A DNA stretch of 64,000 nt. It comes from a bacterium (lineage in GTDB: Bacteria; Patescibacteriota; Microgenomatia; UBA10105; UBA927). The stretch lies in assembly GCA_021817785.1 (NCBI GenBank), contig JAKAFY010000006.1, positions 2,067 to 66,066 of the forward strand. Reading direction: 5' to 3'. Every line of letters starts with the position of its first letter. Within the stretch, counting starts at the first letter, position 1. The translations under genes were made by a program, and so were the position numbers. This document shows positions 1 to 64,000 of the stretch, piece after piece. Below the pieces are notes generated by a model. That model made no database searches and had not been told where the DNA came from. It worked only from the letters and a program-made list of their open reading frames with translations.

Positions 1-1351
1 GGTAGGCTGTCATTTTCCGATCCAAATCGCTCTGCAGCCGCTTCTTTTCCGGACCAAGCTTTACTTTTGTGGCAGCTTCTTCCAGATCAATCATGTCAAT
101 CTCTTTTTTATTTTCGCGTGCTGCCAGAATTGCCGATTCGTTTAACATGTTCTCCAAATCCGCGCCGGAAAACCCGACGGTCCGTTTGGCTACCCTGTCC
201 CAATCAACCGCCGATGCAAACGGTTTGCCGTGTGCGTGAATCCCGAGAATGGCTTTCCTGCCTTCCATATCCGGCAAATCGAGTACTACCCGTCTATCAA
301 ACCGTCCGGGCCGAAGCAATGCCGGATCCAGTAAATCTCCGCGATTTGTCGCGGCAACCAGAAGGACTGCTGTATTTGGTTCAAATCCATCCATCTCGAC
401 TAATATCTGGTTGAGCGTCTGTTCGCGCTCATCGTGACCACCCATGATGCCGACACTGCGCATCCTGCCGATGGCGTCAATTTCATCGATAAAGATGATG
501 GCCGGCGCGCTTTTTTTGGCCTGGGCAAACAAATCCCGTACCCGGGCGGCCCCTACTCCGACTAACATTTCCATAAATTCAGAACCAGCAATACTGAAAA
601 ATGCGGTATGTGCCTCTCCTGCCATCGCTTTGGCCAACAACGTCTTTCCGGTTCCGGAAGGCCCCACCAAAATAACGCCTTTGGGGGTTCGTGCACCGAG
701 CGCTTTATATTTTGCAGGATTTTTCAGAAAGTCGACGACCTCTTCCAGTTCTTTTTTGGCATCGTCTACCCCCGCCACATCTTTAAACGTTACCTTGGGC
801 AAATCCTTATTCCAGATACGTGCTTTGCTTTGTCCGAATGAAAAGATGTTGTCCTGTGCGCCTCTTGCTTGCCGAAACAAAAAGAAAAGGAACGCGATGG
901 TCAGGATAAACGGCAACACATTGGAGATAAGCCCGGCCCACATCGTTGCCGCACTCAAGTCTTTTACGTTGATGGAAACTGTCTTGGGGTCTACTCCGGA
1001 TTTTTGTAACACATCGACTAACGAGTCCTGCGACTCTTTGATAGCAGTGTATTTGGTGCCGTCTTTATCCGTTACCGTGAGCTTGGTGTCTTCTACATCA
1101 ATTGACTTTACCTTCCCTGCTTTCACGTCGTTTACTACAGTGGAAAGCGGCTTACTGGTCAGAAGCGATGCCTGGTTGCCGATGCTGCCGAGTATTGAAA
1201 ATATGATAAAGAAGACAAACAGACCGATGACAATATTTTTAAAATTCAACTGCATCTGCAACTGGAAGATTTTTTTGGATTTTTTCCCATTTTTGCCATG
1301 GGCGTGGCCGTTATCAGTATGTTTTCCCGGTGGTGTTTGTTTCTCTGCCAT
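1..1351 (-). CDS. ftsH: ATP-dependent zinc metalloprotease FtsH, N-terminal part; the C-terminus runs off the window start. The plus-strand ORFs listed here are antisense shadows.
   Basis: The minus-strand translation gives an N-terminal TM segment, a Walker A motif ([13 protein letters not shown]), Walker B (IIFIDEIDA), the second region of homology and then LGPEKK.. continuing off the edge. The ATG is at 1351. Confidence 0.9.
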
Positions 1352-1476
1352 ACGTTTATTAATGTCTATTCCCCGATAGGGAATTCTATTCTTATGATCG
1401 CCTGAGGGCGGCGGGTGGCCCGGCGTATTGAGCGTCAAGTATACCACGTTCACCGCTGCATATCACCTGAAGAATA

Positions 1477-3408
1477 TTAACGGATTTTCGCTCCAACTGG
1501 CATCCCGTCTCCGGAAATAAAGAGCGGCTTGGATGTATCCGCACTGTCTACGGCAAGGATCATCCCCTGGCTTTCCTCATCAAGCATTTTCCGGGGCGCC
1601 AGGTTGGTAATAAAGAAAAATTGCTTTCCGTTAAAGTCTTCGGGTGTATATCCAAACCCTCGCACGCCAGTGAATATAATCCTCGGTGTTTCTTCGGCTA
1701 TATCGACGACCAACCGGATGAGTTTTTCACTCCCCTCTTTATTTCGTGCTTCCAAAACTTTTCCCACCCGCACTTCCATTTTGGCAAATTCATCAATACT
1801 AATCGTCATTCTGGCCCGCTTCGCCTCCGCTCCAGCGAGGCGAGCTTGTCCAGAATCAGCCACCTTCGCATGCTTGTGTCCTCCTACTGAGTATTTCGTC
1901 GTCAATCCCACCGCTTCCCGTACGTCACCCATCGTTTTATCTGCCTTTGACATGGCGGCAGTGTATCCGCGCTGGAGTATGCCGCGTACCAATTCTGGAC
2001 TATTTTTCAGTTCTTCGTACGCTTTCCGTGCCGGCGCAAAGTACGTCATCAGGCTTTTAAATAAATAGTCCTTTACCTCAACATCCGACACCTTACCTGC
2101 TACATATGCCTTCTTGAGGGCGTCCACTTTTTTCGGCTCTCCGAAAAATCCAAGATACGTAAACACCATGTTCCCCTCTATATGTCCGGGGTCTGTCGCG
2201 TGCTTTCTCGTCGGATCGGTGTATGTACTGTTCACCTGTTTTCGCAAAACGTCTTCCGATTCAAATATGGAAATGATATTCCCAAGCGATTTACTCATCT
2301 TGCGTTTCCCGTCGGTGCCCAATACTGCCCCGACATCCTCCGGTATCATCGGCTCGGGCAACGTAAATATCTTCTTTTTGTATGTTCTGTTAAACCGCTC
2401 TGCTATGTCGCGCGTAATCTCCACATGCTGCTTCTGATCTTTCCCGACCGGCACAAAATCCGGGTGATACATGAGGATATCTGCCGCCATCAGAATCGGA
2501 TAGTTAAAGAGTCCGAGATTTATGTCGTCTTCCGCGACGTCTTTTTGCAACTTATCTTTGTACGCATGCGCGCGCTTGAGCAGCCCAAGTGGCGTGACAT
2601 TGTTGATGATCGACTGCAATTCCCCATGCAAACCGATATCCGATTGCCGATAAAACACTAATCGATCAAATTCTTCTTTCGACAAAAATCCTTTCAGGAG
2701 GGCGAGCTCATTGAGAATAAGATTCTCGATATTCGTTGCCAGATGCTTTTTGTCCTGAATCGTTGTCAGTCCGTGCATATCCGCGACAAACAGGAAACAT
2801 TCATTGGATTTTGCTATCTGAATAAACTGTTTGACTGCTCCCAAATAATTTCCGATATGCAGCGTCCCGTCCCCGCTTGGGGTGATACCCGATACGATTC
2901 GTTTATCTTTTACGTCTTTAGAGGCGATAACTGTATGAGTCGCGACAACATCACAAAAATCCACAAGATTAACTCCCGGCAATTTCTTTAAGTCGGCTGT
3001 CTTGTAACGAATGGTAACGAGTAGACTTCCAGATCCCGCATTGATATATTCTTTCTCAAATATTTTTTTATCGATGTATGTTGGTACATTCGGAATGTAG
3101 ACACTCGCTGCTCCACTCGGCACACCCGTTATATCAGCAAATTCTTCTTCGTTTGCCATCCGTAATGCAGTTACTCCAAGGTATTTCTTTACCTTCGTAC
3201 TATCTAGCTTTGTGTCTCCCCGTCGGATAATTGCCACAAAGCGATCATCAGCTTTCATGAGCAACGTCGCTGCCGCGTCACCCATACTAAATCCCAAATA
3301 TTTCTGTACCTCTGCGACAGAAATTAATTGCGGGTGTTCAAGCACCTGATGCTCAATTCCAAATTTTATTAACTGGTGAATATAATCCTGAACGGTTTTA
3401 TTATTCAT
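1477..3408 (-). CDS. trpS: Bacterial-type tryptophanyl-tRNA synthetase with an N-terminal YbaK/ProX-like deacylase domain and a C-terminal OB-fold tRNA-binding (Myf/EMAP-like) domain.
   Basis: Core motifs are TPSGDGTLHIGNYLGA (HIGN), YPILMAADIL, VPVGKDQKQHVEITRDIAERFN and KMSKSLGN. The first ~150 aa match the YbaK fold pattern (LLMK..RFVAIIRRGDTKLD..KKYLG..LRMA..EEF..TGVPSGAASV). The last ~100 aa (MEVRVGKVLEA...LIRLVVDI...NLAPRKM..ESQGMILA) match tRNA_bind. Confidence 0.85.
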   Translation of the reverse strand: MNNKTVQDYIHQLIKFGIEHQVLEHPQLISVAEVQKYLGFSMGDAAATLLMKADDRFVAIIRRGDTKLDSTKVKKYLGVTALRMANEEEFADITGVPSGAASVYIPNVPTYIDKKIFEKEYINAGSGSLLVTIRYKTADLKKLPGVNLVDFCDVVATHTVIASKDVKDKRIVSGITPSGDGTLHIGNYLGAVKQFIQIAKSNECFLFVADMHGLTTIQDKKHLATNIENLILNELALLKGFLSKEEFDRLVFYRQSDIGLHGELQSIINNVTPLGLLKRAHAYKDKLQKDVAEDDINLGLFNYPILMAADILMYHPDFVPVGKDQKQHVEITRDIAERFNRTYKKKIFTLPEPMIPEDVGAVLGTDGKRKMSKSLGNIISIFESEDVLRKQVNSTYTDPTRKHATDPGHIEGNMVFTYLGFFGEPKKVDALKKAYVAGKVSDVEVKDYLFKSLMTYFAPARKAYEELKNSPELVRGILQRGYTAAMSKADKTMGDVREAVGLTTKYSVGGHKHAKVADSGQARLAGAEAKRARMTISIDEFAKMEVRVGKVLEARNKEGSEKLIRLVVDIAEETPRIIFTGVRGFGYTPEDFNGKQFFFITNLAPRKMLDEESQGMILAVDSADTSKPLFISGDGMPVGAKIR

Positions 3409-3427
3409 ATGCCTCCTATAATTATAC

Positions 3428-4558
3428 TTAATCCAAATACGATTGTATCGGTCGAGTTAATAAATATACCTCCTTGTCTTGTGCTGCTATTTTTTTCTGC
3501 TGATGAGAGAAAACTACAGAAGTTATACATCGCTTCGCGATTTCCTTTAGTTCCTTCGTCAACAATTCTCCTTTTGTATATCGTGAATACAAATCCTGCA
3601 ACTCGCGGTCGCTTTCTAAGTATGCGCTCAAGAGCGCAAACACCGAACAGGCCTCCGGCACTGCACCGAATTTTCGATGTTCCTCGAGTGAACTGACAGC
3701 ACCCGTAAACGCAGAGGCGATCTTTTTTCCTATCACCTCCGAGGTGTCAGACAAATAAATAGCCGTTTCTGGTTTAGAACCGGACATTTTTTGTTCCGGA
3801 TCTTTAAGACTTGGGAGAAACCGCATGACAAGCTCCGACGGAGGTACCATCCCCATACGTTTTGCCACATCCCGGGCAAGCAAGATATACGGATGCTGAT
3901 CTATGCCAACCGGAATCAGGGTATGTTTCGGTCCGCCAAATTCCGGCAGCTGTGGCATAAGTATTTCTGCAAGCTGCACACACCCTCGATAAAATATCTG
4001 TCCCGGAGTAACAAGTGACTCTTTTCCAAACAGACTTTCCACTTCTGCCATTGAGACATATTTACTCAGCCGCATTGCAAACGGGTACAGCGTTGGGTAT
4101 TCCGTATCTACATAAATATGTGTGCGTTTTGGGTCAAATCCGAAGGCAATAATACTAGGCAATATTTCCTCATACGCTACGCGTTTACTCTCCCCCATCG
4201 TTTGCACTTTACCGTCGATATACGATTCGTCGTTCGTTAGAGGAATATATATTCGTCCCCCTAATTTCTGCAACGACAACAAGAGATCAAATAATATTTG
4301 ATGCCCAAGATGCAGTGTTGATGATGGATTCAATCCCGAAACCACTACGAATTCTTTCTTGTCAGCGATCAATTCCAAAATCGGTTCAAAGTCCAAGTGT
4401 GCGATCACTAAATCACGTTTGAGTTGCCGAAACATAAGATCATCCGGCAGATAAGCCTTAATCCTTCTCATATCAGTCAGACCGTTCTTCACACTTTGAT
4501 CCCGATAATATATTGCCAGCCTTTTTTTGATCGCTATTTTTTCCTGATATTCGTTCAT
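3428..4558 (-). CDS. Second tryptophanyl-tRNA synthetase, archaeal/eukaryotic type.
   Basis: GLNPSSTLHLGH, LTNDESYI, PVGIDQHPYILLARDVAKRMG, KMSGSKPETAIYLSDT and EEHRKFG...YTKGELLTKELKE align motif-for-motif with eukaryotic/archaeal TrpRS (GPSS..HVGH, AIDQDPYF, KMSAS). The start was chosen at MNEYQ, overlapping the stop of the upstream ORF. Confidence 0.8.
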   Translation of the reverse strand: MNEYQEKIAIKKRLAIYYRDQSVKNGLTDMRRIKAYLPDDLMFRQLKRDLVIAHLDFEPILELIADKKEFVVVSGLNPSSTLHLGHQILFDLLLSLQKLGGRIYIPLTNDESYIDGKVQTMGESKRVAYEEILPSIIAFGFDPKRTHIYVDTEYPTLYPFAMRLSKYVSMAEVESLFGKESLVTPGQIFYRGCVQLAEILMPQLPEFGGPKHTLIPVGIDQHPYILLARDVAKRMGMVPPSELVMRFLPSLKDPEQKMSGSKPETAIYLSDTSEVIGKKIASAFTGAVSSLEEHRKFGAVPEACSVFALLSAYLESDRELQDLYSRYTKGELLTKELKEIAKRCITSVVFSHQQKKIAAQDKEVYLLTRPIQSYLD

Positions 4559-5496
4559 ATGCCCTCCAATCCTAGTGGTGTATAGATACACTCACGAAGC
4601 TGACTCAGCGTGTCCTTGGAAATCTTCACACCAAGGAATTCCCGTGCCATTTCTGTAATGGCGTGTATATCTTTCACTGGATGGACGGTGTCCGGGTTTT
4701 CGGATTCAAACGATGTTTCAAGTAATTCCTTTGCCCGTATGAAAGATGTTTCTCCCAGGATGATGCGGAAGTCCTGCAGTTTATTACTCCCCGCCTTGTA
4801 CGGGGTCACCCCGTATTCCTCTATCTCTGGGTGCGTGAGAAAAAATGCGAAATTTTTTCCGAGCGGCTGAGTCGGCGTGAGATATATACTCTTTAATTTT
4901 CCGGGCATAATCTTTTCTCCGGCTTCGTCATAAAATCGCTCCCGTGGGGGTCCGATTTTCATATCAAATAATAATCCGGTCGCGACAGCATCAAGTGCAT
5001 ATCCAAACTTCTTTTTCCGTTCTTCTGCCAACTTATTTGGCAATATGGTTTTAGATAAGAGAGGTTCAATAACCTTTAAATCAACCTTTGCGATTTCGGC
5101 TCGGAGCTTTTTGTATTCATCGGTCATAAATTGTTCACTCATCAAACGAATCTTTATCGGTAATCGGTATACAGCAATGATCTTATTTAATAACTCGATC
5201 CGACTATTTAGTGACGACCTGATGTGCTCCCTCTTTTGAACTGTTGAGTCGTTCATAAACGATGCCGTATCGGCAACCACGACGGTAGCTACTGCTGATA
5301 GTTTTTTCTGAAGATTACTTAACGTAAAGTAATACTTCAGACAATCAATCGGCATACCAAACTCATCGACGGTTTCTCCGTAAAAAAGCCGTATCGGTTT
5401 ATGATTCAATTTAAAATCTCCAAGCGCACCATAGACTCCCCCGCTCTCACGTAGGAAGCGCGCAAATTCGTTCGTTATGACTTTTTGCCTTTTCAT
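4555..5496 (-). CDS. Hypothetical protein, possibly a catalytically degenerate class I (TyrRS/TrpRS-like) aminoacyl-tRNA synthetase paralog.
   Basis: A 313-aa ORF translationally coupled to the euk-type trpS. Its layout resembles the archaeal TyrRS Rossmann core (..VATVVVADTASFMND.. against ..IIILLADLHAYLN..). It has PIDC where HIGH would be and KIMPGK where KMSKS would be. The call is by eye only. Confidence 0.35.
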   Translation of the reverse strand: MKRQKVITNEFARFLRESGGVYGALGDFKLNHKPIRLFYGETVDEFGMPIDCLKYYFTLSNLQKKLSAVATVVVADTASFMNDSTVQKREHIRSSLNSRIELLNKIIAVYRLPIKIRLMSEQFMTDEYKKLRAEIAKVDLKVIEPLLSKTILPNKLAEERKKKFGYALDAVATGLLFDMKIGPPRERFYDEAGEKIMPGKLKSIYLTPTQPLGKNFAFFLTHPEIEEYGVTPYKAGSNKLQDFRIILGETSFIRAKELLETSFESENPDTVHPVKDIHAITEMAREFLGVKISKDTLSQLRECIYTPLGLEGI

Positions 5497-5547
5497 ACCT
5501 CCTTCTTTCTATGAACTATTTACTGGCCATTCTACGAACTAACTCTG

Positions 5548-5618
5548 TGGGATCACTAGGATTTGAACCTAGACTAAGTGTTCTGGAAACACTTGTGCTA
5601 CCGTTACACCATGAACCC
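5548..5618 (-). tRNA. tRNA-Trp (anticodon CCA).
   Basis: The reverse complement folds as a cloverleaf with acceptor GGGTTCA/TGATCCC (one U-U mismatch), anticodon loop TTCCAGA and T-arm CTAGG-TTCAAAT-CCTAG. CCA is not encoded. Confidence 0.7.
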
Positions 5619-6124
5619 AAGGTATTAACTTTTTCCTAAAAATCTCTCCAATATTGACCGCTCTCTTCCACATGGCATCATGTTTCTCTGGCCCTTCGTC
5701 AACCTGCTTGCGACCGGACATGTCTCTTGTATTCGACACAGTTGTACCAATGCTTTCTGAGCTACGACTATCCTTGGCTTCCCAAGCCTGGCATGTTCAG
5801 GTTGGGCGGCTAAAGACCTGATCCGTACATCAGCACACACTCCCACATCCTGCGATATCCCGGCAGCTAGCTTGCGACACTTATCTGTTTCCATTCTCGT
5901 TTGCGTCATATAAATATTGAATACACAACCATCAAAAAAGCCCTTGCACATCCCCAAGAGCCTCTTGTTCTGATGTTTTAAAACATCAAAACAAAACTCT
6001 TTAGAAATCTGCAAGGGCCTTTATTAGCGTTGTTATTCGCGCGTATTCACCTTTCTGTGAACCGTGAACCAATAACTATGAACTAATGAAGGGGTACCAC
6101 CCTTTCTTTGTTGTTCCGCCCACT

Positions 6125-6144
6125 AAAAAACTCCCTTTCGGGAG
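6125..6144 (-). terminator. Candidate intrinsic terminator, active on the minus strand.
   Basis: The minus strand reads CTCCC-GAAA-GGGAG followed by TTTTTT. Confidence 0.4.
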
Positions 6145-6402
6145 TCTGTCACTACTGAGGCGGAAAAACCTCATTATTGACATACTCCGACCTCGTCCAC
6201 CGTAGCTTATGCGAAGGTGGATTCGCGACATATGTTGACAGTCTTTTTACGGTTTCACCTCCGGATAAGACATTCTTTCGATAGCCCTATCAGCGTTTAG
6301 CTCTCGCTAATTGAGGAAATCCCAATCAATCCCCTCACCGCTTGTATTCACTTGTGAGGATATAGTATAGCACACCTGTCAAAATCACAACATATTTTGC
6401 CT

Positions 6403-6431
6403 TTGCTGAGCGTCATGCATTGCGCTATAAT
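6403..6431 (+). promoter_or_regulatory. Sigma70-like promoter for the downstream tRNA.
   Basis: TTGCTG (6403-6408), a 17-nt spacer, then TATAAT (6426-6431), about 20 nt upstream of the tRNA 5' end. Confidence 0.4.
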
Positions 6432-6451
6432 ACTCATGCACATTCATATAC

Positions 6452-6521
6452 CGCGGGGTAGTGTAAAGTCGCACAGGAGGCTCATAATCTCCTAGGCCGG
6501 GTGCGATTCCCGGCCCCGCAA
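6452..6521 (+). tRNA. tRNA-Met (anticodon CAT), with an initiator-like C1:A72 mismatch.
   Basis: Acceptor CGCGGGG/CCCCGCA, anticodon arm GGAGG-CTCATAA-TCTCC and T-arm CCGGG-TGCGATT-CCCGG. Confidence 0.7.
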
Positions 6522-6533
6522 CAGATAGTAAAT

Positions 6534-6559
6534 AGCGCCTATACAGGCGCTATTTTTTT
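6534..6559 (+). terminator. Intrinsic terminator after the tRNA-Met gene.
   Basis: AGCGCC-tataca-GGCGCT followed by ATTTTTTT. Confidence 0.55.
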
Positions 6560-7410
6560 ATCGATTCCAGCCATGATATGAGATACGTTCCGGTGCGCGC
6601 GCCAGGCCGCAGCCGAAGCAGGGTAAACCGATAATCCGGCGATTGTATGATCCCCGGCCGAGTCGTGGTAGCGGTCCGAAATCCTGCGGCAGATACGGCA
6701 ATTACCGCAGCCGAATCATAGGATCCATACGGATACGCAAAATCAATCACCGGTTTTCCGATCAGATGTTCTAATTGCGTTTTGCTTCCGTAAATTTCCG
6801 CGTGCAAAAGTTGCGGTGATATTCCTTTGAGACTCACATGGTGCACGGTGTGGGCTGCCACTTCCACTAGCCCGCTGGATGCGATATCCATCACTTCCTG
6901 TTTTGTCATATAGTTTGGTTTATCTAAAAATCCTGGTACCACGTAGGACGTTGCTTTCACATGATATTTTTGCAATATCGGGTAGGCATCCGTATAAAAA
7001 TCCCGATATCCGTCATCAAACGTAAAAACGATCGGCTTATCGGGCAATGTCCCTTTTCCGTCCAGATATGCCGCCAGATCACTCATAAATATCGGGGTAT
7101 ACCCATGAGACAGAAAGGTGGCAATTTGTGCATCCATCGTTTTCGGCAAAATATCCAGCCCTTCACGGATGGTGTCTTTCGGGTCTTTCACGATTTCCAC
7201 ATAGTGATACATCAGTATTGGCACGCGCACAGGCTGTACAAGCACGGGGCGCGCGGTGGGTGTGGGAATTGGGCGTTCTGTCGGGCGTATGAAAAGATAC
7301 GGAAGATGCAAAATGGTTCTGCCGCTTTTCGGCATCGTTACGATGCTCCACGTTCCTATCCCAAAACAGATACAAAGTATCACAATGCCCGCTGTTAATT
7401 TGGTATTCAT
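6550..7410 (-). CDS. Polysaccharide deacetylase (NodB homology domain, CE4), membrane-anchored.
   Basis: TFDDGYRD, HTVHH and an N-terminal TM segment. Confidence 0.85.
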   Translation of the reverse strand: MNTKLTAGIVILCICFGIGTWSIVTMPKSGRTILHLPYLFIRPTERPIPTPTARPVLVQPVRVPILMYHYVEIVKDPKDTIREGLDILPKTMDAQIATFLSHGYTPIFMSDLAAYLDGKGTLPDKPIVFTFDDGYRDFYTDAYPILQKYHVKATSYVVPGFLDKPNYMTKQEVMDIASSGLVEVAAHTVHHVSLKGISPQLLHAEIYGSKTQLEHLIGKPVIDFAYPYGSYDSAAVIAVSAAGFRTATTTRPGIIQSPDYRFTLLRLRPGARTGTYLISWLESIKK

Positions 7411-7515
7411 AGAGCAGATTATACCGTATCCTCACGCTTCCTGCGTTGCCTTTTCCTGGGTATTTTCGTAAAATGAAGCCTACAGCCCACCTTCGCTAAA
7501 GCTTCGGCGGGCAAT

Positions 7516-7587
7516 GCCAGCGTAGCTCAGTGGTAGAGCAGTGTCTTCATAAGGCATTTGTCGCAAGTCCGATCCTTGCCGCTGGCA
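7516..7587 (+). tRNA. tRNA with anticodon CAT (elongator Met or Ile2/lysidine type).
   Basis: GCCAGCG-TA-GCTCAGTGGTAGAGC, anticodon arm GTGTC-TTCATAA-GGCAT (two G-U pairs), T-arm GCAAG-TCCGATC-CTTGC and acceptor 3' strand CGCTGGC-A. Confidence 0.7.
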
Positions 7588-7637
7588 CCCGATCCCCTAC
7601 CGGTATTCGCATACCAAAAGCGTGTCCACATGGACGT

Positions 7638-9218
7638 TTAAAAATATCCGCTTCGTATGAGTTGTTGTTGCGTATTCCCATACGGAATCTGCATAAATGG
7701 TGACGGAAGCAACAGCTCGGGAACGGCCGCGCGTATCAGGACATCGCGATATTGTTTTACAATCTGCCTGTGGGAATTCGCTATATTATGTAATTCTTCG
7801 GGATCGCTTCGCAAATCATATAGTTCAGGCTTTTTTTGCGGATCCCGATACACAATCAACGCATAGCGCCGATTCTGGATAACAAACGTATCCTCATAGT
7901 TCATGGACACGGCATACGATTTTGCGCGATACGAAACGCCGGACAACAGCGGGATCAATGACATTCCCTGTATGTATTTGGGCGCAGCCCCGACAACCAT
8001 TGCGGCAATCGTCGGATAGAGATCGAGATTTTCGACTACTGTATCTACATGCCCTCCCCTACTGCCTGGATACGTTATGACGAACGGCACATGATATACC
8101 TCGTTATAAGGAGCATCCATATGGGAAAAGAGTCCGTGTTCACCAAATGCCTCTCCGTGCGCCGCCGTCACGATGATCACGGTATGATTGGCCACGTCAG
8201 GTTTCAATAAATAATCCACAAATCCTGAAAGGCGCGTATCCAATATGTGCAGCTTTGTCTCATAAAGCATCCGAAGGTATGCGACCTCCTGCGGATTATC
8301 TGCATGGATAAACTGCATGTATGGATCATATACGGTTTCCCACGAAAGCAACCGTTGCGTATAGTCATGATTATCTATAAGCTCCTGCAAATAATCCGCG
8401 ATTTTTTTACCACGTATTGAAGGGTCTGCCTGAAAAATTTCTGGGTGCTCCGCTATGGCAGCCGGTACGAATATTTGCCCGACGTGAGCAGATAAGTATG
8501 CCTCGCGGACACGCATAAATTCATCCGTATAAATGGGAAAGCCATCGGGCTTGGGCAAATTCCGGATTGGCCGTTCGGGCGGAACCAACAGGTACGGTAA
8601 ATGCAATTCCTCTGTATATGCGTGGAAAAACACCGGTTTATTTATGGCTACCGCCTGCTTATATTCGTCTATCCATATGTTTTCTGCCGGCGAACTCAAA
8701 TCTGTGTGGACATAGCCACGTAACCCTCCGTTACGTTTGGTTAATAATGCGTCATTATCGTCTCCGATATAATACGTGTCATACCCCTGTTGACCAAGAA
8801 ATTGAGCGAGGGTGACTGTCGTAGGAGAGAGGGCTCCTTCCTGCTGTTTCCAGACTTGATTGATGTTGGGGTATAATGACGTATAGGTAGACAAGGCGCT
8901 CGGCAACGTCCAAAACGATTGGCTATACGCTTGTGAAAACTGCACCCCCGCAGAGGCGAGCCTGCACAAATTTGGAGCAATCTCTTTTCCCTTCCCGTTA
9001 CAATCCAGCTCATCGGCGCGGAGGACGTCCAAATCCAGGATAACCACGTTGCAGTGCCTGCAACCGACGCGTGCGGCAGCGACATGCTCCACGACCCTGC
9101 GGCACATGATGGCTATGGAAATGAGGGCTGCACAAACGCAAATCAGCACCCCCGCTTTTTGTACCCCTGTCCATACCGCTGTTATGTTGTATTTCTTCGG
9201 GTATATAGGATTGTTCAT
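7638..9218 (-). CDS. Sulfatase-like hydrolase/transferase (alkaline phosphatase superfamily), membrane-anchored. It lacks the C/S-x-P-x-R formylglycine motif.
   Basis: VVILDLDVLRADELDCNG...APNLCRLA and a C-terminal HGEAFGEHG. TLPS sits where CTPSR would be. Confidence 0.7.
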   Translation of the reverse strand: MNNPIYPKKYNITAVWTGVQKAGVLICVCAALISIAIMCRRVVEHVAAARVGCRHCNVVILDLDVLRADELDCNGKGKEIAPNLCRLASAGVQFSQAYSQSFWTLPSALSTYTSLYPNINQVWKQQEGALSPTTVTLAQFLGQQGYDTYYIGDDNDALLTKRNGGLRGYVHTDLSSPAENIWIDEYKQAVAINKPVFFHAYTEELHLPYLLVPPERPIRNLPKPDGFPIYTDEFMRVREAYLSAHVGQIFVPAAIAEHPEIFQADPSIRGKKIADYLQELIDNHDYTQRLLSWETVYDPYMQFIHADNPQEVAYLRMLYETKLHILDTRLSGFVDYLLKPDVANHTVIIVTAAHGEAFGEHGLFSHMDAPYNEVYHVPFVITYPGSRGGHVDTVVENLDLYPTIAAMVVGAAPKYIQGMSLIPLLSGVSYRAKSYAVSMNYEDTFVIQNRRYALIVYRDPQKKPELYDLRSDPEELHNIANSHRQIVKQYRDVLIRAAVPELLLPSPFMQIPYGNTQQQLIRSGYF

Positions 9219-9265
9219 AGCAGTTGTGTAAACCTGCCGGCAAACGACGTACTAGACCCGGTTAC

Positions 9266-9619
9266 CTAATAAAACATGTTCCACCATCGTAGCCAATTCG
9301 GTGTGCGGGTATCGGAACGCGTATCCGCTCCTCCCGCTCCCTGGCCATTTTGAGGCAGTAAAATAATAGACTCTCCGTCTTTGACAAGCCCCAATTTATC
9401 CCTGGCTATCCGCTCGACGTATTCCGTGCTTTTTGTATCCTGGAGTTCCTGTTTCAGCTTCTGGTTTTCACGGGTAATCGTGTTGAGATCCTGTTGGCGC
9501 GTGGTGACGATATCTTTACGGTGCCACAAATCCAGAATCGTGCCTGCGGCGCTCAGGCACAAACCGAGGCTAACCAGAAATATGAGTAGCTGTACGATTG
9601 TATTGCGAAACAGATTCAT
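9266..9619 (-). CDS. Septum formation initiator (FtsB/DivIC-like) cell-division protein.
   Basis: A single N-terminal TM segment followed by a coiled coil (QKLKQELQD...) then ERIARDKLGLVKDGE. Confidence 0.6.
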   Translation of the reverse strand: MNLFRNTIVQLLIFLVSLGLCLSAAGTILDLWHRKDIVTTRQQDLNTITRENQKLKQELQDTKSTEYVERIARDKLGLVKDGESIILLPQNGQGAGGADTRSDTRTPNWLRWWNMFY

Positions 9620-9736
9620 GGTACTTGCGTATAGGTCTGATATATGATATTATAGGCTTTAAGAAACATAGGTCGCAACCATACTCAATCTCCTGCTGAA
9701 TTGAATATACCGGTCCGCGCACCGAATTTATCTATC

Positions 9737-10597
9737 ATGGCTCTCGAACTCAAACTTGCGCACAAACAATTTGTCGAATATCTCGAGTCCCGCAGACGCG
9801 CTCGCGCTACTATCGTAGCATACAGCAAAGATATAGAGCAGCTCATCCAATTCCTGGGAAATACAGGGAAAAAGGATATTGGCGCCGTCACCCGGGAGGA
9901 ACTTGAGGCCTTCTTAAAAAAACTCGCCTCCGACAGCTATACGCCGAAATCCATTTCTCGGAAAATCAACTCCATGAAGACTTTTTACCGCTTTCTCAAG
10001 GCATCGGGCGTAATCACTACGGACCCCGCTGCGGACATAGAGCACCCCAAATACGACATCAAACCTCCACGCATTTTATCCAAACTGGAATATCGGGCGC
10101 TCCGGGATGCATGCCGCGGAGATATCCGAACCCATGCCATCGTGGAGCTTTTCCTTCAGACCGGGTTAAGAATCGGCGAACTTGCGAATCTTACGACAGG
10201 TGATGTGCGTGAGACAGAGCTTCACATCTCCGCCCAGGAGGGCCATGAGGAACGCATGGTGCCTTTAAACCGGGCGGCCAAAGAAGCGCTTGCCAGCTGG
10301 ACGACAGTGCGCGGCAATGGCGTTAAGTCCAATGCATTGTTTATCACCAAAACCGGCCGGTCACTACTTATCCGAAACATCCGTACGGCAATCGACCGGT
10401 ACTTTAAAATTGCCGGCATTGAAGACGCCAAAGTCAACGATTTGCGCCACACATTTATCGCCCATCATCTCATGGCAGGAACACCTATTACTACGATCAG
10501 TAAATTAGTAGGACACAAACGATTGTCCACCACAGAAAAATATCTGGAATTTATCAAAGACAAACAGGTTGAACACGTCAAACTTGAAGAGCTGTAA
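9737..10597 (+). CDS. Tyrosine site-specific recombinase XerC/XerD family.
   Basis: An N-terminal core-binding domain and a catalytic domain with R..HxxR..Y (LRHTFIAHHL...TEKY). The start was chosen at MALELK. Confidence 0.8.
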   Translation: MALELKLAHKQFVEYLESRRRARATIVAYSKDIEQLIQFLGNTGKKDIGAVTREELEAFLKKLASDSYTPKSISRKINSMKTFYRFLKASGVITTDPAADIEHPKYDIKPPRILSKLEYRALRDACRGDIRTHAIVELFLQTGLRIGELANLTTGDVRETELHISAQEGHEERMVPLNRAAKEALASWTTVRGNGVKSNALFITKTGRSLLIRNIRTAIDRYFKIAGIEDAKVNDLRHTFIAHHLMAGTPITTISKLVGHKRLSTTEKYLEFIKDKQVEHVKLEEL

Positions 10598-10604
10598 TAA
10601 TTTT

Positions 10605-10785
10605 TGCTATACTCGTTTTAGAAAAGCGCTTGAGTCTTGCCAGTCACAAGACAAGCTTTCAGCTGAACCCAAAGTAAGCTGAACGGGAGAGTCCGTAACT
10701 ACTCACACAAGAAGCAAGTAAGGTGGTACCACCCAGACTTTCGCGAAAAGCTGGGTCCTTATATAAAACGGTACCTTTTTTTGTG
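10605..10785 (+). promoter_or_regulatory. Possible T-box riboswitch leader upstream of valS.
   Basis: AAGTAAGGTGGTACCACCC (10714-10733) matches the T-box consensus AATTAGGGTGGTACCGCGG at 14 of 19 positions, including the UGGN acceptor-pairing core. It is followed by a hairpin ACCCAG..CTGGGT and GGTACC + TTTTTTT (10771-10782). Upstream there are two GCUGA (K-turn-like) motifs. Confidence 0.35.
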
Positions 10786-10942
10786 GTTAAATAGCTTTAT
10801 GCCAGGTAGGAGAATTTCGACACGCTTTCGTTCATTGCGCGACGAATAGACTTCCTGGATGTTAATATAATGTTGTTATAGAAATAACGCTGAAATTTTC
10901 CAAAGCGCAAAAAACGCAATGGTCGAAATTTCACTACCTGGT

Positions 10943-13237
10943 ATGGATAAAAATTACGATCCGAAATTGACCGAGGAAGCTATCTACCGAATGTGGGAAA
11001 CCGGCGGATATTTTACCCCAACAATAGATCCCCAAAAAAAGCCGTTTACTATTTTATTGCCATTGCCCAATGCCAATGACCCGATGCACATGGGGCACGC
11101 CATGTTTACCGTGCAGGATATTTTAATCCGATATCACCGCATGATGGGAGACCCCACGCTTTGGCTTCCGGGCGGTGACCATGCAGGTATCGAAACGCAA
11201 TATGTTTTTGAAAAGAAATTAGCAAAAGAAGGCAAAAGCCGGTTTCAGTTCGATCGCGATACGCTCTACAACATGATTGCCGACTACGTCGAGCAAAATA
11301 AAAATATCAACCGCGATCAAATGAAGCGCCTGGGCTTTTCCATGGATTGGACACGATACCGCTACTCGCTGGACCCAAACATCGTTGCAACTGTTTTAGA
11401 CACATTCAAAACTATGTACAACGATGGCCTTGCCTATCGCGATGCCCGACTCGTCAATTATTGTACGAAAGACGGCACGGGATTTTCAGATCTGGAAGTA
11501 AAGTATGACGAACGCATAGACCCGTTATACTACATGAAATACGGACCGTTTACGATCGCTACGGTTCGCCCCGAAACCAAATTCCGCGATACAGCATTGG
11601 CCGTCAACCCGAAAGACAAACGATACAAAAAATACATCGGGCAAACGCTCGAAATCATGGGACTGTTGGGACCTATCCAGATGACCGTGATTCCGGATCA
11701 GGAAGTGGATCCCAAATTCGGTACGGGGATAATGAAAGTCACTCCGGCGCATGATCCGCATGATTTCGAACTTGGCAAAAAATTTAATTTACCCGTTACT
11801 CCGATTATCGACCAACGCGGAAAAATGGATTTTTCATGGTTCCTCTCACAAAACAATATAGAACCGAAATACAAAGAACGAGCAGAAAAATATCACGGAA
11901 AAAAGGTGGCAGAAGCACGCGCACTCATGGTAGAAGATCTCAAAGCGGATGGGCTATTGGTAAAAGTTGATGAACAATACACGCATCGGGTCGGAATGTG
12001 TTATCGCTGCGGCTCAGTCCTTGAACCCCTCCCTATCCCCCAGTGGTATATCAAAACAAAACCGTTAGCCAAAAAAGCTATCGAGGCAGTCAAAAAAGGG
12101 AAAACAAAAATATTCCCCAAAAAACGGTTTGAAAAAATGTATTTCGACTGGATGAACAATATTCTGGATTGGAATATCAGCCGCCAGATTGTGTGGGGAC
12201 CGCGAATTCCTATCTGGTACTGTCTGGATTGTAATCCTGATATTGCCCTTTCATTTTTAAATGCAGAACATGTGAAAATGTTTGGTACATATAAAGATTT
12301 TGCTTCTACGCATTCTTTTGACGAAATAAAACATGGCATCCAAACGCTTTCCGCACCTTTGAAAGCGACATACGCATTAACCGATGGAGCGTGTACGACA
12401 TGTGGCGGCACCCACATCCTACAGGAAACCGATACGTTTGATACCTGGTTTCTTTCCAGCCAATGGCCAATTACGACACTCGGGTTTCCGGATAGCAAAG
12501 ACTTTAACTATTTCTACCCAACATCAGTCCTCGACACTATGTGGGACATTCTTTTTTTCTGGGTGGCCCGGATGATGATGATGGGACTCTACAGGACCGG
12601 AAAAGTACCGTTTGAGGTCGTGCATCTCCATAGCCGCGTCGTGGACGCACATGGCAAAAAAATGGCCAAAAGCAAAGGCAACGTTATAAACCCCATTGAT
12701 ATGGTCGGCAAATACGGCGCGGATGCCCTCCGGTTTGCACTTATGTTCGGTGCCGCTCCGGGCAGCGATATTGCAATATCAGAAGACAAAATCAGAGGTA
12801 TGAGAAACTTTGCAAATAAACTATGGAATATCGGCCGGTTTATTCACATGAATATTGACGCCGCAAAGGCTGAAATTCCGTTCTATGACGATACACGCCT
12901 CCAGACAGTGATTGACGCCAACGATAAACAGATCATTTCCGAACTAAATACGCTGGCTGTCTCTGTGACGAAGAATATAAACCACTACCGATTTTCCGAC
13001 GCCGCCCAGTCGCTCTACGAATTTACCTGGCATCAGTTCGCTGATGTGTATCTCGAGAAAAATAAAGACCGGTTCAAAGCCGGGGACGCGCAGGCACTTT
13101 CTGTCCTGCGGCATGTATACATTATACTTTTAAAGCTCATCCATCCGTTTATGCCGTTTGTCACGGAAAGCATATGGGGCACATTTCCGCGGAAACACGC
13201 GGATCCGCTCATTATCTCTCATTGGCCTACAGTTTGA
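10943..13237 (+). CDS. valS: Valyl-tRNA synthetase (short form without the C-terminal coiled coil).
   Basis: MDKNYDP..EEAIYRMWE matches the ValRS N-terminus. Motifs PNANDPMHMGHA (HIGH-type), KMAKSKGN and the WYIKTKPLAKKA region are present. The ORF track begins at 10919, but MDK fits ValRS alignments better. Confidence 0.85.
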   Translation: MDKNYDPKLTEEAIYRMWETGGYFTPTIDPQKKPFTILLPLPNANDPMHMGHAMFTVQDILIRYHRMMGDPTLWLPGGDHAGIETQYVFEKKLAKEGKSRFQFDRDTLYNMIADYVEQNKNINRDQMKRLGFSMDWTRYRYSLDPNIVATVLDTFKTMYNDGLAYRDARLVNYCTKDGTGFSDLEVKYDERIDPLYYMKYGPFTIATVRPETKFRDTALAVNPKDKRYKKYIGQTLEIMGLLGPIQMTVIPDQEVDPKFGTGIMKVTPAHDPHDFELGKKFNLPVTPIIDQRGKMDFSWFLSQNNIEPKYKERAEKYHGKKVAEARALMVEDLKADGLLVKVDEQYTHRVGMCYRCGSVLEPLPIPQWYIKTKPLAKKAIEAVKKGKTKIFPKKRFEKMYFDWMNNILDWNISRQIVWGPRIPIWYCLDCNPDIALSFLNAEHVKMFGTYKDFASTHSFDEIKHGIQTLSAPLKATYALTDGACTTCGGTHILQETDTFDTWFLSSQWPITTLGFPDSKDFNYFYPTSVLDTMWDILFFWVARMMMMGLYRTGKVPFEVVHLHSRVVDAHGKKMAKSKGNVINPIDMVGKYGADALRFALMFGAAPGSDIAISEDKIRGMRNFANKLWNIGRFIHMNIDAAKAEIPFYDDTRLQTVIDANDKQIISELNTLAVSVTKNINHYRFSDAAQSLYEFTWHQFADVYLEKNKDRFKAGDAQALSVLRHVYIILLKLIHPFMPFVTESIWGTFPRKHADPLIISHWPTV

Positions 13238-13279
13238 TGCATCAGGGGAACTTTTAGATACGTACAGACAAATGTCTCG

Positions 13280-14311
13280 TTAGAACCCTGTGCCCGATGA
13301 GGATGCCGGCACCGCACTTGGAGAAACTATGGCGCTCGTTGGTAGCGCGGTTGATATGGTTGGTGTTGGAAAATTCGTCATAAACGTCCCCACTATCTTA
13401 TCGAACAGCGCGTCGTCTTTCGCAAAATCTGACGTAGTTCCGGCAGGCGCGAAGTGATTAAATTCTATTGCTAGCGAGTCATTGACCGGCACCAGTACGC
13501 CGCGCATTGCGGTAAAGGTATATCCCCCTCCGGTGCTTCCGGTAAAATTTCCGACATATTCATATCCGTATACGCCGCCGATCGTTGTCTGTTTCATGGT
13601 AAATTCTTTCCCATTCGCATCGGTAAGTATCGCCCCGCGGAAGTCCGGCAACAGTTGGCCTTTTCCCCGTGCCGCGACGGTAAATCGCGTTCCGTTCGGT
13701 AAATTCGTTCCCTGGGAGGGACAGCTCCCCCCGTCACACGTAAGCGGCGTTACTCCTGCAGGCAGCTTAAATGATATACCGGCGATGGCTTTTCTCGTTG
13801 CACCGCTTATAATCTGATTTGTCACCCATGTCGTATCAGCTGTTGCGGACGTCGTTGCCTGGGCTGGAGATGTTGTGACTGATTCAGGAAGAGGTATGGC
13901 TGTCGGGACCGCTACCTGTTGGGACTCAGCTGGAGTAAAGAAAGACCGCAACTGCATACTAAGCCACACTCCCAATCCGAATAGCAAAACGACAAAGATG
14001 ATAGTTCCGATATAATTTTTACCGGGTCGTTTCGTTTGTGGCGGCGTACCGTCGCGAGACGGCTCCTCCTGCTCACTCCGGGACGATGTGCTGGGCGCAA
14101 ATATTTGTGCGGCTTCCGGAACTACGGATGCAGAGGCAGACTGGGCTGCGATATCTTCCGTGGCGTCCGAACCTGCGGACTGGGATTCATCATGTTCTGC
14201 GACTTGTCCGGACGTAGGGTCGATAATCGGCGTTTCTTCATATGCCAAAGACGGCTTCGTGGGGGCATCGGATTCTGTCACAGCTGACGGTGTGTTGGCA
14301 GTGTCATCCAT
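13280..14311 (-). CDS. Hypothetical membrane-anchored protein with a disordered acidic N-terminus, one TM segment and an extracytoplasmic Gly/Thr-rich domain.
   Basis: Sequence composition only. Confidence 0.45.
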   Translation of the reverse strand: MDDTANTPSAVTESDAPTKPSLAYEETPIIDPTSGQVAEHDESQSAGSDATEDIAAQSASASVVPEAAQIFAPSTSSRSEQEEPSRDGTPPQTKRPGKNYIGTIIFVVLLFGLGVWLSMQLRSFFTPAESQQVAVPTAIPLPESVTTSPAQATTSATADTTWVTNQIISGATRKAIAGISFKLPAGVTPLTCDGGSCPSQGTNLPNGTRFTVAARGKGQLLPDFRGAILTDANGKEFTMKQTTIGGVYGYEYVGNFTGSTGGGYTFTAMRGVLVPVNDSLAIEFNHFAPAGTTSDFAKDDALFDKIVGTFMTNFPTPTISTALPTSAIVSPSAVPASSSGTGF

Positions 14312-14373
14312 AATTTCATTCGTATCCCGCCGTATGTTGGGATACCGACATATATAGATTTATTGTATACAAA

Positions 14374-15573
14374 TTACTTACGGACAAACAAGATGGCATT
14401 CGGAATATTCCGCCCGGGTCCCGCTTTATATCCGCCGCTCCATAGCGCAGTTGACCCGCCGTCATCCAAATTTAACGCATTATCCATTCCCAGTTCGTGC
14501 AATACGATTGCCGATTCCGCGACGGACGCGTTATGTACGACGCCGATGTACGCGACGGTACCTTTGTTTGCGACAAAGCTTCTGTTCCCCTTGTTTCCTT
14601 CTTTCGGTTCTCCCGCGCCGCTAAACACGATATTACCTCCGGAAACGAGCAGCGGTCTGTTGGCGATCAGACTGTCTGGGCTCGTGTCTCTCCCCCACTC
14701 AAGGGACTGACCGACAAACCGCAGGGAGCTCCCCAAAAATATGACTGCCGGCACTGTGCTATAGACGTTGTTTGCCGAATTAAAATACGTTTTATTCTTA
14801 TTCATGAGCAGCGTATCAAACGAATTGGTTTTTCCGGCGCATGATGGGTATTCCGCGGGACAAAAGTACGAGCCGTTCACTCCGGCATATGCTCCATTTC
14901 TGGCAACATAGTCGGAAAGCGGCAGCGTGGGGCAGTTGTTTGCGCAATCTGCACTGCTTGCTGTATCCACAATCACTTTCGTCGATGACAGATCCCCGGC
15001 AACAATGTCCACTACATACTGATTCCCGTCTGCTGTAACTTTCTGCCTCGAATACCCGGACGTCGGGGCGGTGTTGCTTTGCGTCACATTTGTGAGATTT
15101 ATTGCGGTCACCGTAAATTTCGCTTTCGCCTGGGCGATATTCGAGGAAAGTGTTTGAAGCTCAGCTGATGCGGTGGACCACTGTTCATGAGAAAGCAGGG
15201 ATAATATGTCAGCAAATTGTGTGTCAAGCGACGTTGTATTGGCACTTATCGCCCTTAGGTCGAGAAGCGTTTCATATGCGGAGAGTGCCGAGGTGTACGT
15301 CGTCTGTATACGTTTTATTTTTTCCGAAAGTTGTGCGTTTTTCACGTACTGGTCTTCATTTCGCACCGTGTTCAGCTCAGTCATCAGCGTATGTATCTCA
15401 AGTTGCAGCTGACTTTTTTGCACGATCAGCATCTGGTTTTGTCCCCGGATTAGCAACAGAGAAACCACGAGTATGATACCGGCGACAGAAACAGCGCTTA
15501 TGGTAACGATCGATACCCAGCGAGCAAGAATGGATCGCATTATCTGGTGTATGAGACGCGTACTGCTGTCCAT
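14374..15573 (-). CDS. Phosphodiester glycosidase (NAGPA-like) family protein, membrane-anchored.
   Basis: C-terminal LNLDDGGSTALW (the DGGGST-like hallmark). The start was moved to MDSSTRL to avoid a 170-nt overlap of an Arg-rich extension with efp. Confidence 0.55.
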   Translation of the reverse strand: MDSSTRLIHQIMRSILARWVSIVTISAVSVAGIILVVSLLLIRGQNQMLIVQKSQLQLEIHTLMTELNTVRNEDQYVKNAQLSEKIKRIQTTYTSALSAYETLLDLRAISANTTSLDTQFADILSLLSHEQWSTASAELQTLSSNIAQAKAKFTVTAINLTNVTQSNTAPTSGYSRQKVTADGNQYVVDIVAGDLSSTKVIVDTASSADCANNCPTLPLSDYVARNGAYAGVNGSYFCPAEYPSCAGKTNSFDTLLMNKNKTYFNSANNVYSTVPAVIFLGSSLRFVGQSLEWGRDTSPDSLIANRPLLVSGGNIVFSGAGEPKEGNKGNRSFVANKGTVAYIGVVHNASVAESAIVLHELGMDNALNLDDGGSTALWSGGYKAGPGRNIPNAILFVRK

Positions 15574-15620
15574 ATATCCAGTGTAAAAGGAAAAGAGAAG
15601 GTAAACAAGTCCGGATGCTA

Positions 15621-16184
15621 TTATCCCCGTTCGAGATATGCGCCGGTTTCCGGATCTATGCCGATCGTATCTCCCTCTTTTATAAAGAGCGGAACCGTGA
15701 TCGTCGCCCCCGTTTCTACAACGACTGTTTTGGTCGCACCGCTTACGGTATTCCCCTTGGCTCCTTCGGTCGCTTCCGTAACTTTCAGCCAAACCTTTTT
15801 AGGAAACCGAAGACCTACTGCATTTTCTTCAAACATCAACACCTGATAGGAATCGTTTGGTTTGAGATAGTTGATAAAATCACCCAACATTGTTGCCGAT
15901 ATCGTACACTGCTCAAAAGAAAAGTTATCCATGAACACATATCCTTCCCCTTCTTTATAGAGATACTGCATCTCCCTGGTTTCAATGGGTAATTCTTCTG
16001 CGGACTCGCCGGATTTAAACGTGAATTCCTGTACTTTCCCGCTTTTTAAACTTTTGAGCTTTGTGCGCACAAACGCCGATCCCTTCCCGGGATTCACAAA
16101 CTGCATATCGGTGATAAGGTGCGGCTCATCTTTAAATTCGATGAACATGCCTTTTTTAAATTGTGCGGTCGTTATGGTAGACAT
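15621..16184 (-). CDS. efp: Elongation factor P.
   Basis: VNPGKGSAFVRTKLKSL and the overall length and pattern. Confidence 0.9.
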   Translation of the reverse strand: MSTITTAQFKKGMFIEFKDEPHLITDMQFVNPGKGSAFVRTKLKSLKSGKVQEFTFKSGESAEELPIETREMQYLYKEGEGYVFMDNFSFEQCTISATMLGDFINYLKPNDSYQVLMFEENAVGLRFPKKVWLKVTEATEGAKGNTVSGATKTVVVETGATITVPLFIKEGDTIGIDPETGAYLERG

Positions 16185-16215
16185 AGAATGTGTTTTTCCT
16201 TTCGGAATGTGCCTA

Positions 16216-16800
16216 TTATCTCATATTTCGCTGTGCCTTCGCAATTGCCGTCCCGGTGATAAGGTAGATAATACTTGCATCAAGCGCAACGACATACAAA
16301 GGATATGCCACTTCAGAAGCGGACCACTGCCCGGCAGCCGCCAACGTACAGAGTGCGGCCATGACATCTAAAAAATAAAATGTCCAGACCTCCGTATGTG
16401 GCAGACGGTATGTTTTGAAAAGCATCGGCAGTTGTCCGACAAAATCCGCACCGATAAAAAATATGAGCCCGAGCAGCGGATCATTCGTCACGTTCCAAAA
16501 TAGAACACCTGCGACTGAGGTCAGAAGGCACAGGATATCAGACGCCGACCACCCTCCCATGCCCCGCCAGAGACTGAGCGCAAAAATAATACACGAGCCT
16601 CCGGCAAACACAACCGAAAGCCATACGGCCGACGTACTCCCCTGCGCGAAAAGCGACGCCATAGCAAGAACAGTAATAAGTGCCGTACAAAATCGCGTTG
16701 TGCGATGCGGCCTGGCGTCCCCGCGAACAATTGCCACAACATAGACGATGTACGAAATCAGTGCCAATATGCTGCTCATGGAAATAAGTACGGATCTCAT
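16216..16800 (-). CDS. Hypothetical polytopic membrane protein.
   Basis: About six hydrophobic segments. The call rests on composition only. Confidence 0.45.
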   Translation of the reverse strand: MRSVLISMSSILALISYIVYVVAIVRGDARPHRTTRFCTALITVLAMASLFAQGSTSAVWLSVVFAGGSCIIFALSLWRGMGGWSASDILCLLTSVAGVLFWNVTNDPLLGLIFFIGADFVGQLPMLFKTYRLPHTEVWTFYFLDVMAALCTLAAAGQWSASEVAYPLYVVALDASIIYLITGTAIAKAQRNMR

Positions 16801-17864
16801 GGGACATGAAACAATTCTTCAGACGGAAACAACATGGTGTCCTGCACACGCTTTGCATCGGCAAATAGCATGACAAGTCGATCAACGCCTATTGCTATCC
16901 CGCTGCTATCCGGCAATCCTGCTTTCAGCGCATCGATAAAATCATGATCATAATCATATATGGTTTTTCCTAACCGTTTGATCTCTTTAAGCTCGCTTTC
17001 AAAACGCGACTGCTGTTCTTTCCAGTCAGTCAGTTCACTATAACAATCTCCAAGTTCCAGCCCTTCAATATAAAACTCGAATCGCTCGGCAAACCGGGGG
17101 TCTGATTTCTTCTTTCGGGCCAGCGCTCCCATGACCCCGGGAAATTCATAGAGAATCGTCGGCTTTCCGCGTCCTAAATGCGATTCGATTTCATTAAGAA
17201 ATATCTGGTTATACAATTCCTCCCATGTTGTTTCCGCTTCTATCACATACCCTTTTTTTTGCGCGATACTCTTCGCATGGTCTTCCAGTAAAAACTCGGC
17301 AAAGTCCACGTGCGCCCACCGCAAAAATGCGTCGGCAACGGTTAGCCGCTCCCAGGGTCCCGCAAGATTCACGCGCGTTCCCTGATAGGATAATTCTTCC
17401 GGCCGCTGTGTTTCCATACCGGGGGTAGTCCGTTTTATGTAGGTATTGATAAAAACGAGCAACTCTTCACAATCAGACATGATATCCCGATAGTCGGCGC
17501 CGACTCTGTACCACTCTAATATCGTAAACTCCGGGTTATGCAGATTGCTTTGCGTCTCCATGTTGCGAAAGCTTTTCGTTACCGCGAAACAATTTCCTAT
17601 TCCCGCAACCATAAGTTTTTTGAGTGGTACTTCGGGAGATGTAGACAGGTATGCCTTCGTAGGATTGCGGTTTCGGTCAAAAAGCGTCGTTTCAAAAATA
17701 TCAAGATAACTTTCCGCAGGCGGGTGTGCGATCAGAAGCGGTGTTTCCACTTCGTGAAACTTCTGTTGGCCAAAAAAGATACGGATTGCGGCAATGACTT
17801 TTTCGCGGATAAAATATCGCTCCCACAGTTCCGGATGCGCTTTCAGCGTTTTCCATGTATTCAT
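16797..17864 (-). CDS. epmA: EF-P lysyl ligase EpmA (GenX/PoxA, a class II LysRS catalytic-domain paralog).
   Basis: SFRNMETQSNLHNPEFTILEWY (motif 2), GIAIGVDRLVML (motif 3), strong similarity across the N-terminal half, and adjacency to efp. Confidence 0.8.
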   Translation of the reverse strand: MNTWKTLKAHPELWERYFIREKVIAAIRIFFGQQKFHEVETPLLIAHPPAESYLDIFETTLFDRNRNPTKAYLSTSPEVPLKKLMVAGIGNCFAVTKSFRNMETQSNLHNPEFTILEWYRVGADYRDIMSDCEELLVFINTYIKRTTPGMETQRPEELSYQGTRVNLAGPWERLTVADAFLRWAHVDFAEFLLEDHAKSIAQKKGYVIEAETTWEELYNQIFLNEIESHLGRGKPTILYEFPGVMGALARKKKSDPRFAERFEFYIEGLELGDCYSELTDWKEQQSRFESELKEIKRLGKTIYDYDHDFIDALKAGLPDSSGIAIGVDRLVMLFADAKRVQDTMLFPSEELFHVP

Positions 17865-17880
17865 ATACGTATACCTCAGC

Positions 17881-18153
17881 TTATTTGGAGCGATGACGCC
17901 GGGAAGAAGAATGTTTTGCAGGTGATTCGAACGTGTGTGCTACAAATATAAGATATAGAATTTCAACAATTCCTGCCGTATGTACCACCAGAAAAAAAAT
18001 AAACCAACCCTTTTCCTCCCGCCTCGCGGCGTTCCAGAGAGCTAACCCCGTCCATACCACGGACCACGCTGCCAACAGAAGAAACCCTCCTAGAAATGGG
18101 TGATAGCCCCAGTTTGTATTTCCTAACCACCACGGCGTATTGTTATACATCAT
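17881..18153 (-). CDS. Small membrane protein (DUF5652-like).
   Basis: WSVVWTGLALWNAARREEKGWFIFFLVVHTAGIVEILYLIF pattern. Confidence 0.5.
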   Translation of the reverse strand: MMYNNTPWWLGNTNWGYHPFLGGFLLLAAWSVVWTGLALWNAARREEKGWFIFFLVVHTAGIVEILYLIFVAHTFESPAKHSSSRRHRSK

Positions 18154-18198
18154 ATGTAATACTCCAAACCGTCGTTCATGTCTGTCTTGCGATCTTTG

Positions 18199-18861
18199 TT
18201 ACAGGAACTTCATCACGGATGCTTTTTGACGGATACCCGCAAACCATGTCTGTAGTTTTTCGCTTACCGTATTGCTGATGATCATCTGCTTTGCCTCTTC
18301 TTTTAGTTTGGCGGGATCCGTCGCGGTCAGTGTCGCGCGGTTTGTTGCGATATAGGCGTTAATGTCGTCATCGGTAATCGTCAGCCCCTTCGTCAGCAGG
18401 CGTTCAACGGTTAACTGCACTTTTAACTGGTGGTCAAAATCCGTTTTGGTCAGCCCCTGGAATTTCAAAAAATCATCCAAACTGACATCGGTACCCAAAC
18501 TGGCTAACACTTCTTTTTGTTTTGCCGCCAAATCACTGTCATTTACGGTGACTCCGGCTTTTTTCGCTTCATTGGCGATAAGTTGTTCGCCGATCATTCC
18601 TTCAAGGGTTTGCTGACCGTATCGCGCGCGCAATGTGTTATTTAAATCCCAACTGAAAATTGGCCGGCCGTCTACGATCGCAGCGACCACCCAGCCTTTA
18701 TTGGCGGCGAACAGACCAGCAAAAAGTACCACAAGCACGCCGATTACTACCTTCCATCCGTACTTTTTCATGGAGGACGCTGGCTTTATGGGGCTTACAG
18801 GGTACTGCGGAGGCAGAGAGACGGCACTTACCTGCGTTTTTGCTTTCGTTCGTGTTGCCAT
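18199..18861 (-). CDS. SurA N-terminal domain-like periplasmic chaperone, membrane-anchored.
   Basis: An N-terminal TM segment and the SurA_N-like IVDGRPIFSWDLNNTLRARYGQQTLEGMIGEQLIANEAKKAGVTV. Confidence 0.45.
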   Translation of the reverse strand: MATRTKAKTQVSAVSLPPQYPVSPIKPASSMKKYGWKVVIGVLVVLFAGLFAANKGWVVAAIVDGRPIFSWDLNNTLRARYGQQTLEGMIGEQLIANEAKKAGVTVNDSDLAAKQKEVLASLGTDVSLDDFLKFQGLTKTDFDHQLKVQLTVERLLTKGLTITDDDINAYIATNRATLTATDPAKLKEEAKQMIISNTVSEKLQTWFAGIRQKASVMKFL

Positions 18862-18968
18862 AGTTGGTATGATCCTTTCCTAATAGTAATATTATAAATG
18901 TATACCGTAAAAGGATACCACAGATATTCCTGGTGTTCAAGCAGAGCAGCCATGATGATAATGTCAGG

Positions 18969-18997
18969 TTGACTTCGCTTACCTGCCATACTATAAG
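18969..18997 (+). promoter_or_regulatory. Sigma70-like promoter for the 19031 gene.
   Basis: TTGACT, a 17-nt spacer, then TATAAG. An inverted repeat GTAGACTacgAGTCTAC follows at 18998-19014. Confidence 0.35.
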
Positions 18998-19030
18998 TAG
19001 ACTACGAGTCTACGTTATTGTTTCAGAATT

Positions 19031-19591
19031 ATGAGCAAACATACCCCATTGTTGCCTGCACCAAAACATCGTCCGTTATTTTTCCCGCAGTATCACCGAT
19101 TTTTCCCCGCACCCGTATTTAAACACATCGTCCCCGTGTCTATCAGGGTTGTTTTGTGGATCGCCTTGATAGCGCTCGTTTGTGCAAATATGCTGTATTG
19201 GAAACCACGGTTTTCCCTGCGTCGTATCAACAGCGCTCTGACAGCCGTAGCAAAGATCCCTTTTGCCACTCGTTTTCTTCCGGCATATATTTTCCGAGGT
19301 TTATCATTCAACTTGGCCGCACAGCCCAACAATGTCCTGGGCGCAGAAACCCAATCCGGCGACTCCTCAGACACCCAGTCTCAATACGATCGTCTGATCA
19401 AACAATATGACTATTGGAAATCAGTCATCGCCCAACACCCCAATTATCGTGACGGATATTATATGCTTGCCACGCTTTCATACCAGCTTGGCAACTACCC
19501 GGACACACGTTCGTATATAACACGTGTTCAGGAATTAGACCCCAATTATCCGGGCATAGAAGTACTTAGTGCCTTGCTACCCAAACAATAA
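19031..19591 (+). CDS. Hypothetical membrane protein with a C-terminal TPR-like repeat.
   Basis: A TM segment, then a TPR-like YYMLATLSYQLGNYPDTRSYITRVQELDPNY. Confidence 0.45.
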   Translation: MSKHTPLLPAPKHRPLFFPQYHRFFPAPVFKHIVPVSIRVVLWIALIALVCANMLYWKPRFSLRRINSALTAVAKIPFATRFLPAYIFRGLSFNLAAQPNNVLGAETQSGDSSDTQSQYDRLIKQYDYWKSVIAQHPNYRDGYYMLATLSYQLGNYPDTRSYITRVQELDPNYPGIEVLSALLPKQ

Positions 19592-19627
19592 CGTATTGAC
19601 TACGACGAATGAGATATTCTAACGAGG

Positions 19628-20338
19628 TTAGGAGGGTTTTGAGGATTCCGCTGGTTTCTCGGCAGTTTTTTCTTCCGCTTTTACTTCTTCTGACGGAGTA
19701 CCTGCTCCCGCCGCCGGTGCAACTTCCGCTTCCGCTGCAGCCGCAGCTTCTGCTTCCGCAGCCGCCTGGGCCTCTGCTTCCTTACTGACTAATGCATCAA
19801 CTTTCACCAAAGCAACCTCTTTGTCCGTAAGAATTTCGACACCTGACGGAATGGAAAGCTGAGAAACAGTCACTTCCTGTCCGACCTCAGACAGCGAAGA
19901 GACATCAACGTCAATATGTTCCGGAAGGTCGGTCGGCAATGCTTCTACTTCTATTTCGGTAAGAAGTGACAGTAATACTCCCTTGCGTTCTGCTACCGCA
20001 GGAGATTCTCCAACGGTCACAAGCGGCACTTTTGTTTTTACTTTCTCCTTCAAATCGACCTGATAAAATTCTACGTGTAACAGACGCTCATCAACCGGAT
20101 CTATTTGCACATTGTGGATAAGCACCGGATGCGTCTCAGCTCCTACGGACAATTCGATAAGCCCGGTTTCTCCGGCTTCCTGAAATACTTTTTTAAAGTC
20201 CGCAGTGGCCACAGAGACGCTGAAGCTTGTGAGTTTTTTCCCATAGACAGTCGCCGGCAACTCTCCTGCCATGCGAAGGTGCTTAACCTTTCGCCCCAGA
20301 CTCTCTCGTTTTTTGCCATTTAGTGTATGTGCTTTCAT
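19628..20338 (-). CDS. rplY: 50S ribosomal protein L25 / general stress protein Ctc, with an acidic Ala/Glu-rich tail.
   Basis: MKAHTLNGKKRESLGRKVKHLRMAGELPATVYGKK and the beta-barrel region pattern. The start was chosen at MKAHT. Confidence 0.85.
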   Translation of the reverse strand: MKAHTLNGKKRESLGRKVKHLRMAGELPATVYGKKLTSFSVSVATADFKKVFQEAGETGLIELSVGAETHPVLIHNVQIDPVDERLLHVEFYQVDLKEKVKTKVPLVTVGESPAVAERKGVLLSLLTEIEVEALPTDLPEHIDVDVSSLSEVGQEVTVSQLSIPSGVEILTDKEVALVKVDALVSKEAEAQAAAEAEAAAAAEAEVAPAAGAGTPSEEVKAEEKTAEKPAESSKPS

Positions 20339-22857
20339 GGTTGTGACCGAAATAAGATACGCAGATGCGCGTCTGTCGTAAGATCTGTATTGTACTCGAG
20401 CGTGCCCGGTTTGGCAAGACCGCTGTCGGAAAGAGCTGTCCAGGCAGCGGGATAATGTATCACCACATGCCACGGATAAGAACTCATTCCCGCCTGTTTG
20501 CGGATAGTAAACTGATAGGACAACGAATCCGACAGGGGTTGCATGTGCCGGCGTGTATGGATGACAAGCTGATGCTCCGTACGCGGCGCAACGGCAAACG
20601 GAACACTGACGATTGTGGACGAACCGGATGCATCCGTAATCACATATGGGGCCGGAGGAGGAACAAGCTGTTTTATGGTGCGTTGCGGCACCGCCTGACC
20701 ATCGAAGGTTACCGATTGTACATCCGTATCTTTTGGATAATAGACGCGGAAATATGTCTGGTATACTCCCCCTCCGACATTTGGCTGTGTCGGGGTAGTA
20801 TTTTTAATCTTTACCGTGAGCGTCTGATCAATCGTGCCGTTATCTTGTATGTTGATATCAGATAACGCTTCATGAGTCACAAAATAATTTACTTTATTAA
20901 TGCCAAGATTTGCCTCGACAATCCCAAGTCCGTCACCAACACATGCAGATTCATGCACTATTGTTTGGCACAAAGCCATACGCATCCCACCGTCCCATCC
21001 CCATTGAGTGACGAGATGTTCCAGCGCGGGATCGTTGTAATAAAATTGTATATCCCGGGATTGGATAGAATCTGCGATCGACCGCAATAATGCCCCCGCC
21101 GAAATACTGGTATCCCCGGTCATGCGCAGAAGTAGCGCGTTCGTCAGTGCACCCAAAAAATCCTTCTTTTGTGTGGACCCCGGAAAGAAGTCCGTCTGTG
21201 TATATAATAATGACTTTGCGAAAAAGTTACTTTCCGATATGCGATCATTAAAATCGGATAATTCCACGGGGCCCAGAACATGGAGCAAATGGGTAACGAA
21301 CGGAAGACTGAGGGCGATCACTCCGTCTACCGGCTGTCCCATTTCTTTTTCGTAAAACCATCCCGCCTGTTTGCCGCTCACTGCAAAATCCGGATCCCAA
21401 TTACTGTCACGCAGATACCAGTGTTCCTGCCCGATGATTTCCCGGATAGGCTGTGGTGGGTCTATGTGTCCTTTCAGTTGCCCGTCGGCGTCATAGACAT
21501 CGAGGACATGCATATCATCCACTTTTCCGTCTATAAACGATACAAGCAGCATACTGCCGATAAACCCCCCGGTCGGCCGCAACTCCATACTGTTTTGTAG
21601 CAATACCAAATATGTTTGCCGTCGGCGGAATCCTGCCATCTGAGGATAGAGTGTTAATAGTCTTTCCGTGTACCGGATAAGCTCACGCACCCCGGTTAAT
21701 GCAGCAAGCCCTTTCTGCCCCAATGACCGGACACCCATGGTCTGAAACGGAAACCGCTGGGAAGATAATAATGAGTCCAATTCTGCCTGCACGAGGGCAA
21801 GATGCTGGGACACGCGGTTGACGTCACTGGTGAGTGCGGTGACATCGGATATCCCGGCGTCCGATGAGGCACTCTTGGGGAACAAAATAGCACTCCCTAC
21901 ATTTTTTGCATTTTGGAATATCGTAATGACGCCGGTTTCTGCCTGCGCCGCGTCGGACAGGACGGAAAGCAATCGGTCTTCATCTTCTGCATATCCTCCA
22001 AGCCCGATAAGGTGAAACGCCGGTGACGTCAGATCCAATACAATCTGAGCATTTTGTATATTCGCCCTGCTATACCGAAGACATGTTTCTGTCCAGGGGA
22101 TGTTACCCACAAGAAGCATTTTTGCACTCAGCGCGAGAAAACCGCCACTTAATCCCAATGATGTAAAAAATATAAGAAGTGGCAAGCCGCATATCGCGAG
22201 TAAACCAAACAACCACCGGACAACAATGCGATTGCCCTTCCGGGATTTTCTTTTTACTCCCACCCGCTCTGACCTGGAAAAGACCTGTTGCATGGTCTGC
22301 GCGATTCGTTTGGCATCCGTCGCCACTTGCGCAGCCCGCGCTGGCTGCGGCTCACGTGACGGTTCCTTCGGGATTACACTTACGTGCTTTAACGGAACTG
22401 GCTCTTTTCGGGCATCTATTCGATTCGGTTTTCCGGTAAAGAAAAATGAAAATATTGTACGCGTTTCTATATCGGTCAATGGATGCCCGTCTATAAGATA
22501 AAGTTTTGTCCCACCCGCGATAAGTGTAGAAAGACTGCTATCATCTGCTCCATAGACGACAGCGAGTTTTTTCTGTGCGGTAATAGTGTGGCGCGCGTAA
22601 ATTGCTTTCACGAACTCCGCATCTCCGATGGAGATATGATAAAGGAGCGGCGCTTGTGTAACGGTATTTACCATCACACGGCATCCATTGCGTTCCAGAT
22701 ATTCCCGCAATGGTTCCGCATAGAGTACATCCTGCGCCTCTATACAGGCTGCTGATGCTCCTTGGAAATCTCCTTCCGACCATTGTGCGCTTTGAGATGT
22801 CATAGAGGTGGATACCGGTGTTAGTTGTATTATGGCAAACACGAAAGCCGAAAACAA
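20335..22857 (-). CDS. DUF4012 domain-containing membrane protein.
   Basis: MELRPTGGFIGSMLLVSF (the RPTGGFIG hallmark) plus an internal TM segment. The start may instead be at MTSQS (22803). Confidence 0.65.
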   Translation of the reverse strand: MFSAFVFAIIQLTPVSTSMTSQSAQWSEGDFQGASAACIEAQDVLYAEPLREYLERNGCRVMVNTVTQAPLLYHISIGDAEFVKAIYARHTITAQKKLAVVYGADDSSLSTLIAGGTKLYLIDGHPLTDIETRTIFSFFFTGKPNRIDARKEPVPLKHVSVIPKEPSREPQPARAAQVATDAKRIAQTMQQVFSRSERVGVKRKSRKGNRIVVRWLFGLLAICGLPLLIFFTSLGLSGGFLALSAKMLLVGNIPWTETCLRYSRANIQNAQIVLDLTSPAFHLIGLGGYAEDEDRLLSVLSDAAQAETGVITIFQNAKNVGSAILFPKSASSDAGISDVTALTSDVNRVSQHLALVQAELDSLLSSQRFPFQTMGVRSLGQKGLAALTGVRELIRYTERLLTLYPQMAGFRRRQTYLVLLQNSMELRPTGGFIGSMLLVSFIDGKVDDMHVLDVYDADGQLKGHIDPPQPIREIIGQEHWYLRDSNWDPDFAVSGKQAGWFYEKEMGQPVDGVIALSLPFVTHLLHVLGPVELSDFNDRISESNFFAKSLLYTQTDFFPGSTQKKDFLGALTNALLLRMTGDTSISAGALLRSIADSIQSRDIQFYYNDPALEHLVTQWGWDGGMRMALCQTIVHESACVGDGLGIVEANLGINKVNYFVTHEALSDINIQDNGTIDQTLTVKIKNTTPTQPNVGGGVYQTYFRVYYPKDTDVQSVTFDGQAVPQRTIKQLVPPPAPYVITDASGSSTIVSVPFAVAPRTEHQLVIHTRRHMQPLSDSLSYQFTIRKQAGMSSYPWHVVIHYPAAWTALSDSGLAKPGTLEYNTDLTTDAHLRILFRSQP

Positions 22858-23004
22858 CCGAAATTACACATCGTGCAAAGTGCCAGACAGCAGTACCGTC
22901 ACATGAGGCAGAGGTACAAGAGCCTGTGCGTAGTAGGAACGTGAACGAGTGTGCGGTGACACCAGGTAAGCGCGGCAACATGTTGACCAAGAGAGAAAGA
23001 GGGA

Positions 23005-23454
23005 TCAGAGGTGTTCCTCATTATCCAACGCCTGATTCACGAAAAAATCTGCACGACGATTGAACTCCCGGCGGACCACGTGATAGGTAATGTCACCTCC
23101 GACGTCCTGTTCTAAGGAGCGAACGTGTAAAACCAGTTCTCGTAAGTGCGAATCCTTTATCTTAAATATCCCGTTAAGCTGATTGACCACCAACGTTGAA
23201 TCCAAATAAAATTTGATATGATGCTCCGCTCGTTCTCCGCCGATACGTGACAGGTAGTCTTTCATACTCAGAAGTGCTTCTATGACGGCTTTGTATTCTG
23301 CAACATTATTCGTCGTCTCCCCTATCGTCTTTCCGAATCCGATAATCTCTTTGCCCGTCTGTCCGGCATCCTCTACCCTTTCAACAGATATTCCGACCGC
23401 TGCCGGTCCCGGATTACCCCGGGCTCCTCCATCCGTATGTATAATAAAATTCAT
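23005..23454 (-). CDS. rnhA: Ribonuclease HI.
   Basis: IHTDGGARGNPGPAAVG, NNVAEYKAVIEAL and a C-terminal D..N..AD. Confidence 0.75.
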   Translation of the reverse strand: MNFIIHTDGGARGNPGPAAVGISVERVEDAGQTGKEIIGFGKTIGETTNNVAEYKAVIEALLSMKDYLSRIGGERAEHHIKFYLDSTLVVNQLNGIFKIKDSHLRELVLHVRSLEQDVGGDITYHVVRREFNRRADFFVNQALDNEEHL

Positions 23455-24743
23455 ATAGAGTTCCTTTCCTGCCGAAATTTATTCAAGACAAACAAAAAGG
23501 ATACTGCGCAAATACTTGCTTCCGATATCCCGGTTATCCATGCCGCTGCGATATATCCGAATCGCGGAATATACCAGATGTTCAAAAGCACATTTAGGAT
23601 CATAGCACAGCTATGGATAATCAACAGCTGCCATCGCATTTTTTGTGCAATCAAAATCCACATCAGCAGGGCGGACACAAAAAATACCGGCAGCCCCAAC
23701 AGTAAAATTTTCAACGGAAGAATACTTGCCGCAAAATCCGGCCGGATGAAACGCAATAACGGAGCCAACATCCAAAGCCCGCTGGCAATTATCACGGCAG
23801 CAAGAAGGAGTATCCACAGCGATTTCCAAAATATCTGTTCCGATGACCGGGCATCTTTTTGGCTCATCCGCACCAATATCGGGTAGACCGCATTGATGAA
23901 AAATATCGGGAGTACCAGTGGCAATTCAAAGACTTTATACGCCAATCCGTATATACCCACTTCTTGTGTTGATCGGGTCAAGGTCAACACCACGCTGTCG
24001 GAATGAAAATAAATGAGATTGAATAGCAGCGTAAGTCCCAGCGGCAGCGACGCGCGTACGTCGGCAATCATTGTGTTTGGCTGAAACTTCGGATTTATCG
24101 CCTCATGCAAAAAACGGACAAAATATAACGCGACGAGCGCGGTCACCAGACTGCCGGCAAAAAGCGACATGACGCCGACCATGGCACCGCTCAATGGGGC
24201 AATCATGATAAGGACCAGAGAAATAACAAGCATGATGATCGACCCTGCGTTCTGAGCTGCCGCCGATAAGTCGTACCGAAGCATCTTTTGGAACAGACCA
24301 TTGGTCGTCGTGATCGTCGCCTGGAAAATAATGGCGGGGGAAAGAAGGATGATACCCCAGCGGACGAGTGGGGTGTACCCCTGGAGAGAACTGTGGGGGA
24401 GCAGGGAAAGAATACCCAGTGCAGCACCTATGAGCACAAGGCTCATAACCAACCGCAAACCGAATAGCTGCTGCCATGAGGGCTTGTACAAAGATGTGGA
24501 TTGTTCCACAGATCCCTGTACGTACAATGCGTTCAATCCGAAGTCAGCGAACAAATAGAAAAATCCGATATACGTCGTAATTTTGACAAAGTCCCCGTAT
24601 CCGTCCGAACCAAAACGCCGGGCGATCAACACGCTCATCGCCGTCATCGCTGCCGTACTAATCAGCCTGCCGATCAGCTGGCTTATGGTATTTGTTGCGA
24701 CAAGGTGTCGGCCGGACCCTTTCGGAAACCATCTGGTAAACAT
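23451..24743 (-). CDS. MOP-superfamily oligosaccharide/lipid-II flippase (Wzx/MurJ-like).
   Basis: About 12-14 TM segments, the N-terminal pattern of polysaccharide biosynthesis flippases, and 4-nt overlap coupling to rnhA. Confidence 0.65.
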   Translation of the reverse strand: MFTRWFPKGSGRHLVATNTISQLIGRLISTAAMTAMSVLIARRFGSDGYGDFVKITTYIGFFYLFADFGLNALYVQGSVEQSTSLYKPSWQQLFGLRLVMSLVLIGAALGILSLLPHSSLQGYTPLVRWGIILLSPAIIFQATITTTNGLFQKMLRYDLSAAAQNAGSIIMLVISLVLIMIAPLSGAMVGVMSLFAGSLVTALVALYFVRFLHEAINPKFQPNTMIADVRASLPLGLTLLFNLIYFHSDSVVLTLTRSTQEVGIYGLAYKVFELPLVLPIFFINAVYPILVRMSQKDARSSEQIFWKSLWILLLAAVIIASGLWMLAPLLRFIRPDFAASILPLKILLLGLPVFFVSALLMWILIAQKMRWQLLIIHSCAMILNVLLNIWYIPRFGYIAAAWITGISEASICAVSFLFVLNKFRQERNSI

Positions 24744-24848
24744 GGCCCCATTGTAACAAAAAATCCGTATCAGAGTATCTGCCTACTGTAGGGTAATCCA
24801 AAAACAATATGCGCATGACGGCACGTCACTGTCCTAGACGGGACAACC

Positions 24849-26231
24849 TCACGATGAAACACGGTGGGAATACGAGAGCGAAAAGATAATCGTAAATAAC
24901 AGTTGTCCCTGCTGTAATGTTAACGGGTAATGATCAACAAGACCGAGGAGAAGGAGTCCCACAAATGACATGAGATACGTATGAAAACCGGCATTGTCCG
25001 GGTCTTTTTCATCCATTATGCGTACGACATATCCCTTTATGGTGAGAACCACAAGAACTAAAAAAGTAACACCTCCCACAAGCCCGGTTTCGGACAGAAT
25101 AAGAAGATAGATATTGTGCACCGGCTGTAAAAACGACACAGGGCGCAACACGTATATATCAGGTAAGTGGGTCAAAAAATTTCCCAGCCCGACGCCGATG
25201 ATGGGGGATGTCATCCACTCTGCCAGTGCCGCAGCATTAAGATGTGTCCGGATATCTATGCTTTCGTCATTCGGGATAAAGCGTCTGAGGACCAATATAC
25301 CCAAAACCGCAATCACCGTGATGCTGGTTAGAACTGCCGCACGCTTCAATAGCGGACTACGTATAAACATGTGTACATTGGATTTCGATTTCCTGCGTGC
25401 ATACTCACGTCGCATTCGGTTACCCATCAGCACTATGATTGCCGCCGCCCCCACAAGGACCGCACTTCTGCTCATGGTTATACATAACCCGATACTTCCC
25501 AAAACAAATACGGTCCACCCTATACGTTTCTTTAACGTTGTCATTCCCATATATTCCAGGCGCTTATCGCAAAGGGCGACATAGATAATAGGAAGCGTCA
25601 CCGCCAAAAACCCGCCGAGTACATTAGGGTGGGGGAACGTCGCATACGGTCGCAATACGAGCTGACAGCTAAAAACCGAGGTGATGCAGGCAGTCATCCG
25701 GGCGATACCGGGCGTTGATACAGAAAATGTGCGCTCGCCAATCCACCACAGCCATCCGCCAACAGAATGTTGAAGGATAAATTGCGCGATTGCTAGTATT
25801 GATGAATAGGCGACGGCGATAGACAATCCAAGAGCAACGAAATGAAATGGCGGTTTTGTGTTCACAACATACCAGCCAAGCAAAACAAACTCAACGAACT
25901 TCATCCAGTCATACATCGCGATAAAACGATTTGTCGCGAAAAATATATTAGCAAACACAAACACTGATACCGGAATCAAAAGTGGAATAATCGTACGTTG
26001 CTTTTTCCATGATTCATACTGCTTGCGCCATGATTCCTTTTCAGTGAACCATAAAAGCAAAATTGCGGCGACTACGATATCCGTGAAGTACACGGTCGGT
26101 GAAAAATAATCAATGCGTCTGCCCAATAGCGTTGACCACTCCGGCCAAAAATGAAGACCCAACTGAGTAGGAAGTAGGACGAGCAGAAGAACAAACAATC
26201 GTTGATGGAATGAGGGTGTATGTTGATTCAT
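24849..26231 (-). CDS. O-antigen ligase/polymerase family membrane protein (Wzy_C-like).
   Basis: A polytopic protein with MSRSAVLVGAAAII and a periplasmic loop. Confidence 0.6.
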   Translation of the reverse strand: MNQHTPSFHQRLFVLLLVLLPTQLGLHFWPEWSTLLGRRIDYFSPTVYFTDIVVAAILLLWFTEKESWRKQYESWKKQRTIIPLLIPVSVFVFANIFFATNRFIAMYDWMKFVEFVLLGWYVVNTKPPFHFVALGLSIAVAYSSILAIAQFILQHSVGGWLWWIGERTFSVSTPGIARMTACITSVFSCQLVLRPYATFPHPNVLGGFLAVTLPIIYVALCDKRLEYMGMTTLKKRIGWTVFVLGSIGLCITMSRSAVLVGAAAIIVLMGNRMRREYARRKSKSNVHMFIRSPLLKRAAVLTSITVIAVLGILVLRRFIPNDESIDIRTHLNAAALAEWMTSPIIGVGLGNFLTHLPDIYVLRPVSFLQPVHNIYLLILSETGLVGGVTFLVLVVLTIKGYVVRIMDEKDPDNAGFHTYLMSFVGLLLLGLVDHYPLTLQQGQLLFTIIFSLSYSHRVSS

Positions 26232-26286
26232 GTATTATGCTGGCGTACTTCCATAATACATAATACGAACACCAAAATACGAATCC

Positions 26287-26742
26287 TCACGACGCCTTGG
26301 GTTTTACCAGAAGCATCCGGCCGTCACCTTCTCCGACGGATTCCGTTTCTACCCGTTCATCGCCGGAAAGCGTCAGATGAATAATGCGACGCTCGGAAGG
26401 GGAGAGGCGGGACAGTTCAACCGGCCTGCCCAAGGCAAGCGCCCGATCCGCCGCACGCTGTGCCATATGCATCAGCGTTTCTTCCCGCTTCTCGCGGTAA
26501 TCGCCGACATTCACATACACTTTTACCCACTGGCCGATTTTTTTCGATATGATGATTCCGAGGATTAGCTGAAAACTTTCCAGCGTTTTCCCGTGATGCC
26601 CGATGAGAAGACCTGTTTCTTCCGTTTCGATGCGCACGCGATATGCCCCCGTTTCGTCAGTCGTCACCTCGACTGATCCGGTCACTTCCAATTTAGCCAA
26701 TAAATCTTCAACGATTTCCTGCACGGTTTTTGTTAGTTCCAT
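26287..26742 (-). CDS. jag: Jag/KhpB RNA-binding protein (KH + R3H).
   Basis: An R3H motif (RRIIHLTLSGDERVETESVGEGDGR) and a position downstream of yidC. Confidence 0.75.
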   Translation of the reverse strand: MELTKTVQEIVEDLLAKLEVTGSVEVTTDETGAYRVRIETEETGLLIGHHGKTLESFQLILGIIISKKIGQWVKVYVNVGDYREKREETLMHMAQRAADRALALGRPVELSRLSPSERRIIHLTLSGDERVETESVGEGDGRMLLVKPKAS

Positions 26743-26760
26743 AGTCTCTCCCTCCCTATA

Positions 26761-27579
26761 TTATTTCTCCGCATTGATACGGAGTTGTTGCATGATACCA
26801 AAAAGTCCGAAAACGTTCCAGTAGAGCGCGAGCCCCAACGGAAACTGATAGGCAAACACTCCGAACATCAGGGGAGTGATCATCACCATTTGTTTCTGCA
26901 TTTCCATGGCTGTATCCTCTGGAGTTTCTTTCTTCTTCTCCTGCGCCTTATCTTTCTGTGAACTGCTACTTGCTACCTGTTTACTCTCTGCCGTCTGAGG
27001 CAGCATGAGTTTGCTCTGCCAGTATTGTAATCCGGCGGTAATAACCGGAATGGACAATAACCACCACCCATGCGACTGCCACTGACTTGGTTTTATCCCC
27101 AAATTAAAGCCAAAAAATGTAAGGTCGAGCGTGGCGATTTTGAGTGCGGGAGAATACAGGACATGATTTATTTCCGTCGTTAACTTTGCAATATTTCCGT
27201 TTTGCAGCACCTGGTAAAACACATTATAGAGCGCGATAAGCATCGGCATCTGAATAAGAAGGGGGAGGCATCCCGCTGCGGGGTTGACGCCGTGCTCTTT
27301 ATACAAATCCAACTGCGCCTGCTGCAGCGCCTGTTTATTGTCTTTATGCTTTGCGGATAATGCGTCCAGGTGCGGCTTCAGTTGCTGCATTTTTTTGGCG
27401 GATTTTAACTGGGCGGCCATCAGAGGATAAAGAAGCAAACGGATCGCAACCGTCAGCCCGATCACTGCAAATCCCAATGGTCCGGGGGTGTGCATCCACT
27501 CAAAAAATTTATATAAAACCATCAAAAGATTGATGATTGGCCAGATAAGTAACTGATTCCAAAACGTCGGATTCGTCAT
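26761..27579 (-). CDS. yidC: Membrane protein insertase YidC/Oxa1 (short form).
   Basis: The 5-TM core pattern (..LIQMPMLIALYNVF.., GFNLG.., FPLGLALYWNVFGLF). Confidence 0.85.
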   Translation of the reverse strand: MTNPTFWNQLLIWPIINLLMVLYKFFEWMHTPGPLGFAVIGLTVAIRLLLYPLMAAQLKSAKKMQQLKPHLDALSAKHKDNKQALQQAQLDLYKEHGVNPAAGCLPLLIQMPMLIALYNVFYQVLQNGNIAKLTTEINHVLYSPALKIATLDLTFFGFNLGIKPSQWQSHGWWLLSIPVITAGLQYWQSKLMLPQTAESKQVASSSSQKDKAQEKKKETPEDTAMEMQKQMVMITPLMFGVFAYQFPLGLALYWNVFGLFGIMQQLRINAEK

Positions 27580-27646
27580 AAATTAAATAGTAAGGTTTCG
27601 GTATTATGTATTATGGTTTTTAGCCCTGATACTTAATACATGATAC

Positions 27647-27895
27647 CTATCCCAATGTCTGCGGCACCGGATCCCACCCACCTTTATTCCATGGATGGCA
27701 TCTTACTATTCGCCGTACACCAATCCATGATCCCCAGATTATACCATAGCGCTCGATGGCTTGATATGTATACTCGCTGCATGTGGGGCGAAACCTGCAC
27801 GCGCTATCGACCAACCACAACGACTTGAGTATTCCCGTGTCGGGGGAGAGATATTGCTGGTAAAATCGTATAGATCGAAGTACCACGTTTTTCAT
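27647..27895 (-). CDS. yidD: Membrane protein insertion efficiency factor YidD.
   Basis: [10 protein letters not shown]....[31 protein letters not shown]. Confidence 0.8.
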
Positions 27896-27972
27896 ATGAG
27901 AATTATGGTTTTAGAATTATGTATTATGGATTTTTTGACCCCTAATACATACTACCTATCCCCATATTCCAA

Positions 27973-28305
27973 CTAGAGCACACCTGCCTTATCTAACAGG
28001 TCATGTACTATCTTTTGCACCTCTGATAGCGTATCCGGCATTCTTCCCCGTACAAAAAATGCGGCGTCCGTGCCTTTGCGCAAACTGGGCAACAGCAATC
28101 TGATTGATTCACTGATGTGCCTTCGTACGCGGTTTCTTGCCGTTGCCCGTTTGTCGAATTTTATCGGTACGACTATGGCTGCCCGGAATATATCGAGAGA
28201 GGTAGTGTGTGTCTTTACCTCTACGGCCCCCACCACGCTGCGCGTTCCCTGGCGCAACACCGTCCGTAATTCGGGAGAAGGAATTCTATAAGGCTTCGGG
28301 AGCAT
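27973..28305 (-). CDS. rnpA: Ribonuclease P protein component.
   Basis: Length, a basic composition, RATARNRVRRHI, and a position between rpmH and yidD. Confidence 0.8.
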   Translation of the reverse strand: MLPKPYRIPSPELRTVLRQGTRSVVGAVEVKTHTTSLDIFRAAIVVPIKFDKRATARNRVRRHISESIRLLLPSLRKGTDAAFFVRGRMPDTLSEVQKIVHDLLDKAGVL

Positions 28306-28307
28306 GA

Positions 28308-28450
28308 TCAGCGTGAGATCGTCAATTTTTTGCGTCCGGTAAGTCTGCGACGCTTCAAGACTAATCGACCCTTGGCGGTTTTCATCCGTTCACGGAAGCC
28401 GTGCACGCGGATGCGCTTCAATTTCTTTGGCTGGTAGGTGCGTTTCGGCA
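28308..28450 (-). pseudogene. rpmH: 50S ribosomal protein L34 gene carrying an apparent 1-nt deletion in a homopolymer (frameshift as given).
   Basis: The minus strand from the ATG at 28450 reads [24 protein letters not shown]. The frame then shifts at the run ATGAAA|CC (three A where four are needed). The +1 frame continues ...[23 protein letters not shown] to the TGA at 28308-28310, which overlaps the rnpA ATG. The span is 143 nt, not a multiple of 3. Confidence 0.7.
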
Positions 28451-28478
28451 TAGCAACGGATAGTATACCAGAAAATGG

Positions 28479-29780
28479 TTATTTTTTCACCCACTCCTTA
28501 AACTGCTCCCCGCGGTCCGCATAATCGCGGAACAGGTTAAAGCTTGCCGAGGCGGGGGAGAGCAGGCAGATTTTCCCTTTTGGGGTATGCGTTTTTGCCA
28601 GCTTCACGGCTTCCTCCATGGTATGTACGTCATAATACGTAATGTGTGACAGGTGATGTGCGTCTGCCTGTATCACTGCATTCTTTATTTTCTTTCCGGT
28701 GTCAGGAAATAGGATAAGCGTCTGCACCAAACTGGAAAGTAGCCGCTTTCCCAATACGTCGTACGACAATCCGCGGTCAAATCCGCCGGCTATCAATGTT
28801 GCTACATCGGGGCCCAATGCATCCAATGCGTGCACTGCCGCTTCCGGTATGGTAGAGAGCGAATCATTGATATACCGTACGCCGTCATAGTCTCCGACCG
28901 GTTCGAGCCGGTGGGGAAGCGGGGTAAATGTGCGCAGTGCTTCGCCTATGTCAGAATCTGTTACGTTCATGCTGTGCGACACGACGGTTGCAGCGAGTAA
29001 TGAATGCGCGTTTCCCTGTAGCGCAATGGCGGACCGGTCTATGACCGCGCCCTGCAAACTCATTACTACGTTCCCTTCCATCCAGGCGTATGCGCCGTCT
29101 ATTTGTTTCTGACTGGTATACGGACGTTTTTGAGCAAGCGATGTATGGGCTATGTGCGCAAGACGGCTGTTTGACGTATCATAAATTATGATATCTTCCG
29201 CAGTCTGAAATTTCGTGATATTGGCTTTTGCCGCAGCATAGGTTTCGAGGTCAGGATAATAATCCTGGTGTTCCGGCACGATAGGTAGGAGTGCTGCAAT
29301 ATGCGGACTATACCGGATGTCGGTCAATTGATGACTGGACAATTCTGCGACAAAAATGGTGCTCTTCGACGCCCCTTCGAGATGGTCAAGCATGGGAATC
29401 CCTATGTTTCCGACGAGCCGCACATCAGGATAGTGCGCGGATAATATATGAGTGATCAAACTCGCGGTCGTGCTTTTTCCTTTCGTACCCGTGACCCCGA
29501 TTACCATACCCGGCACATGCGAAAAAAAGATATTTGTGGCGCTGGTGACATGTCCGCCCTGGCGTACGAATGCTGCTATTTCCGGTAGATACGGGGAAAC
29601 CCCGGGGCTTCTGATAACCGTATCGTACTCATGGAGCGTTTGCAGATATTGGTCGCCGTCTTTTGCATCGGTAACCCCGATTCGGAGGGAGGGATAGTGC
29701 TTGTGCAGCCACGCTTCAACGCTTTTACCCTCTCTCCCGTATCCTATGATTAATGCCGATTCCCCCTGTATTTCGTTCAT
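28479..29780 (-). CDS. murD: UDP-N-acetylmuramoylalanine--D-glutamate ligase (a MurD-family Mur ligase).
   Basis: A P-loop GVTGTKGKSTT and the Mur ligase central and C-terminal domains. The start was chosen at MNEIQG. Confidence 0.85.
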   Translation of the reverse strand: MNEIQGESALIIGYGREGKSVEAWLHKHYPSLRIGVTDAKDGDQYLQTLHEYDTVIRSPGVSPYLPEIAAFVRQGGHVTSATNIFFSHVPGMVIGVTGTKGKSTTASLITHILSAHYPDVRLVGNIGIPMLDHLEGASKSTIFVAELSSHQLTDIRYSPHIAALLPIVPEHQDYYPDLETYAAAKANITKFQTAEDIIIYDTSNSRLAHIAHTSLAQKRPYTSQKQIDGAYAWMEGNVVMSLQGAVIDRSAIALQGNAHSLLAATVVSHSMNVTDSDIGEALRTFTPLPHRLEPVGDYDGVRYINDSLSTIPEAAVHALDALGPDVATLIAGGFDRGLSYDVLGKRLLSSLVQTLILFPDTGKKIKNAVIQADAHHLSHITYYDVHTMEEAVKLAKTHTPKGKICLLSPASASFNLFRDYADRGEQFKEWVKK

Positions 29781-31198
29781 GGCAATGAAATGTTCTCCCA
29801 TGCATTCCGAAGAATTGCCGTGTGTTCCGGCGGCAGATTATACGTGCCTGCCCAAGTCATAATAATGTTCTCTTTGAGGTGGGCGACATCCGCCGGAGTC
29901 AAACGAAGGTCGCTTTTTATTTTAAGTAGTCCCTCCGGTACTTCCATCTGGTGCTGTATATACGTTTCGACGCTGAGGTAGACTGCCAGCTTTGCTTCGT
30001 CGCGGGTGCCCACACATTCAAATGGCTTTACTGGGGTAAGTCCCACGAGTTCACTCACATACTGCATAATAACCGGGTCGGTAAAATAATCCCGACCGAA
30101 TATGCGTAGCATGTCCTGATATGCCAAAAATGGAAACAGGATAAGATAGGTGAATGCGCATTTCGGACACGCGCCGCACCAAACACCGGTCGCACTTCCC
30201 GCATTACAGCTCCGGAATGATTGATAATATGCAGGAAATGCTGCGAACAACATGCCGATCTGGACATCATTGAGCGGCCGCAGAAAACTGAAATACGACG
30301 GCGAGGATGGAAGGAACGTTCCGCTATATGTCCGGAACTGCTGTTCGAACCGGAAACTTTTCGAATACTGATGATTGATTTCCATCCCGTGGAATATCAC
30401 GTTCCCTTCATTGGCGCTTTGTTCGTTCGACACTATCACGTTTTCATTGCCGTTCAGACGTCCTACCAGTACTCCCAAAAATGCGAGGTATGCGGAAAAG
30501 GGGGTGTGCCCGTTAAGATACCCTGCGGCATTAAGCTCCAATAATTTCGGATCAATCGTGCGCCTGACAATAATCGAATCCGAAAGACCCGCTGTGCGTA
30601 TGGTAGCAAGCGCTGCCGCCGTGGGGTTGAGAACCATAGTTTGGAGCGTCCTGTCGCTCTGTTTTAACATTCCCAGCGTTACCGCGCTATCTTTTCCGCC
30701 ACCGACCAATATTAGGTCGGAGGGGGTTGTATTAGGTATTACGGAAACATTATTTAATGTATCTGTAAGTCGATGCGAATCAGTCGAATCGTTTGCGATC
30801 TCAGCGCGGTATGCCGGAATAATTTTCAAAAAATCCGTTTGGGTGAAATCAATGTTGTTTCGGTAAAAAAATTCGCCGAGTCCGTGAATAAACAGGTCAT
30901 ACCAAAACCGGAGCTGCTCTTCGGAAAGCGGTCCTGCCTCGACCACAATCTCTCTGGGGCACGCCGCCTTCCAATAGCTTATCGCCTCTACTAATCCTAC
31001 ATTAAATATATATGGGGCAAGCGCGGATGTGTCTATATTTCCGGTATGGGGGATCGTGACGGTCGGGTGAAACGTGATGTCCGGTTCCAAACGAAAGTCG
31101 TATGTCACGACGATTGTATTGTCGCGGACTGTGAGATCGTATGATGTATAGACAAGCCGCGGATGTTTCAGACGCAACTGTTCGAAGGTCATCTTCAT
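29777..31198 (-). CDS. PP-loop (N-type ATP pyrophosphatase) superfamily protein with a C-terminal Cys cluster, function unknown.
   Basis: LILVGGGKDSAVTLGML (an SGGKDS-type PP-loop) around residue 160 and WCGACPKCAFTY (CxxCxxC) near the C-terminus. There is 4-nt overlap with murD. Confidence 0.55.
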   Translation of the reverse strand: MKMTFEQLRLKHPRLVYTSYDLTVRDNTIVVTYDFRLEPDITFHPTVTIPHTGNIDTSALAPYIFNVGLVEAISYWKAACPREIVVEAGPLSEEQLRFWYDLFIHGLGEFFYRNNIDFTQTDFLKIIPAYRAEIANDSTDSHRLTDTLNNVSVIPNTTPSDLILVGGGKDSAVTLGMLKQSDRTLQTMVLNPTAAALATIRTAGLSDSIIVRRTIDPKLLELNAAGYLNGHTPFSAYLAFLGVLVGRLNGNENVIVSNEQSANEGNVIFHGMEINHQYSKSFRFEQQFRTYSGTFLPSSPSYFSFLRPLNDVQIGMLFAAFPAYYQSFRSCNAGSATGVWCGACPKCAFTYLILFPFLAYQDMLRIFGRDYFTDPVIMQYVSELVGLTPVKPFECVGTRDEAKLAVYLSVETYIQHQMEVPEGLLKIKSDLRLTPADVAHLKENIIMTWAGTYNLPPEHTAILRNAWENISLP

Positions 31199-31236
31199 AT
31201 TGTATCAAGGGGATAGTATCATGAATCAAGGGAAAA

Positions 31237-31629
31237 TTACGCTTTCACCATCAATTTTGATTTTTTGATTAATCCATTGAGAATTTTATTTACGGAAACA
31301 GATTTAGTCGCAATCGCCATAAATTCCTCAGTAGTTATATATCCAACATCACGTGATATAAGCAATTGATTTTGTAGTTCAGTCACAGAACCCAACGACA
31401 CTGCGTAAAATTGCAGCTTCTCTTTCCAAGAATTCCGACTAAATCCTTCCGCTATATTTGAAGTAATAGATACCGCACATCTACGCATCTGACTGGTAAT
31501 ACCAAAAAGCTCATCCTTCGGGAAGCCTCGAATTAATTTATAAACGGATAAGACAAGTTGATGTCCCTCTTGCCAAGCAAATAATTGTGTAAATGAAGTA
31601 ATTTTTTCTGTTGTATTCCCTTGATTCAT
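31237..31629 (-). CDS. Four-helix-bundle protein (TIGR02436-like).
   Basis: The pattern FAWQEGHQLVLSVYKL...FPKDELFGITSQMRRCAVSITSNIAEGF. Confidence 0.6.
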   Translation of the reverse strand: MNQGNTTEKITSFTQLFAWQEGHQLVLSVYKLIRGFPKDELFGITSQMRRCAVSITSNIAEGFSRNSWKEKLQFYAVSLGSVTELQNQLLISRDVGYITTEEFMAIATKSVSVNKILNGLIKKSKLMVKA

Positions 31630-31654
31630 GCTTCTAGTTCCATGATTCTTCCCT

Positions 31655-33106
31655 TCACGGGGCAACTTCTGACCACGTAATCGGTAACTCCTGCATCGTT
31701 TCCGGCATGGTCAGCAGGAGTTGGGGATTATATTCAAATAGTTCCGCGGAGCTTCCCGCGTTGCCGCCAAAGGTATCCAGATCCCGGCTCAGGGTAAAGT
31801 TGTCCGCGATAAACATGCCTTTCCCGACAAATCTGGCTGCAGCAGCCGTCGTACTGGTCCCGGTATTAAATGTCCCGGTCGTAGTCGCATTGGATGCAAT
31901 ATAGACGCCCTCCACAACCGGGGCCGTGGACGCTGCCGTGGTTCCCACCGTAGGATCGACCGTAATATTGCCATTGACGATAAACGCCACAAATCCCGTG
32001 CTGTTTGGCACGATATTTATCTTCCCGCCGATTGTCAGGTTGCCGTTAACTAAAAACACGATATTTTCTCCCGCCCCTACAGACCAGTCGCCGGAGGTGG
32101 TCATATCGCCGGTAATATAGTAGGGGGTAGCTCTGCTTGCCGGCTTGGTCACCCCAAGGAGATTTGGAAATAACGCATTATCCGTTGCCGTGGGTGCGCT
32201 GAACCGGTGGTAAAAAAGGTCGTAATAATTGACGGTTGGCCGTGTCGCATTTGCCAACCAGTTTTTACTCGATACCAGCGTGCCCCCGTTGGAAAACGGG
32301 TCGCTGTCAAAGTCGTAGCTCGTGCCATAGGTGGCTACCCCCGGATACCCGCTGGCACCCACGTCGTTAAATACCCGGGGCGAGACCGCCGGGATATACG
32401 AACGGAGCGTGCCCGAGGCGTATGCATCGCCGCCCTGTGTCTGCACCCACGCCGTCCCCTTGGTATAGCCGATTTCCCATTTTATGGTGTCTCCGCCATT
32501 TGCTACTGCCGAATATCCTAAACCGACCAGTGTCCCGTTTTTATATTCACACGGACTGGAAACTACCCAGTTTGCACTCGGTGCTGTTGCCGTCAACGTG
32601 TATGATCCTGGTGTTACGTTAGAAAAGGTGAGAAGCGTCGCTCCGCTTTGCGTTTGCGGGGCAGGGGGATTCACGGTAAATCCGAAAATAGTTCCGGAGA
32701 CGCCGGTGCCCGCAAGATATGCGTTATGAATTGCTGTACACGAAGTATCCGACGGCGTCACCTGGACCGCGACAGCCTCAAGCGTTGCGGGTATTGCCGG
32801 CGTCGGCGTTGCAGTCGGTGGGGGAGGAGGAGGGGGACCGCCACCGGCACCAGTTGGCGCGGGACATCCGCCAGTATAACACGTGCCCAGGTTATCACAA
32901 ACCGTACACCTTGTTCCATCAGGCCAAAGCCAATAACAACATGTGGTTACCACCGTGGTGGATGTACAGGGATAACCAGGAACACAGGTATAATTTGTAT
33001 AACTACACGTCGTCGAATATTGACTCGAAAGACAGGCAGAAGCCTGCGGCACCCACACAAAACATGCCCCAAGAATAGCTATAAGGGTAACTAGAATAAT
33101 CTTCAT
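31655..33106 (-). CDS. Secreted or surface protein with a Cys-rich N-terminal module, a poly-Pro linker (GGGPPPPPPPTATPTP) and a Thr/Gly-rich beta-rich domain.
   Basis: A signal peptide plus the composition. Confidence 0.45.
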   Translation of the reverse strand: MKIILVTLIAILGACFVWVPQASACLSSQYSTTCSYTNYTCVPGYPCTSTTVVTTCCYWLWPDGTRCTVCDNLGTCYTGGCPAPTGAGGGPPPPPPPTATPTPAIPATLEAVAVQVTPSDTSCTAIHNAYLAGTGVSGTIFGFTVNPPAPQTQSGATLLTFSNVTPGSYTLTATAPSANWVVSSPCEYKNGTLVGLGYSAVANGGDTIKWEIGYTKGTAWVQTQGGDAYASGTLRSYIPAVSPRVFNDVGASGYPGVATYGTSYDFDSDPFSNGGTLVSSKNWLANATRPTVNYYDLFYHRFSAPTATDNALFPNLLGVTKPASRATPYYITGDMTTSGDWSVGAGENIVFLVNGNLTIGGKINIVPNSTGFVAFIVNGNITVDPTVGTTAASTAPVVEGVYIASNATTTGTFNTGTSTTAAAARFVGKGMFIADNFTLSRDLDTFGGNAGSSAELFEYNPQLLLTMPETMQELPITWSEVAP

Positions 33107-33107
33107 A

Positions 33108-33773
33108 TTATTTAACCTCTATTCGAAATGGCCACGCAAATATACCGTCATATAGATTGTTTTGTACGTCATTTTTTATACTAAGCAATCCATTCTCATT
33201 AGGCAATCCATTCACAAATCCTATTGCATATCTTAAGGTATATAAAGCCGTTAACAAATACGCATTTTCTAATGAATATCTGGTCGCGATCGAATTTTTC
33301 TTTAACTCATCAAAATTAATAGACACCCGTACCAGCAGCGTGTCAGCGTTAACTCTATACTCGCCTTTTCCCAAAAGAGCGGTGTCACTCGATACCACAC
33401 TTAACGGATTATCAACCGTGGGAACGAGGGAAAATATAATTTTGGAGATAGAGTAATGTTGTTGGAGTCCTGGAAAACCCCGATATGTTTTAGGATCTAC
33501 AATAATTTGATTATTAAATAATCCTAATTTAGCCATCATATAATCTAAATAGGTGGTATTGACGATCTTGAGCGAGTAACCCGGCACTTCATTAGTTACG
33601 CTATATCTAGCGTTTGCTATGCCATCTTGTGGTGTTTGTAAAAGAGTTGGAAATAATTGTTGTATCCAGGGGCTACGGAAAAAAACCAATGCAATAGGCG
33701 TAAACAACAACGCTATAACACTTATTCCCATACTAACCCGCTTTAGGCGTGATAGTGACATAAATATTCCCAC
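33108..33773 (-). CDS. Hypothetical membrane-anchored protein.
   Basis: An N-terminal TM segment and no recognisable motifs. Confidence 0.4.
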   Translation of the reverse strand: MGIFMSLSRLKRVSMGISVIALLFTPIALVFFRSPWIQQLFPTLLQTPQDGIANARYSVTNEVPGYSLKIVNTTYLDYMMAKLGLFNNQIIVDPKTYRGFPGLQQHYSISKIIFSLVPTVDNPLSVVSSDTALLGKGEYRVNADTLLVRVSINFDELKKNSIATRYSLENAYLLTALYTLRYAIGFVNGLPNENGLLSIKNDVQNNLYDGIFAWPFRIEVK

Positions 33774-33845
33774 AAATCAGCGTACGGGAAATTAACGAAA
33801 AATACAAGGTGGTTTATTTAACAATATAAAAACTCGTGTTTAGTA

Positions 33846-35837
33846 TTAAGGTCTAATAATTCTCACGTAGGGGGATGCTCCCGGAGTTTGACTTTTCGTT
33901 GCCGCAGTAACCCAAGGCGAGGGGTCTGTTGGAAAATTCCACATGTTTGCTTTAGTTAACACAGAATTCTCAACGATCGTTCCTAACGAATTATATATAC
34001 CATTTATAGTTGTGTTTGGGAGAGAAGGATCTTTTACTGCAGAAATGACGATCAAATTTCCTTTTTGATCCGTTGTTGCCGTCCAACGATACACAACACC
34101 ATCGTATTCTGTCTCCCAATAATTTGGGTGGGAAGCTGGATTAGCGTCTTCCCAATTCACTTCATAATATTTATATCCGACTTCGCGACTCGGTTTCCAA
34201 AAATGAGTGACGCCATCGGGTGTTGTAAAATTGATAACTACTGATCCGTCTCCATTCTTTATTCCAGTCAAGAAGCTCTTCCATTCATCAACACTTATTT
34301 TGCGCTGATCTTTTTGATAAAGTCGAGCTGCTAAACGCGTTTCAAAAAATGAAGTAAATGCATTTGATTTTGATTGCCATGTTGTGTAGATATTCGGCTC
34401 ATATGGATGTGTCAAGTTTATCCCACTCACACCAACGGGCTTATAATAATAAAATGGCACCATATTAGGATAACCATATATATCAAGTTCGCTAGCAACA
34501 ATTGGAATCCCTCCATTCAAACTACCTTCTGGCGTTCCTGATGTCACCCATTGATTTACATCCGGTGAAAATAATTGTTTTTCTCCGTCTACAATTTGCA
34601 TCTTCCATCCTGTTTCCGGATCAGTAGATTCGGTTGCCGTCGGTTCAACGCTCGGCACAACTGGCGCTTGTGTCGCGGGTTCGGCAGGTGCCGTCGTTGT
34701 AGCATATGGCTTCAAATCCTGTACGTTTAAAACGTCAAGGAGAGGCAACACCGAACCCATGAGGCCGTCAGGAAGCGTGTTCGTAGAGGTGTCTACAGAT
34801 ACGTTAGCGTTCAACAAAAATGGACCTTGTGCATCTCCTATATTCAGACCGGTAACATGTATCTTTCCGTCGGCACTCACATCATAGCTGGGTGCATTGG
34901 ACAAATCCATTGCATTTTGTGTAAGCGGCCATAATTTCCCGTATTTCTGGGCAGAACCGGCATCATTTTCCGGCGAAACGACAAATGCTAGATTGGATTG
35001 GGGGACGGCAAGCACAGTGACGTCACCCTGAAATGCTTTCAGCCCGTTTCCTTTGGGGATAGACAGCGCTGCCCGGCACATTTGCCAGGTTTCGAGTTTT
35101 TTAGCTCCCTGCATCACTTCTTCATATACAGGAAGTGTAGATAGGGTGGCTGACGTTAACGGCGTACAATCGGCATTGGTGAGCGAGGCGCCGCTCCATG
35201 TAAGACCATTACTGGTAAATGTGAAGCTTTTTCCTTGTGTATTAACAAAATTTTCCACATCGGTAATACTTGCTTTCCCGATCTCAATAGACGGAGCTGT
35301 GGTTGGGTTGATTGTGTATGAACCTATGTCAACCGGGGCGGGAGAACCCTCTGTTGGACGAACCCCTGCAAGAGTTGGTATAGCGGTGGGAACAGTGTTG
35401 CACGCCAACACTATGCTTGTCAGCGCGGCGAGAGTTATACCCGCCCTCAACCATTTTTTATTTAGAGAGGGGAGACCAAGAAATATCAGCCCCATCATAT
35501 TTGCAGTTTCGGCTGTAGGAAGTTTATTACTGCGTTCTGCTCTCGATGGAAATCCTTCCTTAAGGCGTCCGAGTGAGCTTCTGTGATAAGCAAGGTTATC
35601 AAAACTTGAGGCGGGGATTCTTATCCTACTTTCTCCATGCTTTATTTCAACAGTTTTTTGCTGTAAAAAACTTCTTGGTCGCAAATAATCGGGAACCTGC
35701 TGTGCATTTCCAGGCAAATTCGCGGCATGCTTCTGCGCGTTGTGCAAAATTGCATCGCCCCCTGCAGCGATCCCTGTGATAGCTAGTACAGTCGCTAACG
35801 CTCCGCGTCGCGTAATTTTCCCAATTTCTGGATTCAT
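33846..35837 (-). CDS. Large secreted hypothetical protein (663 aa).
   Basis: A signal peptide, an internal second hydrophobic segment and no recognisable catalytic motifs. Confidence 0.45.
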   Translation of the reverse strand: MNPEIGKITRRGALATVLAITGIAAGGDAILHNAQKHAANLPGNAQQVPDYLRPRSFLQQKTVEIKHGESRIRIPASSFDNLAYHRSSLGRLKEGFPSRAERSNKLPTAETANMMGLIFLGLPSLNKKWLRAGITLAALTSIVLACNTVPTAIPTLAGVRPTEGSPAPVDIGSYTINPTTAPSIEIGKASITDVENFVNTQGKSFTFTSNGLTWSGASLTNADCTPLTSATLSTLPVYEEVMQGAKKLETWQMCRAALSIPKGNGLKAFQGDVTVLAVPQSNLAFVVSPENDAGSAQKYGKLWPLTQNAMDLSNAPSYDVSADGKIHVTGLNIGDAQGPFLLNANVSVDTSTNTLPDGLMGSVLPLLDVLNVQDLKPYATTTAPAEPATQAPVVPSVEPTATESTDPETGWKMQIVDGEKQLFSPDVNQWVTSGTPEGSLNGGIPIVASELDIYGYPNMVPFYYYKPVGVSGINLTHPYEPNIYTTWQSKSNAFTSFFETRLAARLYQKDQRKISVDEWKSFLTGIKNGDGSVVINFTTPDGVTHFWKPSREVGYKYYEVNWEDANPASHPNYWETEYDGVVYRWTATTDQKGNLIVISAVKDPSLPNTTINGIYNSLGTIVENSVLTKANMWNFPTDPSPWVTAATKSQTPGASPYVRIIRP

Positions 35838-36126
35838 AACTAACCTATAGTATCACTATGACGGTATTGTGTCAAATTTCGTACACTTCAATGATATCCT
35901 ACAAAAATCCCGACTCGAGTCGGGAGGGTCAGAGCACGCGTTTCTGACTAATCGTCAGAATATTTTGCTGTATGGTATCGCACATCATGTACTCAGTATA
36001 CGCACCGTGTGTATATGGCTGTCAAGTGGACAGATCTTTCAACAAACACAACTCATAGTGGAGAATGTAACGCAGAAATTCGCATATCAAACTACGTTCA
36101 TACGATGATATCGTATAATACGGGAC

Positions 36127-36897
36127 ATGAAACAACGCGACGTATATCATTTCTGGGAACTGTTGTGGGAGATGACCGAAAAAGAACTCCGTGCGCGATA
36201 CAAGCACACAGTATTCGGCTTCCTCTGGCTGGTTGCCAACCCGCTTCTGCAAATGATGGTCATAGGATTTATATTTACCTTTCTTATGAAGGAGCCGGTC
36301 AAACATTATTATTATTACTTATTCTTGGGGCTTCTGGTGTGGAACTTTTTCTCGACTTCCTTGCTCAAAGCTACACCCTCGGTCGTATTTGAACGATCGC
36401 TTATTAAAAAAGCATTTTTTCCGCGCGCAGTCATACCAACCTCGATTGTATTATCCAGCTTTGTCCATTTTATCATCGCATTCATGCTGCTTCTTATCCC
36501 GACCTATTTTCTTCACACGTTTTCTGCCGTAACCATACCCTATACGCTCTGTGCGCTTGTCCTACTCATCACATTTACCACCACCCTAAGTCTTCTCACA
36601 TGCGCGCTCAATGTCCGTTTCCGTGATATAAATTTCTTTACGCAGGCACTTCTCATTCTCTGGTTTTATGCCACACCGATTGTGTACTCATTCAATCAGA
36701 TTCCGCGGAATTTATTGTGGGTATGGCGGTTTAACCCCCTTACGTCGGTGCTGCAGCTACTCCAGCACGCATTGTTAGGAGCTCCCGCGCCCGGGCCGGC
36801 AATGCTCATAAGCAACAGTTTGGTCATCCTTTGTATCGCTCTCGTTGGCATACGCACATTCCAATCGGAAAGCAAAACATTTGATGACTGGTTATAG
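36127..36897 (+). CDS. ABC-2 type polysaccharide/teichoic-acid export permease (Wzm/TagG-like).
   Basis: The 6-TM ABC-2 pattern and RYKHTVFGFLWLVANPLLQM. Confidence 0.8.
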   Translation: MKQRDVYHFWELLWEMTEKELRARYKHTVFGFLWLVANPLLQMMVIGFIFTFLMKEPVKHYYYYLFLGLLVWNFFSTSLLKATPSVVFERSLIKKAFFPRAVIPTSIVLSSFVHFIIAFMLLLIPTYFLHTFSAVTIPYTLCALVLLITFTTTLSLLTCALNVRFRDINFFTQALLILWFYATPIVYSFNQIPRNLLWVWRFNPLTSVLQLLQHALLGAPAPGPAMLISNSLVILCIALVGIRTFQSESKTFDDWL

Positions 36898-36917
36898 AAC
36901 GCCTTTTTTTAATTATT

Positions 36918-37637
36918 ATGACCACACCTATCGCAATCCGGCTTTCCCACATTTCCAAAAAATACGAAATTCATCATGAAAAGCCTACGCTTGTGGAAAA
37001 ATTCGTGCGTGGGAAAAACGAAACATTTTGGGCGCTTCAGGATATCAACCTGACTATCAAAAGAGGGGAACGGGTGGGGATCATCGGGCCAAACGGCAGC
37101 GGAAAAACAACGTTGCTGAAAATCATCGCCGGTATCACGGAGGCCACAGCCGGCACCACCCAAACACGCGGGAAAATAGTTTCGCTTATTGATCTGGGCG
37201 CCGGGTTCCACCCCGATCTTACCGGCGTCCAGAATATATATCTCAATGGCATGATATTGGGCCTGAAAAAGCAGTATATAGACCGTCAGTTTGATGATAT
37301 CGTTTCGTTCGCGGATATCCGGCAGTTTATCGACACCCCATTATTTACCTATTCAGATGGCATGAAGCTCCGACTTGGGTTCGCCATTGCCATCCATGCC
37401 GATCCCAAAATACTCATTCTCGATGAGAATATCGGCGTGGGGGATAACGATTTTCAGATTAAATCCGAACGGAAAATCCGTGAGCTCGTCCGGGGGGGAG
37501 TCACCGTGCTCATCGTCTCACAAATTGTGCCGTTTTTGGCGCACAACTGCTCCAGAATACTGTTTATGAAATCAGGCCGCATCGTACGGGATGGAGAATT
37601 GGACATTCTGAAACAATACCAACAAGGACGTATCTAG
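36918..37637 (+). CDS. ABC transporter ATP-binding protein (Wzt/TagH-like).
   Basis: Walker A GPNGSGKTT, a signature SDGMKLRLGFA and Walker B ILILDE. Confidence 0.85.
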   Translation: MTTPIAIRLSHISKKYEIHHEKPTLVEKFVRGKNETFWALQDINLTIKRGERVGIIGPNGSGKTTLLKIIAGITEATAGTTQTRGKIVSLIDLGAGFHPDLTGVQNIYLNGMILGLKKQYIDRQFDDIVSFADIRQFIDTPLFTYSDGMKLRLGFAIAIHADPKILILDENIGVGDNDFQIKSERKIRELVRGGVTVLIVSQIVPFLAHNCSRILFMKSGRIVRDGELDILKQYQQGRI

Positions 37638-38728
37638 TCGGACAACAACAATTTCATAGATCCAAAAAATGTTTCTTCTTCAGAACGAAACTTATCTTTG
37701 GTCAAATAGGTACGCTGATACTGTATAAAGTCGATATATAGATACCATGGATTAACAATCGGTTTCCTGAAAATAACGTCATGAACATACGTCAATAAAC
37801 TTCGGAATAGATATCTATATTCATAATGCTTTTCTTCACTATCGGGGGTGAAATGCACAAAAACGGGTTGGCCAGACATTTCTGGATGCAATAACCGATA
37901 TGAAGAGGGCAAGACGTTGATTACACAATTATTCATTGTCATCCAATACAACGTCTGCTCTAATAACTTGAGGGAATAATAATATTCCGGCCTTCGGTAA
38001 TAATCACGCGTCATTCGATCCTTCAGCATTTCAATGATAGCGTCTAAATATGTATTCACCAGACGTAACGGATTATTTTTTTTATATGATACGTTATAAA
38101 TGCATAAAAAACCGGAGTTAAATCTCTGATGGGTAAGACGCTTGTTCATAATGTGCTCCGCTTCAACCGTAGAAACTGCGGTAAAGTTATAATAGTCATC
38201 CAGATAGAGGCACGTTTCTTGTTTTTTATGTATCCAGTCATGAATCTCCTGCGGATAGGAAAAAAATAGTGTGTCGCAATCCACTACAATGTACCGATCG
38301 TATTTTTCTGCAGTAAACCGGGGAACAAAAAATTTTCGTCCAACCCAGCCGGTCTTCCACATATCTTTAAGGCGTGTATATTGTCGCAGTTGAGGAGGAG
38401 CCTTATGAACATCAGGATGAATATAGGTAACCGGTACCACGCGCTGTAACAAGTGCAGACACCATTTTTGCAGCCATGTCATTGCACCATCATCAATCAC
38501 AAAAAATTGAAGTTCGGAAATGTGGCGGGACAAACTCAATATCGAAAGTATTGCTAAAAATCCGCTGTATTTACCTGCTGCAATAAACACGGGAACCTCT
38601 GTTGACACCGTGGAAATATGCCGCGGGGCGCGTCCATACAACAGCGCGGTACATACAATAGCAGCGTTTACAACGCTTCCAATAATCCAATAATATATAT
38701 CCCGCGCTAATCGATATGTCCCATTCAT
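37634..38728 (-). CDS. Putative nucleotide-diphospho-sugar glycosyltransferase (GT8-like).
   Basis: VVDCDTLF (DxD) and FNSGFLCIYN (GT8-like NSG). An N-terminal TM segment. Confidence 0.45.
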   Translation of the reverse strand: MNGTYRLARDIYYWIIGSVVNAAIVCTALLYGRAPRHISTVSTEVPVFIAAGKYSGFLAILSILSLSRHISELQFFVIDDGAMTWLQKWCLHLLQRVVPVTYIHPDVHKAPPQLRQYTRLKDMWKTGWVGRKFFVPRFTAEKYDRYIVVDCDTLFFSYPQEIHDWIHKKQETCLYLDDYYNFTAVSTVEAEHIMNKRLTHQRFNSGFLCIYNVSYKKNNPLRLVNTYLDAIIEMLKDRMTRDYYRRPEYYYSLKLLEQTLYWMTMNNCVINVLPSSYRLLHPEMSGQPVFVHFTPDSEEKHYEYRYLFRSLLTYVHDVIFRKPIVNPWYLYIDFIQYQRTYLTKDKFRSEEETFFGSMKLLLSD

Positions 38729-40101
38729 ACCTTCGACGCAATCTTCCTGGTTAATTGTGCCATGACTGTATCCCTCCCGCCGTCGTACAGCGTCGTATTT
38801 TCCAATGCTTTCTCCCCATATGTATGTTTAAGCTGTTCGTACATCACCGTCCCCGGAAACGGAGCACACTGGGAAACCTGCACCTGTCTGTAAATATTTC
38901 CGTTTTCGGAAAACCCCATATCCGCCAATATCTTCATGTCCTTTTCGTGCATGCTGCGGGATTGCCCGGGCAGATCCATCATGGTGAATAAGCGAAGCAT
39001 AACATCCGGATATTTTTTTGATAATCTTCGAATCGTTTTTTTGAAATCACTTCGTTCCAACCCTTTCCCGACTCGTTTCAACACATCCGTATCAAACGTT
39101 TCTACGCCAAATCGCATTCCGACACACCCGGAATCAACCATCTTGTCAAAAAGCCAATCCGGGGACGTATCTAAACGACCCATCATCGTCCAGGGTAATC
39201 CGATATTTTTTAGTTCGTCGCAGAGCGCACTGATGCGATCCACCCCGATATTAAAGGTATCGTCATCAAAAAAAAGACTTTTATACCCGTATCTTTCGGT
39301 TACTTCCCGGATTTCTCTGGCTATAGCATGGGGCGAGCGAAGTGCGACGTTACGCATAAACATCGTCTGCGGCCATAAACAAAATGTGCACCGGAATGGA
39401 CATCCTTTACTTCCATACAGCTGCAATTGCGGTTTTGGAGTAGGCATCGTATGGTCAAAATATTGTGTCGCTTCCGGATAATCCCGATAGGGATAGGGGA
39501 TTGAATCTAAATTTTCCACAACCTGAGACTCGTATATGCCCGGCGTTCGTTTCTGTGCCATCCGTAATGCACTCTGAATATATTCGCCTTTGAGCAGATA
39601 TGTTACGAACGGATACTGTTTCCCCGCCATCTCTGCGTGATAGGTCAGATGTGAACCCGCCAGTGCAACTTCAGAAAAAGCTGCGATCTGTTCAGCTAAC
39701 CAAATATCTATATCAAATGTAGGCGTCGAGGTTTCTATAACGACGATATCCGGCGATGCTGCCCGAACATCACGCATGAAGTCGCGATACGAATGCTGCT
39801 CTTGTGCGACCGCGTCAATTAACGAAGCGTTGATATGATGTTTTCTCAAATACGAAACTGCATAGGCCATGATAAAAGGGAAGTGCAGGGGAGCAATCGG
39901 GGTATCTGACGTCCAGGGCCAGCGGGACCCTGCGCGCACTCCATAGCGGGCTTGTGGATCACGACCGACCTCCCACAGCTTATATAATAACCGGTTCGAG
40001 CGAAACCACGGCCGGAACATCAGCCCACGAGTCCGGAACGAATTCTCGGCTGAGGCGTGATCATACCGAACCACCGGTGGATTTACAAATAAAATATTCA
40101 T
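38725..40101 (-). CDS. B12-binding domain radical SAM protein.
   Basis: An N-terminal cobalamin-binding-like Rossmann domain (IVVIETSTP) and GSKGCPFRCTFCLW (CxxxCxxC) in the radical SAM core. Confidence 0.75.
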   Translation of the reverse strand: MNILFVNPPVVRYDHASAENSFRTRGLMFRPWFRSNRLLYKLWEVGRDPQARYGVRAGSRWPWTSDTPIAPLHFPFIMAYAVSYLRKHHINASLIDAVAQEQHSYRDFMRDVRAASPDIVVIETSTPTFDIDIWLAEQIAAFSEVALAGSHLTYHAEMAGKQYPFVTYLLKGEYIQSALRMAQKRTPGIYESQVVENLDSIPYPYRDYPEATQYFDHTMPTPKPQLQLYGSKGCPFRCTFCLWPQTMFMRNVALRSPHAIAREIREVTERYGYKSLFFDDDTFNIGVDRISALCDELKNIGLPWTMMGRLDTSPDWLFDKMVDSGCVGMRFGVETFDTDVLKRVGKGLERSDFKKTIRRLSKKYPDVMLRLFTMMDLPGQSRSMHEKDMKILADMGFSENGNIYRQVQVSQCAPFPGTVMYEQLKHTYGEKALENTTLYDGGRDTVMAQLTRKIASKV

Positions 40102-40254
40102 ACCTAACGGCTATTGTACTCGGTTACATGCACTGATTCTTTTTTATCATATCAGCCTACTGCCTGATCGCGAATTGCTCAATCTGCACAGACATCCTAT
40201 ACACAATAGCGTTTTTACCATGTAAGACATAGAATAGAGTGCACTATATTTTGT

Positions 40255-41187
40255 ATGCTATCCCCACGCATTTCCGTCTGCATCAACACCAGAAACAGAA
40301 CCGCTCAATTGAAAAAGTGTCTCGGTTCTATCCATCAATCCGTATTTCATTCATTTGAAATCATTATCATTGACCAATCAGACGCATATCTTTGGAATGA
40401 ACATGCATCTTTGGCGAGGCGATTCGATGCGCTGTATTTTCCTATCCCACCGAAGGGTGTGGGGGTTGCCAAAAATATGGCGATAAAAAAATCGTCAGGA
40501 AAGATAGTCGCTTTTACTGATGATGACTGTATCGTTGATAGCCATTGGCTCGACGAGATATGGCAGACATTTCAAAGGCATCCCAACGTTTCGGCTGTCT
40601 TTGGAAAAACGCTGCCCTATCAATCCTCCCGACACAAATATGAAATCTGTCCGTGTACCTTTACCCACAAACTGCCAGCACGTATTTCTCAACCGGGTGT
40701 TCATTACAAGACCATAGGGTTTGGGAATAACATGGCATTCCGGTCATCTGTTTTCACCTCCATCGGCATGTTTAAACCCTGGCTTGGTCCGGGATCTATC
40801 GGAAAAAATGCAGAGGACGCCGAATTCGCGCTTCGGTTGCTTTTATCCGGTAAACAAATTTTTTATACTCCTACGGCTCGAGTGTTTCACGCTAAATGGC
40901 TTACTGCAAAAGAGATGAGGGTCCAGGAACTGGCATACTCCTGTGGGGAGATGGCGTGTTACGGATATTTTTACTTTTCCGGACACGCGTTCGCAATTCC
41001 TATTATTCGTGCCAACATCCGCTCCAGCGTCGACAGCATAAAAAATGTCCTAAAGCGATTGCTCCTTCTCCGTTGGAATGATGCACTTATTGAAGATTTC
41101 CTCTATACCATTACGAAAATGGCATATCGCTTGTGGGGAGCGTTAATAGGATACTTATATGCGCGCATCGATCCGCTTTTACAGTAA
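40255..41187 (+). CDS. Glycosyltransferase family 2.
   Basis: ISVCINTRNR, IIIDQSD and FTDDDCIVDSHWL. Confidence 0.8.
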   Translation: MLSPRISVCINTRNRTAQLKKCLGSIHQSVFHSFEIIIIDQSDAYLWNEHASLARRFDALYFPIPPKGVGVAKNMAIKKSSGKIVAFTDDDCIVDSHWLDEIWQTFQRHPNVSAVFGKTLPYQSSRHKYEICPCTFTHKLPARISQPGVHYKTIGFGNNMAFRSSVFTSIGMFKPWLGPGSIGKNAEDAEFALRLLLSGKQIFYTPTARVFHAKWLTAKEMRVQELAYSCGEMACYGYFYFSGHAFAIPIIRANIRSSVDSIKNVLKRLLLLRWNDALIEDFLYTITKMAYRLWGALIGYLYARIDPLLQ

Positions 41188-41191
41188 ACGT

Positions 41192-41812
41192 TCAAACGCA
41201 TCGGGACATGCCATATGTCAATTCTCTATAAATCGCGTGTAATAAAAATATAACCGCCCGAGCAAATAACAACAGGTCGCTTCGCATATTTTTGTCTCGG
41301 GCATATGCGACATCACTTTTCATCCATGCAGTGAAATCTTTGTGATAGTCTCCCTGTAATATTGCCGGCGAAATGATTCCCGGCTTCACACATTCGCGTT
41401 TGCGCATCCATGGCTGCAGCCTGCGACATTCGGCAACGGGCAATGGCCTGGGACCGATTAATGACATGTCGCCGCGCAAGACGTTTATAAACTGCGGTAT
41501 CTCATCTAATCCCGTATGGCTTAAAAAGGCGCCAAGATAGGTAAAGCGCGGATCCATCCGGATTTTAAACGTTGGTCCTGAGGACTCGTTTTGGGACAAA
41601 AGGAACCGTTGCTTTTTTTCCGCATCTACCTCCATGGTGCGAAATTTATATAGATCAAACAATCTGCCCATTTTTCCTATCCGGCGCTGGATAAAAAGAA
41701 TAGGCAAGCCGCTGGTGACGAATACCAAAACCGCAATACCTATCTGAAGAGGAAGGGTGATGATAAACAACAATAATATAGCGGCACGGTACAACATATG
41801 CATATGAGACAC
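41192..41812 (-). CDS. Monotopic polyprenyl-phosphate phosphoglycosyl transferase (bacterial sugar transferase, PglC/WbaP C-terminal type).
   Basis: RIGKMGRLFDLYKFRTM and GLDEIPQFINVLRGDMSLIGPRP. Confidence 0.8.
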   Translation of the reverse strand: MSHMHMLYRAAILLLFIITLPLQIGIAVLVFVTSGLPILFIQRRIGKMGRLFDLYKFRTMEVDAEKKQRFLLSQNESSGPTFKIRMDPRFTYLGAFLSHTGLDEIPQFINVLRGDMSLIGPRPLPVAECRRLQPWMRKRECVKPGIISPAILQGDYHKDFTAWMKSDVAYARDKNMRSDLLLFARAVIFLLHAIYRELTYGMSRCV

Positions 41813-41958
41813 TGCTTATAGTAAGCTGATTTTAAAAAGTGCTCAAGTAGAAAACGGCTTTTATGTCAGCAACGCGCTTGTCTTTGCTAACGTTTATGTC
41901 GTATTTAACATACAATAGATAGATACTAGCGCGCGATGGAGTTCGCGCGATTTGCACC

Positions 41959-44901
41959 GTGTCACTACCCAAAATACCTATGCCAAAAAGTGGACGTCCG
42001 TACACCAATTTACTTCGCACATGGTATGTTGTATTGATTTTCGTAATTTTTTTCCTTTGTCTGATGCGTGTGTTCCATGAATCCTCATTCAACTCCCCCT
42101 GGTGGAAATTTACGACAGACGGAGAGCTTTATACCAGTCCGTCCATATATCAGGGCATGATCTATATCGGAGATAGTAATGGGCATGTCTATGCCATAAA
42201 TCAAAAAACGGGCAAACCAGTATGGACGCGCACTCTAGATCATGCTGTGACTTCTCCGTTTGTATTTGACCATAATATTACATTTTTTACGACAGACGAT
42301 GGCGCCCTGTACGCACTCCGCGCAACAACCGGAGAAGAGTCGTGGAGATTTTCTACCCCACAGGCATACAAATTTGTTGAGTCGCCAACTTTATATGGAA
42401 ATATGATATTGATAAGCGATGCCGGGGGCACATTGTATGCGCTACAGAAAACGTCCGGCAAGGTGATGTGGCAATTTCACTCCCGCCGTCCTCTTCAGGC
42501 GTCATTTATACAGCCTGATAAAACGCTGCGGTGGCGATTTTCATTTTCAAAATATGACGCCAATATTTTTTTTGCAGGCATGGATGGATATATATATGCC
42601 CTACAACTCAATACGGGACGGATTGTCTGGGAATTTAATACGGGCGGGTCAATTACGACCTATCCAGAAATCTCACAAGGGAAGGTATATATCGGGAATC
42701 AAATGGGGGACAGTTATGCGCTGGATCAGCAACATGGGCACGTAGTCTGGCACAGCAAAATACATAGTGCCGTGACGTGTCTGGTGCCGGGAGCGGGGAC
42801 ATATTCAGACGTATACCCAACACCATTCTCATTCATTGCGCACATTCTTGTTCCACAACGGAATATCGTTATACGGACAAGTTCTGACGGAGTGGTCACC
42901 GCACTTAATAGCAAGGGGAACAATCTCTGGACACAACAAATGAAGGTGGGGATTATACAGTGCCCAACAATCTGGAAATCATCAGTATTTGTCGCAGACA
43001 AGGAGACGCTCCGATCGTTGACCATAAACAACGGGCACACACAGTGGTCCGTCTCAACAAAAAATACATTTTTGTTTCCTCCATATATATTCACTCCGGC
43101 GTTTTATATAGATACACAAAAGAGCGTTGTAATGTTTAACACTCCGTTATTATTTGTCGCTGACTCACGAGGAGTTGTGCGGGCCATAAATGGGGCATCT
43201 GGAATAGAGCTGTGGCAAACACATTGTTCCGGTGCTGTATATCAACCTCCTGTCATCCGCGCAAATCGGTTGTATTATGCCTGTACAGACGGAGGGGTGT
43301 ATGCCGTCAATGCGTTGTCAGGAACATATGCTATTCGTCTATCTGATATTGCTGTCAGTCAATCCATTCAATCGGTAGCACACCGAGATATACAGGAATT
43401 TACTATTTCCCACGATGATCACTGGTACGGCAATCCGTATGAGGACGTTGCCGTACAGGCGGTGTTTCAACAACACGGACGAAACCCGATTACGATCGAT
43501 GGTTTTTATTATGACAAAAATACATGGAAAGTCCGCTTTAATCCGCCGGAAAAGGGTGTGTGGACATGGAAGCTCTTTTTTAAAACTCCGTTCGGCAATA
43601 TCCAACGAAATGGAAGTTTTATCAGTAACACTGATACCCATACTGCATTTCTAAAGATCAGCAAACAAAATCCCAGCCGTATAACCCTGGATAACCAAAC
43701 AATCTTTAATGGGCTCGGTATCGAAGACACAATCAAAGATACAAATGATAACGGGACGCCCCTCGATGACTGGAGTATCGGCACTGGTCATGAAGTTACC
43801 GCCACATCGTCGGAAAAAAAGGCGGTATCTATTCCCAATATACCCATATCACTTGATGCGTATGCGGATACCTATGCATCGAGCGCTGCGGGATTTAATA
43901 TATTCCGATGGAGCGTTAATAATGCATCGTTTAACCTTTGGGACACGTTTACTCCCCACAGTAAATATCTCGTACGCGAAGGGAAAGACGGCGATGCACT
44001 TGTCCAATCGCTTTCAAACCATGGTTTCCATATTTGGCTAACCATGTTTAACTTTGGTATCCCCTTTACAGACTCTCAATTACCCTGGGAAGTCAGCGCG
44101 GTACAACGATATATTCGATATGTCATCGCCCGATACGGCGCCTATACCAGTCTGTGGGAAATCGCCAATGAATCGTATGCAAGTGATGCCTTTGTCACAC
44201 GTCTTGCAAAAGAAATTGCATCCGTCGATTATGAACATCGGCCGATCAGCATGAGTTGGGAACACCCCTCTGTAACTTCCATAAATATCGTAGCGCCTCA
44301 TTGGTACAACACCGATGAACCCCAAAATGCCGATGTGGATATCGCCGGCGTTATCAGTAAATACACGCCGTTCCAAAAACCAGTTTTATTTGGTGAAGTC
44401 GGCAATACAACTCGAAATTGGGATCCAAATTCGGCGCTTATTATGAGAGTGAGGGGTTGGGTGGCATTTTTTAAAAGCGCAATTCTTGTCTTCTGGAATC
44501 AATCATCTAGCAAAGATTATTATAATCCGGATTATAAAAATGCCAATATCTATATTGGTTCGGAAGAGAGAGATTACATGAAGCAGTTAACAGATTTCAC
44601 CAGCGGAATCTCATTGTCCGCCAAAGAGGTACCTTTGACGACAAATTCCTCAGCGGTCCGTGCATACGGATTACAATCTGACAGAGAACTTATCGGATAT
44701 TTCTATCATTATCTCAATCCGTTTTCCCGCGTATCGGTATCCGTATCAATTAATTTGCCGCAACCGGCCGCGCTGACATGGATCGATCCTACAGACGGTA
44801 AAATATTATCAGAACAGCAATGTATGCGGGGATCACAGATCGTTACATCTCCATACTTTTTCGCGGATGTCGCTCTTCGGGCGCGATATATACGCAACTA
44901 A
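41959..44901 (+). CDS. Fusion protein: an N-terminal PQQ-like beta-propeller (BamB-like repeats) and a C-terminal putative glycoside-hydrolase-like (DUF5060/DUF4038-type) domain.
   Basis: Repeated G.VYA(I/L)...TGK..W motifs across ~450 aa (GHVYAINQKTGKPVWT, GALYALRATTGEESWRF, GTLYALQKTSGKVMWQF, GYIYALQLNTGRIVWEF). An N-terminal TM segment. The C-terminal region has W/Y-rich TIM-barrel-like motifs. Confidence 0.55.
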   Translation: MSLPKIPMPKSGRPYTNLLRTWYVVLIFVIFFLCLMRVFHESSFNSPWWKFTTDGELYTSPSIYQGMIYIGDSNGHVYAINQKTGKPVWTRTLDHAVTSPFVFDHNITFFTTDDGALYALRATTGEESWRFSTPQAYKFVESPTLYGNMILISDAGGTLYALQKTSGKVMWQFHSRRPLQASFIQPDKTLRWRFSFSKYDANIFFAGMDGYIYALQLNTGRIVWEFNTGGSITTYPEISQGKVYIGNQMGDSYALDQQHGHVVWHSKIHSAVTCLVPGAGTYSDVYPTPFSFIAHILVPQRNIVIRTSSDGVVTALNSKGNNLWTQQMKVGIIQCPTIWKSSVFVADKETLRSLTINNGHTQWSVSTKNTFLFPPYIFTPAFYIDTQKSVVMFNTPLLFVADSRGVVRAINGASGIELWQTHCSGAVYQPPVIRANRLYYACTDGGVYAVNALSGTYAIRLSDIAVSQSIQSVAHRDIQEFTISHDDHWYGNPYEDVAVQAVFQQHGRNPITIDGFYYDKNTWKVRFNPPEKGVWTWKLFFKTPFGNIQRNGSFISNTDTHTAFLKISKQNPSRITLDNQTIFNGLGIEDTIKDTNDNGTPLDDWSIGTGHEVTATSSEKKAVSIPNIPISLDAYADTYASSAAGFNIFRWSVNNASFNLWDTFTPHSKYLVREGKDGDALVQSLSNHGFHIWLTMFNFGIPFTDSQLPWEVSAVQRYIRYVIARYGAYTSLWEIANESYASDAFVTRLAKEIASVDYEHRPISMSWEHPSVTSINIVAPHWYNTDEPQNADVDIAGVISKYTPFQKPVLFGEVGNTTRNWDPNSALIMRVRGWVAFFKSAILVFWNQSSSKDYYNPDYKNANIYIGSEERDYMKQLTDFTSGISLSAKEVPLTTNSSAVRAYGLQSDRELIGYFYHYLNPFSRVSVSVSINLPQPAALTWIDPTDGKILSEQQCMRGSQIVTSPYFFADVALRARYIRN

Positions 44902-44907
44902 GCCAAT

Positions 44908-46074
44908 TTAATCATGTGCCCTTTCATAGCGTTCTATGACATCACTGACGGCGTCGATTTTATTTTTCCAGGAATTTTGCATAGCAATATGCCGCTGTTG
45001 CCTCCTATAGGAGGCGGGGAAGGACGTGTGCAGCCAGGCAGATATATGAGATTCCCAATCCTGAACGGTTTTTCCAATTCGCACATACTTCACAAACTTA
45101 CCGGCTTCGGCAATTGCCGTCGAGACAATGGGCTTTCCGGCATAAAAATATTCCATAAGTTTTGCCGGATAGGACGCGGCGTTTAATTGATAAGAGGTAT
45201 TATATGGAATAATGCAGACGGAAAACGACCGCAACACCGCAAAAAGGTCCCGCTGATTTATTGCATGACCATGACGGACATTCGGCAAAGACAATAATTG
45301 GTGCAAGTTAGTATTCGTGTGAGTTATCACATCTTGTCCGTCAGTGAGTATTGGTCCCCAAAAAACAAAATCCCATTGAGAATTGCGCCGTATCAGATCA
45401 TGTAATAACACAAAATCTAATCGGTAATTTAAACCGCCGATGTACCCTATGACCGGTCGTGCAACGTGATCTCGCCTGAAAACCGGACGGCGGATGGGGA
45501 GAGGGGGTGAGAATCCCAGCGGGACAATCGCTGCATCGGGTCTATCTGCCTTATGCAGGCGATATAATGTGTTGGAGTTCACCGTCATCACGGAAAAATT
45601 CCGCATAATATATTGTTCCTGTTGCCGGATAATTTGTTCATGGTCGGGCAGGAGAGAGGAATAATAGTCTACACAATCATAGACGGACATGTGGGGGAAC
45701 GGATAGTATCGCTCTGTTACTGCTATGCCGGGGTGGAACCCCCAAAGTATTATTTTTCGTCGGTACGGGTTTATCCGTAACATGGTCACAAGTATCAAGT
45801 GATTTAGGAAGCCGTTTATTCTCTTGATAACCGCAAATCTGACAAACGGCAACACGTCAATGGGGGTATAAAAAAATACCCCGTGATACATTGTGAGAAT
45901 GTGCGGTATTTTTTTCTTGCGCCTAATCACATCAGATAATTTGATGCGTTTATATTCACAGTACGCAGTGACGAGATTATGACGGGATAGTTCAAGGGCG
46001 GTCTGCCATTGATAGTCAGTGCTCCAGTTGAAATCGACGACGAAGGGAATGATAATAAAGCGATTTGTTATCAT
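44908..46074 (-). CDS. GT1-fold glycosyltransferase (TuaH-like); member A of a three-paralog family in this window.
   Basis: IGYIGGLNYRLDFVLLHDL, FVFWGP and YPAKLMEYFYAGKPIVST are shared with the 54703 and 56008 ORFs. Confidence 0.6.
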   Translation of the reverse strand: MITNRFIIIPFVVDFNWSTDYQWQTALELSRHNLVTAYCEYKRIKLSDVIRRKKKIPHILTMYHGVFFYTPIDVLPFVRFAVIKRINGFLNHLILVTMLRINPYRRKIILWGFHPGIAVTERYYPFPHMSVYDCVDYYSSLLPDHEQIIRQQEQYIMRNFSVMTVNSNTLYRLHKADRPDAAIVPLGFSPPLPIRRPVFRRDHVARPVIGYIGGLNYRLDFVLLHDLIRRNSQWDFVFWGPILTDGQDVITHTNTNLHQLLSLPNVRHGHAINQRDLFAVLRSFSVCIIPYNTSYQLNAASYPAKLMEYFYAGKPIVSTAIAEAGKFVKYVRIGKTVQDWESHISAWLHTSFPASYRRQQRHIAMQNSWKNKIDAVSDVIERYERAHD

Positions 46075-47569
46075 GCAATACCTAAGACAGCTTACACAAC
46101 CGCCCTCACGGAGTAAAGCGGGTCACTCTCATGAATCTGCTCTACTGCGGAATACCATTCCTCAATGGCTGATGATGCACGTCTTCCGAAGAAAAGAAAT
46201 GTTGGCAGTCCTCATGTTTTATGTTCTGCATTCCTGGATAAACACCAACCGATATTATCTTATCTTTCTTGGCGTGTATATGTGTGTCTTGTACATACTA
46301 TCCCGGAATATATATAAAACCGTTTGGATAGCACTAGCGTCATCATTCCCATTCCAACAAGCAAAATACTTTACGTCCGTATTTCATTCTTTTTACTATC
46401 CGAATGCCAGAATCGTCCCAGTAACATATTTTATATCGTATTCGGATGCGCTTATATTACTTCTTTTGTATCTGTTTATCCGACGCAGATCGAAATTTTC
46501 ATTATCGGTAGATATCCCTTCACTTTTTCTTATTCCTCTGGTTATTGTCGGTGGTATCGCAACATACATGTCCCAGTATTTTACAATCGCACTTTTTGGA
46601 CTGTATCAAGCAATGAAACTGTGCATAGTATACGTTTTGAGTCGTTTGGTGCTAAAGGAGAAATGGGGAACACGCACAACGCTTGATGTGTTTCTGTTGT
46701 TTGTACTCTACAACGCTATCCTCATCATCTTGCAACGAATAGCCGGCGGACCGCTTGGGCTGCCTGTTGAAACGCTAAACGCTTCATCGTTATACGGAAG
46801 GTATGCATTGGAATTGCGCTCGCTGTATCGACCAGGTGGATTTACGGACGATCCCAACGCGTCTGCAACTATTTTGGGCATGTTTATCCCTTTCCTAACG
46901 ATACTAGGCCTCACCCGCAATGCATTTCATAAAACGCTTGTCTGGATAACGCTCATTTGTGCCACAGTTGCACTGCTTTGCACCGCCAGCCGGTCTGTAT
47001 GGATTGTCACCACGATCCTTGTGGGACTCTCTGTTTATCGCATCTATCATTTGCGTCTGATACGTATCCCGAAATTTCTTCGCATACACGGCTATTGGAT
47101 AGGTATTCTTGTTACACTGTTTGCGGCTCCTCTTATATATCTCCGGATTTCAACCTTGCAACAGGCGTTTTCAGACACGGGAAGCGGAACGTTTCGGCTA
47201 ATCCACCTGAGAATCGCTGTCAATACCATGTTGTCATATCCGTGGGGTACGGGGCTTGGCACAACACCTCTCGAACTTATTAATCGATTCCCACCTGCCT
47301 ACTATATGTTTGATCCGTCAGAATTACACAGTATATTTGCCCAAATTGCTGCAAGTCTCGGTATACCCGGATTGTTGTGTTTTGTATTATTTATATATTC
47401 ACTCCTGAAACGACATATACAGTCATACCAGGAACATAAGACTCGCGTATTGCCCTATGCGATCTTCATGAGTATGATAAGCTACCTGATGACCGCGAAT
47501 TTCTATCCCTGGTTTCTCAATGTTCAAATCAGCGGTTTTTTCTGGATACTCGCGGCATATACAATATGA
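46073..47569 (+). CDS. O-antigen ligase/polymerase-like (Wzy) polytopic membrane protein.
   Basis: More than 10 TM segments and LCTASRSVWIVTTILVGL. The start is uncertain and was chosen to avoid overlap with the divergent GT. Confidence 0.55.
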   Translation: MQYLRQLTQPPSRSKAGHSHESALLRNTIPQWLMMHVFRRKEMLAVLMFYVLHSWINTNRYYLIFLGVYMCVLYILSRNIYKTVWIALASSFPFQQAKYFTSVFHSFYYPNARIVPVTYFISYSDALILLLLYLFIRRRSKFSLSVDIPSLFLIPLVIVGGIATYMSQYFTIALFGLYQAMKLCIVYVLSRLVLKEKWGTRTTLDVFLLFVLYNAILIILQRIAGGPLGLPVETLNASSLYGRYALELRSLYRPGGFTDDPNASATILGMFIPFLTILGLTRNAFHKTLVWITLICATVALLCTASRSVWIVTTILVGLSVYRIYHLRLIRIPKFLRIHGYWIGILVTLFAAPLIYLRISTLQQAFSDTGSGTFRLIHLRIAVNTMLSYPWGTGLGTTPLELINRFPPAYYMFDPSELHSIFAQIAASLGIPGLLCFVLFIYSLLKRHIQSYQEHKTRVLPYAIFMSMISYLMTANFYPWFLNVQISGFFWILAAYTI

Positions 47570-48390
47570 ATTCCATGACTAACGTCTTATCAAAAATGCG
47601 CATGATTGATTATATTGTACTGTTTTGTGTGGCATGCGCTATTATCATTTCTCTTTTGCTTTTTACCAGAAAACGGGTAACCATATATATTGATCTTACC
47701 TCGGTTCCGCAAGATTGGACTCCGAGTCCGTTTCCTCCGCAATATAACGAAATCAACGGGCTTCGCGTCGGCGACGCAACGTACGACGGGTTCGGACAAA
47801 AAACGGCGGTAATTACGAATGTGGAAAAAATCGATTGGACCGGTAACAGAAAATCCGTTCTCATTTCCGTTAAACTATCCGTTGTCCTAGACCCTAGAAC
47901 GCATCAGTACACGTATAACGATATCCCGATTTTGATCGGGGGGACGTTTCCGCTTTCTACCAGCAATATCACATTTAATGGACAAATCATAAATATATAC
48001 ACATCACCCGCTTCCCGTTATACGGATTCTCACCCAAAAAATGCAGAGATAACCGTCAACATGCGCAAGGTTGAACCATGGCAAGCGGACGCGCTGACAC
48101 AATTTGTTGAAAAGGACTCAAACGGAAAAATTCTTGCGCGCGCCGTTTCCACCGTTATCACCCCCGCTGAACTCGACGTGGCCACAGACAAAGGGGTAGT
48201 GTATAAAGGGTACAGCACGATATACAAGAATGTAACAATAACACTTGATCTTCATAACGTATTCTGTGCGAATGACACCTGTTATTTTAATGGGCTGATC
48301 CCGTTAAAAGTCGGCGGCACATTTTGGGCAGAATCTGACTCCACCGTGATATCCGACGGAAACATTGTTGCTTTTACACTCAAAAACTGA
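47566..48390 (+). CDS. Hypothetical membrane-anchored extracytoplasmic protein.
   Basis: An N-terminal TM segment and a beta-rich domain with no recognisable motif. Coupled to the upstream gene by a 4-nt overlap. Confidence 0.4.
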   Translation: MNSMTNVLSKMRMIDYIVLFCVACAIIISLLLFTRKRVTIYIDLTSVPQDWTPSPFPPQYNEINGLRVGDATYDGFGQKTAVITNVEKIDWTGNRKSVLISVKLSVVLDPRTHQYTYNDIPILIGGTFPLSTSNITFNGQIINIYTSPASRYTDSHPKNAEITVNMRKVEPWQADALTQFVEKDSNGKILARAVSTVITPAELDVATDKGVVYKGYSTIYKNVTITLDLHNVFCANDTCYFNGLIPLKVGGTFWAESDSTVISDGNIVAFTLKN

Positions 48391-48407
48391 TTTCCTAATT
48401 TATCATC

Positions 48408-49514
48408 ATGCGAGGACAAAGACATTCAACGGTAATGATTGTCTATTCTGACCTTGGAATAGGGGGGGTACAACGAAAAATTGTCGATATCGTAAACCGT
48501 CTCCATGAGCTACCACAATACCGCTCTTATACAGTAACGATCCTTCTTGAACGTGTGGGTGCAAACACCATGATAATGAATCTTCGTAATCCGAATGTAA
48601 CAATTCATGTAAAGCCGTTTGTGTTCATTCCGTTTTGGATGCATATTGCGTATTTTGCTCTTATAACGGACTCCGTGTGTATTCTTTCCTTCCTTGCGTT
48701 TCCTGCTGTCCATGTTTTTAAAGCAACACGGGTGTTATTCTGGAAAAAATTTCGAGTGATCCACAGTGAAGATGTGATCACAAGCCATGCATACAGACGG
48801 AATGATTTTACGGGGAAAATAAATTCTCAAATTCATGATGCACTCTCACGGGGAGATCAGATTATCGTCCCTTCTCGTCCCATCGCAGAGGACCTTATAC
48901 GAAGCTATCACATTGACCGTAAACGCATAACCCTCATTCCGAACTGGACCACAATATCCAGTTCCCAAGCGAAAGAACGGCACAAAACGATTGATTGTGT
49001 ATACGTTGGTCGATTTGATAAAGAAAAGCGTCTCCCGCTACTTATCTCTGCCATACGCCACATATCCCGCGTGTCCCTGATATCCTGCGTGCTCATCGGG
49101 GACGGAAAGGAAAAAAGTAAAATACAATCCATGATACATGCTTTACACCTGCACCAACGCGTGCATATTCACCGTCCCACCATGCGTATCGTAACCGAAC
49201 TTCAACGCGCGAGACTGGCACTTTATGCGTCTCAAAGCGAGGGGGTCCCCATGTTTTTCCTGGAAGCCATGGCAATGGGACTTCCGATCGTCACAATGGA
49301 TTTCCCGGGCGTAAAAGATATTGTCAAACATGGAAAAACGGGGTATGTTTGTACATCAGAACGCCAATTGGCCGAAAAAATACAAACGCTGCTCCAGAAT
49401 AATCACCTCCGCAAGAGCATGGGTGCATATGGACAGCGCGTGGCACGAGTCCGCTATACAGCCGCAAACATCGACCGATATCTCGCGGAGATGTTTATTC
49501 CGGCCCGACCATGA
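48408..49514 (+). CDS. Glycosyltransferase family 4 (GT1 fold).
   Basis: GIGGVQRKIVD at the N-terminus and the EX7E region EGVPMFFLEAMAMGLPIVT. Confidence 0.8.
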   Translation: MRGQRHSTVMIVYSDLGIGGVQRKIVDIVNRLHELPQYRSYTVTILLERVGANTMIMNLRNPNVTIHVKPFVFIPFWMHIAYFALITDSVCILSFLAFPAVHVFKATRVLFWKKFRVIHSEDVITSHAYRRNDFTGKINSQIHDALSRGDQIIVPSRPIAEDLIRSYHIDRKRITLIPNWTTISSSQAKERHKTIDCVYVGRFDKEKRLPLLISAIRHISRVSLISCVLIGDGKEKSKIQSMIHALHLHQRVHIHRPTMRIVTELQRARLALYASQSEGVPMFFLEAMAMGLPIVTMDFPGVKDIVKHGKTGYVCTSERQLAEKIQTLLQNNHLRKSMGAYGQRVARVRYTAANIDRYLAEMFIPARP

Positions 49515-50614
49515 AGACAAGACTCCCATCTGTTACGACCGTCATGGTGATTTTTTGGAATCTTGGCATGGGAGGCGTCCAGCAGAAAATGATGGATTTC
49601 TCATGGGTTGCGGCACAGGAACCGTCACCGGAAATATGGTTTCATTATGTTCTGCGTGACCGGCCAAAATTCCGTCTCGATCGTGAAATCAATCTAAAAC
49701 AAACCGTTCTTCATTATCGTCCGGGCATACAAAATGGGATATTCCACATGCCGTTTTCTCTTTTCGTTCTTTGGCAGGCGTATATACTGCGCCCCGCCGT
49801 ACTCCTTGCATTTTTAGATCACGCTTCGTTTCTTGCCATCCTCTCTGCCAAAATATTGTTTTGGCGGCGTATACGGGTCGTATTAAACGAGGACACGTTT
49901 ACGTCTCAATTCACGACATCATGGCTGAAACGAAAGTTCATTTCCGCATTGTACCCTTGCGCAGACATAATCATGTCACCGACCAACGCTTCAAAAAAGG
50001 ATCTTGTGCGCATCTTTCGTATTCCTTCTGAGAAGATAACCATCATGCCGAACTGGACTCTTCAAAAAGAGCAAAAACCGATGGTACGGAAATATGATTT
50101 CCTCTATATCGGACGGTTTGCCAAACAAAAAAATTTATTCTTCCTGCTGGACGTACTAAGCGATCTTATAAAATATGACGCGAGTATATCCCTCTGTCTT
50201 GTGGGGGATGGGCCGGAAAAAAATGTATTAATAAATGAAGTGCGCGCACGACATCTGTCCCGAAACGTTACTATTCGCCCTCCAAGCAACCAAATTTCAT
50301 CATATATGAGACAATCGAGGATTTTTGTCCTTTCGTCGCATTATGAGGGCATGCCCGTAGCTCTTCTGGAGGCGATGGCTATGGGGCTTCCTGTCATCAG
50401 TCGTTCGTATCCCGGCATATCCGAATACCTGACACACGGAAAAACAGGGCTCATCGCACGAACTAAACGGGAATTTGTACACCATGCGCGATATTTGCTT
50501 GATCACCCCAGGACACGCGCGGCATTTCAAAAACGCGGCATTCGGGATATCCGTAACCGATTTTCATACAACACGCTGCAAAAATATATAGAGACGATGC
50601 TACAAAACTCCTGA
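49511..50614 (+). CDS. Glycosyltransferase family 4, a tandem paralog.
   Basis: GMGGVQQKMMD and EGMPVALLEAMAMGLPVIS. Confidence 0.8.
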   Translation: MKTRLPSVTTVMVIFWNLGMGGVQQKMMDFSWVAAQEPSPEIWFHYVLRDRPKFRLDREINLKQTVLHYRPGIQNGIFHMPFSLFVLWQAYILRPAVLLAFLDHASFLAILSAKILFWRRIRVVLNEDTFTSQFTTSWLKRKFISALYPCADIIMSPTNASKKDLVRIFRIPSEKITIMPNWTLQKEQKPMVRKYDFLYIGRFAKQKNLFFLLDVLSDLIKYDASISLCLVGDGPEKNVLINEVRARHLSRNVTIRPPSNQISSYMRQSRIFVLSSHYEGMPVALLEAMAMGLPVISRSYPGISEYLTHGKTGLIARTKREFVHHARYLLDHPRTRAAFQKRGIRDIRNRFSYNTLQKYIETMLQNS

Positions 50615-51364
50615 AAACATATCGTGCACAAATTGTTTGGCTATACGCCAGACAAACTGTGCGTTCATTACCGTATACCGGTACCACAATCGCCTCGGCT
50701 CCTGAATAAACCGGTAGATCCATTCTGTTCCGCTCATTTGCATCCACAATGGGGCTTCTTTTTTCCAACCGCTTATAAAATCAAACGTCGACCCGACCCC
50801 CATACAGACTGCCGGAGGCAGCCGGTGACGGTTTGCGAGTATCCATCGTTCCTGATGCGGACACCCGAGCCCTATAAGGATAATATCCGGCCTTGTCAGC
50901 CATATGTCACGGATAATGCGGCGGTTGTCCGATATGGATATCGGCCTATCGGGAGTCTCCCAAACACCCACAATCGCTATCCCAGGGTATAACCGCATCA
51001 ATGCGGAAAGAATATCCTTGGACTGCCCCTGCTGTCCACCGAGAAGAAAGATAGTGAGATGACGTGCGACTGCGCGTTCGCATAATTTCCGTACTAACGT
51101 AGTACCATACACCCGGGTTGTCATTTTGCCATACAGCCGTCCAAGCCACACAAGCGGCATCCCGTCACACACAATGAGACCGGCGGTATTGACCCCTTTA
51201 AGAAGCCTCATATCACGCTGATAGGACATTAACGCGTATGCATTCACAAAACAGACAAAGGTGCTCTCTTTTCTTTTAATCCACCGCAAAATCGTTTGGA
51301 TCGCACCATCGTAATCCGTAACGTGAATGTTGGTCCCTAAAACGAGTAGTCGTTCATTTTCCAT
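50600..51364 (-). CDS. WecB/TagA/CpsF family glycosyltransferase (GT26).
   Basis: The pattern VNAYALM..., DGMPLVW, IFLLGG and GVGSTFDFISG. Confidence 0.8.
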   Translation of the reverse strand: MENERLLVLGTNIHVTDYDGAIQTILRWIKRKESTFVCFVNAYALMSYQRDMRLLKGVNTAGLIVCDGMPLVWLGRLYGKMTTRVYGTTLVRKLCERAVARHLTIFLLGGQQGQSKDILSALMRLYPGIAIVGVWETPDRPISISDNRRIIRDIWLTRPDIILIGLGCPHQERWILANRHRLPPAVCMGVGSTFDFISGWKKEAPLWMQMSGTEWIYRFIQEPRRLWYRYTVMNAQFVWRIAKQFVHDMFSGVL

Positions 51365-51378
51365 AGTCAGGCTGTTCC

Positions 51379-52491
51379 CTAATGATGCACTCTGGGGGTG
51401 CGCTCAACATACACATTTTTGTATTGCCGAAACATGCGCTCTCTTGTATAACGCAAGCGCGCAGTACGAATCGCTCTCTGCCCCATGCGACAGCGTAGTG
51501 ACTTAGACACCAAGAGTCGTCTGATCGCGTTCGTAAGCAATATGGGACGCTTCAACGGGACCACTATTCCTTCAGCGCCGTTTCGGACAACCTCCGTGTT
51601 CGCTTCTATGTTGCTGACAATGCAGGGTAATCCTGCCCGCATGGCCTCCAGAAGCGCAAGAGACATGCCCTCGTCCAAAGACGGAAGCACAAACATATCT
51701 GCCAATCCGAAATATCCACCGGTGGGTTGATGCTCCTGAATCATCACCCGATGATCTAATCCTAACATGCAAATAGTGCGCTGAACCTCATTCTTTTGCG
51801 GCCCATCGCCCACCAGGATGCAATAATACGATTCATGTATGTCTGCAAGCGCTGAAAGTAAATATGGGATATTTTTCCGGGGGATAAATTTCCCAACGTA
51901 CAATACGATGGGGATATGCGGCGACAATCCGAGTGCTGTTCGTAGTTGCTTGGTTTCATTGGCATTCTTCTGTTGGGTGACTCCGTTTGCGATACACGCA
52001 ATTTTATACTGAGGCACGCCAAGACGTGTTGCCAACTTCACCTGAATATGTCGGGCCACACAGATATTTATGTCTACCATATGACAGGATAGTACGTACA
52101 CAATGTTTTTCAGGAATGAATAAGGCTGTTTTTCCCCGAACAAATAATTATGCCGGACGGCAATATGTATTGGTCGGCAAAAAGGGCGGATTAGGAGCCT
52201 GCTTAGAAAAGCGGCGGCATCGCTTTTCAGTGCAGGAGTCTGGATGATATTAATGCGCTCCCGCACAAGCAATCCGGCAATACGGAATATGTCCAGCACC
52301 ATGATTCCGCTTGAGGCATAAAATCGATTGCCAAAACTACGACGGAAGTGTGCCGTCTGAGTTCCGGTGACTTTCAAGCTGTATCCATATACCCGGAATT
52401 CCGATCGGGAAAGTGACGCCGCAAGCTGAACGGCGAGCATATCGAAAGAGACGTCATCATGCTCATTTACGATGAAGAGTATCGATTTCAT
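51379..52491 (-). CDS. Glycosyltransferase family 4.
   Basis: EGMSLALLEAMRAGLPCIVS. Confidence 0.8.
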   Translation of the reverse strand: MKSILFIVNEHDDVSFDMLAVQLAASLSRSEFRVYGYSLKVTGTQTAHFRRSFGNRFYASSGIMVLDIFRIAGLLVRERINIIQTPALKSDAAAFLSRLLIRPFCRPIHIAVRHNYLFGEKQPYSFLKNIVYVLSCHMVDINICVARHIQVKLATRLGVPQYKIACIANGVTQQKNANETKQLRTALGLSPHIPIVLYVGKFIPRKNIPYLLSALADIHESYYCILVGDGPQKNEVQRTICMLGLDHRVMIQEHQPTGGYFGLADMFVLPSLDEGMSLALLEAMRAGLPCIVSNIEANTEVVRNGAEGIVVPLKRPILLTNAIRRLLVSKSLRCRMGQRAIRTARLRYTRERMFRQYKNVYVERTPRVHH

Positions 52492-52502
52492 ACAAATACT
52501 AT

Positions 52503-53492
52503 TTATCGAGATGGAACAAAATTCCAGCGGCGGTTTGTCGTTATTTCATGAAAAAGAACATCCGCGTACATACGGTGGGCGAGCGCGGACGGATGTTCTT
52601 CGAGGGAAGATACGTGGAAATATCTATCGGTATCCGAAAAATACTTTCCATACACCGGAGAATTTCTCGCGAGAGATGAAGAAAGTATATACAATCCGTC
52701 CCGCGCCAATGCCGTTTCATATATATGCGTGGTTGTATCTATATTGAAATAATCATCTGGGATAAAATATATCGCACGATCCTTTGGATAGGCGGCCGCG
52801 ACAATATTCAAAACACATATATTTGACGGGTTTGCATATGCTTCACGTATTTTTCGATTGTAATACTTCATTCCTTTATTCCAGTCGGCCGGACCAACAC
52901 CAGATACGGCATGACCCGTGGTTTGTTCGCAGGGTGTGATAAGCATGTCATATATCTTTTGATCATAATCGCGCCGCAAATTCAGCATAACGTCGTTGTT
53001 TACCGGTACAAAAATATATAAATCTATATGTTTATCACGTAAATATAGATATTTTGAATAATTTTCCACCATATCATCACCGGGTGAGGCGAGAGAAAGC
53101 ACTCGCGTTTTCCTCACTGCATTCAGCTTCCTCTCAAGCACCTGAGACACGGAATTTGAAAATAACACACCCTGACCCCACACATAGGAATCACCAATCA
53201 TGGCAATCGTAAACGTATGCGGGCGTGTATCGTTTTGAAGAGCTCTATACTCGGATGGGATACCGGACAGAAGTGATCGGTCGAATAATGGAATTACGTC
53301 CCAAGCCCTTCTCCCAAAATCAGTAAGCTCGGTATGTCCTCCGGGTATCCAATACCCGTATTCCGTACTTTTATAGTAAATCACTGTATCAAAAAAATAT
53401 GTTACACATACATAATATGCGAGTCGGCAGGCAATAATACTGGATACCAATATCAGTACCGTGCGCGTTACGCATTTCAGATATGTATTCAT
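52503..53492 (-). CDS. SGNH/GDSL hydrolase family protein, membrane-anchored.
   Basis: IAMIGDSYVWGQG (GDS block I) and an N-terminal TM segment. Confidence 0.6.
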   Translation of the reverse strand: MNTYLKCVTRTVLILVSSIIACRLAYYVCVTYFFDTVIYYKSTEYGYWIPGGHTELTDFGRRAWDVIPLFDRSLLSGIPSEYRALQNDTRPHTFTIAMIGDSYVWGQGVLFSNSVSQVLERKLNAVRKTRVLSLASPGDDMVENYSKYLYLRDKHIDLYIFVPVNNDVMLNLRRDYDQKIYDMLITPCEQTTGHAVSGVGPADWNKGMKYYNRKIREAYANPSNICVLNIVAAAYPKDRAIYFIPDDYFNIDTTTHIYETALARDGLYILSSSLARNSPVYGKYFSDTDRYFHVSSLEEHPSALAHRMYADVLFHEITTNRRWNFVPSR

Positions 53493-53522
53493 ATAAACTT
53501 GTATAAATAGCTATAGACACGT

Positions 53523-54542
53523 TCAAAGGGAGCGGATATATCGCATCAGCAACCGCGCCCTGTCATCAATAGACGCATATTTGCGCGCGTACCGTAGTCC
53601 GCGTTCGGCAATTTGTCTTCTTTCCTCCGGGTGTGCCAAATAATAGTCTATCTGCCGAATCATGTTACTACCGCCCCGAGTCACAACGACGCATTTCTTA
53701 AGTTCCGTGTCTTCTGACGGAATGTGATCGGTCATAAGAAACCCCCCGCATGCAAGCACCTCAAGAGTACGCAGGGTAATAACATCCCAATCGACAGTAT
53801 CTTTTGTCGCATAATTTATGTTAATTTTTGCAGAACTATAAAGAGGCGGGAGTTCGCGTTGAGGTATCTTGCCCCTGCATATAAAATATAAATCCATAAC
53901 CGACCTGCGGGCCTTATGACGCACTTTCCAATTCCTGAACGAATACCTCCAGTTATGCAGAAAAGGGGCTATTTCCTGTATATAATCAGGATGAGGCGCG
54001 TCGCTCCATTTCCCGAATAACCCGAAGTTATATCGCATAAGGGGCAGTAAATATGTAATTGTCCTCGCGGCTTCTTTAAAATCATTCCCTACAAATGTAA
54101 CATCAAACATATATTTCTTTTGTGGCTTTTGGGGTGAATATTGAAGAGTGTCTACCCCAAACGGTAAAAATGCCCCTCCATATCCATCTGACATCTGACG
54201 CTTTTGTAGCTTTTTTGATATAAATATATATCCGTCATACCGGTATTTACGCAGGTATTTTAGTTTTTTATAAGATCCTTCAAAATATGGGTTTTGAAGA
54301 TATAGGACATGTTTCGCTGCCCATTGAGCAACAGGCCGTGAATCGTTTACATAAATCATCACATCGACTGATTTTGTCGGTAAGTAATTCGGAGCGTATA
54401 ACGTGGCATCAACTCCGCATGTTTTTTTTAAGCTCGCGCAGAGGGATTCTATGTATATTTCATCACCTAATACGATAGCGTTTGCGTTCTGCAATGAATA
54501 TTTGGGCCATTTCATATAGAATCCGATCCGGAGTGTAGACAT
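53523..54542 (-). CDS. CgeB-like glycosyltransferase (Glyco_trans_1_2-type C-terminal domain).
   Basis: LRTLEVLACGGFLMTD and the surrounding pattern. Confidence 0.6.
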   Translation of the reverse strand: MSTLRIGFYMKWPKYSLQNANAIVLGDEIYIESLCASLKKTCGVDATLYAPNYLPTKSVDVMIYVNDSRPVAQWAAKHVLYLQNPYFEGSYKKLKYLRKYRYDGYIFISKKLQKRQMSDGYGGAFLPFGVDTLQYSPQKPQKKYMFDVTFVGNDFKEAARTITYLLPLMRYNFGLFGKWSDAPHPDYIQEIAPFLHNWRYSFRNWKVRHKARRSVMDLYFICRGKIPQRELPPLYSSAKININYATKDTVDWDVITLRTLEVLACGGFLMTDHIPSEDTELKKCVVVTRGGSNMIRQIDYYLAHPEERRQIAERGLRYARKYASIDDRARLLMRYIRSL

Positions 54543-54702
54543 GATAGTCTGATGAGGTTCTTAATACGTCATCATTTAGCGCAAGATACGAAATATATTG
54601 TTTGTATTTCTATATATCAACTCACCCGGAATATGGTGTGTCACATGTGCCGTGTAAGCGGATCTTTATGTGATGTATTATATTTTTTATCATAATGAAT
54701 AG

Positions 54703-55944
54703 CTAGACACGCATTATATTTTTCTCCATATATAAGCGGATTATTTTAACATGGTTTCTCCAGGAGTTCCGTTTCAAAAATGCCGTGGGGATTGGCGTTT
54801 GCCGTGTTCGCCGTTGCTTTAATGCGGCGCGCGCGCAACGCAAGTATTCATGCGTCGTTTTACCAACCCAGACAAGGGGCTTCATGATGCGGATCATTTC
54901 GATATCCGTGCTCACGACGGGGATACCAGCAGCAATATACTCATACACCTTTATGGGATTCGATCCACACACAAACCTCTGTGATGGATCATACAATACT
55001 AAGCCTACATCCAGAGACCGAAGTAGCGAATATATACGCCCGTGAGAAACCTCCGGGACATAATAAACATTCGGTAATGCCAATATTCGAAATAGGTTCT
55101 CATAAAATGCGTACATAACCCCCTGACGAGGAGAAAACTCATGTATTCTTCCGACTAGAATTATGTTCCACCGGGGACATTGCCTGGCCATCTTGTAGAT
55201 AAGCCGAAAATCTAATCTATGGTCTATGGAGCCCACAACACCAAAACGCGGGTGTGGACACGTCGCTTCCAGCATGTCTTCGTCTTGCGTTTTATAAATC
55301 GGTTCATGTTCATCTGCTCCCCAAGGGGCCAATAGGACGTTTTTTGAAAATCGGTGTACGTATCGGTAACTCAATCGGGAATTTACAACAACGAGGGATG
55401 AGACCCCAATCAATTGCCTGTCCGACTGTTGTATGCTAGCATTTTCCCTTCTGTCCGCAGACGCAACATGGTCAGGTCGATCATACACCCGCAGTCGTCC
55501 AAACTTCCTATACTCAGGGAATCGGATGGCATCATACGCAAAATACCAAACGATTGGGCGATGCAGACCAAACCGCAAGAAATATATTGTGCGAAATAAT
55601 ATGTACGTGACTTTCGTATTTAAATCCCGTATACATCCGAAGCGTTGAAGGGGTAATACAATCGTGGGGATATATACCACTGACCGGTCATAAAAGGGCC
55701 GCAGATACTCACGACGTGCATTACTATCGTGAATTAAAGTACGCCATGAATATGAAACAAACGGGTTATGGATAACTACCGTTGAATTGAGGGCTAATTC
55801 ATGACTTATCGCACGAACATACCCACAGGAATAATCCCATGAATCCTGAAATAATATGAGGACAATATCCTGCGTAAAGACCTCCGTAAAAACCCTATCG
55901 CCATCATGAGCATGCAGTATATCAAAACAGCTTGTACTGAACAA
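54703..55944 (-). CDS. GT1-fold glycosyltransferase, paralog B of the 44908 family.
   Basis: VVGSIDHRLDFRLI, IILVGR and IKVYEYIAAGIPVVSTDI. Confidence 0.6.
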   Translation of the reverse strand: MFSTSCFDILHAHDGDRVFTEVFTQDIVLILFQDSWDYSCGYVRAISHELALNSTVVIHNPFVSYSWRTLIHDSNARREYLRPFYDRSVVYIPTIVLPLQRFGCIRDLNTKVTYILFRTIYFLRFGLHRPIVWYFAYDAIRFPEYRKFGRLRVYDRPDHVASADRRENASIQQSDRQLIGVSSLVVVNSRLSYRYVHRFSKNVLLAPWGADEHEPIYKTQDEDMLEATCPHPRFGVVGSIDHRLDFRLIYKMARQCPRWNIILVGRIHEFSPRQGVMYAFYENLFRILALPNVYYVPEVSHGRIYSLLRSLDVGLVLYDPSQRFVCGSNPIKVYEYIAAGIPVVSTDIEMIRIMKPLVWVGKTTHEYLRCARAALKQRRTRQTPIPTAFLKRNSWRNHVKIIRLYMEKNIMRV

Positions 55945-56007
55945 TTTCTGTTCAGAGACATCGAGATGGTGCCAATCGGATATGTAGGCGCGATGTTCTC
56001 AGGTCGT

Positions 56008-57195
56008 TTATCTTCGTTTTTTGATGTGCGTCAGCCGCATAATACGGGAAACCTTTCTTCTCCAACTATTCTCTGAAGCTATGCGCCGCTGTTGTTTTAT
56101 ATATGTTATTGGCCACTGCACCAGGGAATAACGGGAGAGAATCTCCCTCCATCCGCGCACGGAATTGCTGCATTGTACGAACGGAGAGTACTTTTTTAGT
56201 GAAGGTATATCAGTGGACACAACCGGTTTGCCCGAGTAAAAATACTCAAATATTTTCATTGGATAACAGAATTGATTAAATTCCTGACGTGTATCGTACG
56301 GAACCATGCAGATAGCAAACAGGTTAAGAATAGCGGGGATATATTTCTGCTGAACACTCATTTGTAAAAAAAATACGTTTGGTAAGCGTGATAAATCTTC
56401 TACCAGTTTTGCCGTCGTACCCACTTTCAGGCCTACATGTTTATCCTGATCTGTTTGATCCGGTCCGACAAATACAAAATTATGATGTAAACATTTTTGA
56501 GCAACCCCCTTCACTAAGGCAAAATCGATTCTATGGTTGATGCCACCCACAAATCCGATTATGGGTTTCTGACTCAGCTCTTTAAATTGCTTCTGTAATG
56601 AATAGGGAAGTGGTAACGGGTGAATAAATTCATCGCGCCGAAACCCCTGAGGAACCAACGTTACATTTGGCGCGATGCTCGATACGTGATCTACGACTTT
56701 GGGTGAAATCGCCACCACCAAATCGCATGATCGAACGAGTAATTGTTCTCGGGAACGCATTTCCGCAGAAAGGATAAATTCCGACGCTGGAAAATAGTCT
56801 ACGACGTCATAAATCGAAAAATAATGTATTTTGAGGAGCTTGAATATGTCAAAATCGTACGGGTGAAAAAGCCATAAATATCTTTTATGAATGCGACCGC
56901 ACCATTGCATTACGTAGCTGACCATCGTAATAACATAGATATTCAATATAATATTTGCGGCATGGAACTTGGGAAGCGTACCCAATTCAAAGAGACTTAC
57001 CGGCTTAATAAAATAAAATCCGTATGGAGATTTGGTAACTGGAGATACTCCGAATAATAAATCGCGCAGAGTGACAGTCTCATTGATCAGAAAACACACA
57101 ACGAAATTTGACTCAGCAAGAATACGACCGGTTTCTTCCACAAAATTACATATTTCATCGCGCTTATCTCTAAAAATTAACAGATAAAAATCCAT
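56008..57195 (-). CDS. GT1-fold glycosyltransferase, paralog C of the 44908 family.
   Basis: VGGINHRIDFALV, FVFVGP and MKIFEYFYSGKPVVSTDI. Confidence 0.6.
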   Translation of the reverse strand: MDFYLLIFRDKRDEICNFVEETGRILAESNFVVCFLINETVTLRDLLFGVSPVTKSPYGFYFIKPVSLFELGTLPKFHAANIILNIYVITMVSYVMQWCGRIHKRYLWLFHPYDFDIFKLLKIHYFSIYDVVDYFPASEFILSAEMRSREQLLVRSCDLVVAISPKVVDHVSSIAPNVTLVPQGFRRDEFIHPLPLPYSLQKQFKELSQKPIIGFVGGINHRIDFALVKGVAQKCLHHNFVFVGPDQTDQDKHVGLKVGTTAKLVEDLSRLPNVFFLQMSVQQKYIPAILNLFAICMVPYDTRQEFNQFCYPMKIFEYFYSGKPVVSTDIPSLKKYSPFVQCSNSVRGWREILSRYSLVQWPITYIKQQRRIASENSWRRKVSRIMRLTHIKKRR

Positions 57196-57371
57196 AACCT
57201 ATGTAATGTAGGAATATGCTACAAAATACATACGACCGCAATATGTCGGTATGTAGCTTTCTGCTCATCAGTCTTCCATACATTATATCGTCTTTCAGAA
57301 GGCGTGGCGCGGATACTTTATACATGGGAATGCGTACTAAAAACGGGGTGCAGTGAAGAAGCTATATACAA

Positions 57372-58082
57372 TTATGGTTCCAACACTATTTCTTTATAGT
57401 GCCTATTGTTAGGATATATGAACGGAATTTGTGTCGTGTAACAGGCTAATAATTCTTCCTTATTCTTTTGGAAGGGAATCACCGATCGCCGCAAAGACAA
57501 TAAAAGGATGATATTCCGCACCGTCCAGTTAAATAGGGATAATGCATAAGGATAGTCCGCATAATATCCGACTTTCTCTTTCGGAAACACGGCCTCCGCC
57601 GCCAGACGCACTAATACGTGGTCTATGTGTCCGCCTATGCCCAACGGAATCAGAATTCTGTCGCATCGAAGATACTGCGCAAGGCTGTTTTCTATTTTAC
57701 GTAATAGCGCCATATCAGAAGAAGAGATCTTTCCTGAAAATAGCTGTTTGAATTTTGGATAGATCAGCTTATTTTTATACGTTCTGAATCCGCCGTCTGT
57801 ATATGACAAATGCTGCCACTGTACACCAAGAAGTCGCATCGCAGCTTTGTCCTCATTCCTTCGCTTTGTTTCAAACTCCCGGGGTGAAGAAAAAGATATC
57901 CCGGTGTATCTTCGTACATCCCGTGAAAGTGTGCTGGTGCGGAACGTGGTAAATAGCGTTACTATTTTTATCGCATACCCCTGCGACTTCCACATCTGTA
58001 TATGATTTGCTACGTCTAATACAGCATCGTCAAGATGCGGAGATAATACGATTATATATGGCGTCGTATCAACAGTTTTCAT
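57372..58082 (-). CDS. PIG-L/LmbE family N-acetylglucosaminyl deacetylase.
   Basis: VLSPHLDDAVL and GIGGHIDH. The start was chosen at MKTVDT because the upstream 57 codons are Cys/Met-rich and look spurious. Confidence 0.7.
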   Translation of the reverse strand: MKTVDTTPYIIVLSPHLDDAVLDVANHIQMWKSQGYAIKIVTLFTTFRTSTLSRDVRRYTGISFSSPREFETKRRNEDKAAMRLLGVQWQHLSYTDGGFRTYKNKLIYPKFKQLFSGKISSSDMALLRKIENSLAQYLRCDRILIPLGIGGHIDHVLVRLAAEAVFPKEKVGYYADYPYALSLFNWTVRNIILLLSLRRSVIPFQKNKEELLACYTTQIPFIYPNNRHYKEIVLEP

Positions 58083-58202
58083 ACACATATATACGCACAT
58101 CCAGACGACGAAACATCGAACGCAATCCGCAGTGTACAATATGAACTTCGGTTCTCGATATACCAAGAGACTAATAAGGCTAGGTATACTATAATACCTT
58201 GC

Positions 58203-58970
58203 ATGCAACACGCATATTATCATTATTGGCAGCTGCTCGTTCGCATGGTCCATAAAGAACTGCAGGTGCGCTACAAGCGCACCATCTTTGGGTTTTTATG
58301 GATTATCATCAATCCACTCATTCAAATGGCAGTCATAGGTTTTATTTTCCCTTTTTTCGTAAAAGAACAACTTCCATACTATTTACTATATCTCTTCACG
58401 GGCTTACTCACATGGAATTTTTTTACCTTGTCGCTGGGCAAGGCGACTTCGTCAATTGTATTCGAGACAGCTCTCATCAAAAAGGCGAGGTTTCCCAGGT
58501 CAATTATTCCACTCTCCATTGTTATTTCCAACGTAGTAAATATGCTGATTTCGTTTTTATTACTACTTATTCCAACAGTATATCTTCGTCTGTTTGCCAT
58601 TGTAAGCATCGGATATTTTTTTGTCGGACTCGTGTTATTGATAACATTTACGATAGGACTAAGCCTGTTTAGCTCCGCGCTCAATGTTCGATATAGGGAT
58701 ATCAATTTTTTTGTGCAAGCGCTTCTAATTGTTTGGTTCTATGCAACGCCGATCATGTACCCTATGCGCTTTATTCCTCATGCGTATGCCCCATTATGGT
58801 TTCTTAACCCTATGACGTCTGTCGTACAGCTGTTCCAACACGTATTTGCTTCGTATCCGCTACCGTCACTTCCGCTATTTGTCGTAAATACCATCACTGT
58901 GTTTATTGTCTTGGGTTTCGGCATTTTGACCTTTCGCAGAGAAAGTCAGAATTTTGATGATTGGTTATGA
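58203..58970 (+). CDS. ABC-2 type export permease (Wzm-like), a paralog of 36127.
   Basis: RYKRTIFGFLWIIINPLIQM and the 6-TM pattern. Confidence 0.8.
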   Translation: MQHAYYHYWQLLVRMVHKELQVRYKRTIFGFLWIIINPLIQMAVIGFIFPFFVKEQLPYYLLYLFTGLLTWNFFTLSLGKATSSIVFETALIKKARFPRSIIPLSIVISNVVNMLISFLLLLIPTVYLRLFAIVSIGYFFVGLVLLITFTIGLSLFSSALNVRYRDINFFVQALLIVWFYATPIMYPMRFIPHAYAPLWFLNPMTSVVQLFQHVFASYPLPSLPLFVVNTITVFIVLGFGILTFRRESQNFDDWL

Positions 58971-59686
58971 AAAAAATACTACAACCCGCCATATTGTTAA
59001 CGGATATATCAAAAAAATACGAAATTCATCACGAAAAACCCACATTGGTGGAAAAATTTATCCATGGGCGAAATGAGACATTTTGGGCACTCCAGAGGAT
59101 CAATATGCGGGTGTACCCGAATGAACGGGTGGCGATAATCGGCGCCAACGGATCAGGAAAAACTACATTATTAAAAATAATCTGCGGCATTGCCACCCCA
59201 ACCACAGGAGCGATTCAAATCTCAGGCAAAATCGTTTCGCTCATAGACATTGTTGCTGGTTTTCAATCTGATCTGACCGGATATCAAAATATATTTATAA
59301 ACGGTTTGCTTATAGGAATGACGGAGCAAGAAATAATGCACAACATAGACTCCATTATATCGTTTGCCGACATAAAACAATTTATAGACGTTCCATTTTA
59401 TACGTACTCAAGCGGCATGGCGCTACGATTGGGCTTTGCTATTGCTATTCATGCAAAGCCGGATATTTTATTAATTGACGAGGGGTTGGGGGTAGGGGAC
59501 AAGAATTTTCAAAAAAAATCGGAACGGGCAATCCGGACATTACTAAAAAAGCGCATTACAGTCATCATGGTATCCCATCAGCTAAATCTCATTAAGCACA
59601 TTTGCAATAGGGTTATCATTCTCAACAAGGGGACAATTACAGCAGACGGGCCAATCGATATTCTCAAACAGCACGGATACGAATAA
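58961..59686 (+). CDS. ABC transporter ATP-binding protein (Wzt-like), a paralog of 36918.
   Basis: GANGSGKTT, SSGMALRLGFA and LLIDE. SKKYEIHHEKPTLVEKF is identical to 36918. Confidence 0.85.
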   Translation: MVMKKILQPAILLTDISKKYEIHHEKPTLVEKFIHGRNETFWALQRINMRVYPNERVAIIGANGSGKTTLLKIICGIATPTTGAIQISGKIVSLIDIVAGFQSDLTGYQNIFINGLLIGMTEQEIMHNIDSIISFADIKQFIDVPFYTYSSGMALRLGFAIAIHAKPDILLIDEGLGVGDKNFQKKSERAIRTLLKKRITVIMVSHQLNLIKHICNRVIILNKGTITADGPIDILKQHGYE

Positions 59687-59692
59687 CAAACC

Positions 59693-60529
59693 ATGTGGAT
59701 TGCAAAAACCAATTTTGGTCTGAAACGTTTCGTAGGCATATTATTTCTTTTATCTGTTCTCCCATATATCAACCTCAGCGCGACAAACGGAAACACCTTG
59801 TTCTTTGCGATTCTTTTAATAACGTATATAGGTCTCGTTTTCTATAATGTTTATGACCGTGGACTTATCATTCGTATAAAGAAATTTTCTGTTGGCAAAA
59901 CAAAATATGAAGTACGTCTATGTATGTATTTTAAGTCATCACAACTAAGCACGAAATCAATTGTTATCACTCCCTCAGGAGCTATATTATCATCAATTCC
60001 GCTTGCAACTGGAGGGGAGTGGACATACTTTCCGTTTATTACGACGCTACTAAACAACCACCAGATCAAACGGGCGCTTGTATTGGGTGGCGGGGGAGGA
60101 GCAATACCATATATGCTTCTTCGTCATGGTATTTGTTTATCGGTTGATACAGTGGAAAAATATGCTTGCATGATTTCTATCGCCAAACAATATATGTTAC
60201 CAAAGCCGTTACCAACAGGATTACATCTTATCCATAATGACGCAAAAAAATATCTATCAAAAACAATAAAACCTTTTGATCTCATTATTGTTGATATATT
60301 TGAGGGAACTGTTCCTCAACTTGTGTGGGATAAACAGTTTATTAGCTCCATCAAACGATCTCTACGCAAAGACGGAATCCTCATAGTTAATTTCGGATTT
60401 AAGGAAAAAACGAATATTACAGAATTAGAACAATTGTATTCAAATACAATCTCTAATTTTTCTCTATACTACATAAACAACGCGATCATTGGTATTAGCA
60501 ATGCAACACCAACGTACGATAGAATTTGA
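59693..60529 (+). CDS. Membrane-anchored spermidine-synthase-like (class I SAM-dependent MTase fold) protein.
   Basis: Two N-terminal TM segments, then RALVLGGGGGAIP (a glycine-rich nucleotide loop) and LIIVDIFEG. Confidence 0.5.
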   Translation: MWIAKTNFGLKRFVGILFLLSVLPYINLSATNGNTLFFAILLITYIGLVFYNVYDRGLIIRIKKFSVGKTKYEVRLCMYFKSSQLSTKSIVITPSGAILSSIPLATGGEWTYFPFITTLLNNHQIKRALVLGGGGGAIPYMLLRHGICLSVDTVEKYACMISIAKQYMLPKPLPTGLHLIHNDAKKYLSKTIKPFDLIIVDIFEGTVPQLVWDKQFISSIKRSLRKDGILIVNFGFKEKTNITELEQLYSNTISNFSLYYINNAIIGISNATPTYDRI

Positions 60530-60532
60530 CCT

Positions 60533-61306
60533 ATGCAGACATTCCATATACCTATTGCAGGAACCGCATTTGATATCCAAACAGATGAAGCAGAAATTAT
60601 CCGCTTCATATCAAACGTATACGCATCTTCCCAACTGCCGATATTAAAAAACGATCCGCTGACAACAATTACTATCTCATACGGCCCCGCACATATAACG
60701 GTCGATATTACAAAAAAAATGGCACTTATTTTAACGCCAGAAAAATCCCCGAATTTGCCATTAGTGTTTGATATGGTACGGTCCGGAGTTAGTCAATTTC
60801 TTCCATTGCATGATGCGTTGCTACTCCATGCATCAGTCGTTGTATCAGATAATCAAGCATATATTTTTTCAGGACCGGTAGGTGCCGGAAAATCTACCAT
60901 ACGGAAGCTTCTTAATGCCAAGCCATGCTACGGTGACGACACGGCTGTCTTGAAGCGGGAAACGCATGGCTGGGTAGCATACCCATCACCACTCTACGAG
61001 TCGTCCCAACGCGTCTATGAAGGGAAAAAGGTGCCAATAAAAGGCATATATTTTATTTATCAAAATAAAAATCAGCTAACTCGACTTCCCTTATCAACTG
61101 CTTACATAGAAGTCGTACGTGGCCTCAAACATTATCTTAATGACCCCTTTACGATTCATTCTACTGGCGTTAACAATCTTGAAAAGCATGTTACCAATGT
61201 GACAAATGACTTATGCGAACAAATAGCGCGATCTATCCCCTGTTATTCTCTTGGATTCAGCAACAACAATCTTGCGTTTTGGGATTTGGTACGGTACACT
61301 CGCTAG
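60533..61306 (+). CDS. HPr kinase-related P-loop kinase (HprK C-terminal domain-like).
   Basis: LHASVVVSDNQAYIFSGPVGAGKST, the typical HprK-like block preceding the P-loop. Confidence 0.55.
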   Translation: MQTFHIPIAGTAFDIQTDEAEIIRFISNVYASSQLPILKNDPLTTITISYGPAHITVDITKKMALILTPEKSPNLPLVFDMVRSGVSQFLPLHDALLLHASVVVSDNQAYIFSGPVGAGKSTIRKLLNAKPCYGDDTAVLKRETHGWVAYPSPLYESSQRVYEGKKVPIKGIYFIYQNKNQLTRLPLSTAYIEVVRGLKHYLNDPFTIHSTGVNNLEKHVTNVTNDLCEQIARSIPCYSLGFSNNNLAFWDLVRYTR

Positions 61307-61307
61307 C

Positions 61308-61592
61308 ATGAAAAAATTAACGGTAAAAACAATTATTAAAAAAAATAGAGACGTGGTACAAAAAGAACTTAATGGCATTACGTATCTCATGAATCCTCAT
61401 GACAAAACCGTTCATACCCTGAACGAAACTGCTTCGTTCATCTGGAAATCATTTAACACACCGACATCTATCCAAATGATAGCGGATAAATTAACGTCCG
61501 AGTATAAAATAGATAAACACAAAGCGCTTGAGGATATTCTTGACTTTGTAGAAATGTATATTGATCATGACATGATTCTCGCTTCAACATAA
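61308..61592 (+). CDS. PqqD-family protein (RiPP recognition element-like peptide chaperone).
   Basis: ~95 aa with LNGITYLMNPHDKTVHTLNETASFIWK...SIQMIADKLTSEY...LEDILDFVEMYIDHDMI (the PqqD pattern). The start was chosen at MKKLT. Confidence 0.55.
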   Translation: MKKLTVKTIIKKNRDVVQKELNGITYLMNPHDKTVHTLNETASFIWKSFNTPTSIQMIADKLTSEYKIDKHKALEDILDFVEMYIDHDMILAST

Positions 61593-62341
61593 TGTCGTCA
61601 CTATCACATTGGCTGATTCTCCACAAAAAACAGGTTAAAAATACTTTGTTCGTCTTTGCACATCCCGATGACGAAGTTATTCATGGCGGAGCACTCTTAT
61701 ATTGGATGGCTGCACATAGCTTTACCCCGCACGTTCTCATTCTGACCCATGGGGAGAATGGAATAAATCGTACATATACAAATCGTAGCCGTCTCACAAA
61801 TATACGTCACAAAGAATTTATCGCCGTCATGAAACAGGCTCATATAATGCATGCCTCAATCCTACATTTACCAGACGGGGGGTTGATTGCATGCCAACGC
61901 GATACACGTTCGATAATCCACACCTACTGTCATGATCATCATATAGGGGCAATCGTCACCCACGACCCCACAGGGGGAACGGGTCATCCAGATCACATTA
62001 CTATTAGTTGGATATGCAAACAACTTGCCACCGCAAATAATCTTCATTTATTTTATTCGATAGATCCGATGATTCAATACAATAAGGATATAAAATATAC
62101 GCGGTATGAGCTAGCACTTTCCAAAAAAATGGTGCTGAAAAAGATTCAACTTCTTGAGATGTATGTGAGTCAAATTACCAAAAAAGAAATCTCTGCCATA
62201 ACGCTCCGGTTATTATTTACACCATACGAATATTTTGCATGTATTAAGAAAGGACCACGCGTCGCATTCAAATATACTCGGTTTCACCCAAGAGGATATA
62301 CGTTTGTACCTGATACACATACTCGTACTGTGCATGTTTAA
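61592..62341 (+). CDS. PIG-L/LmbE family deacetylase (second copy).
   Basis: FVFAHPDDEVIHGG and THDPTGGTGHPDH. Confidence 0.75.
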   Translation: MSSLSHWLILHKKQVKNTLFVFAHPDDEVIHGGALLYWMAAHSFTPHVLILTHGENGINRTYTNRSRLTNIRHKEFIAVMKQAHIMHASILHLPDGGLIACQRDTRSIIHTYCHDHHIGAIVTHDPTGGTGHPDHITISWICKQLATANNLHLFYSIDPMIQYNKDIKYTRYELALSKKMVLKKIQLLEMYVSQITKKEISAITLRLLFTPYEYFACIKKGPRVAFKYTRFHPRGYTFVPDTHTRTVHV

Positions 62342-62655
62342 TCGTTCTGGTCTGAGTCTCTGAAATGCGAAAAGGGGGACTCATCTCTAAATCCCTAGGC
62401 CACAGCCGCCGCCATGAGCGTTATCAAGGACCAATGAAGCAACGCTCTTTCGATAGAATTAAGCCGGGTTCTTTCCGCACCGAATAGATTCCTCTCATAG
62501 AGGGCTACATGATGGTCGCGGTTTCCGACGTCAAAATGGCAAGTTTCTCTATTTTTACTGATGGTTTCTGGTATTTTTTCATTCCGGCTGACTTTTTTAT
62601 TATTTTTTTCATCGTATATCCTCCTTGTCTATTAAATATAACAATTATTAAACGT

Positions 62656-63711
62656 ATGTCAACACTCCGCTTTCGGTGCTATACTACCCCAATCATGATT
62701 CGCCACACGTTATCAGTAATCATTCCGACTCGCAAACGAGCAGCCACACTTCAAAATACCTTGGCTGCTTTGTCGCTCCAAAATCCGAAGCCTCACCAGG
62801 TGATTATCGTAAATAATTGCGTTGATAAACAAACTGATTCGGTCGTTGCAGCGTTTACCAGTAGCTTGCCGATACAATATTATTCCGAGCTGCGAACGGG
62901 ACCGTCATTTGCGCGCAATACGGGGTTTCGACATGCTACGGGCACCGTAATTGCATTTTTAGATGACGACTGCGTGCCTGCAAAACACTGGGTCCGCGAT
63001 ATCCTGGCCACATACAAAACCAACGCATATCCTGACAGGATCTTCCAAGGATATTGCTCACACGTGTTCCCGACAACCAATATTCTCACCGATATGTTTT
63101 ATTTCCGAAATACATATAACATACCCAAAAATATTGGCGCCCGGCGCGGTAATACACTCCGTGTTATTGACTCGACGCTTGCCGGTTGTTGTTTCATGAA
63201 TCGAAACGTGCTTGATAAGATGCCGTACGTATTCGATACGGAATTATTTCCATTTATCGGTGAAGAAAGAGACTTCAGCGTACGAGCACAGCTTGCCGGG
63301 GCCGTCATAATGCAACATCCAAAAGTTGCGGTTGTGCACTATAAACAGGCGGCACGAAATCCGTTGAAATCTTTTCAAAACGCATTTATGGTTGGCAGAG
63401 CGTATAAAATCATGCAGCTCAAATATCTTCCATATTCACCAGCGAGGCAATTGTTTGGAGCAGAAGTCAAATCTTTGCCACATGAACCCCACATCATGGT
63501 ATGGCATCATATTCGCCTTTTTTGGGAGTTATATCATAATAAATCCGTATTCTGGAAATGCGCTGCATTTTCATTTGAGACAGTTAGGTCTCTTTTTTCA
63601 TTATTCGGCATGGCATATACTCAAATAGTGTTTGGCGGACGATTCAATGATCTGAAGACGACGCATTCATCCACAACACGACGCGATACGCTGTTGCCAA
63701 CAAGCGGATAA
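62656..63711 (+). CDS. Glycosyltransferase family 2.
   Basis: LSVIIPTRKRA and AFLDDDCVPAKHW. The start is uncertain (62656 or 62695). Confidence 0.7.
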   Translation: MSTLRFRCYTTPIMIRHTLSVIIPTRKRAATLQNTLAALSLQNPKPHQVIIVNNCVDKQTDSVVAAFTSSLPIQYYSELRTGPSFARNTGFRHATGTVIAFLDDDCVPAKHWVRDILATYKTNAYPDRIFQGYCSHVFPTTNILTDMFYFRNTYNIPKNIGARRGNTLRVIDSTLAGCCFMNRNVLDKMPYVFDTELFPFIGEERDFSVRAQLAGAVIMQHPKVAVVHYKQAARNPLKSFQNAFMVGRAYKIMQLKYLPYSPARQLFGAEVKSLPHEPHIMVWHHIRLFWELYHNKSVFWKCAAFSFETVRSLFSLFGMAYTQIVFGGRFNDLKTTHSSTTRRDTLLPTSG

Positions 63712-63991
63712 ACATAGAATACCCTCTGGTTTTCCGATACGTATAACGCACAATAAGTCTATGAATAAATCGTACACTTGGCGCATTCAAGCTATAGGTT
63801 TTACCAGCTATTGTAAGCCGCGTTGCTACGCCAATAATTGAACTTCTTGCAAGCCATCCGTCTGAATACCCCAGCGCATCTCCTTTGATTTCATATGTTA
63901 CAGATGGTTGCTCTTTTATGTGTACCACTCTGTGTCCGATAAGATCATTTCCCCGGTAGAATACAACGACATCGCCACATTGCGCGGTCAA
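63644..63991 (-). CDS. Possible signal peptidase I-like (S26) C-terminal fragment. The gene start lies beyond the window end.
   Basis: GDVVVFYRGNDLIGHRVV resembles the SPase I box. This is a weak call. Confidence 0.3.
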   Translation of the reverse strand: MTAQCGDVVVFYRGNDLIGHRVVHIKEQPSVTYEIKGDALGYSDGWLARSSIIGVATRLTIAGKTYSLNAPSVRFIHRLIVRYTYRKTRGYSMFIRLLATAYRVVLWMNASSSDH

Positions 63992-64000
63992 GTCATAATC

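What the first reader, a model, noticed from the sequence alone, without database searches (positions are those of the whole stretch)
1477..5618. Tryptophan-specific translation island: two TrpRS genes of different evolutionary type, an aaRS-like ORF and tRNA-Trp in one minus-strand array
Four consecutive minus-strand genes are all tied to tRNA-Trp. First is a bacterial-type TrpRS with unusual appended domains (1477-3408). Second is a eukaryotic/archaeal-type TrpRS (3428-4558, with GxxPSS..HLGH, AIDQ.PY and KMSGS motifs). Third is a 313-aa ORF that looks like a degenerate class I synthetase core (4555-5496), joined to the second TrpRS by an overlapping stop/start. Fourth is tRNA-Trp(CCA) at 5548-5618. 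Duplicate TrpRS genes are known mainly from antibiotic-producing actinomycetes, where the second copy is an indolmycin- or chuangxinmycin-resistant TrpRS. A bacterial plus archaeal-type pair in a tight array with its cognate tRNA is not a standard arrangement. It could reflect division of labour, antibiotic immunity or a regulatory role.
Basis: partly seen in the sequence, partly recalled or inferred. Interest (0 to 1): 0.75.

Follow-up and report, generated by a model that had tools for sequence, protein, structure and literature searches.

The report
T-box-controlled dual tryptophan-charging operon
This candidate-phyla-radiation (CPR) bacterium carries an already described but functionally unsolved gene array, with an archaeal-style tRNA-Trp, a dead synthetase look-alike, an archaeal-type and a bacterial-type tryptophanyl-tRNA synthetase; here it is shown to sit behind a tRNA-sensing T-box riboswitch.

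Summary
On the minus strand lie tRNA-Trp(CCA) 5548-5618, a 313-aa ORF, an archaeal-type TrpRS and a bacterial-type TrpRS carrying YbaK-like and Trbp111-like domains.

It is not new as a kind. Mukai et al. 2017 (PMC5370408) described this operon in Microgenomates (CPR): tRNA-Trp(A73)-ORF1-TrpRS-A1, followed by a bacterial TrpRS. The window is a further member (58% identity to their Beckwithbacteria TrpRS-A).

What I add:
- An unannotated T-box leader (6372-5934) with a UGG specifier in an ultrashort Stem I. Its UGGU bulge fits the A73 discriminator. Antiterminator and terminator both covary across relatives.
- ORF1 is always adjacent to TrpRS-A, is fused to it in three lineages, and co-evolves with it (r 0.89).
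- The YbaK-like domain lacks the catalytic lysine.
- All three proteins are Trp-free.

Most likely this is a Trp-tRNA-starvation-induced operon encoding two mutually orthogonal Trp-charging systems. The reason for having two is unresolved.

The parts
5934..6372 (-). T-box leader RNA, running from a promoter-like extended -10 (TGcTATACT, 6372-6364) to the terminator U-run (5939-5934)
   Evidence: The 5' domain aligns to relatives' leaders: L006 72% over 203 nt (E 9e-20), L065 94% over 54 nt, and L007 1580-1687. That L007 stretch lies inside an Rfam T-box hit, L007 1583-1861, 33.8 bits, E 4e-4. Rfam gives no hit on the window itself.
6313..6336 (-). Ultrashort Stem I hairpin GAGGGGA-UUGAUUGGGA-UUUCCUC, with the Trp codon UGG (6324-6322) followed by a purine in the terminal loop (proposed specifier)
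   Evidence: The same loop, UUGAUUGGGA or GGUUGGAA, is found in about 20 relatives. In the Rfam alignment of L022, 74 Stem I positions of the model are replaced by 8 nt. The window's ValRS T-box has GUC followed by A in the equivalent loop.
6243..6264 (-). CCGGAGGUGAAACCGUAAAAAG: conserved Stem IIA/B and F-box-like element
   Evidence: Nearly invariant across 11 aligned leaders. It aligns to the T-box model's 'CGguuau..uucCGUUA' region in L022.
6125..6145 (-). Stem III hairpin ACUCCC-GAAA-GGGAGU followed by a U run
   Evidence: A GC hairpin with a U run is present at this position in the relatives.
6091..6106 (-). T-box sequence GAAAGGGUGGUACCCC. It holds the 5' strand of antiterminator helix A1 (AAGGG) and the 7-nt bulge UGGUACC. 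UGGU (6099-6096) is complementary to the ACCA 3' end of a tRNA with discriminator A73.
   Evidence: The isolated segment 6106-6010 folds as A1, a 7-nt bulge and an extended A2 helix, -26.1 kcal/mol. Across 11 relatives the antiterminator is 92.9% paired, 7 of 9 pairs show compensatory changes, and the covariation score is 0.52 against 0.27 in shuffles (0 of 500 reach it).
5934..6019 (-). Intrinsic terminator: a long hairpin GGCCCUUGCA...UGCAAGGGC plus UUUUUU. Its 5' strand overlaps the 3' strand of the antiterminator.
   Evidence: RNAfold gives -46.9 kcal/mol. Across the relatives it is 96% paired, with covariation 0.50 against 0.24 in shuffles (0 of 500 reach it). It shares alignment columns 310-316 with the antiterminator.
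5619..5933 (-). Lineage-specific spacer between the T-box terminator and the tRNA. It contains a 94-aa ORF of doubtful reality.
   Evidence: No homologue in any fetched locus. No promoter-like or terminator-like site on the minus strand. In L063, L065, L019 and L022-L024 the terminator lies directly upstream of the tRNA, within about 25 nt in L063 and L065.
5548..5618 (-). tRNA-Trp(CCA) with archaeal/eukaryotic identity elements G1-C72 and A73. It has a U4-U69 mismatch and no encoded CCA.
   Evidence: Rfam tRNA 61.8 bits, with alignment. The identity rules are as summarised in PMC5370408.
4555..5496 (-). ORF1: a 313-aa, Trp-free pseudo class Ic synthetase, proposed partner subunit of TrpRS-A
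3428..4558 (-). TrpRS-A1: archaeal-type tryptophanyl-tRNA synthetase, 376 aa, Trp-free, with HLGH, GIDQ and KMSGS intact
   Evidence: It is 58% identical to the Ca. Beckwithbacteria RBG_13_42_9 TrpRS, the reference TrpRS-A of Mukai 2017.
1477..3408 (-). Bacterial-type TrpRS, 643 aa, Trp-free, with HIGN and KMSKS intact. It starts 19 nt after TrpRS-A and has its own AGGAGG ribosome-binding site.
   Evidence: 3m5w E 1.4e-63.
2980..3336 (-). N-terminal INS/YbaK-like domain of the bacterial TrpRS (aa 25-143), lacking the family's invariant catalytic Lys ('AATLL' in place of 'KT/SL')
   Evidence: Pfam PF04073, 77.7 bits. Alignments to ProRS 5znj, ProX 1wdv and TTHA1699 2cx5. The Lys is absent from all 19 TrpRS-fused copies with an alignable N-terminus.
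1492..1773 (-). C-terminal Trbp111/EMAP-II-like tRNA-binding domain of the bacterial TrpRS (aa 546-639)
   Evidence: Pfam PF01588, 63.7 bits. PDB matches: MetRS C-terminal domain and Trbp111 1pyb at E 2e-17.

Best explanation
The region is a single regulated operon of a Microgenomates-group (CPR/Patescibacteria) bacterium, and it holds two complete tryptophan-charging systems.

Regulation. A T-box riboswitch (6372-5934) reads tRNA-Trp through a UGG specifier in an ultrashort Stem I. It checks the free 3' end through the bulge UGGU, which fits discriminator A73. When tRNA-Trp is uncharged, the antiterminator forms instead of the -47 kcal/mol terminator. Transcription then continues into tRNA-Trp(A73), ORF1, TrpRS-A1 and the bacterial-type TrpRS.

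First system. TrpRS-A1 has an intact catalytic site. It is inferred to charge the co-encoded archaeal-identity tRNA-Trp (G1-C72, A73). It is inferred to work as a complex with ORF1, a class Ic paralogue that has lost the ATP-binding signatures and is taken here to occupy the place of one partner subunit.

Second system. The bacterial-type TrpRS is inferred to serve a bacterial-identity tRNA-Trp (A1-U72, G73). It carries a non-catalytic YbaK-like domain and a Trbp111-like domain, probably as extra tRNA handles. Relatives encode the G73 tRNA inside the array; this genome would have to encode it elsewhere.

All three proteins avoid Trp, so the operon can be translated exactly when Trp-tRNA is scarce.

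Shown here: gene identities, tRNA identity elements, T-box architecture with covariation, the predicted ORF1 fold, ORF1/TrpRS-A linkage, fusion and co-evolution, loss of the YbaK Lys, and Trp avoidance.

Inferred: which enzyme charges which tRNA, the physical ORF1-TrpRS-A complex, read-through across the 320-nt spacer, and the selective reason for keeping two systems. My preferred reason is securing Trp-tRNA supply in a Trp-scavenging symbiont.
For: Identity with the published module:
- tRNA-Trp(A73)-ORF1-TrpRS-A1, then a bacterial TrpRS.
- 58% identity to the reference Beckwithbacteria TrpRS-A.

Conserved gene order:
- 57 loci were retrieved with the ORF1 profile.
- Of 36 bacterial loci, 34 have ORF1 next to TrpRS-A (31 of them overlapping or within 10 nt) and 1 has the two genes fused.
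- 27 of 32 loci with enough upstream sequence have tRNA-Trp immediately 5' of ORF1.
- 22 have a bacterial TrpRS nearby, 19 of them with the YbaK-like domain.

ORF1-TrpRS-A partnership:
- Single-polypeptide fusions in L008 (778 aa), L058 and L060.
- ORF1 and TrpRS-A distance matrices correlate at r 0.89 over 48 loci (permutation p <= 0.0005).
- In the 21 loci that also have a bacterial TrpRS, r is 0.92, against 0.53 and 0.49 for that enzyme.
- The fused protein models with pTM 0.81.

ORF1 fold.

T-box:
- Rfam RF00230 hits three relatives' leaders at E 4e-4 to 2e-3, and L022 at E 2e-5 in a targeted search.
- Both alternative helices covary.
- The window's own antiterminator and terminator fold as expected.
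- The window leader is homologous to those leaders.
- The ValRS T-box in the same window has a GUC codon in the equivalent loop.

Two tRNA types in relatives: L005, L022, L025 and L064 carry a second tRNA-Trp with A1-U72 and G73 in the same locus. It lies directly upstream of the bacterial TrpRS in L005 and L025. In L064 a TrpB-like gene intervenes, and the L022 contig ends before any bacterial TrpRS.

Trp avoidance:
- 0 Trp in 1332 residues here, against 1.48% in other window ORFs.
- Family-wide 0.06-0.10% against 1.03%.

Trp-supply context: TrpB-like genes are inserted in the array in L064, L017, L059 and L025. Sister lineages replace the T-box with tandem-Trp leader peptides plus a terminator.
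Against: - No biochemical data exist for any component.
- Rfam's T-box model does not hit the window leader. Relatives score 31-34 bits, against a gathering score of 93.
- A 320-nt unexplained spacer separates the terminator from the tRNA.
- No G73 tRNA-Trp is present in the 64-kb window, so the bacterial TrpRS has no demonstrated substrate here.
- Five relatives have UGGC, which would pair G73, upstream of an A73 tRNA.
- TrpRS-A lacks the equivalents of human TrpRS Tyr159 and Gln194, as I place those residues from memory of the human sequence. A. pernix TrpRS lacks them too.
Confidence: 0.6

Rival explanations
1. Antibiotic bypass. The archaeal-type TrpRS-A, ORF1 and tRNA(A73) set is an inhibitor-insensitive backup. 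It is switched on when the bacterial TrpRS is poisoned by indolmycin-like or chuangxinmycin-like compounds from neighbouring organisms. This would be analogous to the auxiliary TrpRS1 of Streptomyces coelicolor.
For: - Control by sensors of uncharged tRNA-Trp is what an inducible resistance copy would need: a T-box here, and tandem-Trp leader peptides in relatives.
- S. coelicolor trpRS1 is controlled by ribosome-mediated attenuation (Vecchione & Sello 2010, cited in PMC4787780).
- Five leaders carry UGGC, which would sense the bacterial G73 tRNA rather than the downstream A73 tRNA.
- From general knowledge, archaeal and eukaryotic-type TrpRS are poorly inhibited by indolmycin.
Against: - The bacterial TrpRS sits in the same T-box operon (19-nt gap), so both enzymes are induced together.
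- The same ORF1/TrpRS-A pair occurs in DPANN archaea. There, per Mukai et al., the resident TrpRS is already archaeal-type.
- No biosynthetic or resistance context lies nearby.
- This idea does not explain ORF1.
Confidence: 0.15
2. Non-translational use. Trp-tRNA(A73) is a dedicated substrate pool, and ORF1 is an aminoacyl-tRNA-dependent transferase. It would resemble cyclodipeptide synthases, which are also HIGH/KMSKS-less class Ic derivatives.
For: - It keeps its own invariant residues, among them Y39, E41, D44, D76, N82, K180, R185, E186, Y233, K234 and R244. That suggests a conserved pocket rather than a pure scaffold.
- A separate orthogonal tRNA would insulate such a pathway from translation.
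Against: - No tailoring or export genes are linked.
- The linked genes are TrpB-like enzymes and TrpRS, pointing to supply and charging.
- Mukai et al. reached the same view.
Confidence: 0.07
3. Altered specificity. TrpRS-A with ORF1 loads tRNA(A73, anticodon CCA) with a Trp analogue or another amino acid, giving conditional ambiguous decoding of UGG.
For: - TrpRS-A has Val and Pro where human TrpRS has the indole-binding Tyr159 and Gln194 (alignment; residue roles and numbering from general knowledge).
- ORF1 may contribute to or gate the pocket.
- The module's own proteins avoid UGG codons entirely.
Against: - A. pernix TrpRS shows the same two substitutions, to Leu and Ala. It is the closest solved relative and was crystallised as a TrpRS.
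- The HIGH, GIDQ and KMSKS motifs and Glu199 are conserved.
- A UGG-specifier T-box and linked TrpB-like genes argue for Trp itself.
Confidence: 0.05
4. Artefact: a chimeric assembly, or DPANN archaeal DNA binned with a bacterial genome.
For: CPR and DPANN organisms co-occur, and bins are sometimes cross-contaminated (noted in PMC5370408).
Against: - The identical array is on 13 contigs of up to 287 kb from independent assemblies.
- It is flanked by bacterial genes, including FtsH, a 5'-3' exonuclease-domain gene and ValRS with a T-box.
- It lies between a bacterial-style T-box leader and a bacterial TrpRS.
- The same order is found in 30 or more bacterial species.
Confidence: 0.01

Closest known systems
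TrpRS-A1 / ORF1 / tRNA-Trp(A73) operon of CPR Microgenomates (Mukai, Reynolds, Crnkovic & Soll 2017, Life 7:8, PMC5370408)
   Same: Same gene order (tRNA-Trp with G1-C72 and A73, ORF1, overlapping TrpRS-A1, then a bacterial-type TrpRS 'fused with small proteins'). Same Trp-free composition and same phylum-level host. 58% identity to their reference enzyme.
   Different: - That paper reports no T-box or leader.
- It knew of 12 TrpRS-A genes. Here 57 species-level loci were found, including ORF1-TrpRS-A fusions and TrpB-like insertions.
T-box riboswitches (Rfam RF00230). Closest variants: Bacillus subtilis trpS T-box (same specifier logic) and actinobacterial ileS T-boxes with ultrashort Stem I
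   Same: UGG specifier. Conserved T-box sequence with a UGGN bulge whose N matches the discriminator. Mutually exclusive antiterminator and terminator. F-box-like and Stem III elements. Control of an aaRS gene.
   Different: - Stem I is reduced to a hairpin with the codon in the terminal loop, yet the expression platform is an intrinsic terminator. According to the review PMC7583486, transcriptional T-boxes generally need a long Stem I, and ultrashort ones are typically translational.
- The first regulated gene is the ligand tRNA itself.
- The element scores far below Rfam's gathering threshold.
Double-length pseudo-dimeric TyrRS of Leishmania (PDB 3p0h, 3p0j)
   Same: One catalytically competent and one degenerate class Ic module act together. 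Here ORF1 and TrpRS-A are separate but translationally coupled, and they form one chain in L008, L058 and L060.
   Different: - The order is reversed (degenerate half first), and the amino acid is Trp rather than Tyr.
- The AlphaFold model of the fusion does not superpose on the Leishmania pseudo-dimer (TM 0.27-0.33).
- ORF1 is unrecognisable by sequence.
Auxiliary, indolmycin-resistant TrpRS1 of Streptomyces coelicolor (Kitabatake 2002; Vecchione & Sello 2010)
   Same: A second TrpRS is induced when charged tRNA-Trp falls. Sister CPR lineages even use tandem-Trp leader-peptide attenuators.
   Different: - The Streptomyces copy is a bacterial-type paralogue that uses the same tRNA.
- Here the second enzyme is archaeal-type, has its own orthogonal tRNA and a pseudo-synthetase partner, and is co-induced with the bacterial enzyme.
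INS/YbaK/ProX superfamily of aminoacyl-tRNA deacylases
   Same: Clear Pfam PF04073 domain (77.7 bits). Alignable to the ProRS INS domain and to ProX structures.
   Different: Fused to TrpRS, an enzyme with no known editing need. The invariant Lys (ProRS K279, YbaK K46) is replaced in every fused copy. Some relatives carry two tandem copies.

Membership tests
TrpRS-A1/ORF1 operon (Mukai 2017) | Archaeal/eukaryotic-type TrpRS belonging to the TrpRS-A clade | tested here: met
   58% identity over 99% of its length to the Ca. Beckwithbacteria RBG_13_42_9 TrpRS. Best PDB hits are archaeal and eukaryotic TrpRS. No formal tree was built.
TrpRS-A1/ORF1 operon (Mukai 2017) | ORF1 gene immediately upstream of TrpRS-A and co-evolving with it | tested here: met
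   ATGA overlap at 4555-4558. ORF1 family membership. Distance-matrix correlation r 0.89.
TrpRS-A1/ORF1 operon (Mukai 2017) | tRNA-Trp with G1-C72 and A73 heading the operon | tested here: met
   Rfam tRNA alignment at 5618-5548.
TrpRS-A1/ORF1 operon (Mukai 2017) | Followed by a bacterial-type TrpRS; all proteins lack Trp | tested here: met
T-box riboswitch | T-box sequence forming an antiterminator with a UGGN bulge, mutually exclusive with a terminator | tested here: met
   Window fold. Covariation of both helices in 11 relatives.
T-box riboswitch | Specifier codon matching the regulated amino acid | tested here: met
   UGG followed by a purine in the Stem I loop, here and in about 20 relatives. 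GUC followed by A in the ValRS leader of the same window. The position is inferred, not mapped.
T-box riboswitch | UGGN base complementary to the tRNA discriminator | tested here: met
   UGGU with A73 in the window and 12 relatives. However, 5 relatives have UGGC with an A73 tRNA downstream.
T-box riboswitch | Score at or above the Rfam RF00230 gathering threshold (93 bits) | tested here: not met
   No hit in the window. Relatives score 31-34 bits.
T-box riboswitch | Long Stem I with a distal tRNA-elbow platform | tested here: not met
   74 model positions are replaced by 8 nt in L022. The window hairpin is 24 nt.
T-box riboswitch | tRNA-dependent antitermination | not testable with these tools
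   Needs in vitro transcription with charged and uncharged tRNA-Trp.
Class Ic aminoacyl-tRNA synthetase (for ORF1) | Rossmann catalytic fold with class Ic architecture | tested here: met
Class Ic aminoacyl-tRNA synthetase (for ORF1) | HIGH and KMSKS signature motifs; Pfam PF00579 | tested here: not met
   No Pfam or NCBIfam hit. No HIGH or KMSKS string occurs in the family consensus, which instead has invariant YGExxDxxG and TxYKAxS. Profile-profile probability against TrpRS-A is below 1%.
INS/YbaK editing domain | Domain fold and family membership | tested here: met
   PF04073, 77.7 bits against a cutoff of 25.5.
INS/YbaK editing domain | Invariant catalytic or substrate-binding Lys | tested here: not met
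   Ala in the window. A, S, G, T or V in all 19 TrpRS-fused copies with an alignable N-terminus.
Pseudo-dimeric class Ic synthetase (Leishmania TyrRS type) | Active and degenerate modules packed like a canonical class Ic dimer | tested here: inconclusive
Antibiotic-resistant auxiliary TrpRS (Streptomyces type) | Inhibitor-insensitive enzyme induced by the inhibitor | not testable with these tools
   Needs enzyme assays. The only shared feature is control by a sensor of tRNA-Trp charging.

The most novel reading that the evidence does not exclude
One bacterial cell runs two naturally orthogonal UGG-decoding channels. One is an archaeal-identity tRNA-Trp(A73) charged by a heteromeric enzyme made of TrpRS-A and a pseudo-synthetase. 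The other is a bacterial tRNA-Trp(G73) charged by a YbaK*-TrpRS-Trbp111 enzyme. T-box leaders would tell the two tRNA pools apart through the single discriminator-pairing base (UGGU or UGGC), so each pool's charging state can be sensed and cross-wired separately. ORF1 would not be a mere scaffold. It would act as a ligand-sensing or specificity-setting subunit, possibly changing what is loaded on the A73 tRNA.
Probability: 0.2. Interest if true: 0.85.

Novelty: new member of a known kind. Interest (0 to 1): 0.55.

Why it matters
**Evolution of tRNA identity.** The module is one of the very few natural cases where archaeal and bacterial tRNA identity rules for the same amino acid appear to coexist in one genome. 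That bears on how tRNA identity sets evolved.

**Synthetic biology.** It offers ready-made orthogonal TrpRS/tRNA pairs for genetic-code engineering.

**New testable handles from this work:**
- The system is wired to a sensor of tRNA-Trp charging.
- The T-box combines an ultrashort Stem I with a transcription terminator. This contradicts the current generalisation that transcriptional T-boxes need the long Stem I.
- ORF1 is a full class Ic fold that behaves genetically as an obligate partner of TrpRS-A.

**Limit.** The existence of the array itself is not new.

Tried and rejected
- **Rfam on the window leader.** Searches with the evalue threshold, on a 12-kb stretch and on a 961-nt stretch, gave no T-box hit. 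They returned only spurious microRNA-like hits to the long terminator hairpin. The T-box was recognised only through relatives.
- **Sequence homology of ORF1.** Nothing was found against PDB with a single sequence or with a profile. Nothing was found against a TrpRS-A profile with hhalign in global or local mode.
- **Trp-codon leader peptide in the window.** Clear tandem-Trp peptides exist in the Shapirobacteria-like clade. The window has only chance-level short ORFs, so this was rejected for the window.
- **Spacer 5619-5933.** No homologue by blastn or tblastx in any fetched locus.
- **First alignment for the fused protein (A2).** MAFFT placed the ORF1 rows onto the TrpRS half, so it was discarded. 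A smaller balanced set (A5) aligned correctly.
- **Pseudo-dimer geometry.** The test against Leishmania TyrRS was not met.
- **Altered amino-acid pocket in TrpRS-A.** This was considered. The same substitutions occur in A. pernix TrpRS, so it is kept only as a low-probability rival.
- **Literature.** No papers were found on T-boxes in Patescibacteria or on YbaK-TrpRS fusions.
- **Covariance model.** Building one for the leader was not pursued. The full alignment (379 columns, about 250 consensus positions) seemed likely to exceed the calibration time limit, and blastn homology plus covariation counts already answered the question.

Full report
**Observation.**
- tRNA-Trp(CCA) lies at 5548-5618 (ARAGORN, and Rfam at 61.8 bits).
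- A 313-aa ORF lies at 4555-5496.
- A 376-aa ORF at 3428-4558 has its ATG overlapping the preceding stop as ATGA.
- A 643-aa ORF at 1477-3408 starts 19 nt further on, behind an AGGAGG ribosome-binding site.

**The 643-aa protein.** It is a bacterial-type TrpRS. NCBIfam TIGR00233 scores 269 bits against a cutoff of 177, and PDB 3m5w matches at E 1.4e-63. It has an N-terminal INS/YbaK-like domain (PF04073, 1e-21) and a C-terminal Trbp111-like tRNA-binding domain (PF01588, 1.8e-17).

**The 376-aa protein.** It is an archaeal/eukaryotic-type TrpRS. PRK12285 models score about 268 bits. The A. pernix, Cryptosporidium and P. horikoshii TrpRS match at E 4e-52 to 4e-49, while TyrRS reaches only 1.5e-9. 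HLGH, GIDQHPY and KMSGS are intact.

**The 313-aa protein.** It has no Pfam, NCBIfam or PDB sequence match.

**Assembly.** The same array is on 13 contigs of up to 287 kb from independent assemblies, so mis-assembly is excluded.

**Already described.** A literature search led to Mukai, Reynolds, Crnkovic & Soll 2017 (PMC5370408).
- TrpRS-A1 belongs to a clade shared with DPANN archaea.
- They noted that all three proteins lack Trp, and they left the function open.

The window fits on every count.
- Its tRNA has G1-C72 and discriminator A73, the archaeal/eukaryotic identity set.
- Its TrpRS is 58% identical to their reference Beckwithbacteria enzyme.
- Its 313-aa ORF belongs to the ORF1 family.
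- There is no Trp in 1332 residues, against 1.48% in other window ORFs.

The finding is therefore a new member of a known kind. No later paper using the TrpRS-A name is in the library.

**Wider survey.** A profile scan of one genome per species returned 57 loci in CPR bacteria and DPANN archaea. I mapped their genes and tRNAs.
- Of 36 bacterial loci, 34 have ORF1 next to TrpRS-A and 1 has the two genes fused. Of the 34, 31 overlap or lie within 10 nt.
- 27 of 32 loci with enough upstream sequence have tRNA-Trp (G1-C72, A73) immediately 5' of ORF1.
- 22 have a bacterial TrpRS nearby, 19 of them with the YbaK-like domain.
- Three lineages encode ORF1 and TrpRS-A as one polypeptide: L008 at 778 aa, and two Micrarchaeota at 698 and 731 aa.
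- ORF1 and TrpRS-A distance matrices correlate at r 0.89 over 48 loci (p <= 0.0005).
- In the 21 loci that also have a bacterial TrpRS, r is 0.92, against about 0.5 for either protein versus that enzyme.
- The ORF1 family is rare: 155 clusters among 1.84 billion representative proteins.
- Trp avoidance is family-wide in bacteria, at 0.06-0.10% against a background of 1.03%.
- Relatives L005, L022, L025 and L064 carry a second tRNA-Trp with bacterial identity (A1-U72, G73) in the same locus. It lies directly upstream of the bacterial TrpRS in L005 and L025; in L064 a TrpB-like gene lies between them.
- L064, L017, L059 and L025 have a TrpB-like PLP enzyme inside or next to the array. The L064 copy scores 690 bits on NF009057.
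- The window itself has neither a G73 tRNA-Trp nor a TrpB-like gene.

**ORF1.** AlphaFold with 46 homologues gives pLDDT 92 and pTM 0.90.
- ORF1 is therefore predicted as a complete class Ic synthetase fold. This corrects the 2017 SWISS-MODEL impression that the Rossmann fold is missing.
- It is beyond sequence recognition: hhalign probability against a TrpRS-A profile is below 1%.
- The family's invariant motifs are YGExxDxxG, KxGPPRE and TxYKAxS. By my own reading they sit where HIGH, GxDQ and KMSKS would be.
- ORF1 thus looks like a pseudo-synthetase for adenylation that keeps its own invariant residues.

**The leader.** About 800 nt upstream of the tRNA have no convincing gene. Rfam finds no T-box there, yet the sequence contains GGGUGGUACC. 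Close relatives fetched through ORF1 homologues (L063, L064, L065) and the survey loci show a conserved leader. Its elements, in order, are:
- a short hairpin whose loop carries UGG followed by a purine;
- a nearly invariant CGGAGGCGAAACCGUAAAAG element;
- an ACGAGUGUCG...CGGAGCUCGU element;
- a GC hairpin;
- the T-box sequence AAGGUGGNACC;
- a strong terminator lying directly upstream of the tRNA in compact leaders (within about 25 nt in L063 and L065).

Support for calling this a T-box:
- Rfam's T-box model hits three of these leaders full length at 31-34 bits (E 4e-4 to 2e-3, and 2e-5 in a targeted search). In the L022 alignment, 74 Stem I positions are replaced by 8 nt.
- On an 11-leader alignment the antiterminator is 92.9% paired, and 7 of 9 pairs show compensatory change. 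Its covariation score is 0.52 against 0.27 in shuffles, with 0 of 500 shuffles reaching it.
- The terminator is 96% paired, with covariation 0.50 against 0.24 in shuffles.
- The two structures share one strand.

In the window the elements lie at:
- Stem I and specifier, 6336-6313 (UGG at 6324-6322);
- the IIA/B-like element, 6264-6243;
- Stem III, 6145-6125;
- the T-box sequence, 6106-6091 (UGGU at 6099-6096);
- the terminator, 6019-5934 (-46.9 kcal/mol).

The isolated antiterminator segment folds as helix A1, the 7-nt bulge UGGUACC and an extended A2 helix. The window leader aligns to those of L006, L065 and L007, and the L007 match lies inside the Rfam hit. The ValRS gene in the same window (10919-13237) has the same design, with the Val codon GUC followed by A in the hairpin loop. 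That serves as an internal control for the specifier assignment.

The U of UGGU pairs with A73. According to the review PMC7583486, transcriptional T-boxes generally need the long Stem I, and ultrashort Stem I is typical of translational ones. This CPR design, ultrashort Stem I with an intrinsic terminator, is a variant worth noting. Mukai et al. mention no T-box or leader.

**Other regulatory observations.** A Shapirobacteria-like clade lacks the T-box. It has instead a conserved 22-24-codon leader ORF with tandem Trp codons followed by a terminator directly upstream of the tRNA. Examples are MKLNISTIWWRESS... and MLSKIISQIWWWNN.... A related leader ORF, with two separated Trp codons, precedes the G73 tRNA in L005. 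Orthologous operons thus use two different sensors of Trp-tRNA charging.

**YbaK-like domain.** Alignments to ProRS INS (5znj), ProX (1wdv) and TTHA1699 (2cx5) show that the invariant Lys of the superfamily is Ala here. It is A, S, G, T or V in all 19 TrpRS-fused copies with an alignable N-terminus. Three relatives carry two tandem copies. The domain is probably not a conventional deacylase. I infer a tRNA-handling role, alongside the C-terminal Trbp111-like domain.

**Mechanism proposed.**
- Uncharged tRNA-Trp stabilises the T-box antiterminator.
- Transcription then reads into tRNA-Trp(A73), ORF1, TrpRS-A1 and the bacterial TrpRS.
- TrpRS-A, complexed with ORF1, charges the A73 tRNA.
- The bacterial enzyme charges a G73 tRNA encoded elsewhere in the genome.
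- Trp-free proteins allow the response to be translated during Trp-tRNA shortage.
- A plausible history is that the archaeal module was inserted into a pre-existing T-box-controlled trpS operon.

Weak points:
- No biochemistry exists for any component.
- A 320-nt spacer of unknown content separates the terminator from the tRNA.
- No G73 tRNA lies in the window.
- Five relatives have UGGC, which fits G73, upstream of an A73 tRNA. This hints at either tolerance of the mismatch or cross-sensing.

**Rivals.**
- Antibiotic bypass is compatible with the regulation. It is hard to reconcile with co-induction of the bacterial enzyme or with the presence of the pair in archaea.
- A tRNA-dependent transferase role for ORF1 rests only on a weaker structural similarity to cyclodipeptide synthases.
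- Altered amino-acid specificity rests on substitutions that A. pernix TrpRS shares.
- Assembly artefact is excluded.

**Verdict.** The finding is real and correctly read at the gene level, but it is already known as a kind. The value added here is the T-box (and, in relatives, leader-peptide) control, the fold and obligate-partner status of ORF1, the inactive editing-like domain, and a much larger comparative set. Interest is moderate, at 0.55. The biological reason for two orthogonal Trp systems plus a pseudo-synthetase in a minimal genome remains an open and testable question.

Noticed in passing
window 10600-10790 (+), upstream of ValRS 10919-13237: A second T-box of the same unusual design. 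It has an ultrashort Stem I hairpin GUCUUG-CCAGUCA-CAAGAC with the Val codon GUC in the loop, the T-box sequence AAGGUGGUACCACC, and a U-run terminator. Rfam scores it at only 36 bits against a gathering score of 93.
   Followed up: partly
L004 5732-5800, L005 5786-5860 and 8120-8195, L012, L013, L009, L010 (upstream of tRNA-Trp): Conserved 22-24-codon leader ORFs with tandem Trp codons (for example MKLNISTIWWRESSPSAGDINLS), each followed by an intrinsic terminator, replace the T-box in a Shapirobacteria-like clade. The copy before the G73 tRNA in L005 has two separated Trp codons. This looks like classical ribosome-mediated attenuation in front of a tRNA-Trp/TrpRS operon.
   Followed up: partly
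L008 7881-10217; L058 7902-9998; L060 7875-10070: ORF1 and TrpRS-A are encoded as one polypeptide (778, 698 and 731 aa) in one bacterial and two Micrarchaeota lineages. The AlphaFold model of the L008 protein has pTM 0.81 but a domain arrangement unlike the Leishmania pseudo-dimeric TyrRS.
   Followed up: yes
L064 3009-4280; L017 9043-10266; L059 1912-2268; L025 10408-11442: TrpB-like PLP enzyme genes lie within or next to the array in several relatives. The L064 copy scores 690 bits on NCBIfam NF009057. This ties the module to tryptophan supply, possibly indole salvage. No such gene is in the window.
   Followed up: partly
L008 7514, L011 7767, L017 6469, L020 7718, L045 7693: These T-box leaders have UGGC, which would pair a G73 discriminator, although the tRNA-Trp immediately downstream has A73. 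In L025 a UGGC T-box precedes a G73 tRNA and the bacterial TrpRS. The explanation could be cross-sensing of the bacterial tRNA pool or a relic of the ancestral trpS leader.
   Followed up: no
L014 12077-14452, L017 10353-12335, L021 10419-12761: The bacterial TrpRS carries two tandem YbaK-like domains (proteins of 660-791 aa). In every copy that could be aligned, the catalytic Lys is missing.
   Followed up: partly
window 5548-5618 (-): The tRNA-Trp acceptor stem has a U4-U69 mismatch. The loci whose tRNA has the same acceptor-stem ends (5'-GGGUUCA ... UGAUCCCA-3': L006, L014, L016, L019, L021, L051, L063-L065) should share it; the alignment confirms it for L063. The anticodon loop is UUCCAGA, with G37.
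   Followed up: no
window 5619-5933 (-): A 320-nt spacer lies between the T-box terminator and the tRNA. It contains a 94-aa ORF (ATG at about 5907) and has no homologue in any fetched locus. Other relatives have unrelated insertions at the same place: an 81-aa membrane ORF in L064 and a Cys-rich short ORF in L006 and L007.
   Followed up: partly
L029, L032, L035, L037, L039, L041-L043, L046, L050, L053 and other archaeal-type loci: Many DPANN-type loci carry a second, more divergent pair directly upstream of the ORF1/TrpRS-A pair: a TrpRS-A-like protein (about 450-500 aa) and an ORF1-like protein. This matches Mukai's 'TrpRS-A-like' genes.
   Followed up: no
L007 23-213 (+); L024 205-462 (-): Rfam group I intron hits just above the gathering threshold (53.5 and 51 bits against 50) lie close to the module in two relatives.
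   Followed up: no
window 6452-6522 (+) and 7515-7590 (+): Two tRNA-Met(CAT) genes flank a polysaccharide deacetylase gene (6550-7410, minus strand). The first lies just upstream of the promoter region of the Trp operon.
   Followed up: no

Follow-up and report, generated by a model that had tools for sequence, protein, structure and literature searches.

Tryptophanyl-, tyrosyl- and aspartyl-tRNA synthetases (TrpRS, TyrRS and AspRS) are textbook synthetases without editing domains. Every characterised enzyme of the INS superfamily relies on a conserved Lys and a GXXXP loop (PMC11286415), and the superfamily members other than INS are considered single-domain proteins in a 2024 review (PMC11295145). 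Regarding D-aminoacyl-tRNAs, the substrates of DTD1 include D-Tyr-, D-Asp- and D-Trp-tRNA (PMC1807948; PMC11295145). The Microgenomates locus described by Mukai et al. in 2017 (Life 7:8; PMC5370408) has a gene order identical to the one analysed here, tRNA-Trp(A73)-ORF1-TrpRS-A-bacteria-type TrpRS, and, as here, none of its three proteins contains tryptophan. The legend of its Fig. 4 mentions TrpRS 'fused with small proteins', without identifying the fused parts and without the word YbaK (PMC5370408), whereas these parts can be identified in the present gene. The locus lies in a window, meaning the whole stretch of DNA analysed, of 64,000 nucleotides, and has the following features:

5548..5618, minus strand: tRNA-Trp with CCA anticodon and the archaeal/eukaryal-type discriminator A73 (the A at 5548), at the head of the operon
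4555..5496, minus strand: 'ORF1', 313 aa, always paired with TrpRS-A (PMC5370408)
3428..4558, minus strand: archaeal-type TrpRS of 376 aa, named 'TrpRS-A' by Mukai et al.; 19 nt separate it from the fused TrpRS, which lies downstream
1477..3408, minus strand: three-module TrpRS ORF (INS-like domain, TrpRS core and tRNA-binding OB domain), 643 aa plus stop codon
1..1351, minus strand: downstream gene for an FtsH-like AAA protease, continuing beyond the window

TrpRS-A is best matched by the archaeal-type TrpRS models of NCBIfam, and its ATG overlaps the stop codon of ORF1 (ATGA coupling). ORF1 has no match in Pfam or NCBIfam, and shares 40-44% identity with the ORFs that precede TrpRS-A in three other loci (L009, L015 and L026). 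Tryptophan is entirely absent from the fused TrpRS, from TrpRS-A and from ORF1, as also noted in PMC5370408. The A73 tRNATrp is the only tRNATrp of the 64-kb window, where no G73 tRNATrp was found, and an Rfam scan of positions 1-9000 gave three tRNAs only and, at E<=0.01, neither a T-box nor any other leader ahead of the operon. The FtsH-like gene is a conserved neighbour of the fused TrpRS, with the same synteny in L007, L008 and L009. It was also considered whether the fusion is tied to the TrpRS-A pair, the N-domain policing cross-charging between G73 and A73 tRNATrp, but this was discarded as an account of the fusion in general: of the loci bearing the N-domain, only L009, L015 and L026 have ORF1 and TrpRS-A in the 6 kb upstream, and the pair is absent from this stretch in L006/L014, L007, L008, L017, L019, L021, L023 and L033. 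Most fusion species thus lack TrpRS-A within this distance, and the fusion is therefore independent of the TrpRS-A operon.

The fused gene itself is organised in three modules joined by two linkers, and the core bears the motifs of its family:

2944..3408, minus strand: N-terminal domain of YbaK/INS-superfamily fold, Lys-less clade, residues 1-155 (Pfam tRNA_edit at 25-143)
2911..2943, minus strand: flexible linker 1, residues 156-166, with pLDDT <50 at 156-163 in the full-length model
1894..2910, minus strand: bacterial-type TrpRS core and anticodon-binding helices, residues 167-505
1804..1893, minus strand: low-complexity flexible linker 2, residues 506-535, pLDDT <50
1480..1803, minus strand: C-terminal Trbp111/MetRS-C-type tRNA-binding OB domain, residues 536-643
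2848-2859, minus strand: HIGN, residues 184-187
2434-2445, minus strand: GKDQ, residues 322-325
2287-2301, minus strand: KMSKS, residues 370-374

The reading frame is unbroken, beginning with an ATG that coincides in the alignment with the conserved M1 of the homologues and that is preceded, 5 nt upstream, by a GGAGG Shine-Dalgarno sequence. The linker of approximately 11 residues joins the N-domain right ahead of the first strand of the Rossmann fold and its HIGN motif. Meanwhile, the full-length AlphaFold monomer (pTM 0.50) gives neither a confident inter-domain geometry nor a confident docking of the N-domain on the core.

Judged by model score and motifs, the core is a bacterial-type tryptophanyl-tRNA synthetase (class Ic). 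Pfam tRNA-synt_1b matches residues 168-457 far over the gathering cut-off (E=8.5e-56), the NCBIfam model trpS (TIGR00233) gives 269.2 bits (cut-off 176.75), and the TrpRS structures 3m5w and 2el7 are matched with E=3e-64 and E=3e-63, respectively. The HIGN, GKDQ and KMSKS motifs are invariant across 30 homologues, the aspartate of GxDQ being the residue of TrpRS that reads the indole NH. At the other end, Pfam tRNA_bind (PF01588) covers residues 546-639 (E=1.8e-17, 63.7 bits against a cut-off of 27), and the C-terminal 108 aa match the C-domains of MetRS and Trbp111 at E~1e-18 (1pyb, E=1.7e-18; 38li, E=9.5e-19), with the NLAPRKM and GM(I/V)L motifs present. By homology, this Trbp111-like OB domain would increase tRNA affinity non-specifically, like its counterpart on MetRS, and may dimerise and bind the tRNA elbow.

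The N-domain belongs, by profile and predicted fold, to the YbaK/INS superfamily. Pfam tRNA_edit (PF04073) matches residues 25-143 with E=1e-21 and 77.7 bits, against a cut-off of 25.5, and the AlphaFold (AF2) model of residues 1-165 has a pLDDT of 94.1. When this model was compared with the PDB by Foldseek, the best matches were 1wdv (TM 0.82), 2cx5 (TM 0.80) and 1dbu (TM 0.78), and all 37 matches at E<=0.001 were YbaK, ProX, INS or YbaK-like-domain structures. Two narrower assignments were rejected: YbaK proper, the Cys-tRNAPro deacylase, because TIGR00011 gives 24.7 bits against a cut-off of 153.25 (1dbu is matched in sequence with just E=0.21), and membership of DTD1, DTD2 or DTD3, because the Foldseek matches, which show a YbaK-like fold, include no DTD structure. 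Consequently, the three domains named in the original prediction, with a YbaK/ProX fold, a canonical bacterial TrpRS core and a Myf/EMAP/Trbp111-type OB domain, are borne out by Pfam, fold and PDB matches: the structural comparison places YbaK, ProX and INS structures on top for the N-terminal region, and both terminal regions have significant profile matches (E=1e-21 and 1.8e-17).

The active site is another matter, as seen at three positions of the N-domain:

3268..3270, minus strand: Ala47 codon, the site of the conserved Lys of the superfamily, aligned with K279 of the S. aureus ProRS INS
3223..3225, minus strand: Arg62 codon, candidate relocated active-site charge, basic in 79/79 homologues
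3100..3114, minus strand: loop G99-A-A-S-V103, counterpart of GXXXP, with the Gly kept and the Pro lost

In both HMMER and MAFFT alignments, the Lys of all four PDB references (K279 of the S. aureus ProRS INS and the Lys of APE2540, TTHA1699 and lpg1207) falls at Ala47. This position is never Lys or Arg in the fused homologues, being Ala in 47, Ser in 18, Thr in 7 and Val in 7 (79/79), and it is Ser or Pro in the free-standing relatives. The Gly of the loop is retained in 78 of the 79 fused homologues and its final Pro in just 8, whereas the 'type 2' domains retain GYVSP. Thus, the deacylase originally predicted stands as a fold but not as a canonical active site: the Lys and GxxxP residues by which it was to be recognised are not conserved, and, with the Lys and the loop Pro both lost, a canonical YbaK/ProX deacylase is not supported. 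A modified active site is nevertheless possible. Position 62 is Arg in 51 and Lys in 28 of the 79 fused homologues, and in the AlphaFold model the predicted hairpin strands 45-53 and 56-63 place positions 47 and 62 opposite each other. A basic residue at 62 is found in 32/63 Lys-less and in 0/81 Lys-bearing representatives (Fisher p=9e-15, phylogeny ignored). Position 62 is not basic in approximately half of the Lys-less clade, and 'relocation' is therefore not a general rescue. In addition, P26, D65 and D113 are invariant in fused forms that are only 20-70% identical, and T48, R63, K72, K74, G99, G127 and D139 are conserved in at least 90% of them.

The relatives of the N-domain were collected by an exhaustive search of 1.84 billion representatives, as word-indexed searches gave 12 and 31 matches and missed the long fusions. 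The best 34 of these representatives are all Lys-less. The nearest relatives of the domain stand alone as proteins of about 155 aa (P0127-P0146), two of which adjoin AlaX-type editing genes. According to these sequences, the Lys-less state marks a diverse and mostly free-standing clade rather than a one-off decay. Regarding the fused members, one TrpRS carries the Lys-less domain at its C-terminus (P0158), a bacterial TyrRS carries it at the N-terminus (P0261, in two assemblies), and tandem type 1 and type 2 domains occur on TrpRS. Lys-bearing INS-fold domains are found on archaeal-type TyrRS (P0225 and P0300) and on AspRS (P0227, P0254 and three fragments). The fusion partners are therefore TrpRS, TyrRS, AspRS and one RuvX, with no ProRS fusion among the 150 nearest representatives. 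Several of the TrpRS, TyrRS and AspRS fusions are rare, with 1-2 cluster members. As judged from sequence, INS-fold domains have been captured by synthetases repeatedly and independently.

Among Gottesmanbacteria, which are ultrasmall CPR bacteria, many MAGs have this fusion as their usual TrpRS. Orthologous fusions carrying the N-domain were found in 79 of the best 120 homologue clusters and in 11 GTDB species representatives, with carriers labelled Gottesmanbacteria, Microgenomates or Patescibacteria and a few bins labelled 'Gammaproteobacteria'; a protein with 100% identity (P0001) is encoded on 5 contigs of NCBI, ENA and Logan assemblies. Close relatives vary freely in their modules, through gain, loss, splitting and duplication: the OB domain is a separate gene directly downstream in L008, L016, L023 and L029, and the close Gottesmanbacteria relatives L020, L022 and L032 have a TrpRS without the N-domain and no copy of it within 6 kb, so that this module is dispensable or supplied elsewhere. 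The separate OB genes, which reveal fusion and fission in the family, are all that would favour an artefact of frameshift, mis-assembly or gene-calling read-through. Against it stand the unbroken ORF with its start at the conserved M1, the identical protein on several contigs and the breadth of the fusion; recurrence in independent assemblies excludes frameshift and mis-assembly, so that an artefact has a negligible probability and the claim of a single gene holds. On the other hand, to call the architecture novel, as was done at first, is an overstatement, given its normality in these MAGs, where NCBI and JGI label the fused protein as a plain tryptophan--tRNA ligase, the fused TrpRS already noted by Mukai et al. 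(PMC5370408) and the editing-type (AlaX-like) domain at the N-terminus of Plasmodium TrpRS (PMC3680381). The novelty lies in the appended domain, that is, in what it is, which properties it has and what it does: beyond Mukai 2017, no description or functional study of a YbaK/INS-TrpRS fusion was found in the searchable literature.

Considering the sequences and models together, the reading that we regard as most likely, with a probability of roughly 40%, is that the N-domain performs post-transfer proofreading of tRNATrp in cis, possibly of D-Trp. The genome is Gottesmanbacteria-like (Microgenomatia, CPR), and its housekeeping TrpRS, of bacterial type, has gained two tRNA-handling modules on flexible linkers. 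In the proposed mechanism, the N-domain, which by its short linker stays close to the synthetic site, would bind the charged CCA end of the synthetase-bound tRNATrp and hydrolyse the wrong product, with R/K62 on the neighbouring strand putatively standing in for the canonical Lys. The candidate substrate would most plausibly be D-Trp-tRNATrp, or else a Trp analogue. D-Trp is proposed because the partners of the INS fold, TrpRS, TyrRS and AspRS, make the classical substrates of D-aminoacyl-tRNA deacylases, and the initial statement that TrpRS is not known to need editing overlooks D-Trp-tRNATrp, a known substrate of these deacylases (PMC1807948). However, this link to D-Trp is a post hoc pattern among just three partner families. 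Proofreading in general is favoured by the strong constraint on the domain across the fused forms, by the repeated independent fusions to synthetases, by a Lys-less/basic-62 pattern that appears compensatory and by the stand-alone relatives, hard to explain as a mere helper appendage; it is opposed by the alteration of both the Lys and GXXXP and by the precedent of a degenerate AlaX-like domain appended to Plasmodium TrpRS, where editing is in doubt (PMC3680381). A bolder extension, which we hold to be rather unlikely, is that the Lys-less INS-fold domain constitutes a fourth structural type of D-aminoacyl-tRNA deacylase, free-standing as well as recruited in cis, itself or through its relatives, by TrpRS, TyrRS and AspRS, and that it may replace DTD in genome-reduced CPR bacteria. 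A tblastn search with an approximate E. coli dtd query gave no match in 1.07 Mb of DNA, made up of genome pieces too small for this to be informative, and no description of the DTD status of CPR bacteria was found in the searchable literature.

The same losses at the active site can be read as the mark of a defunct editing fold, kept as a module binding or chaperoning tRNA at its acceptor/CCA end, where the N-domain and the OB domain would raise the affinity for tRNATrp or protect Trp-tRNATrp in small, slow-growing cells. This is possible, though doubtful. In its favour, all characterised family members need both of the features missing here (PMC11286415), the hallmark Lys being absent in 79/79 and the GXXXP Pro lost in this protein, the acquisition of the OB domain, a generic tRNA binder, suggests that tRNA affinity was selected for, and the modules come and go freely in close relatives. 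Nevertheless, a helper role is hard to picture for the autonomous single-domain proteins of about 155 aa of the same clade, conservation is very strong among the polar residues that surround the canonical pocket, with position 62 invariantly basic, and the tandem type 1 and type 2 paralogues point to two specificities rather than to extra binding.

These tandem paralogues would also parallel the ProXp-ala and YbaK pair if the N-domain were a trans-editing factor for the errors of another synthetase, such as Ala- or Cys-tRNAPro from an INS-less ProRS, merely riding on TrpRS and profiting from its generic tRNA-binding OB domain. The known roles of the superfamily do centre on ProRS errors (PMC11286415, PMC11295145), and in one CPR-like contig (L012/L013) a free-standing Lys-less homologue immediately follows ArgRS, with an archaeal-type ProRS of 489 aa (ProRS-C_1) that lacks INS 3.3 kb further downstream. 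However, this is a single locus with unrelated genes in between, ProRS is missing from the fusion partners among the 150 nearest representatives, and the independent fusion to either terminus of TrpRS argues for a link with its own tRNA, all of which makes trans-editing improbable. Still further down, and very unlikely, is a module sensing tryptophan or a precursor and tuning TrpRS to the tryptophan supply. The gene directly follows the complete trpEGDCFBA operon in L008 and a PALP (TrpB-like) gene in L007, the three proteins of the present operon are free of Trp, and signalling proteins with YbaK-like folds, SadB (9qzk) and Maqu_0641 (3mem), are among the Foldseek matches; yet linkage to a trp operon is expected for any TrpRS gene, and the same clade is fused to TyrRS and free-standing in unrelated contexts.

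Whichever function applies, a whole bacterial lineage bears an INS-fold module on its housekeeping TrpRS, which belongs to a sizeable clade that abandoned the lysine of the superfamily. If active, the module would bring a new type of catalysis to a well-studied editing fold and make this the first cis-editing class Ic synthetase, possibly enforcing homochirality in minimal-genome organisms; if inactive, it would be a clean natural case of an editing fold re-used for tRNA handling.

Compared to known systems, the N-domain shares its fold with the free-standing, trans-editing ProX-type proteins TTHA1699 of T. thermophilus (2cx5) and APE2540 of A. pernix (1wdv), with TM 0.80-0.82 and an rmsd of 1.7-2.2 A, and its best PDB sequence matches are ProXp-x/ProX proteins and bacterial ProRS INS (E=3e-7 to 2e-6). 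D65, G99, D113 and the GG(S)G motifs are common to both at approximately 21% identity; however, the present domain has Ala in place of the Lys, no longer has the Pro of GXXXP, carries a basic residue at the otherwise hydrophobic position 62, and is fused to TrpRS, in contrast to the free-standing ProXp-x and the INS inserted in ProRS. The cytosolic TrpRS of Plasmodium falciparum (Khan et al. 2013, PMC3680381) likewise has an N-terminal editing-family domain attached via a linker, with monomeric appendages flanking a dimeric core and canonical editing being doubtful. Its appendage has the AlaX/tRNA_SAD rather than the YbaK/INS fold, and its TrpRS is eukaryotic-type without a C-terminal OB domain, compared to the bacterial-type enzyme with OB described here. 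In the ProXp-ala-ProRS fusions of Plasmodium and Trypanosoma, an INS-superfamily domain is also N-terminal on the synthetase and acts on its own mischarged product, but the partner is ProRS, the Lys and GXXXP are kept and the substrate, Ala-tRNAPro, is known (PMC11286415). The OB domain is of the same family as the MetRS C-terminal domain, Trbp111 and EMAP II, with TrpRS as its partner instead of MetRS. DTD, whose substrates come from TrpRS, TyrRS and AspRS, has an unrelated fold and would be at most a functional analogue, the resemblance being hypothetical, and archaeal ThrRS provides the case of a deacylase fold recruited in cis as an N-terminal editing domain.

The fused tryptophanyl-tRNA synthetase (TrpRS) is encoded by a single unbroken ORF of 643 aa (1477..3408, minus strand) with an ATG start; a GGAGG Shine-Dalgarno sequence lies ahead of it, and 19 nt separate the ORF from the stop of the preceding gene. 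Three Pfam domains were recognized in the protein, all scoring far over their gathering scores:

Residues 25-143: tRNA_edit (PF04073), E=1e-21
Residues 168-457: tRNA-synt_1b, E=8.5e-56
Residues 546-639: tRNA_bind (PF01588), E=1.8e-17

Regarding the core, the motifs HIGN (184-187), GKDQ (322-325) and KMSKS (370-374) are present, the trpS equivalog of NCBIfam is matched with 269 bits (cut-off 177), and solved bacterial TrpRS structures match over the whole core length (3m5w, E=3e-64; 2el7, E=3e-63), confirming the canonical bacterial enzyme of the original prediction. The tRNA-binding domain predicted at the C-terminus is supported as well, as the last 108 residues also match Trbp111 and MetRS C-terminal domains (E~1e-18); judging from this homology, the most likely role of the OB domain is to raise the affinity for tRNA in general. 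The YbaK/ProX-like N-domain was modeled with AlphaFold (residues 1-165; 36 homologues as input) at a pLDDT of 94.1, and all 37 PDB matches at E<=0.001 are YbaK, ProX, INS (the editing domain inserted in bacterial ProRS) or YbaK-like-domain structures, headed by APE2540 (TM 0.82), T. thermophilus ProX/ProXp-x (0.80) and H. influenzae YbaK (0.78), in agreement with the Pfam assignment. The full-length model (pTM 0.50), with pLDDT <50 at residues 156-163 and 506-535, points to three folded modules on flexible linkers.

An identical protein occurs on five contigs (NCBI, ENA, Logan), the N-domain is present in 79 of the top 120 homologue clusters, and when each GTDB species was scanned through one genome, 11 species had the N-terminal fusion. 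This recurrence across assemblies supplies the orthologous fusions that had been called for and rules out separate genes joined by an assembly or frameshift artefact, the probability of which is negligible; the fused architecture is a lineage trait. The 11 species are labelled Gottesmanbacteria, Microgenomates or Patescibacteria, save a few bins titled 'Gammaproteobacteria', and in the same scan the match to TrpRS of Gracilibacteria, Peregrinibacteria, Saccharibacteria and non-CPR phyla was restricted to the core (residues about 169-502). The title 'uncultured Gammaproteobacteria bacterium' (binchicken co-assemblies) is found on L018, L024, L025, L026 and L029 (L-numbers denote loci of relatives or homologue carriers), GTDB representative MAGs with Gottesmanbacteria-type TrpRS loci, and their taxonomy is probably mislabelled. 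Between close relatives, the modules are rearranged:

N-domain, core and OB domain: about 620-650 aa
N-domain and core alone (504 aa), followed closely by a separate OB-domain gene: L008, L016, L023
Core and OB domain: about 460 aa
INS-like domain duplicated in tandem, a 'type 1' copy (the kind found in the window) before a paralogous 'type 2' copy: about 660 and 780 aa

The split Trbp111-like gene lies closely downstream of TrpRS at L008:7580-7915, L016:3980-4300, L023:8355-8654 and L029:8018-8281; the fused OB domain and this separate small gene are a natural split/fused pair.

The conserved Lys of all four solved relatives used as references, S. aureus ProRS INS (K279), APE2540, TTHA1699 and lpg1207, aligns with Ala47 of the N-domain, as seen by HMMER and by a joint MAFFT alignment. 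Among the 79 fused homologues, this column holds Ala in 47, Ser in 18, Thr in 7 and Val in 7, and never Lys or Arg; free-standing relatives have Ser or Pro. The counterpart of the GXXXP loop is G99-A-A-S-V103, with the Gly kept in 78/79 and the final Pro in just 8/79, so the catalytic Lys and the loop Pro, whose conservation was in question, are not conserved. The domain has the family fold yet, judging from the alignments, misses two defining catalytic features. P26, D65 and D113 are nonetheless invariant in the fused homologues, and 90% or more of these share T48, R63, K72, K74, G99, G127 and D139. Moreover, column 62 is Arg or Lys in 79/79 and Val, Ile or Leu in the four references; as residues 45-53 and 56-63 of the model form a hairpin with a two-residue turn, side chains 47 and 62 should be direct cross-strand neighbours on the same face. 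The tandem-domain TrpRS (about 660-800 aa; L009:6001-8343 and the homologous proteins P0002-P0005, P0009, P0029 and P0058) are Lys-less in both domains, type 1 having GAASV and type 2 having GVSTL and GYVSP, with the GXXXP Pro kept, which suggests two specificities on one synthetase.

A profile built from the window's N-domain and 17 free-standing relatives, scored against 1.84 billion representatives, gave 4749 matches at E<=1e-3 and just 29 at E<=1e-30. When the best 150 of the 4749 were aligned to it, ranks 1-34 were all Lys-less, with the motifs GVSTL, xLPTL or xAPT[LF], and Lys-bearing members appeared from rank 35. Within these 150, Lys-less members are mostly 150-175 aa long, and a basic residue occupies column 62 in 32/63 Lys-less vs 0/81 Lys-bearing sequences (Fisher p=9e-15, uncorrected for phylogeny). 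Two Lys-less members lie near AlaX-type editing genes, and one comes right after ArgRS, with an archaeal-type ProRS that has no INS domain 3.3 kb downstream of it. The free-standing Lys-less gene P0127 adjoins, downstream, an AlaX-like (tRNA_SAD) gene (L004:7286-9586, L005:1363-3663), with a second tRNA_edit gene (104 aa) about 800 bp beyond; the three resemble a compact group of genes for trans-editing factors, on a contig that also has ankyrin-repeat and WD40-like beta-propeller proteins.

Out of the same best 150 of 4749 matches, 23 longer proteins were inspected: three had no second domain, one was a RuvX fusion and all others were fused to TrpRS, TyrRS or AspRS, several of these partner fusions being rare. 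The domain is mostly N-terminal on TrpRS and C-terminal in P0158, a fusion that arose independently. The bacterial TyrRS P0261 (L094:6001-7770; two assemblies) has an N-terminal Lys-less domain, and the archaeal-type TyrRS P0225 and P0300 have Lys-bearing domains, N- or C-terminal; P0300 (L097:5001-6596) lies on a 100-kb archaeal contig that also carries genes of the mevalonate pathway. The AspRS fusions (P0227, L096:40-2274; P0254; three fragments) carry a C-terminal Lys-bearing domain. A 2024 review describes INS-superfamily members besides INS as single-domain proteins (PMC11295145), and no description of INS/YbaK-fold fusions to the TrpRS C-terminus, TyrRS or AspRS was found in the searchable editing literature.

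In the window, the fused gene is preceded by three features:

5548-5618, minus strand: tRNA-Trp with discriminator A73
4555-5496, minus strand: ORF1, 313 aa, without Pfam or NCBIfam match, between tRNA-Trp and TrpRS-A
3428-4558, minus strand: TrpRS-A, an archaeal-type TrpRS directly upstream of the fused TrpRS, in the same operon

ORF1 and TrpRS-A are translationally coupled, the start of TrpRS-A overlapping the ORF1 stop in an ATGA (4555-4558). Neither these two proteins nor the fused TrpRS contain a single Trp residue, as likewise noted in 2017 for Microgenomates examples of this tRNA-Trp(A73)-ORF1-TrpRS-A locus type, already reported then (PMC5370408). With tRNA-Trp(A73), TrpRS-A makes up a second, archaeal-type tRNATrp/TrpRS pair in this bacterial genome. 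No bacterial G73 tRNATrp lies within the 64-kb window. Upstream of tRNA-Trp, about 480 nt (5625-6100, minus strand) without a convincing ORF are a candidate leader or promoter; Rfam gave no match at E<=0.01 and no T-box in the region ahead of the operon. Among loci with the N-domain, ORF1 (homologues of 40-44% identity in equivalent position) and TrpRS-A are found within 6 kb upstream only in L009, L015 and L026, and in L008 the fused gene comes after a complete trpEGDCFBA operon; the N-domain fusion is independent of the ORF1/TrpRS-A operon. An FtsH gene is kept downstream in the window and in L007-L009, and the fused enzyme is therefore the resident housekeeping bacterial-type TrpRS in a conserved position.

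Elsewhere in the window, EpmA (GenX; EF-P lysine aminoacylase, TIGR00462, 326 bits), a 194-aa ORF without family match and EF-P form an apparent operon (15621-17864, minus strand), where the 194-aa product could be an EF-P modification partner. A short ValRS (10919-13237, plus strand, 772 aa), whose valS match ends about position 700 of 860, appears to be without the usual C-terminal coiled-coil domain. Two tRNA-Met (CAT) genes (6452-6522 and 7515-7590, both plus strand) flank a polysaccharide deacetylase gene, near a XerC/phage-integrase-family gene (9701-10597, plus strand); L007 has comparable integrase and Polysacc_deac_1 surroundings upstream of its fused TrpRS.

The architecture itself, proposed to be novel, is not a new discovery, since public databases list it as plain tryptophan--tRNA ligase and it was remarked in passing in 2017 (PMC5370408). 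In the literature searched, nothing was found on what the appended domain is, on its place in a large Lys-less INS-superfamily clade, on the compensatory basic residue at column 62, on the variants with tandem domains or on the set of synthetases (TrpRS, TyrRS and AspRS) to which INS-fold domains are fused.

As for function, the N-domain may carry out cis post-transfer proofreading of tRNATrp with a re-wired INS-type active site, a reading to which we give a probability of roughly 0.4. It is favoured because stand-alone relatives exist, the domain is strongly conserved and attached immediately before the HIGN strand, an invariant basic residue adjoins the vacated Lys position, and fusion to synthetases is repeated and independent. 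D-Trp-tRNATrp would be a candidate substrate, because the D-aminoacyl-tRNAs that define D-aminoacyl-tRNA deacylase (DTD) activity are products of TrpRS, TyrRS and AspRS (PMC1807948; PMC11295145); the link of the fusion partners to D-amino acids was drawn post hoc. Given the D-Trp product of TrpRS, the original assumption of an enzyme that can do without editing does not quite hold. Trans-editing of ProRS errors by the N-domain is unlikely, and a role in tryptophan-related sensing would be more improbable still. The main rival to cis proofreading, possible if doubtful, is a defunct editing fold retained as a tRNA-binding module, as has been suggested for Plasmodium TrpRS and its AlaX-like domain (PMC3680381).

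Follow-up and report, generated by a model that had tools for sequence, protein, structure and literature searches.

An ORF1-family protein with a predicted TyrRS/TrpRS fold as a candidate partner subunit of an archaeal-type TrpRS in a Microgenomatia bacterium

The closest described system is the tRNATrp(A73)-ORF1-TrpRS-A operon of Mukai, Reynolds, Crnkovic & Soll (2017, Life 7:8; PMC5370408), for which Ca. Beckwithbacteria RBG_13_42_9 is the reference organism. In its passages on this operon, that paper gives 12 instances of TrpRS-A, reports co-evolution of ORF1 with TrpRS-A and describes the Rossmann fold as missing from ORF1, the best template being 70 residues of CysRS. The double-length TyrRS of Leishmania and other trypanosomatids (PDB 3p0j; Larson et al. 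2011, as cited in the same paper) is a pseudo-dimer and offers a structural parallel. Cyclodipeptide synthases (CDPS; PF16715) are comparable in another respect, in that they retain a class Ic Rossmann scaffold from which HIGH and KMSKS have been lost and act on aminoacyl-tRNA, not ATP; they differ from ORF1 in having no C-terminal helical domain and no linkage to a synthetase or tRNA gene. Accessory or stress TrpRSs are represented by Deinococcus TrpRS II with NOS and the indolmycin-resistant TrpRS of Streptomyces (PMC9437257), each a second TrpRS beside a housekeeping copy, in one case in complex with another protein. These, unlike the system considered here, are of bacterial type and work with the normal tRNATrp, having neither a dedicated tRNA nor a partner of synthetase fold.

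The window analysed is a stretch of 64,000 nucleotides from a Microgenomatia bacterium (contig JAKAFY010000006.1). An earlier, sequence-only reading had reported an ORF of 313 aa at 4555..5496 and this is borne out, with the addition of the strand, which it left unstated: ORF313 lies on the minus strand and starts at ATG 5496, just 3' of a Shine-Dalgarno-like GGAGG at 5498..5502 (minus strand; read directly as ...agaaagaaGGAGGtATGaaa). That its stop overlaps the start of the downstream TrpRS is likewise correct, the two meeting on the minus strand in an ATGA at 4555..4558, read directly, with 3 bases in common (TGA of ORF313 at 4557..4555, ATG of the TrpRS at 4558..4556). This ATG is the start chosen by gene callers (P0127, 376 aa), the 3' end of ORF313 contains GGAGGG at 4562..4567, and equivalent 4-nt overlaps are found in two related loci (L001, L002). 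ORF313 is a real, conserved gene and far beyond a chance ORF, given that it has 138 homologs at E<=1e-3 in a database of 5.8 billion proteins, that 26 columns are invariant in an alignment of 66 family sequences, and that several samples yielded the identical sequence, on 12 contigs in all.

The operon opens with a tRNA-Trp of anticodon CCA at 5547..5618 on the minus strand (ARAGORN; Rfam RF00005 at 5548..5618, 61.8 bits), which has the archaeal/eukaryal identity elements G1-C72 and A73 and a U4.U69 mismatch in its acceptor stem. The same arrangement, with a G1-C72/A73 tRNA-Trp preceding on the same strand, recurs in at least 24 related loci. Downstream of ORF313 is TrpRS-A1, an archaeal/eukaryal-type enzyme of 376 aa at 3428..4558 on the minus strand, in which HLGH, GIDQ and KMSGS are intact; it matches Pfam PF00579 (3.4e-34) and NCBIfam TIGR00233 (214.8 bits, the cutoff being 176.75), its best models are PRK12285, and its identity with the TrpRS of Ca. 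Beckwithbacteria RBG_13_42_9 (P0144) is 58%, so that its earlier description as a eukaryotic-type TrpRS holds. A bacterial-type TrpRS of 643 aa (1477..3408, minus strand) follows 20 nt downstream of TrpRS-A1, its synthetase part fused N-terminally to a YbaK-like editing domain and C-terminally to a tRNA-binding domain of Trbp111/EMAP type (Pfam tRNA_edit, tRNA-synt_1b and tRNA_bind; NCBIfam trpS 269 bits). There is not one Trp among the 1332 residues of ORF313, TrpRS-A1 and the bacterial-type TrpRS, compared with 1.6% for the window's remaining ORFs (P ~5e-10), and 60 of 66 ORF1 family members are likewise free of Trp. Within the operon region, an Rfam scan (1..8000) found no T-box and no riboswitch, and a promoter and terminator scan (1300..6600) found no convincing internal terminator. 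The sequence-only reading had missed three things: the dedicated tRNA-Trp(A73) that precedes ORF313, the bacterial-type TrpRS that follows as a second synthetase, and the publication of the family as ORF1 (PMC5370408).

ORF313 is a member of this ORF1 family, which has been known and in print since 2017. BLASTP gives 39% identity (E 9e-78) with the ORF1 of Ca. Beckwithbacteria RBG_13_42_9, located at 2955..4004 of its locus (L066) and flanked by tRNA-Trp and TrpRS-A (P0144). The gene order tRNATrp(A73)-ORF1-TrpRS-A1, then a bacterial-type TrpRS, is common to the window and the published operon, and in the passages of PMC5370408 on ORF1 the protein likewise comes from Microgenomates-type CPR bacteria, has no sequence similarity to known proteins, is Trp-free and is the subject of a heterodimer or pseudo-dimer hypothesis. 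As far as those passages describe ORF1, there is no difference in kind and ORF313 is a further member. Beyond that description, the present analysis contributes a Rossmann fold, a quantified linkage to TrpRS-A, natural fusions, a core of some two dozen residues and the three Trp-free Trp genes of this window, with a sampling of 57 species-level genomes and 154 clusters at 50% identity; the fusions and the universal residue core are absent from the passages on ORF1 in that paper.

Judged by sequence profiles, ORF313 is not a member of the class Ic synthetases (Pfam PF00579). It had no match in Pfam or NCBIfam or, with phmmer and hmmsearch, among PDB sequences, and comparison of the ORF1 family profile with 80 TrpRS-A sequences in hhalign, both global and local, gave a probability of ~0; a residue-level sequence alignment of ORF1 with TrpRS is therefore unreliable, and the by-eye alignment to TyrRS/TrpRS offered earlier is statistically undetectable. 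MAFFT superimposes the ORF1 and TrpRS-A families when many ORF1 sequences are included (alignments A2 and A4) and these columns were not trusted. Matches to RecA in the PDB profile search were rejected as an artefact of weak matches summed over repeated fusion chains. Across the 66 family members, only two Pfam families were matched by more than two, namely tRNA-synt_1b (PF00579; three members, best E 0.035) and CDPS (PF16715; three members, best E 0.012, which falls short of the Pfam threshold).

The class I fold proposed in the sequence-only reading is nevertheless upheld by structure prediction and structure search. The AlphaFold2 model of ORF313 (pLDDT 91.8, pTM 0.90), compared with the PDB by Foldseek, gave TyrRS or TrpRS structures as all of its best 50 matches, at probability 1.00, with E values down to 8e-9 and TM ~0.6 over the full length (~330 columns). 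The Leishmania double-length TyrRS (3p0j) is among these matches and no CDPS structure is among the best 50. The predicted fold of ORF313 is that of class I, subclass Ic (TyrRS/TrpRS), in which a Rossmann catalytic domain bearing the CP1 insertion is followed by a helical C-terminal domain (helices 252-305 in the model). A complete class Ic fold is thus now predicted for a protein in which the ORF1 passages of PMC5370408 reported the Rossmann fold as missing.

The former active-site motifs were located from conservation and from the topology of the models. The sequence-only reading had placed PIDC where HIGH should be. The AlphaFold2 models are in keeping with this, in that strand 1 and helix A of ORF313 match topologically those in the TrpRS half of a natural fusion: P49-I50-D51-C52 (5341..5352, minus strand) would be the HIGH-equivalent, its four residues lying immediately ahead of the helix that follows strand 1 or at the N-terminus of that helix. 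The family consensus at this site is T-I-D-S, with D51 universal and no conserved His, and the preceding Y39-G40-E41-T42-x-D44-x-x-G47 is invariant. GxDQ is the ribose-binding motif at the end of strand 4 in class Ic enzymes. Its probable equivalent, placed by conservation and by the strand 4-then-helix arrangement of both models, is G182-P183-P184-R185 (4942..4953, minus strand), part of a universal signature K180-x-G-P-x-x-E186-x-x-Y189-D190. The assignment of KIMPGK to KMSKS was wrong: K195-I-M-P-G-K200 (4897..4914, minus strand) belongs to a variable, gapped loop before strand 5 and is no motif, the corresponding region (columns 281-290 of alignment A1) showing no conservation and a gap of 8 in ORF313. 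The KMSKS loop reads KMSAS or KMSGS in archaeal-type TrpRS. In ORF313 its likely counterpart is Y233-K-A-G-S-N-K239, a strongly conserved loop between strand 5 and the short strand RIIL, which appears to parallel KMSGSKPETAIYL of the adjacent TrpRS; the motif proper, K234-A-G-S237-N238 (4783..4797, minus strand), keeps the first Lys and one Ser and was placed by topology and conservation rather than by residue-level structural alignment, and Y233, K234, S237 and R244 are universal across paralogs.

The claim that HIGH and KMSKS are absent therefore stands for the canonical HIGH, and extends to GxDQ, which is lost as well, but not for the segment that had been taken as KMSKS. In ORF1, HIGH has become T/P-I-D-S/C, GxDQ has become G-P-P-R and KMSKS has become K-A-G-S-N; given that every ATP-binding motif is replaced, ORF313 is very probably unable to form an aminoacyl-adenylate. 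Nevertheless, the CPR A1, DPANN A2 and B paralogs, whose overall identity is 25-30%, have in common ~24 conserved residues, for the most part polar, charged or aromatic, among them T42, D44, D51, K54, Y55, D76, S120, Y166, K180, E186, Y189, D190, Y233, K234, S237, R244 and D276. Their positions, where the Rossmann strands end C-terminally and within the KMSKS loop, correspond to the former active-site crevice. Such a crevice is unlike an inert scaffold and the label 'dead' is doubtful: of the earlier proposal of a catalytically dead partner, the role as a partner subunit is plausible and the deadness is overstated.

The association of ORF1 with TrpRS-A was followed through 61 loci, from CPR bacteria as well as DPANN archaea, containing 58 full-length ORF1 family genes. 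TrpRS-A lies immediately downstream on the same strand of 53 of these 58, which together with the ATGA overlap supports the co-expression suggested earlier, and the distance matrices of ORF1 and TrpRS-A correlate (r = 0.84). In three DPANN loci the gene for an M28 peptidase is interposed between the two; strict translational coupling is therefore not universal. In-frame ORF1-TrpRS-A fusions are well supported in Micrarchaeota (698 aa in L057, 731 aa in L059; four distinct proteins, P0121-P0124, of 56-100% identity), and a further fusion, of 778 aa, is present on one CPR-type contig (P0257/L007). TrpRS-A has a TM of 0.81 to A. pernix TrpRS and keeps its own anticodon-binding domain. An AlphaFold2 model of the fusion P0121 (unpaired MSA) folds both halves well, at pLDDT 87.7, but with a pTM of only 0.60; superposed on the Leishmania pseudo-dimer 3p0j, this model gives an rmsd of 25 A and a TM of 0.33 and does not reproduce the class Ic dimer geometry. 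The fusions prove a functional link between ORF1 and TrpRS-A, not a pseudo-dimer. The gene content around the pair differs between groups: CPR genomes have only tRNA-ORF1-TrpRS-A, with no tailoring genes, and DPANN clusters have a second TrpRS-like enzyme and a second ORF1 paralog, often with the M28 peptidase and a chorismate-mutase-domain protein, the CM_2-domain protein adjoining the cluster in 10 DPANN loci. In one protein (P0378) an ORF1-like domain is fused to a chorismate mutase type II domain; this domain has diverged strongly, matching the family profile at E 3.3e-4, and has lost several core residues. The divergent synthetase upstream in the DPANN clusters was considered as a TyrRS, in which case TyrRS and TrpRS would each have a partner of their own, and this was rejected because it scores best against TrpRS models; it is the 'TrpRS-A-like' enzyme of the 2017 paper, as described in its relevant passages (PMC5370408).

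The explanation judged best, at about even confidence, is that ORF1 is an adenylation-incompetent partner subunit of TrpRS-A and a very diverged class Ic paralog. TrpRS is normally homodimeric. ORF1, tRNA-Trp(A73) and the accessory TrpRS-A would come from one transcript and would form a second Trp-charging module beside the bacterial-type TrpRS. We infer that ORF1 physically binds TrpRS-A, with a stoichiometry that could make it either a pseudo-dimer partner in place of one subunit or an added subunit, and that its remodelled, conserved crevice may hold the acceptor end of the tRNA or tryptophan or a tryptophanyl moiety. ORF1 might thereby assist or tune Trp-tRNA formation when tryptophan is scarce; the link to scarcity is suggested by the Trp-free genes of the window, the Trp-free majority of the family and a Trp-repressor gene upstream of one related locus (L003), a linkage also noted in the operon passages of PMC5370408. 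Against a partner subunit, TrpRS-A keeps all its catalytic motifs as well as the anticodon-binding domain and has no obvious deficit to complement, the P0121 model lacks canonical class Ic dimer geometry, and the intervening peptidase genes separate the pair in some DPANN loci. In addition, what is conserved in ORF1 is mainly the former active-site crevice and not the C-terminal domain, a pattern closer to that of an enzyme or of a protein that binds a specific ligand.

This pattern of conservation raises the tentative possibility, well short of an even prospect, that ORF1 is an active enzyme that would transfer or modify the tryptophanyl moiety of Trp-tRNATrp(A73) in the manner of a CDPS, fed by the dedicated tRNA and TrpRS-A. 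The conserved core at the strand ends and in the KMSKS loop, maintained despite such low identity, speaks for this, and G40-x-T42 after strand 1 recalls, as a lead only, the G-x-S catalytic serine motif of cyclodipeptide synthases (AlbC). CDPS is also one of the only two Pfam families that recur in ORF1, although these matches are faint, no CDPS structure appeared among the best 50 Foldseek matches and ORF1 retains a C-terminal domain that CDPSs do not have. The module is accessory, since a housekeeping TrpRS is present in every case as well (a point also made in the operon passages of PMC5370408), and the DPANN clusters, with their second TrpRS-like and ORF1 paralogs, M28 peptidase and chorismate-mutase protein, resemble a small pathway. 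Conversely, the CPR genomes show no such tailoring genes, and the Trp-free composition, Trp-repressor linkage and adjacency of the housekeeping TrpRS point to translation supply, as in those same passages of PMC5370408. A broader form of the idea, which must be rated unlikely, is that ORF1 represents a new class of tRNA-dependent enzyme on the TrpRS/TyrRS scaffold, acting on the Trp-tRNATrp that its dedicated TrpRS-A makes, or on the tRNA acceptor end, through a putative catalytic constellation of G-x-T...D...D-x-x-K-Y, K-x-G-P-x-x-E-x-x-Y-D and Y-K-x-x-S...R, with the TrpRS-A-like enzyme and B paralog of DPANN doing likewise on another substrate in an unrecognised aminoacyl-tRNA-dependent pathway of CPR and DPANN.

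The crevice, conserved though the ATP motifs are lost, could also belong to a ligand sensor, a pseudo-TrpRS whose former amino-acid pocket still takes up tryptophan or a similar aromatic compound and which controls its fused or co-expressed enzyme. It is consistent with this that ORF1-like domains are fused to two enzymes of aromatic amino acids, TrpRS-A and chorismate mutase type II (P0378), that a CM_2-domain protein adjoins the DPANN clusters and that the Trp-repressor gene stands upstream in L003. Sensing is, however, quite improbable given that the P0378 domain is so divergent and so depleted of core residues, that the conserved acidic and basic residues are more than a simple Trp pocket needs, and that the Trp-binding residues of class Ic cannot be mapped onto ORF1 since the sequence alignment fails. 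Immunity to an antibiotic that targets TrpRS, also put forward in the sequence-only reading, or decay of a duplicated gene would fit with the missing catalytic motifs, and some actinomycetes do owe indolmycin resistance to a second TrpRS copy (reviewed in PMC9437257). Yet no antibiotic biosynthesis genes were found among the listed and scanned neighbours in related loci or immediately around the operon in the window; the operon context, with its Trp-free proteins and, at some loci, an upstream Trp repressor, points to Trp supply; ORF1 is linked specifically to TrpRS-A and not to the housekeeping TrpRS; and the family is under strong purifying selection in two domains of life, which excludes decay. 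Immunity finds no support here, and the pair of proposals is scarcely credible.

As a partner subunit of TrpRS-A, ORF1 would resemble the Leishmania TyrRS in pairing a motif-bearing class Ic module with a paralogous motif-less one. The single-chain arrangement of that enzyme is seen in the Micrarchaeota fusions and the one CPR contig (P0121-P0124, L057, P0257), whereas the window has two genes. In the fusions, unlike in the Leishmania TyrRS, the degenerate module is N-terminal and TrpRS-A keeps an anticodon-binding domain of its own. Labour is also divided the other way round from Leishmania, with ORF1 conserved in its crevice and not in the anticodon-binding domain. A pseudo-dimer role would make ORF1 a prokaryotic two-gene counterpart of the trypanosomatid double-length TyrRS and an illustration of how an obligate homodimeric synthetase turns asymmetric; an enzymatic role would put the synthetase scaffold to a new use. 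Concrete constructs and mutants for testing the role of ORF1 are supplied by the full-length class Ic fold, the fusions that occur in nature and the set of universal residues.

The tRNATrp(A73)/TrpRS-A pair is one of few natural cases in which a single bacterium has two orthogonal synthetase-tRNA pairs for one amino acid, and since ORF1 is its invariable third component, understanding the pair or re-using it in genetic-code engineering requires the role of ORF1 to be known. Where a second tRNA-Trp is present in the related loci (L002, L021, L024), it carries A1-U72 and G73.

ORF313 occupies 4555..5496 on the minus strand (313 aa; ORF listing and raw sequence). It starts at ATG 5496, with GGAGG one base 5' of the start, and its stop codon TGA (4557..4555) shares ATGA with the ATG (4558..4556) of TrpRS-A, the downstream tryptophanyl-tRNA synthetase (376 aa, 3428..4558, minus strand), ahead of whose start GGAGGG lies within the final codons of ORF313. 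The coordinates, length and stop/start overlap proposed in the sequence-only reading were confirmed in the raw sequence, and its naming of the downstream gene as a eukaryotic-type TrpRS agrees with Pfam PF00579 (3.4e-34) and NCBIfam TIGR00233 (214.8 bits, cutoff 176.75), which identify an archaeal/eukaryal-type enzyme with the motifs HLGH, GIDQ and KMSGS all intact. The mechanical ORF list places the TrpRS-A start at GTG 4591; the database twin P0127, of 376 aa, agrees with ATG 4558. A tRNA-Trp (CCA) gene lies 50 nt upstream of ORF313 (5547..5618, minus strand; ARAGORN and Rfam), and a direct read of its acceptor stem, GGGUUCA/UGAUCCC followed by A, gives G1-C72 with A73, on its sequence an archaeal/eukaryal identity set and not the bacterial A1-U72/G73. 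Beginning 20 nt downstream of TrpRS-A is a bacterial-type TrpRS (643 aa, 1477..3408, minus strand; Pfam, NCBIfam), a three-part fusion of an N-terminal YbaK-like aminoacyl-tRNA editing domain, the TrpRS core and a C-terminal Trbp111/EMAP-type tRNA-binding domain. The sequence-only reading overlooked both the tRNA upstream and the second TrpRS downstream; given these, the unit is tRNATrp(A73) - ORF313 - TrpRS (archaeal type) - TrpRS (bacterial type). To our knowledge, an editing domain is normally absent from TrpRS; related loci carry the YbaK and TrpRS parts with or without the C-terminal domain, and in L066 tRNA_bind is a separate gene. Upstream of the tRNA-Trp, a hairpin-forming stretch of ~90 nt (5934..6024, minus strand) scores only weakly, below threshold, against miRNA precursor models from plants and animals (best 26.7 bits, E 0.066). 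These are almost certainly chance family matches; a structured operon leader is possible. On the plus strand, a short way upstream of the operon, are two tRNA-Met(CAT) genes (6452..6522 and 7515..7590); the CPR loci L010, L011, L016, L019, L022, L032 and L066 likewise have tRNA-Met and tRNA-Ile(TAT) genes near their operons.

ORF313 shares 39% identity (E 9e-78) with the protein encoded between tRNA-Trp and TrpRS-A of Ca. Beckwithbacteria RBG_13_42_9 and so belongs to the ORF1 family. That organism is the reference of Mukai, Reynolds, Crnkovic and Soll (Life 2017, 7:8; PMC5370408), who described TrpRS-A, an enzyme of archaeal type, from Microgenomates and some DPANN archaea, in an operon tRNATrp(A73)-ORF1-TrpRS-A1 followed by a bacterial TrpRS or with a trp repressor ahead. 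These authors noted HIGH-like and KMSKS-like motifs in ORF1, suggesting a class I homolog, as well as a lack of Trp; they suggested either binding of ORF1 to TrpRS-A or a heterodimer resembling the double-length TyrRS of Leishmania, and stated its function to be unclear (PMC5370408). Both the family and its association with TrpRS-A have been published knowledge since 2017. No later paper on ORF1 was found in a literature search, and a review from 2022 mentions the pair solely for its natural orthogonality (PMC9437257). Relative to PMC5370408, whose passages drawn on here make no mention of ORF1-TrpRS fusions, what is added is the class Ic fold, the fusions, a residue core common to paralogs and a quantified Trp-free composition. 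The evidence assembled here opens the function of ORF1 to direct testing.

The strongest signal for ORF1 is its context. A word-indexed protein search returned 138 homologs from Patescibacteria/Microgenomates, none with a name beyond 'hypothetical'. The family is rare: when 1.84 billion cluster representatives were searched exhaustively with an HMM, only 154 clusters were found at E<=1e-3. A scan with one genome per species gave 57 loci; carriers are found in CPR (Shapiro-, Woese- and Dojkabacteria, Microgenomates and others) and in DPANN (Woese-, Nano-, Aenigm- and Micrarchaeota, Nanohaloarchaea). An archaeal-type TrpRS lies directly downstream on the same strand of 53 of the 58 full-length family genes (61 loci), the remainder being at contig ends, and the ORF and its TrpRS show correlated pairwise distances (r = 0.84). 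In Micrarchaeota the two are joined in one reading frame (L057, 698 aa; L059, 731 aa), the protein database holds four distinct fusion proteins of 730-731 aa at 56-100% identity, and a CPR-type fusion of 778 aa with a linker of ~100 residues comes from a single contig. These independent fusions argue that ORF1 and TrpRS-A are directly linked functionally, and probably physically. ORF313, TrpRS-A and the bacterial TrpRS together contain no Trp in 1332 residues, whereas Trp makes up 1.6% across the window's 48 other long ORFs (P ~5e-10), and 60 of 66 ORF1-family members lack it entirely; in the three window proteins this composition is compatible with expression under limiting Trp-tRNA. Record titles among the related loci look unreliable for taxonomy: many records with the CPR-type operon (L005-L023 and others) are titled 'uncultured Gammaproteobacteria' or 'Pseudomonadales' (TPA assemblies), and some titled 'Saccharibacteria' have the DPANN-type four-gene cluster.

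ORF313 has no Pfam or NCBIfam match, a PDB sequence search with ORF313 alone or with a 66-sequence profile gave no match, and profile-profile comparison of the family with 80 TrpRS-A sequences gave a probability of ~0; by sequence comparison, its synthetase homology cannot be demonstrated. An AlphaFold2 model from the 66-sequence alignment (mean pLDDT 91.8, pTM 0.90) nevertheless clearly shows a complete class Ic fold. The top 50 Foldseek matches in the PDB were TyrRS and TrpRS only, among them TyrRS of N. equitans, A. pernix, M. jannaschii and human, the human and E. cuniculi TrpRS and the Leishmania double-length TyrRS (probability 1.00, E as low as 8e-9, TM ~0.6 across ~330 aligned columns, identity 10-15%). 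The alignment to TyrRS/TrpRS cores made by eye in the sequence-only reading therefore named the right fold, although as an alignment it has no statistical support. The model runs through strand 1, a helix, strand 2, a long helix, strand 3 and a CP1 helix block to strand 4, a helix, strand 5, a loop and C-terminal helices, an order shared with the TrpRS half of a modelled natural fusion. Both halves of that fusion model, which served as a direct test of pairing between ORF1 and TrpRS-A, are well folded (pLDDT 87.7) and its TrpRS half has a TM of 0.81 to A. pernix TrpRS; superposed on the Leishmania pseudo-dimer the model, with a pTM of only 0.60, gives an rmsd of 25 A. The complete class Ic fold of ORF313 contrasts with the 2017 account, in which the Rossmann fold of ORF1 was reported missing, with a 70-residue stretch of CysRS as the best template (PMC5370408).

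From topological equivalence, rather than residue-level structural alignment, we infer that the HIGH equivalent of ORF313 is P49-I50-D51-C52 (family consensus T-I-D-S), in agreement with the PIDC originally placed there, and that the GxDQ equivalent is G182-P-P-R at the end of strand 4. KIMPGK (residues 195-200), originally taken for KMSKS, falls in a variable, gapped loop before strand 5; the true equivalent would be the loop after strand 5, Y233-K-A-G-S-N-K239 followed by R244-I-I-L, which parallels KMSGSKPETAIYL of the neighbouring TrpRS-A. Comparison of 31 CPR sequences, 27 DPANN sequences and 12 of a second paralog identified a core common to all three groups: G40, T42, D44, G47, D51, K54, Y55, D76, S120, Y166, K180, G182, P183, E186, Y189, D190, P211, G229, Y233, K234, S237, R244, L258 and D276. 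Nearly all lie at the C-terminal ends of Rossmann strands, at the starts of the next helices or in the KMSKS loop, so that in the model the core maps to the former active-site crevice, and conservation of the C-terminal domain is weak.

In DPANN, ORF1 belongs to a class Ic-type four-gene cluster (L035, 3510..8078; similar in L031, L036, L038, L040, L041, L042, L045, L049, L052 and L061) of a divergent TrpRS-like enzyme, an ORF1 paralog 'B' (25-31% identity), the ORF1 ortholog and TrpRS-A, which suggests two parallel enzyme-partner pairs. The divergent enzyme (420-500 aa), with HIGH-like, GxDQ-like and KMSAS-like motifs, corresponds to the 'TrpRS-A-like' protein of Mukai et al. 2017 (PMC5370408). 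An M28-family peptidase gene of ~260 aa separates ORF1 from TrpRS-A in several DPANN loci (L028, 3815..4600; L036, 6896..7705; L048, 6921..7700; L042, ~6899..7684). Among the further neighbours are a class I/II aminotransferase, an enolase-superfamily (MR_MLE) protein, an M15 dipeptidase, an Asp/Glu racemase and an octopine-type dehydrogenase, and with the peptidase they form a context of amino-acid and peptide metabolism.

Class I synthetases need HIGH, GxDQ and canonical KMSKS for amino-acid activation with ATP, and given their loss such activation by ORF313 is very unlikely. A complex with TrpRS-A is the reading that accounts most economically for the obligate linkage, the co-evolution and the fusions, and the Trp-free composition together with the trp-repressor linkage would place this module in the supply of Trp-tRNA when Trp is scarce. 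We therefore favour, with middling confidence, the reading of ORF1 as a partner subunit of TrpRS-A. The description of ORF313 as catalytically dead is, however, not borne out as stated, and three observations count against a simple dead subunit: TrpRS-A has no obvious deficit for such a subunit to remedy, conservation in ORF1 lies in the crevice and not in the anticodon-binding domain, and the M28 peptidase gene intervenes in at least three DPANN loci.

The same three observations keep two rivals alive. A role for ORF1 like that of cyclodipeptide synthases (CDPS), as an enzyme with Trp-tRNATrp as its substrate, seems unlikely, though it draws on faint CDPS Pfam matches among the family and on a G-x-T motif that we take to be a CDPS-type lead. 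That ORF1 is a sensing module for Trp or an aromatic ligand is distinctly improbable; the idea draws on P0378 (485 aa), in which a very divergent ORF1-like domain is fused to a chorismate mutase type II (CM_2) domain, and the CM_2-type proteins of ~230-260 aa, with the domain C-terminal, that adjoin the cluster in 10 DPANN-type loci (L036, 8849..9550; L035, 8067..8858, minus strand; L046, 8076..8771; also L027, L031, L038, L049, L053, L059 and L060) and in none of the CPR loci.

Directly ahead of ORF1, the CPR loci have a tRNA-Trp with G1-C72/A73, and in L002, L021 and L024 a second tRNA-Trp nearby has the bacterial A1-U72/G73. In L001 (5926..6001) and L002 (5926..6003, with encoded CCA) the tRNA 3' end abuts the called ATG of ORF1, so that any ribosome-binding site would have to fall within the tRNA; a mis-called start, or a link between tRNA processing and translation initiation, could explain this. 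A U4.U69 acceptor-stem mismatch (GGGUUCA/UGAUCCC) is conserved in tRNA-Trp(A73) of the window subclade (window, L005, L013, L015, L018 and L020); other clades have a perfect stem, GGGUGGA/UCCACCC. In four loci titled Woesearchaeota (L027, 5795..5865; L037, 5825..5895; L039, 3018..3088; L051, 5777..5847) the tRNA-Trp next to ORF1 is on the opposite strand and, by simple stem analysis, appears to combine G1-C72 with G73, a mixed identity set.
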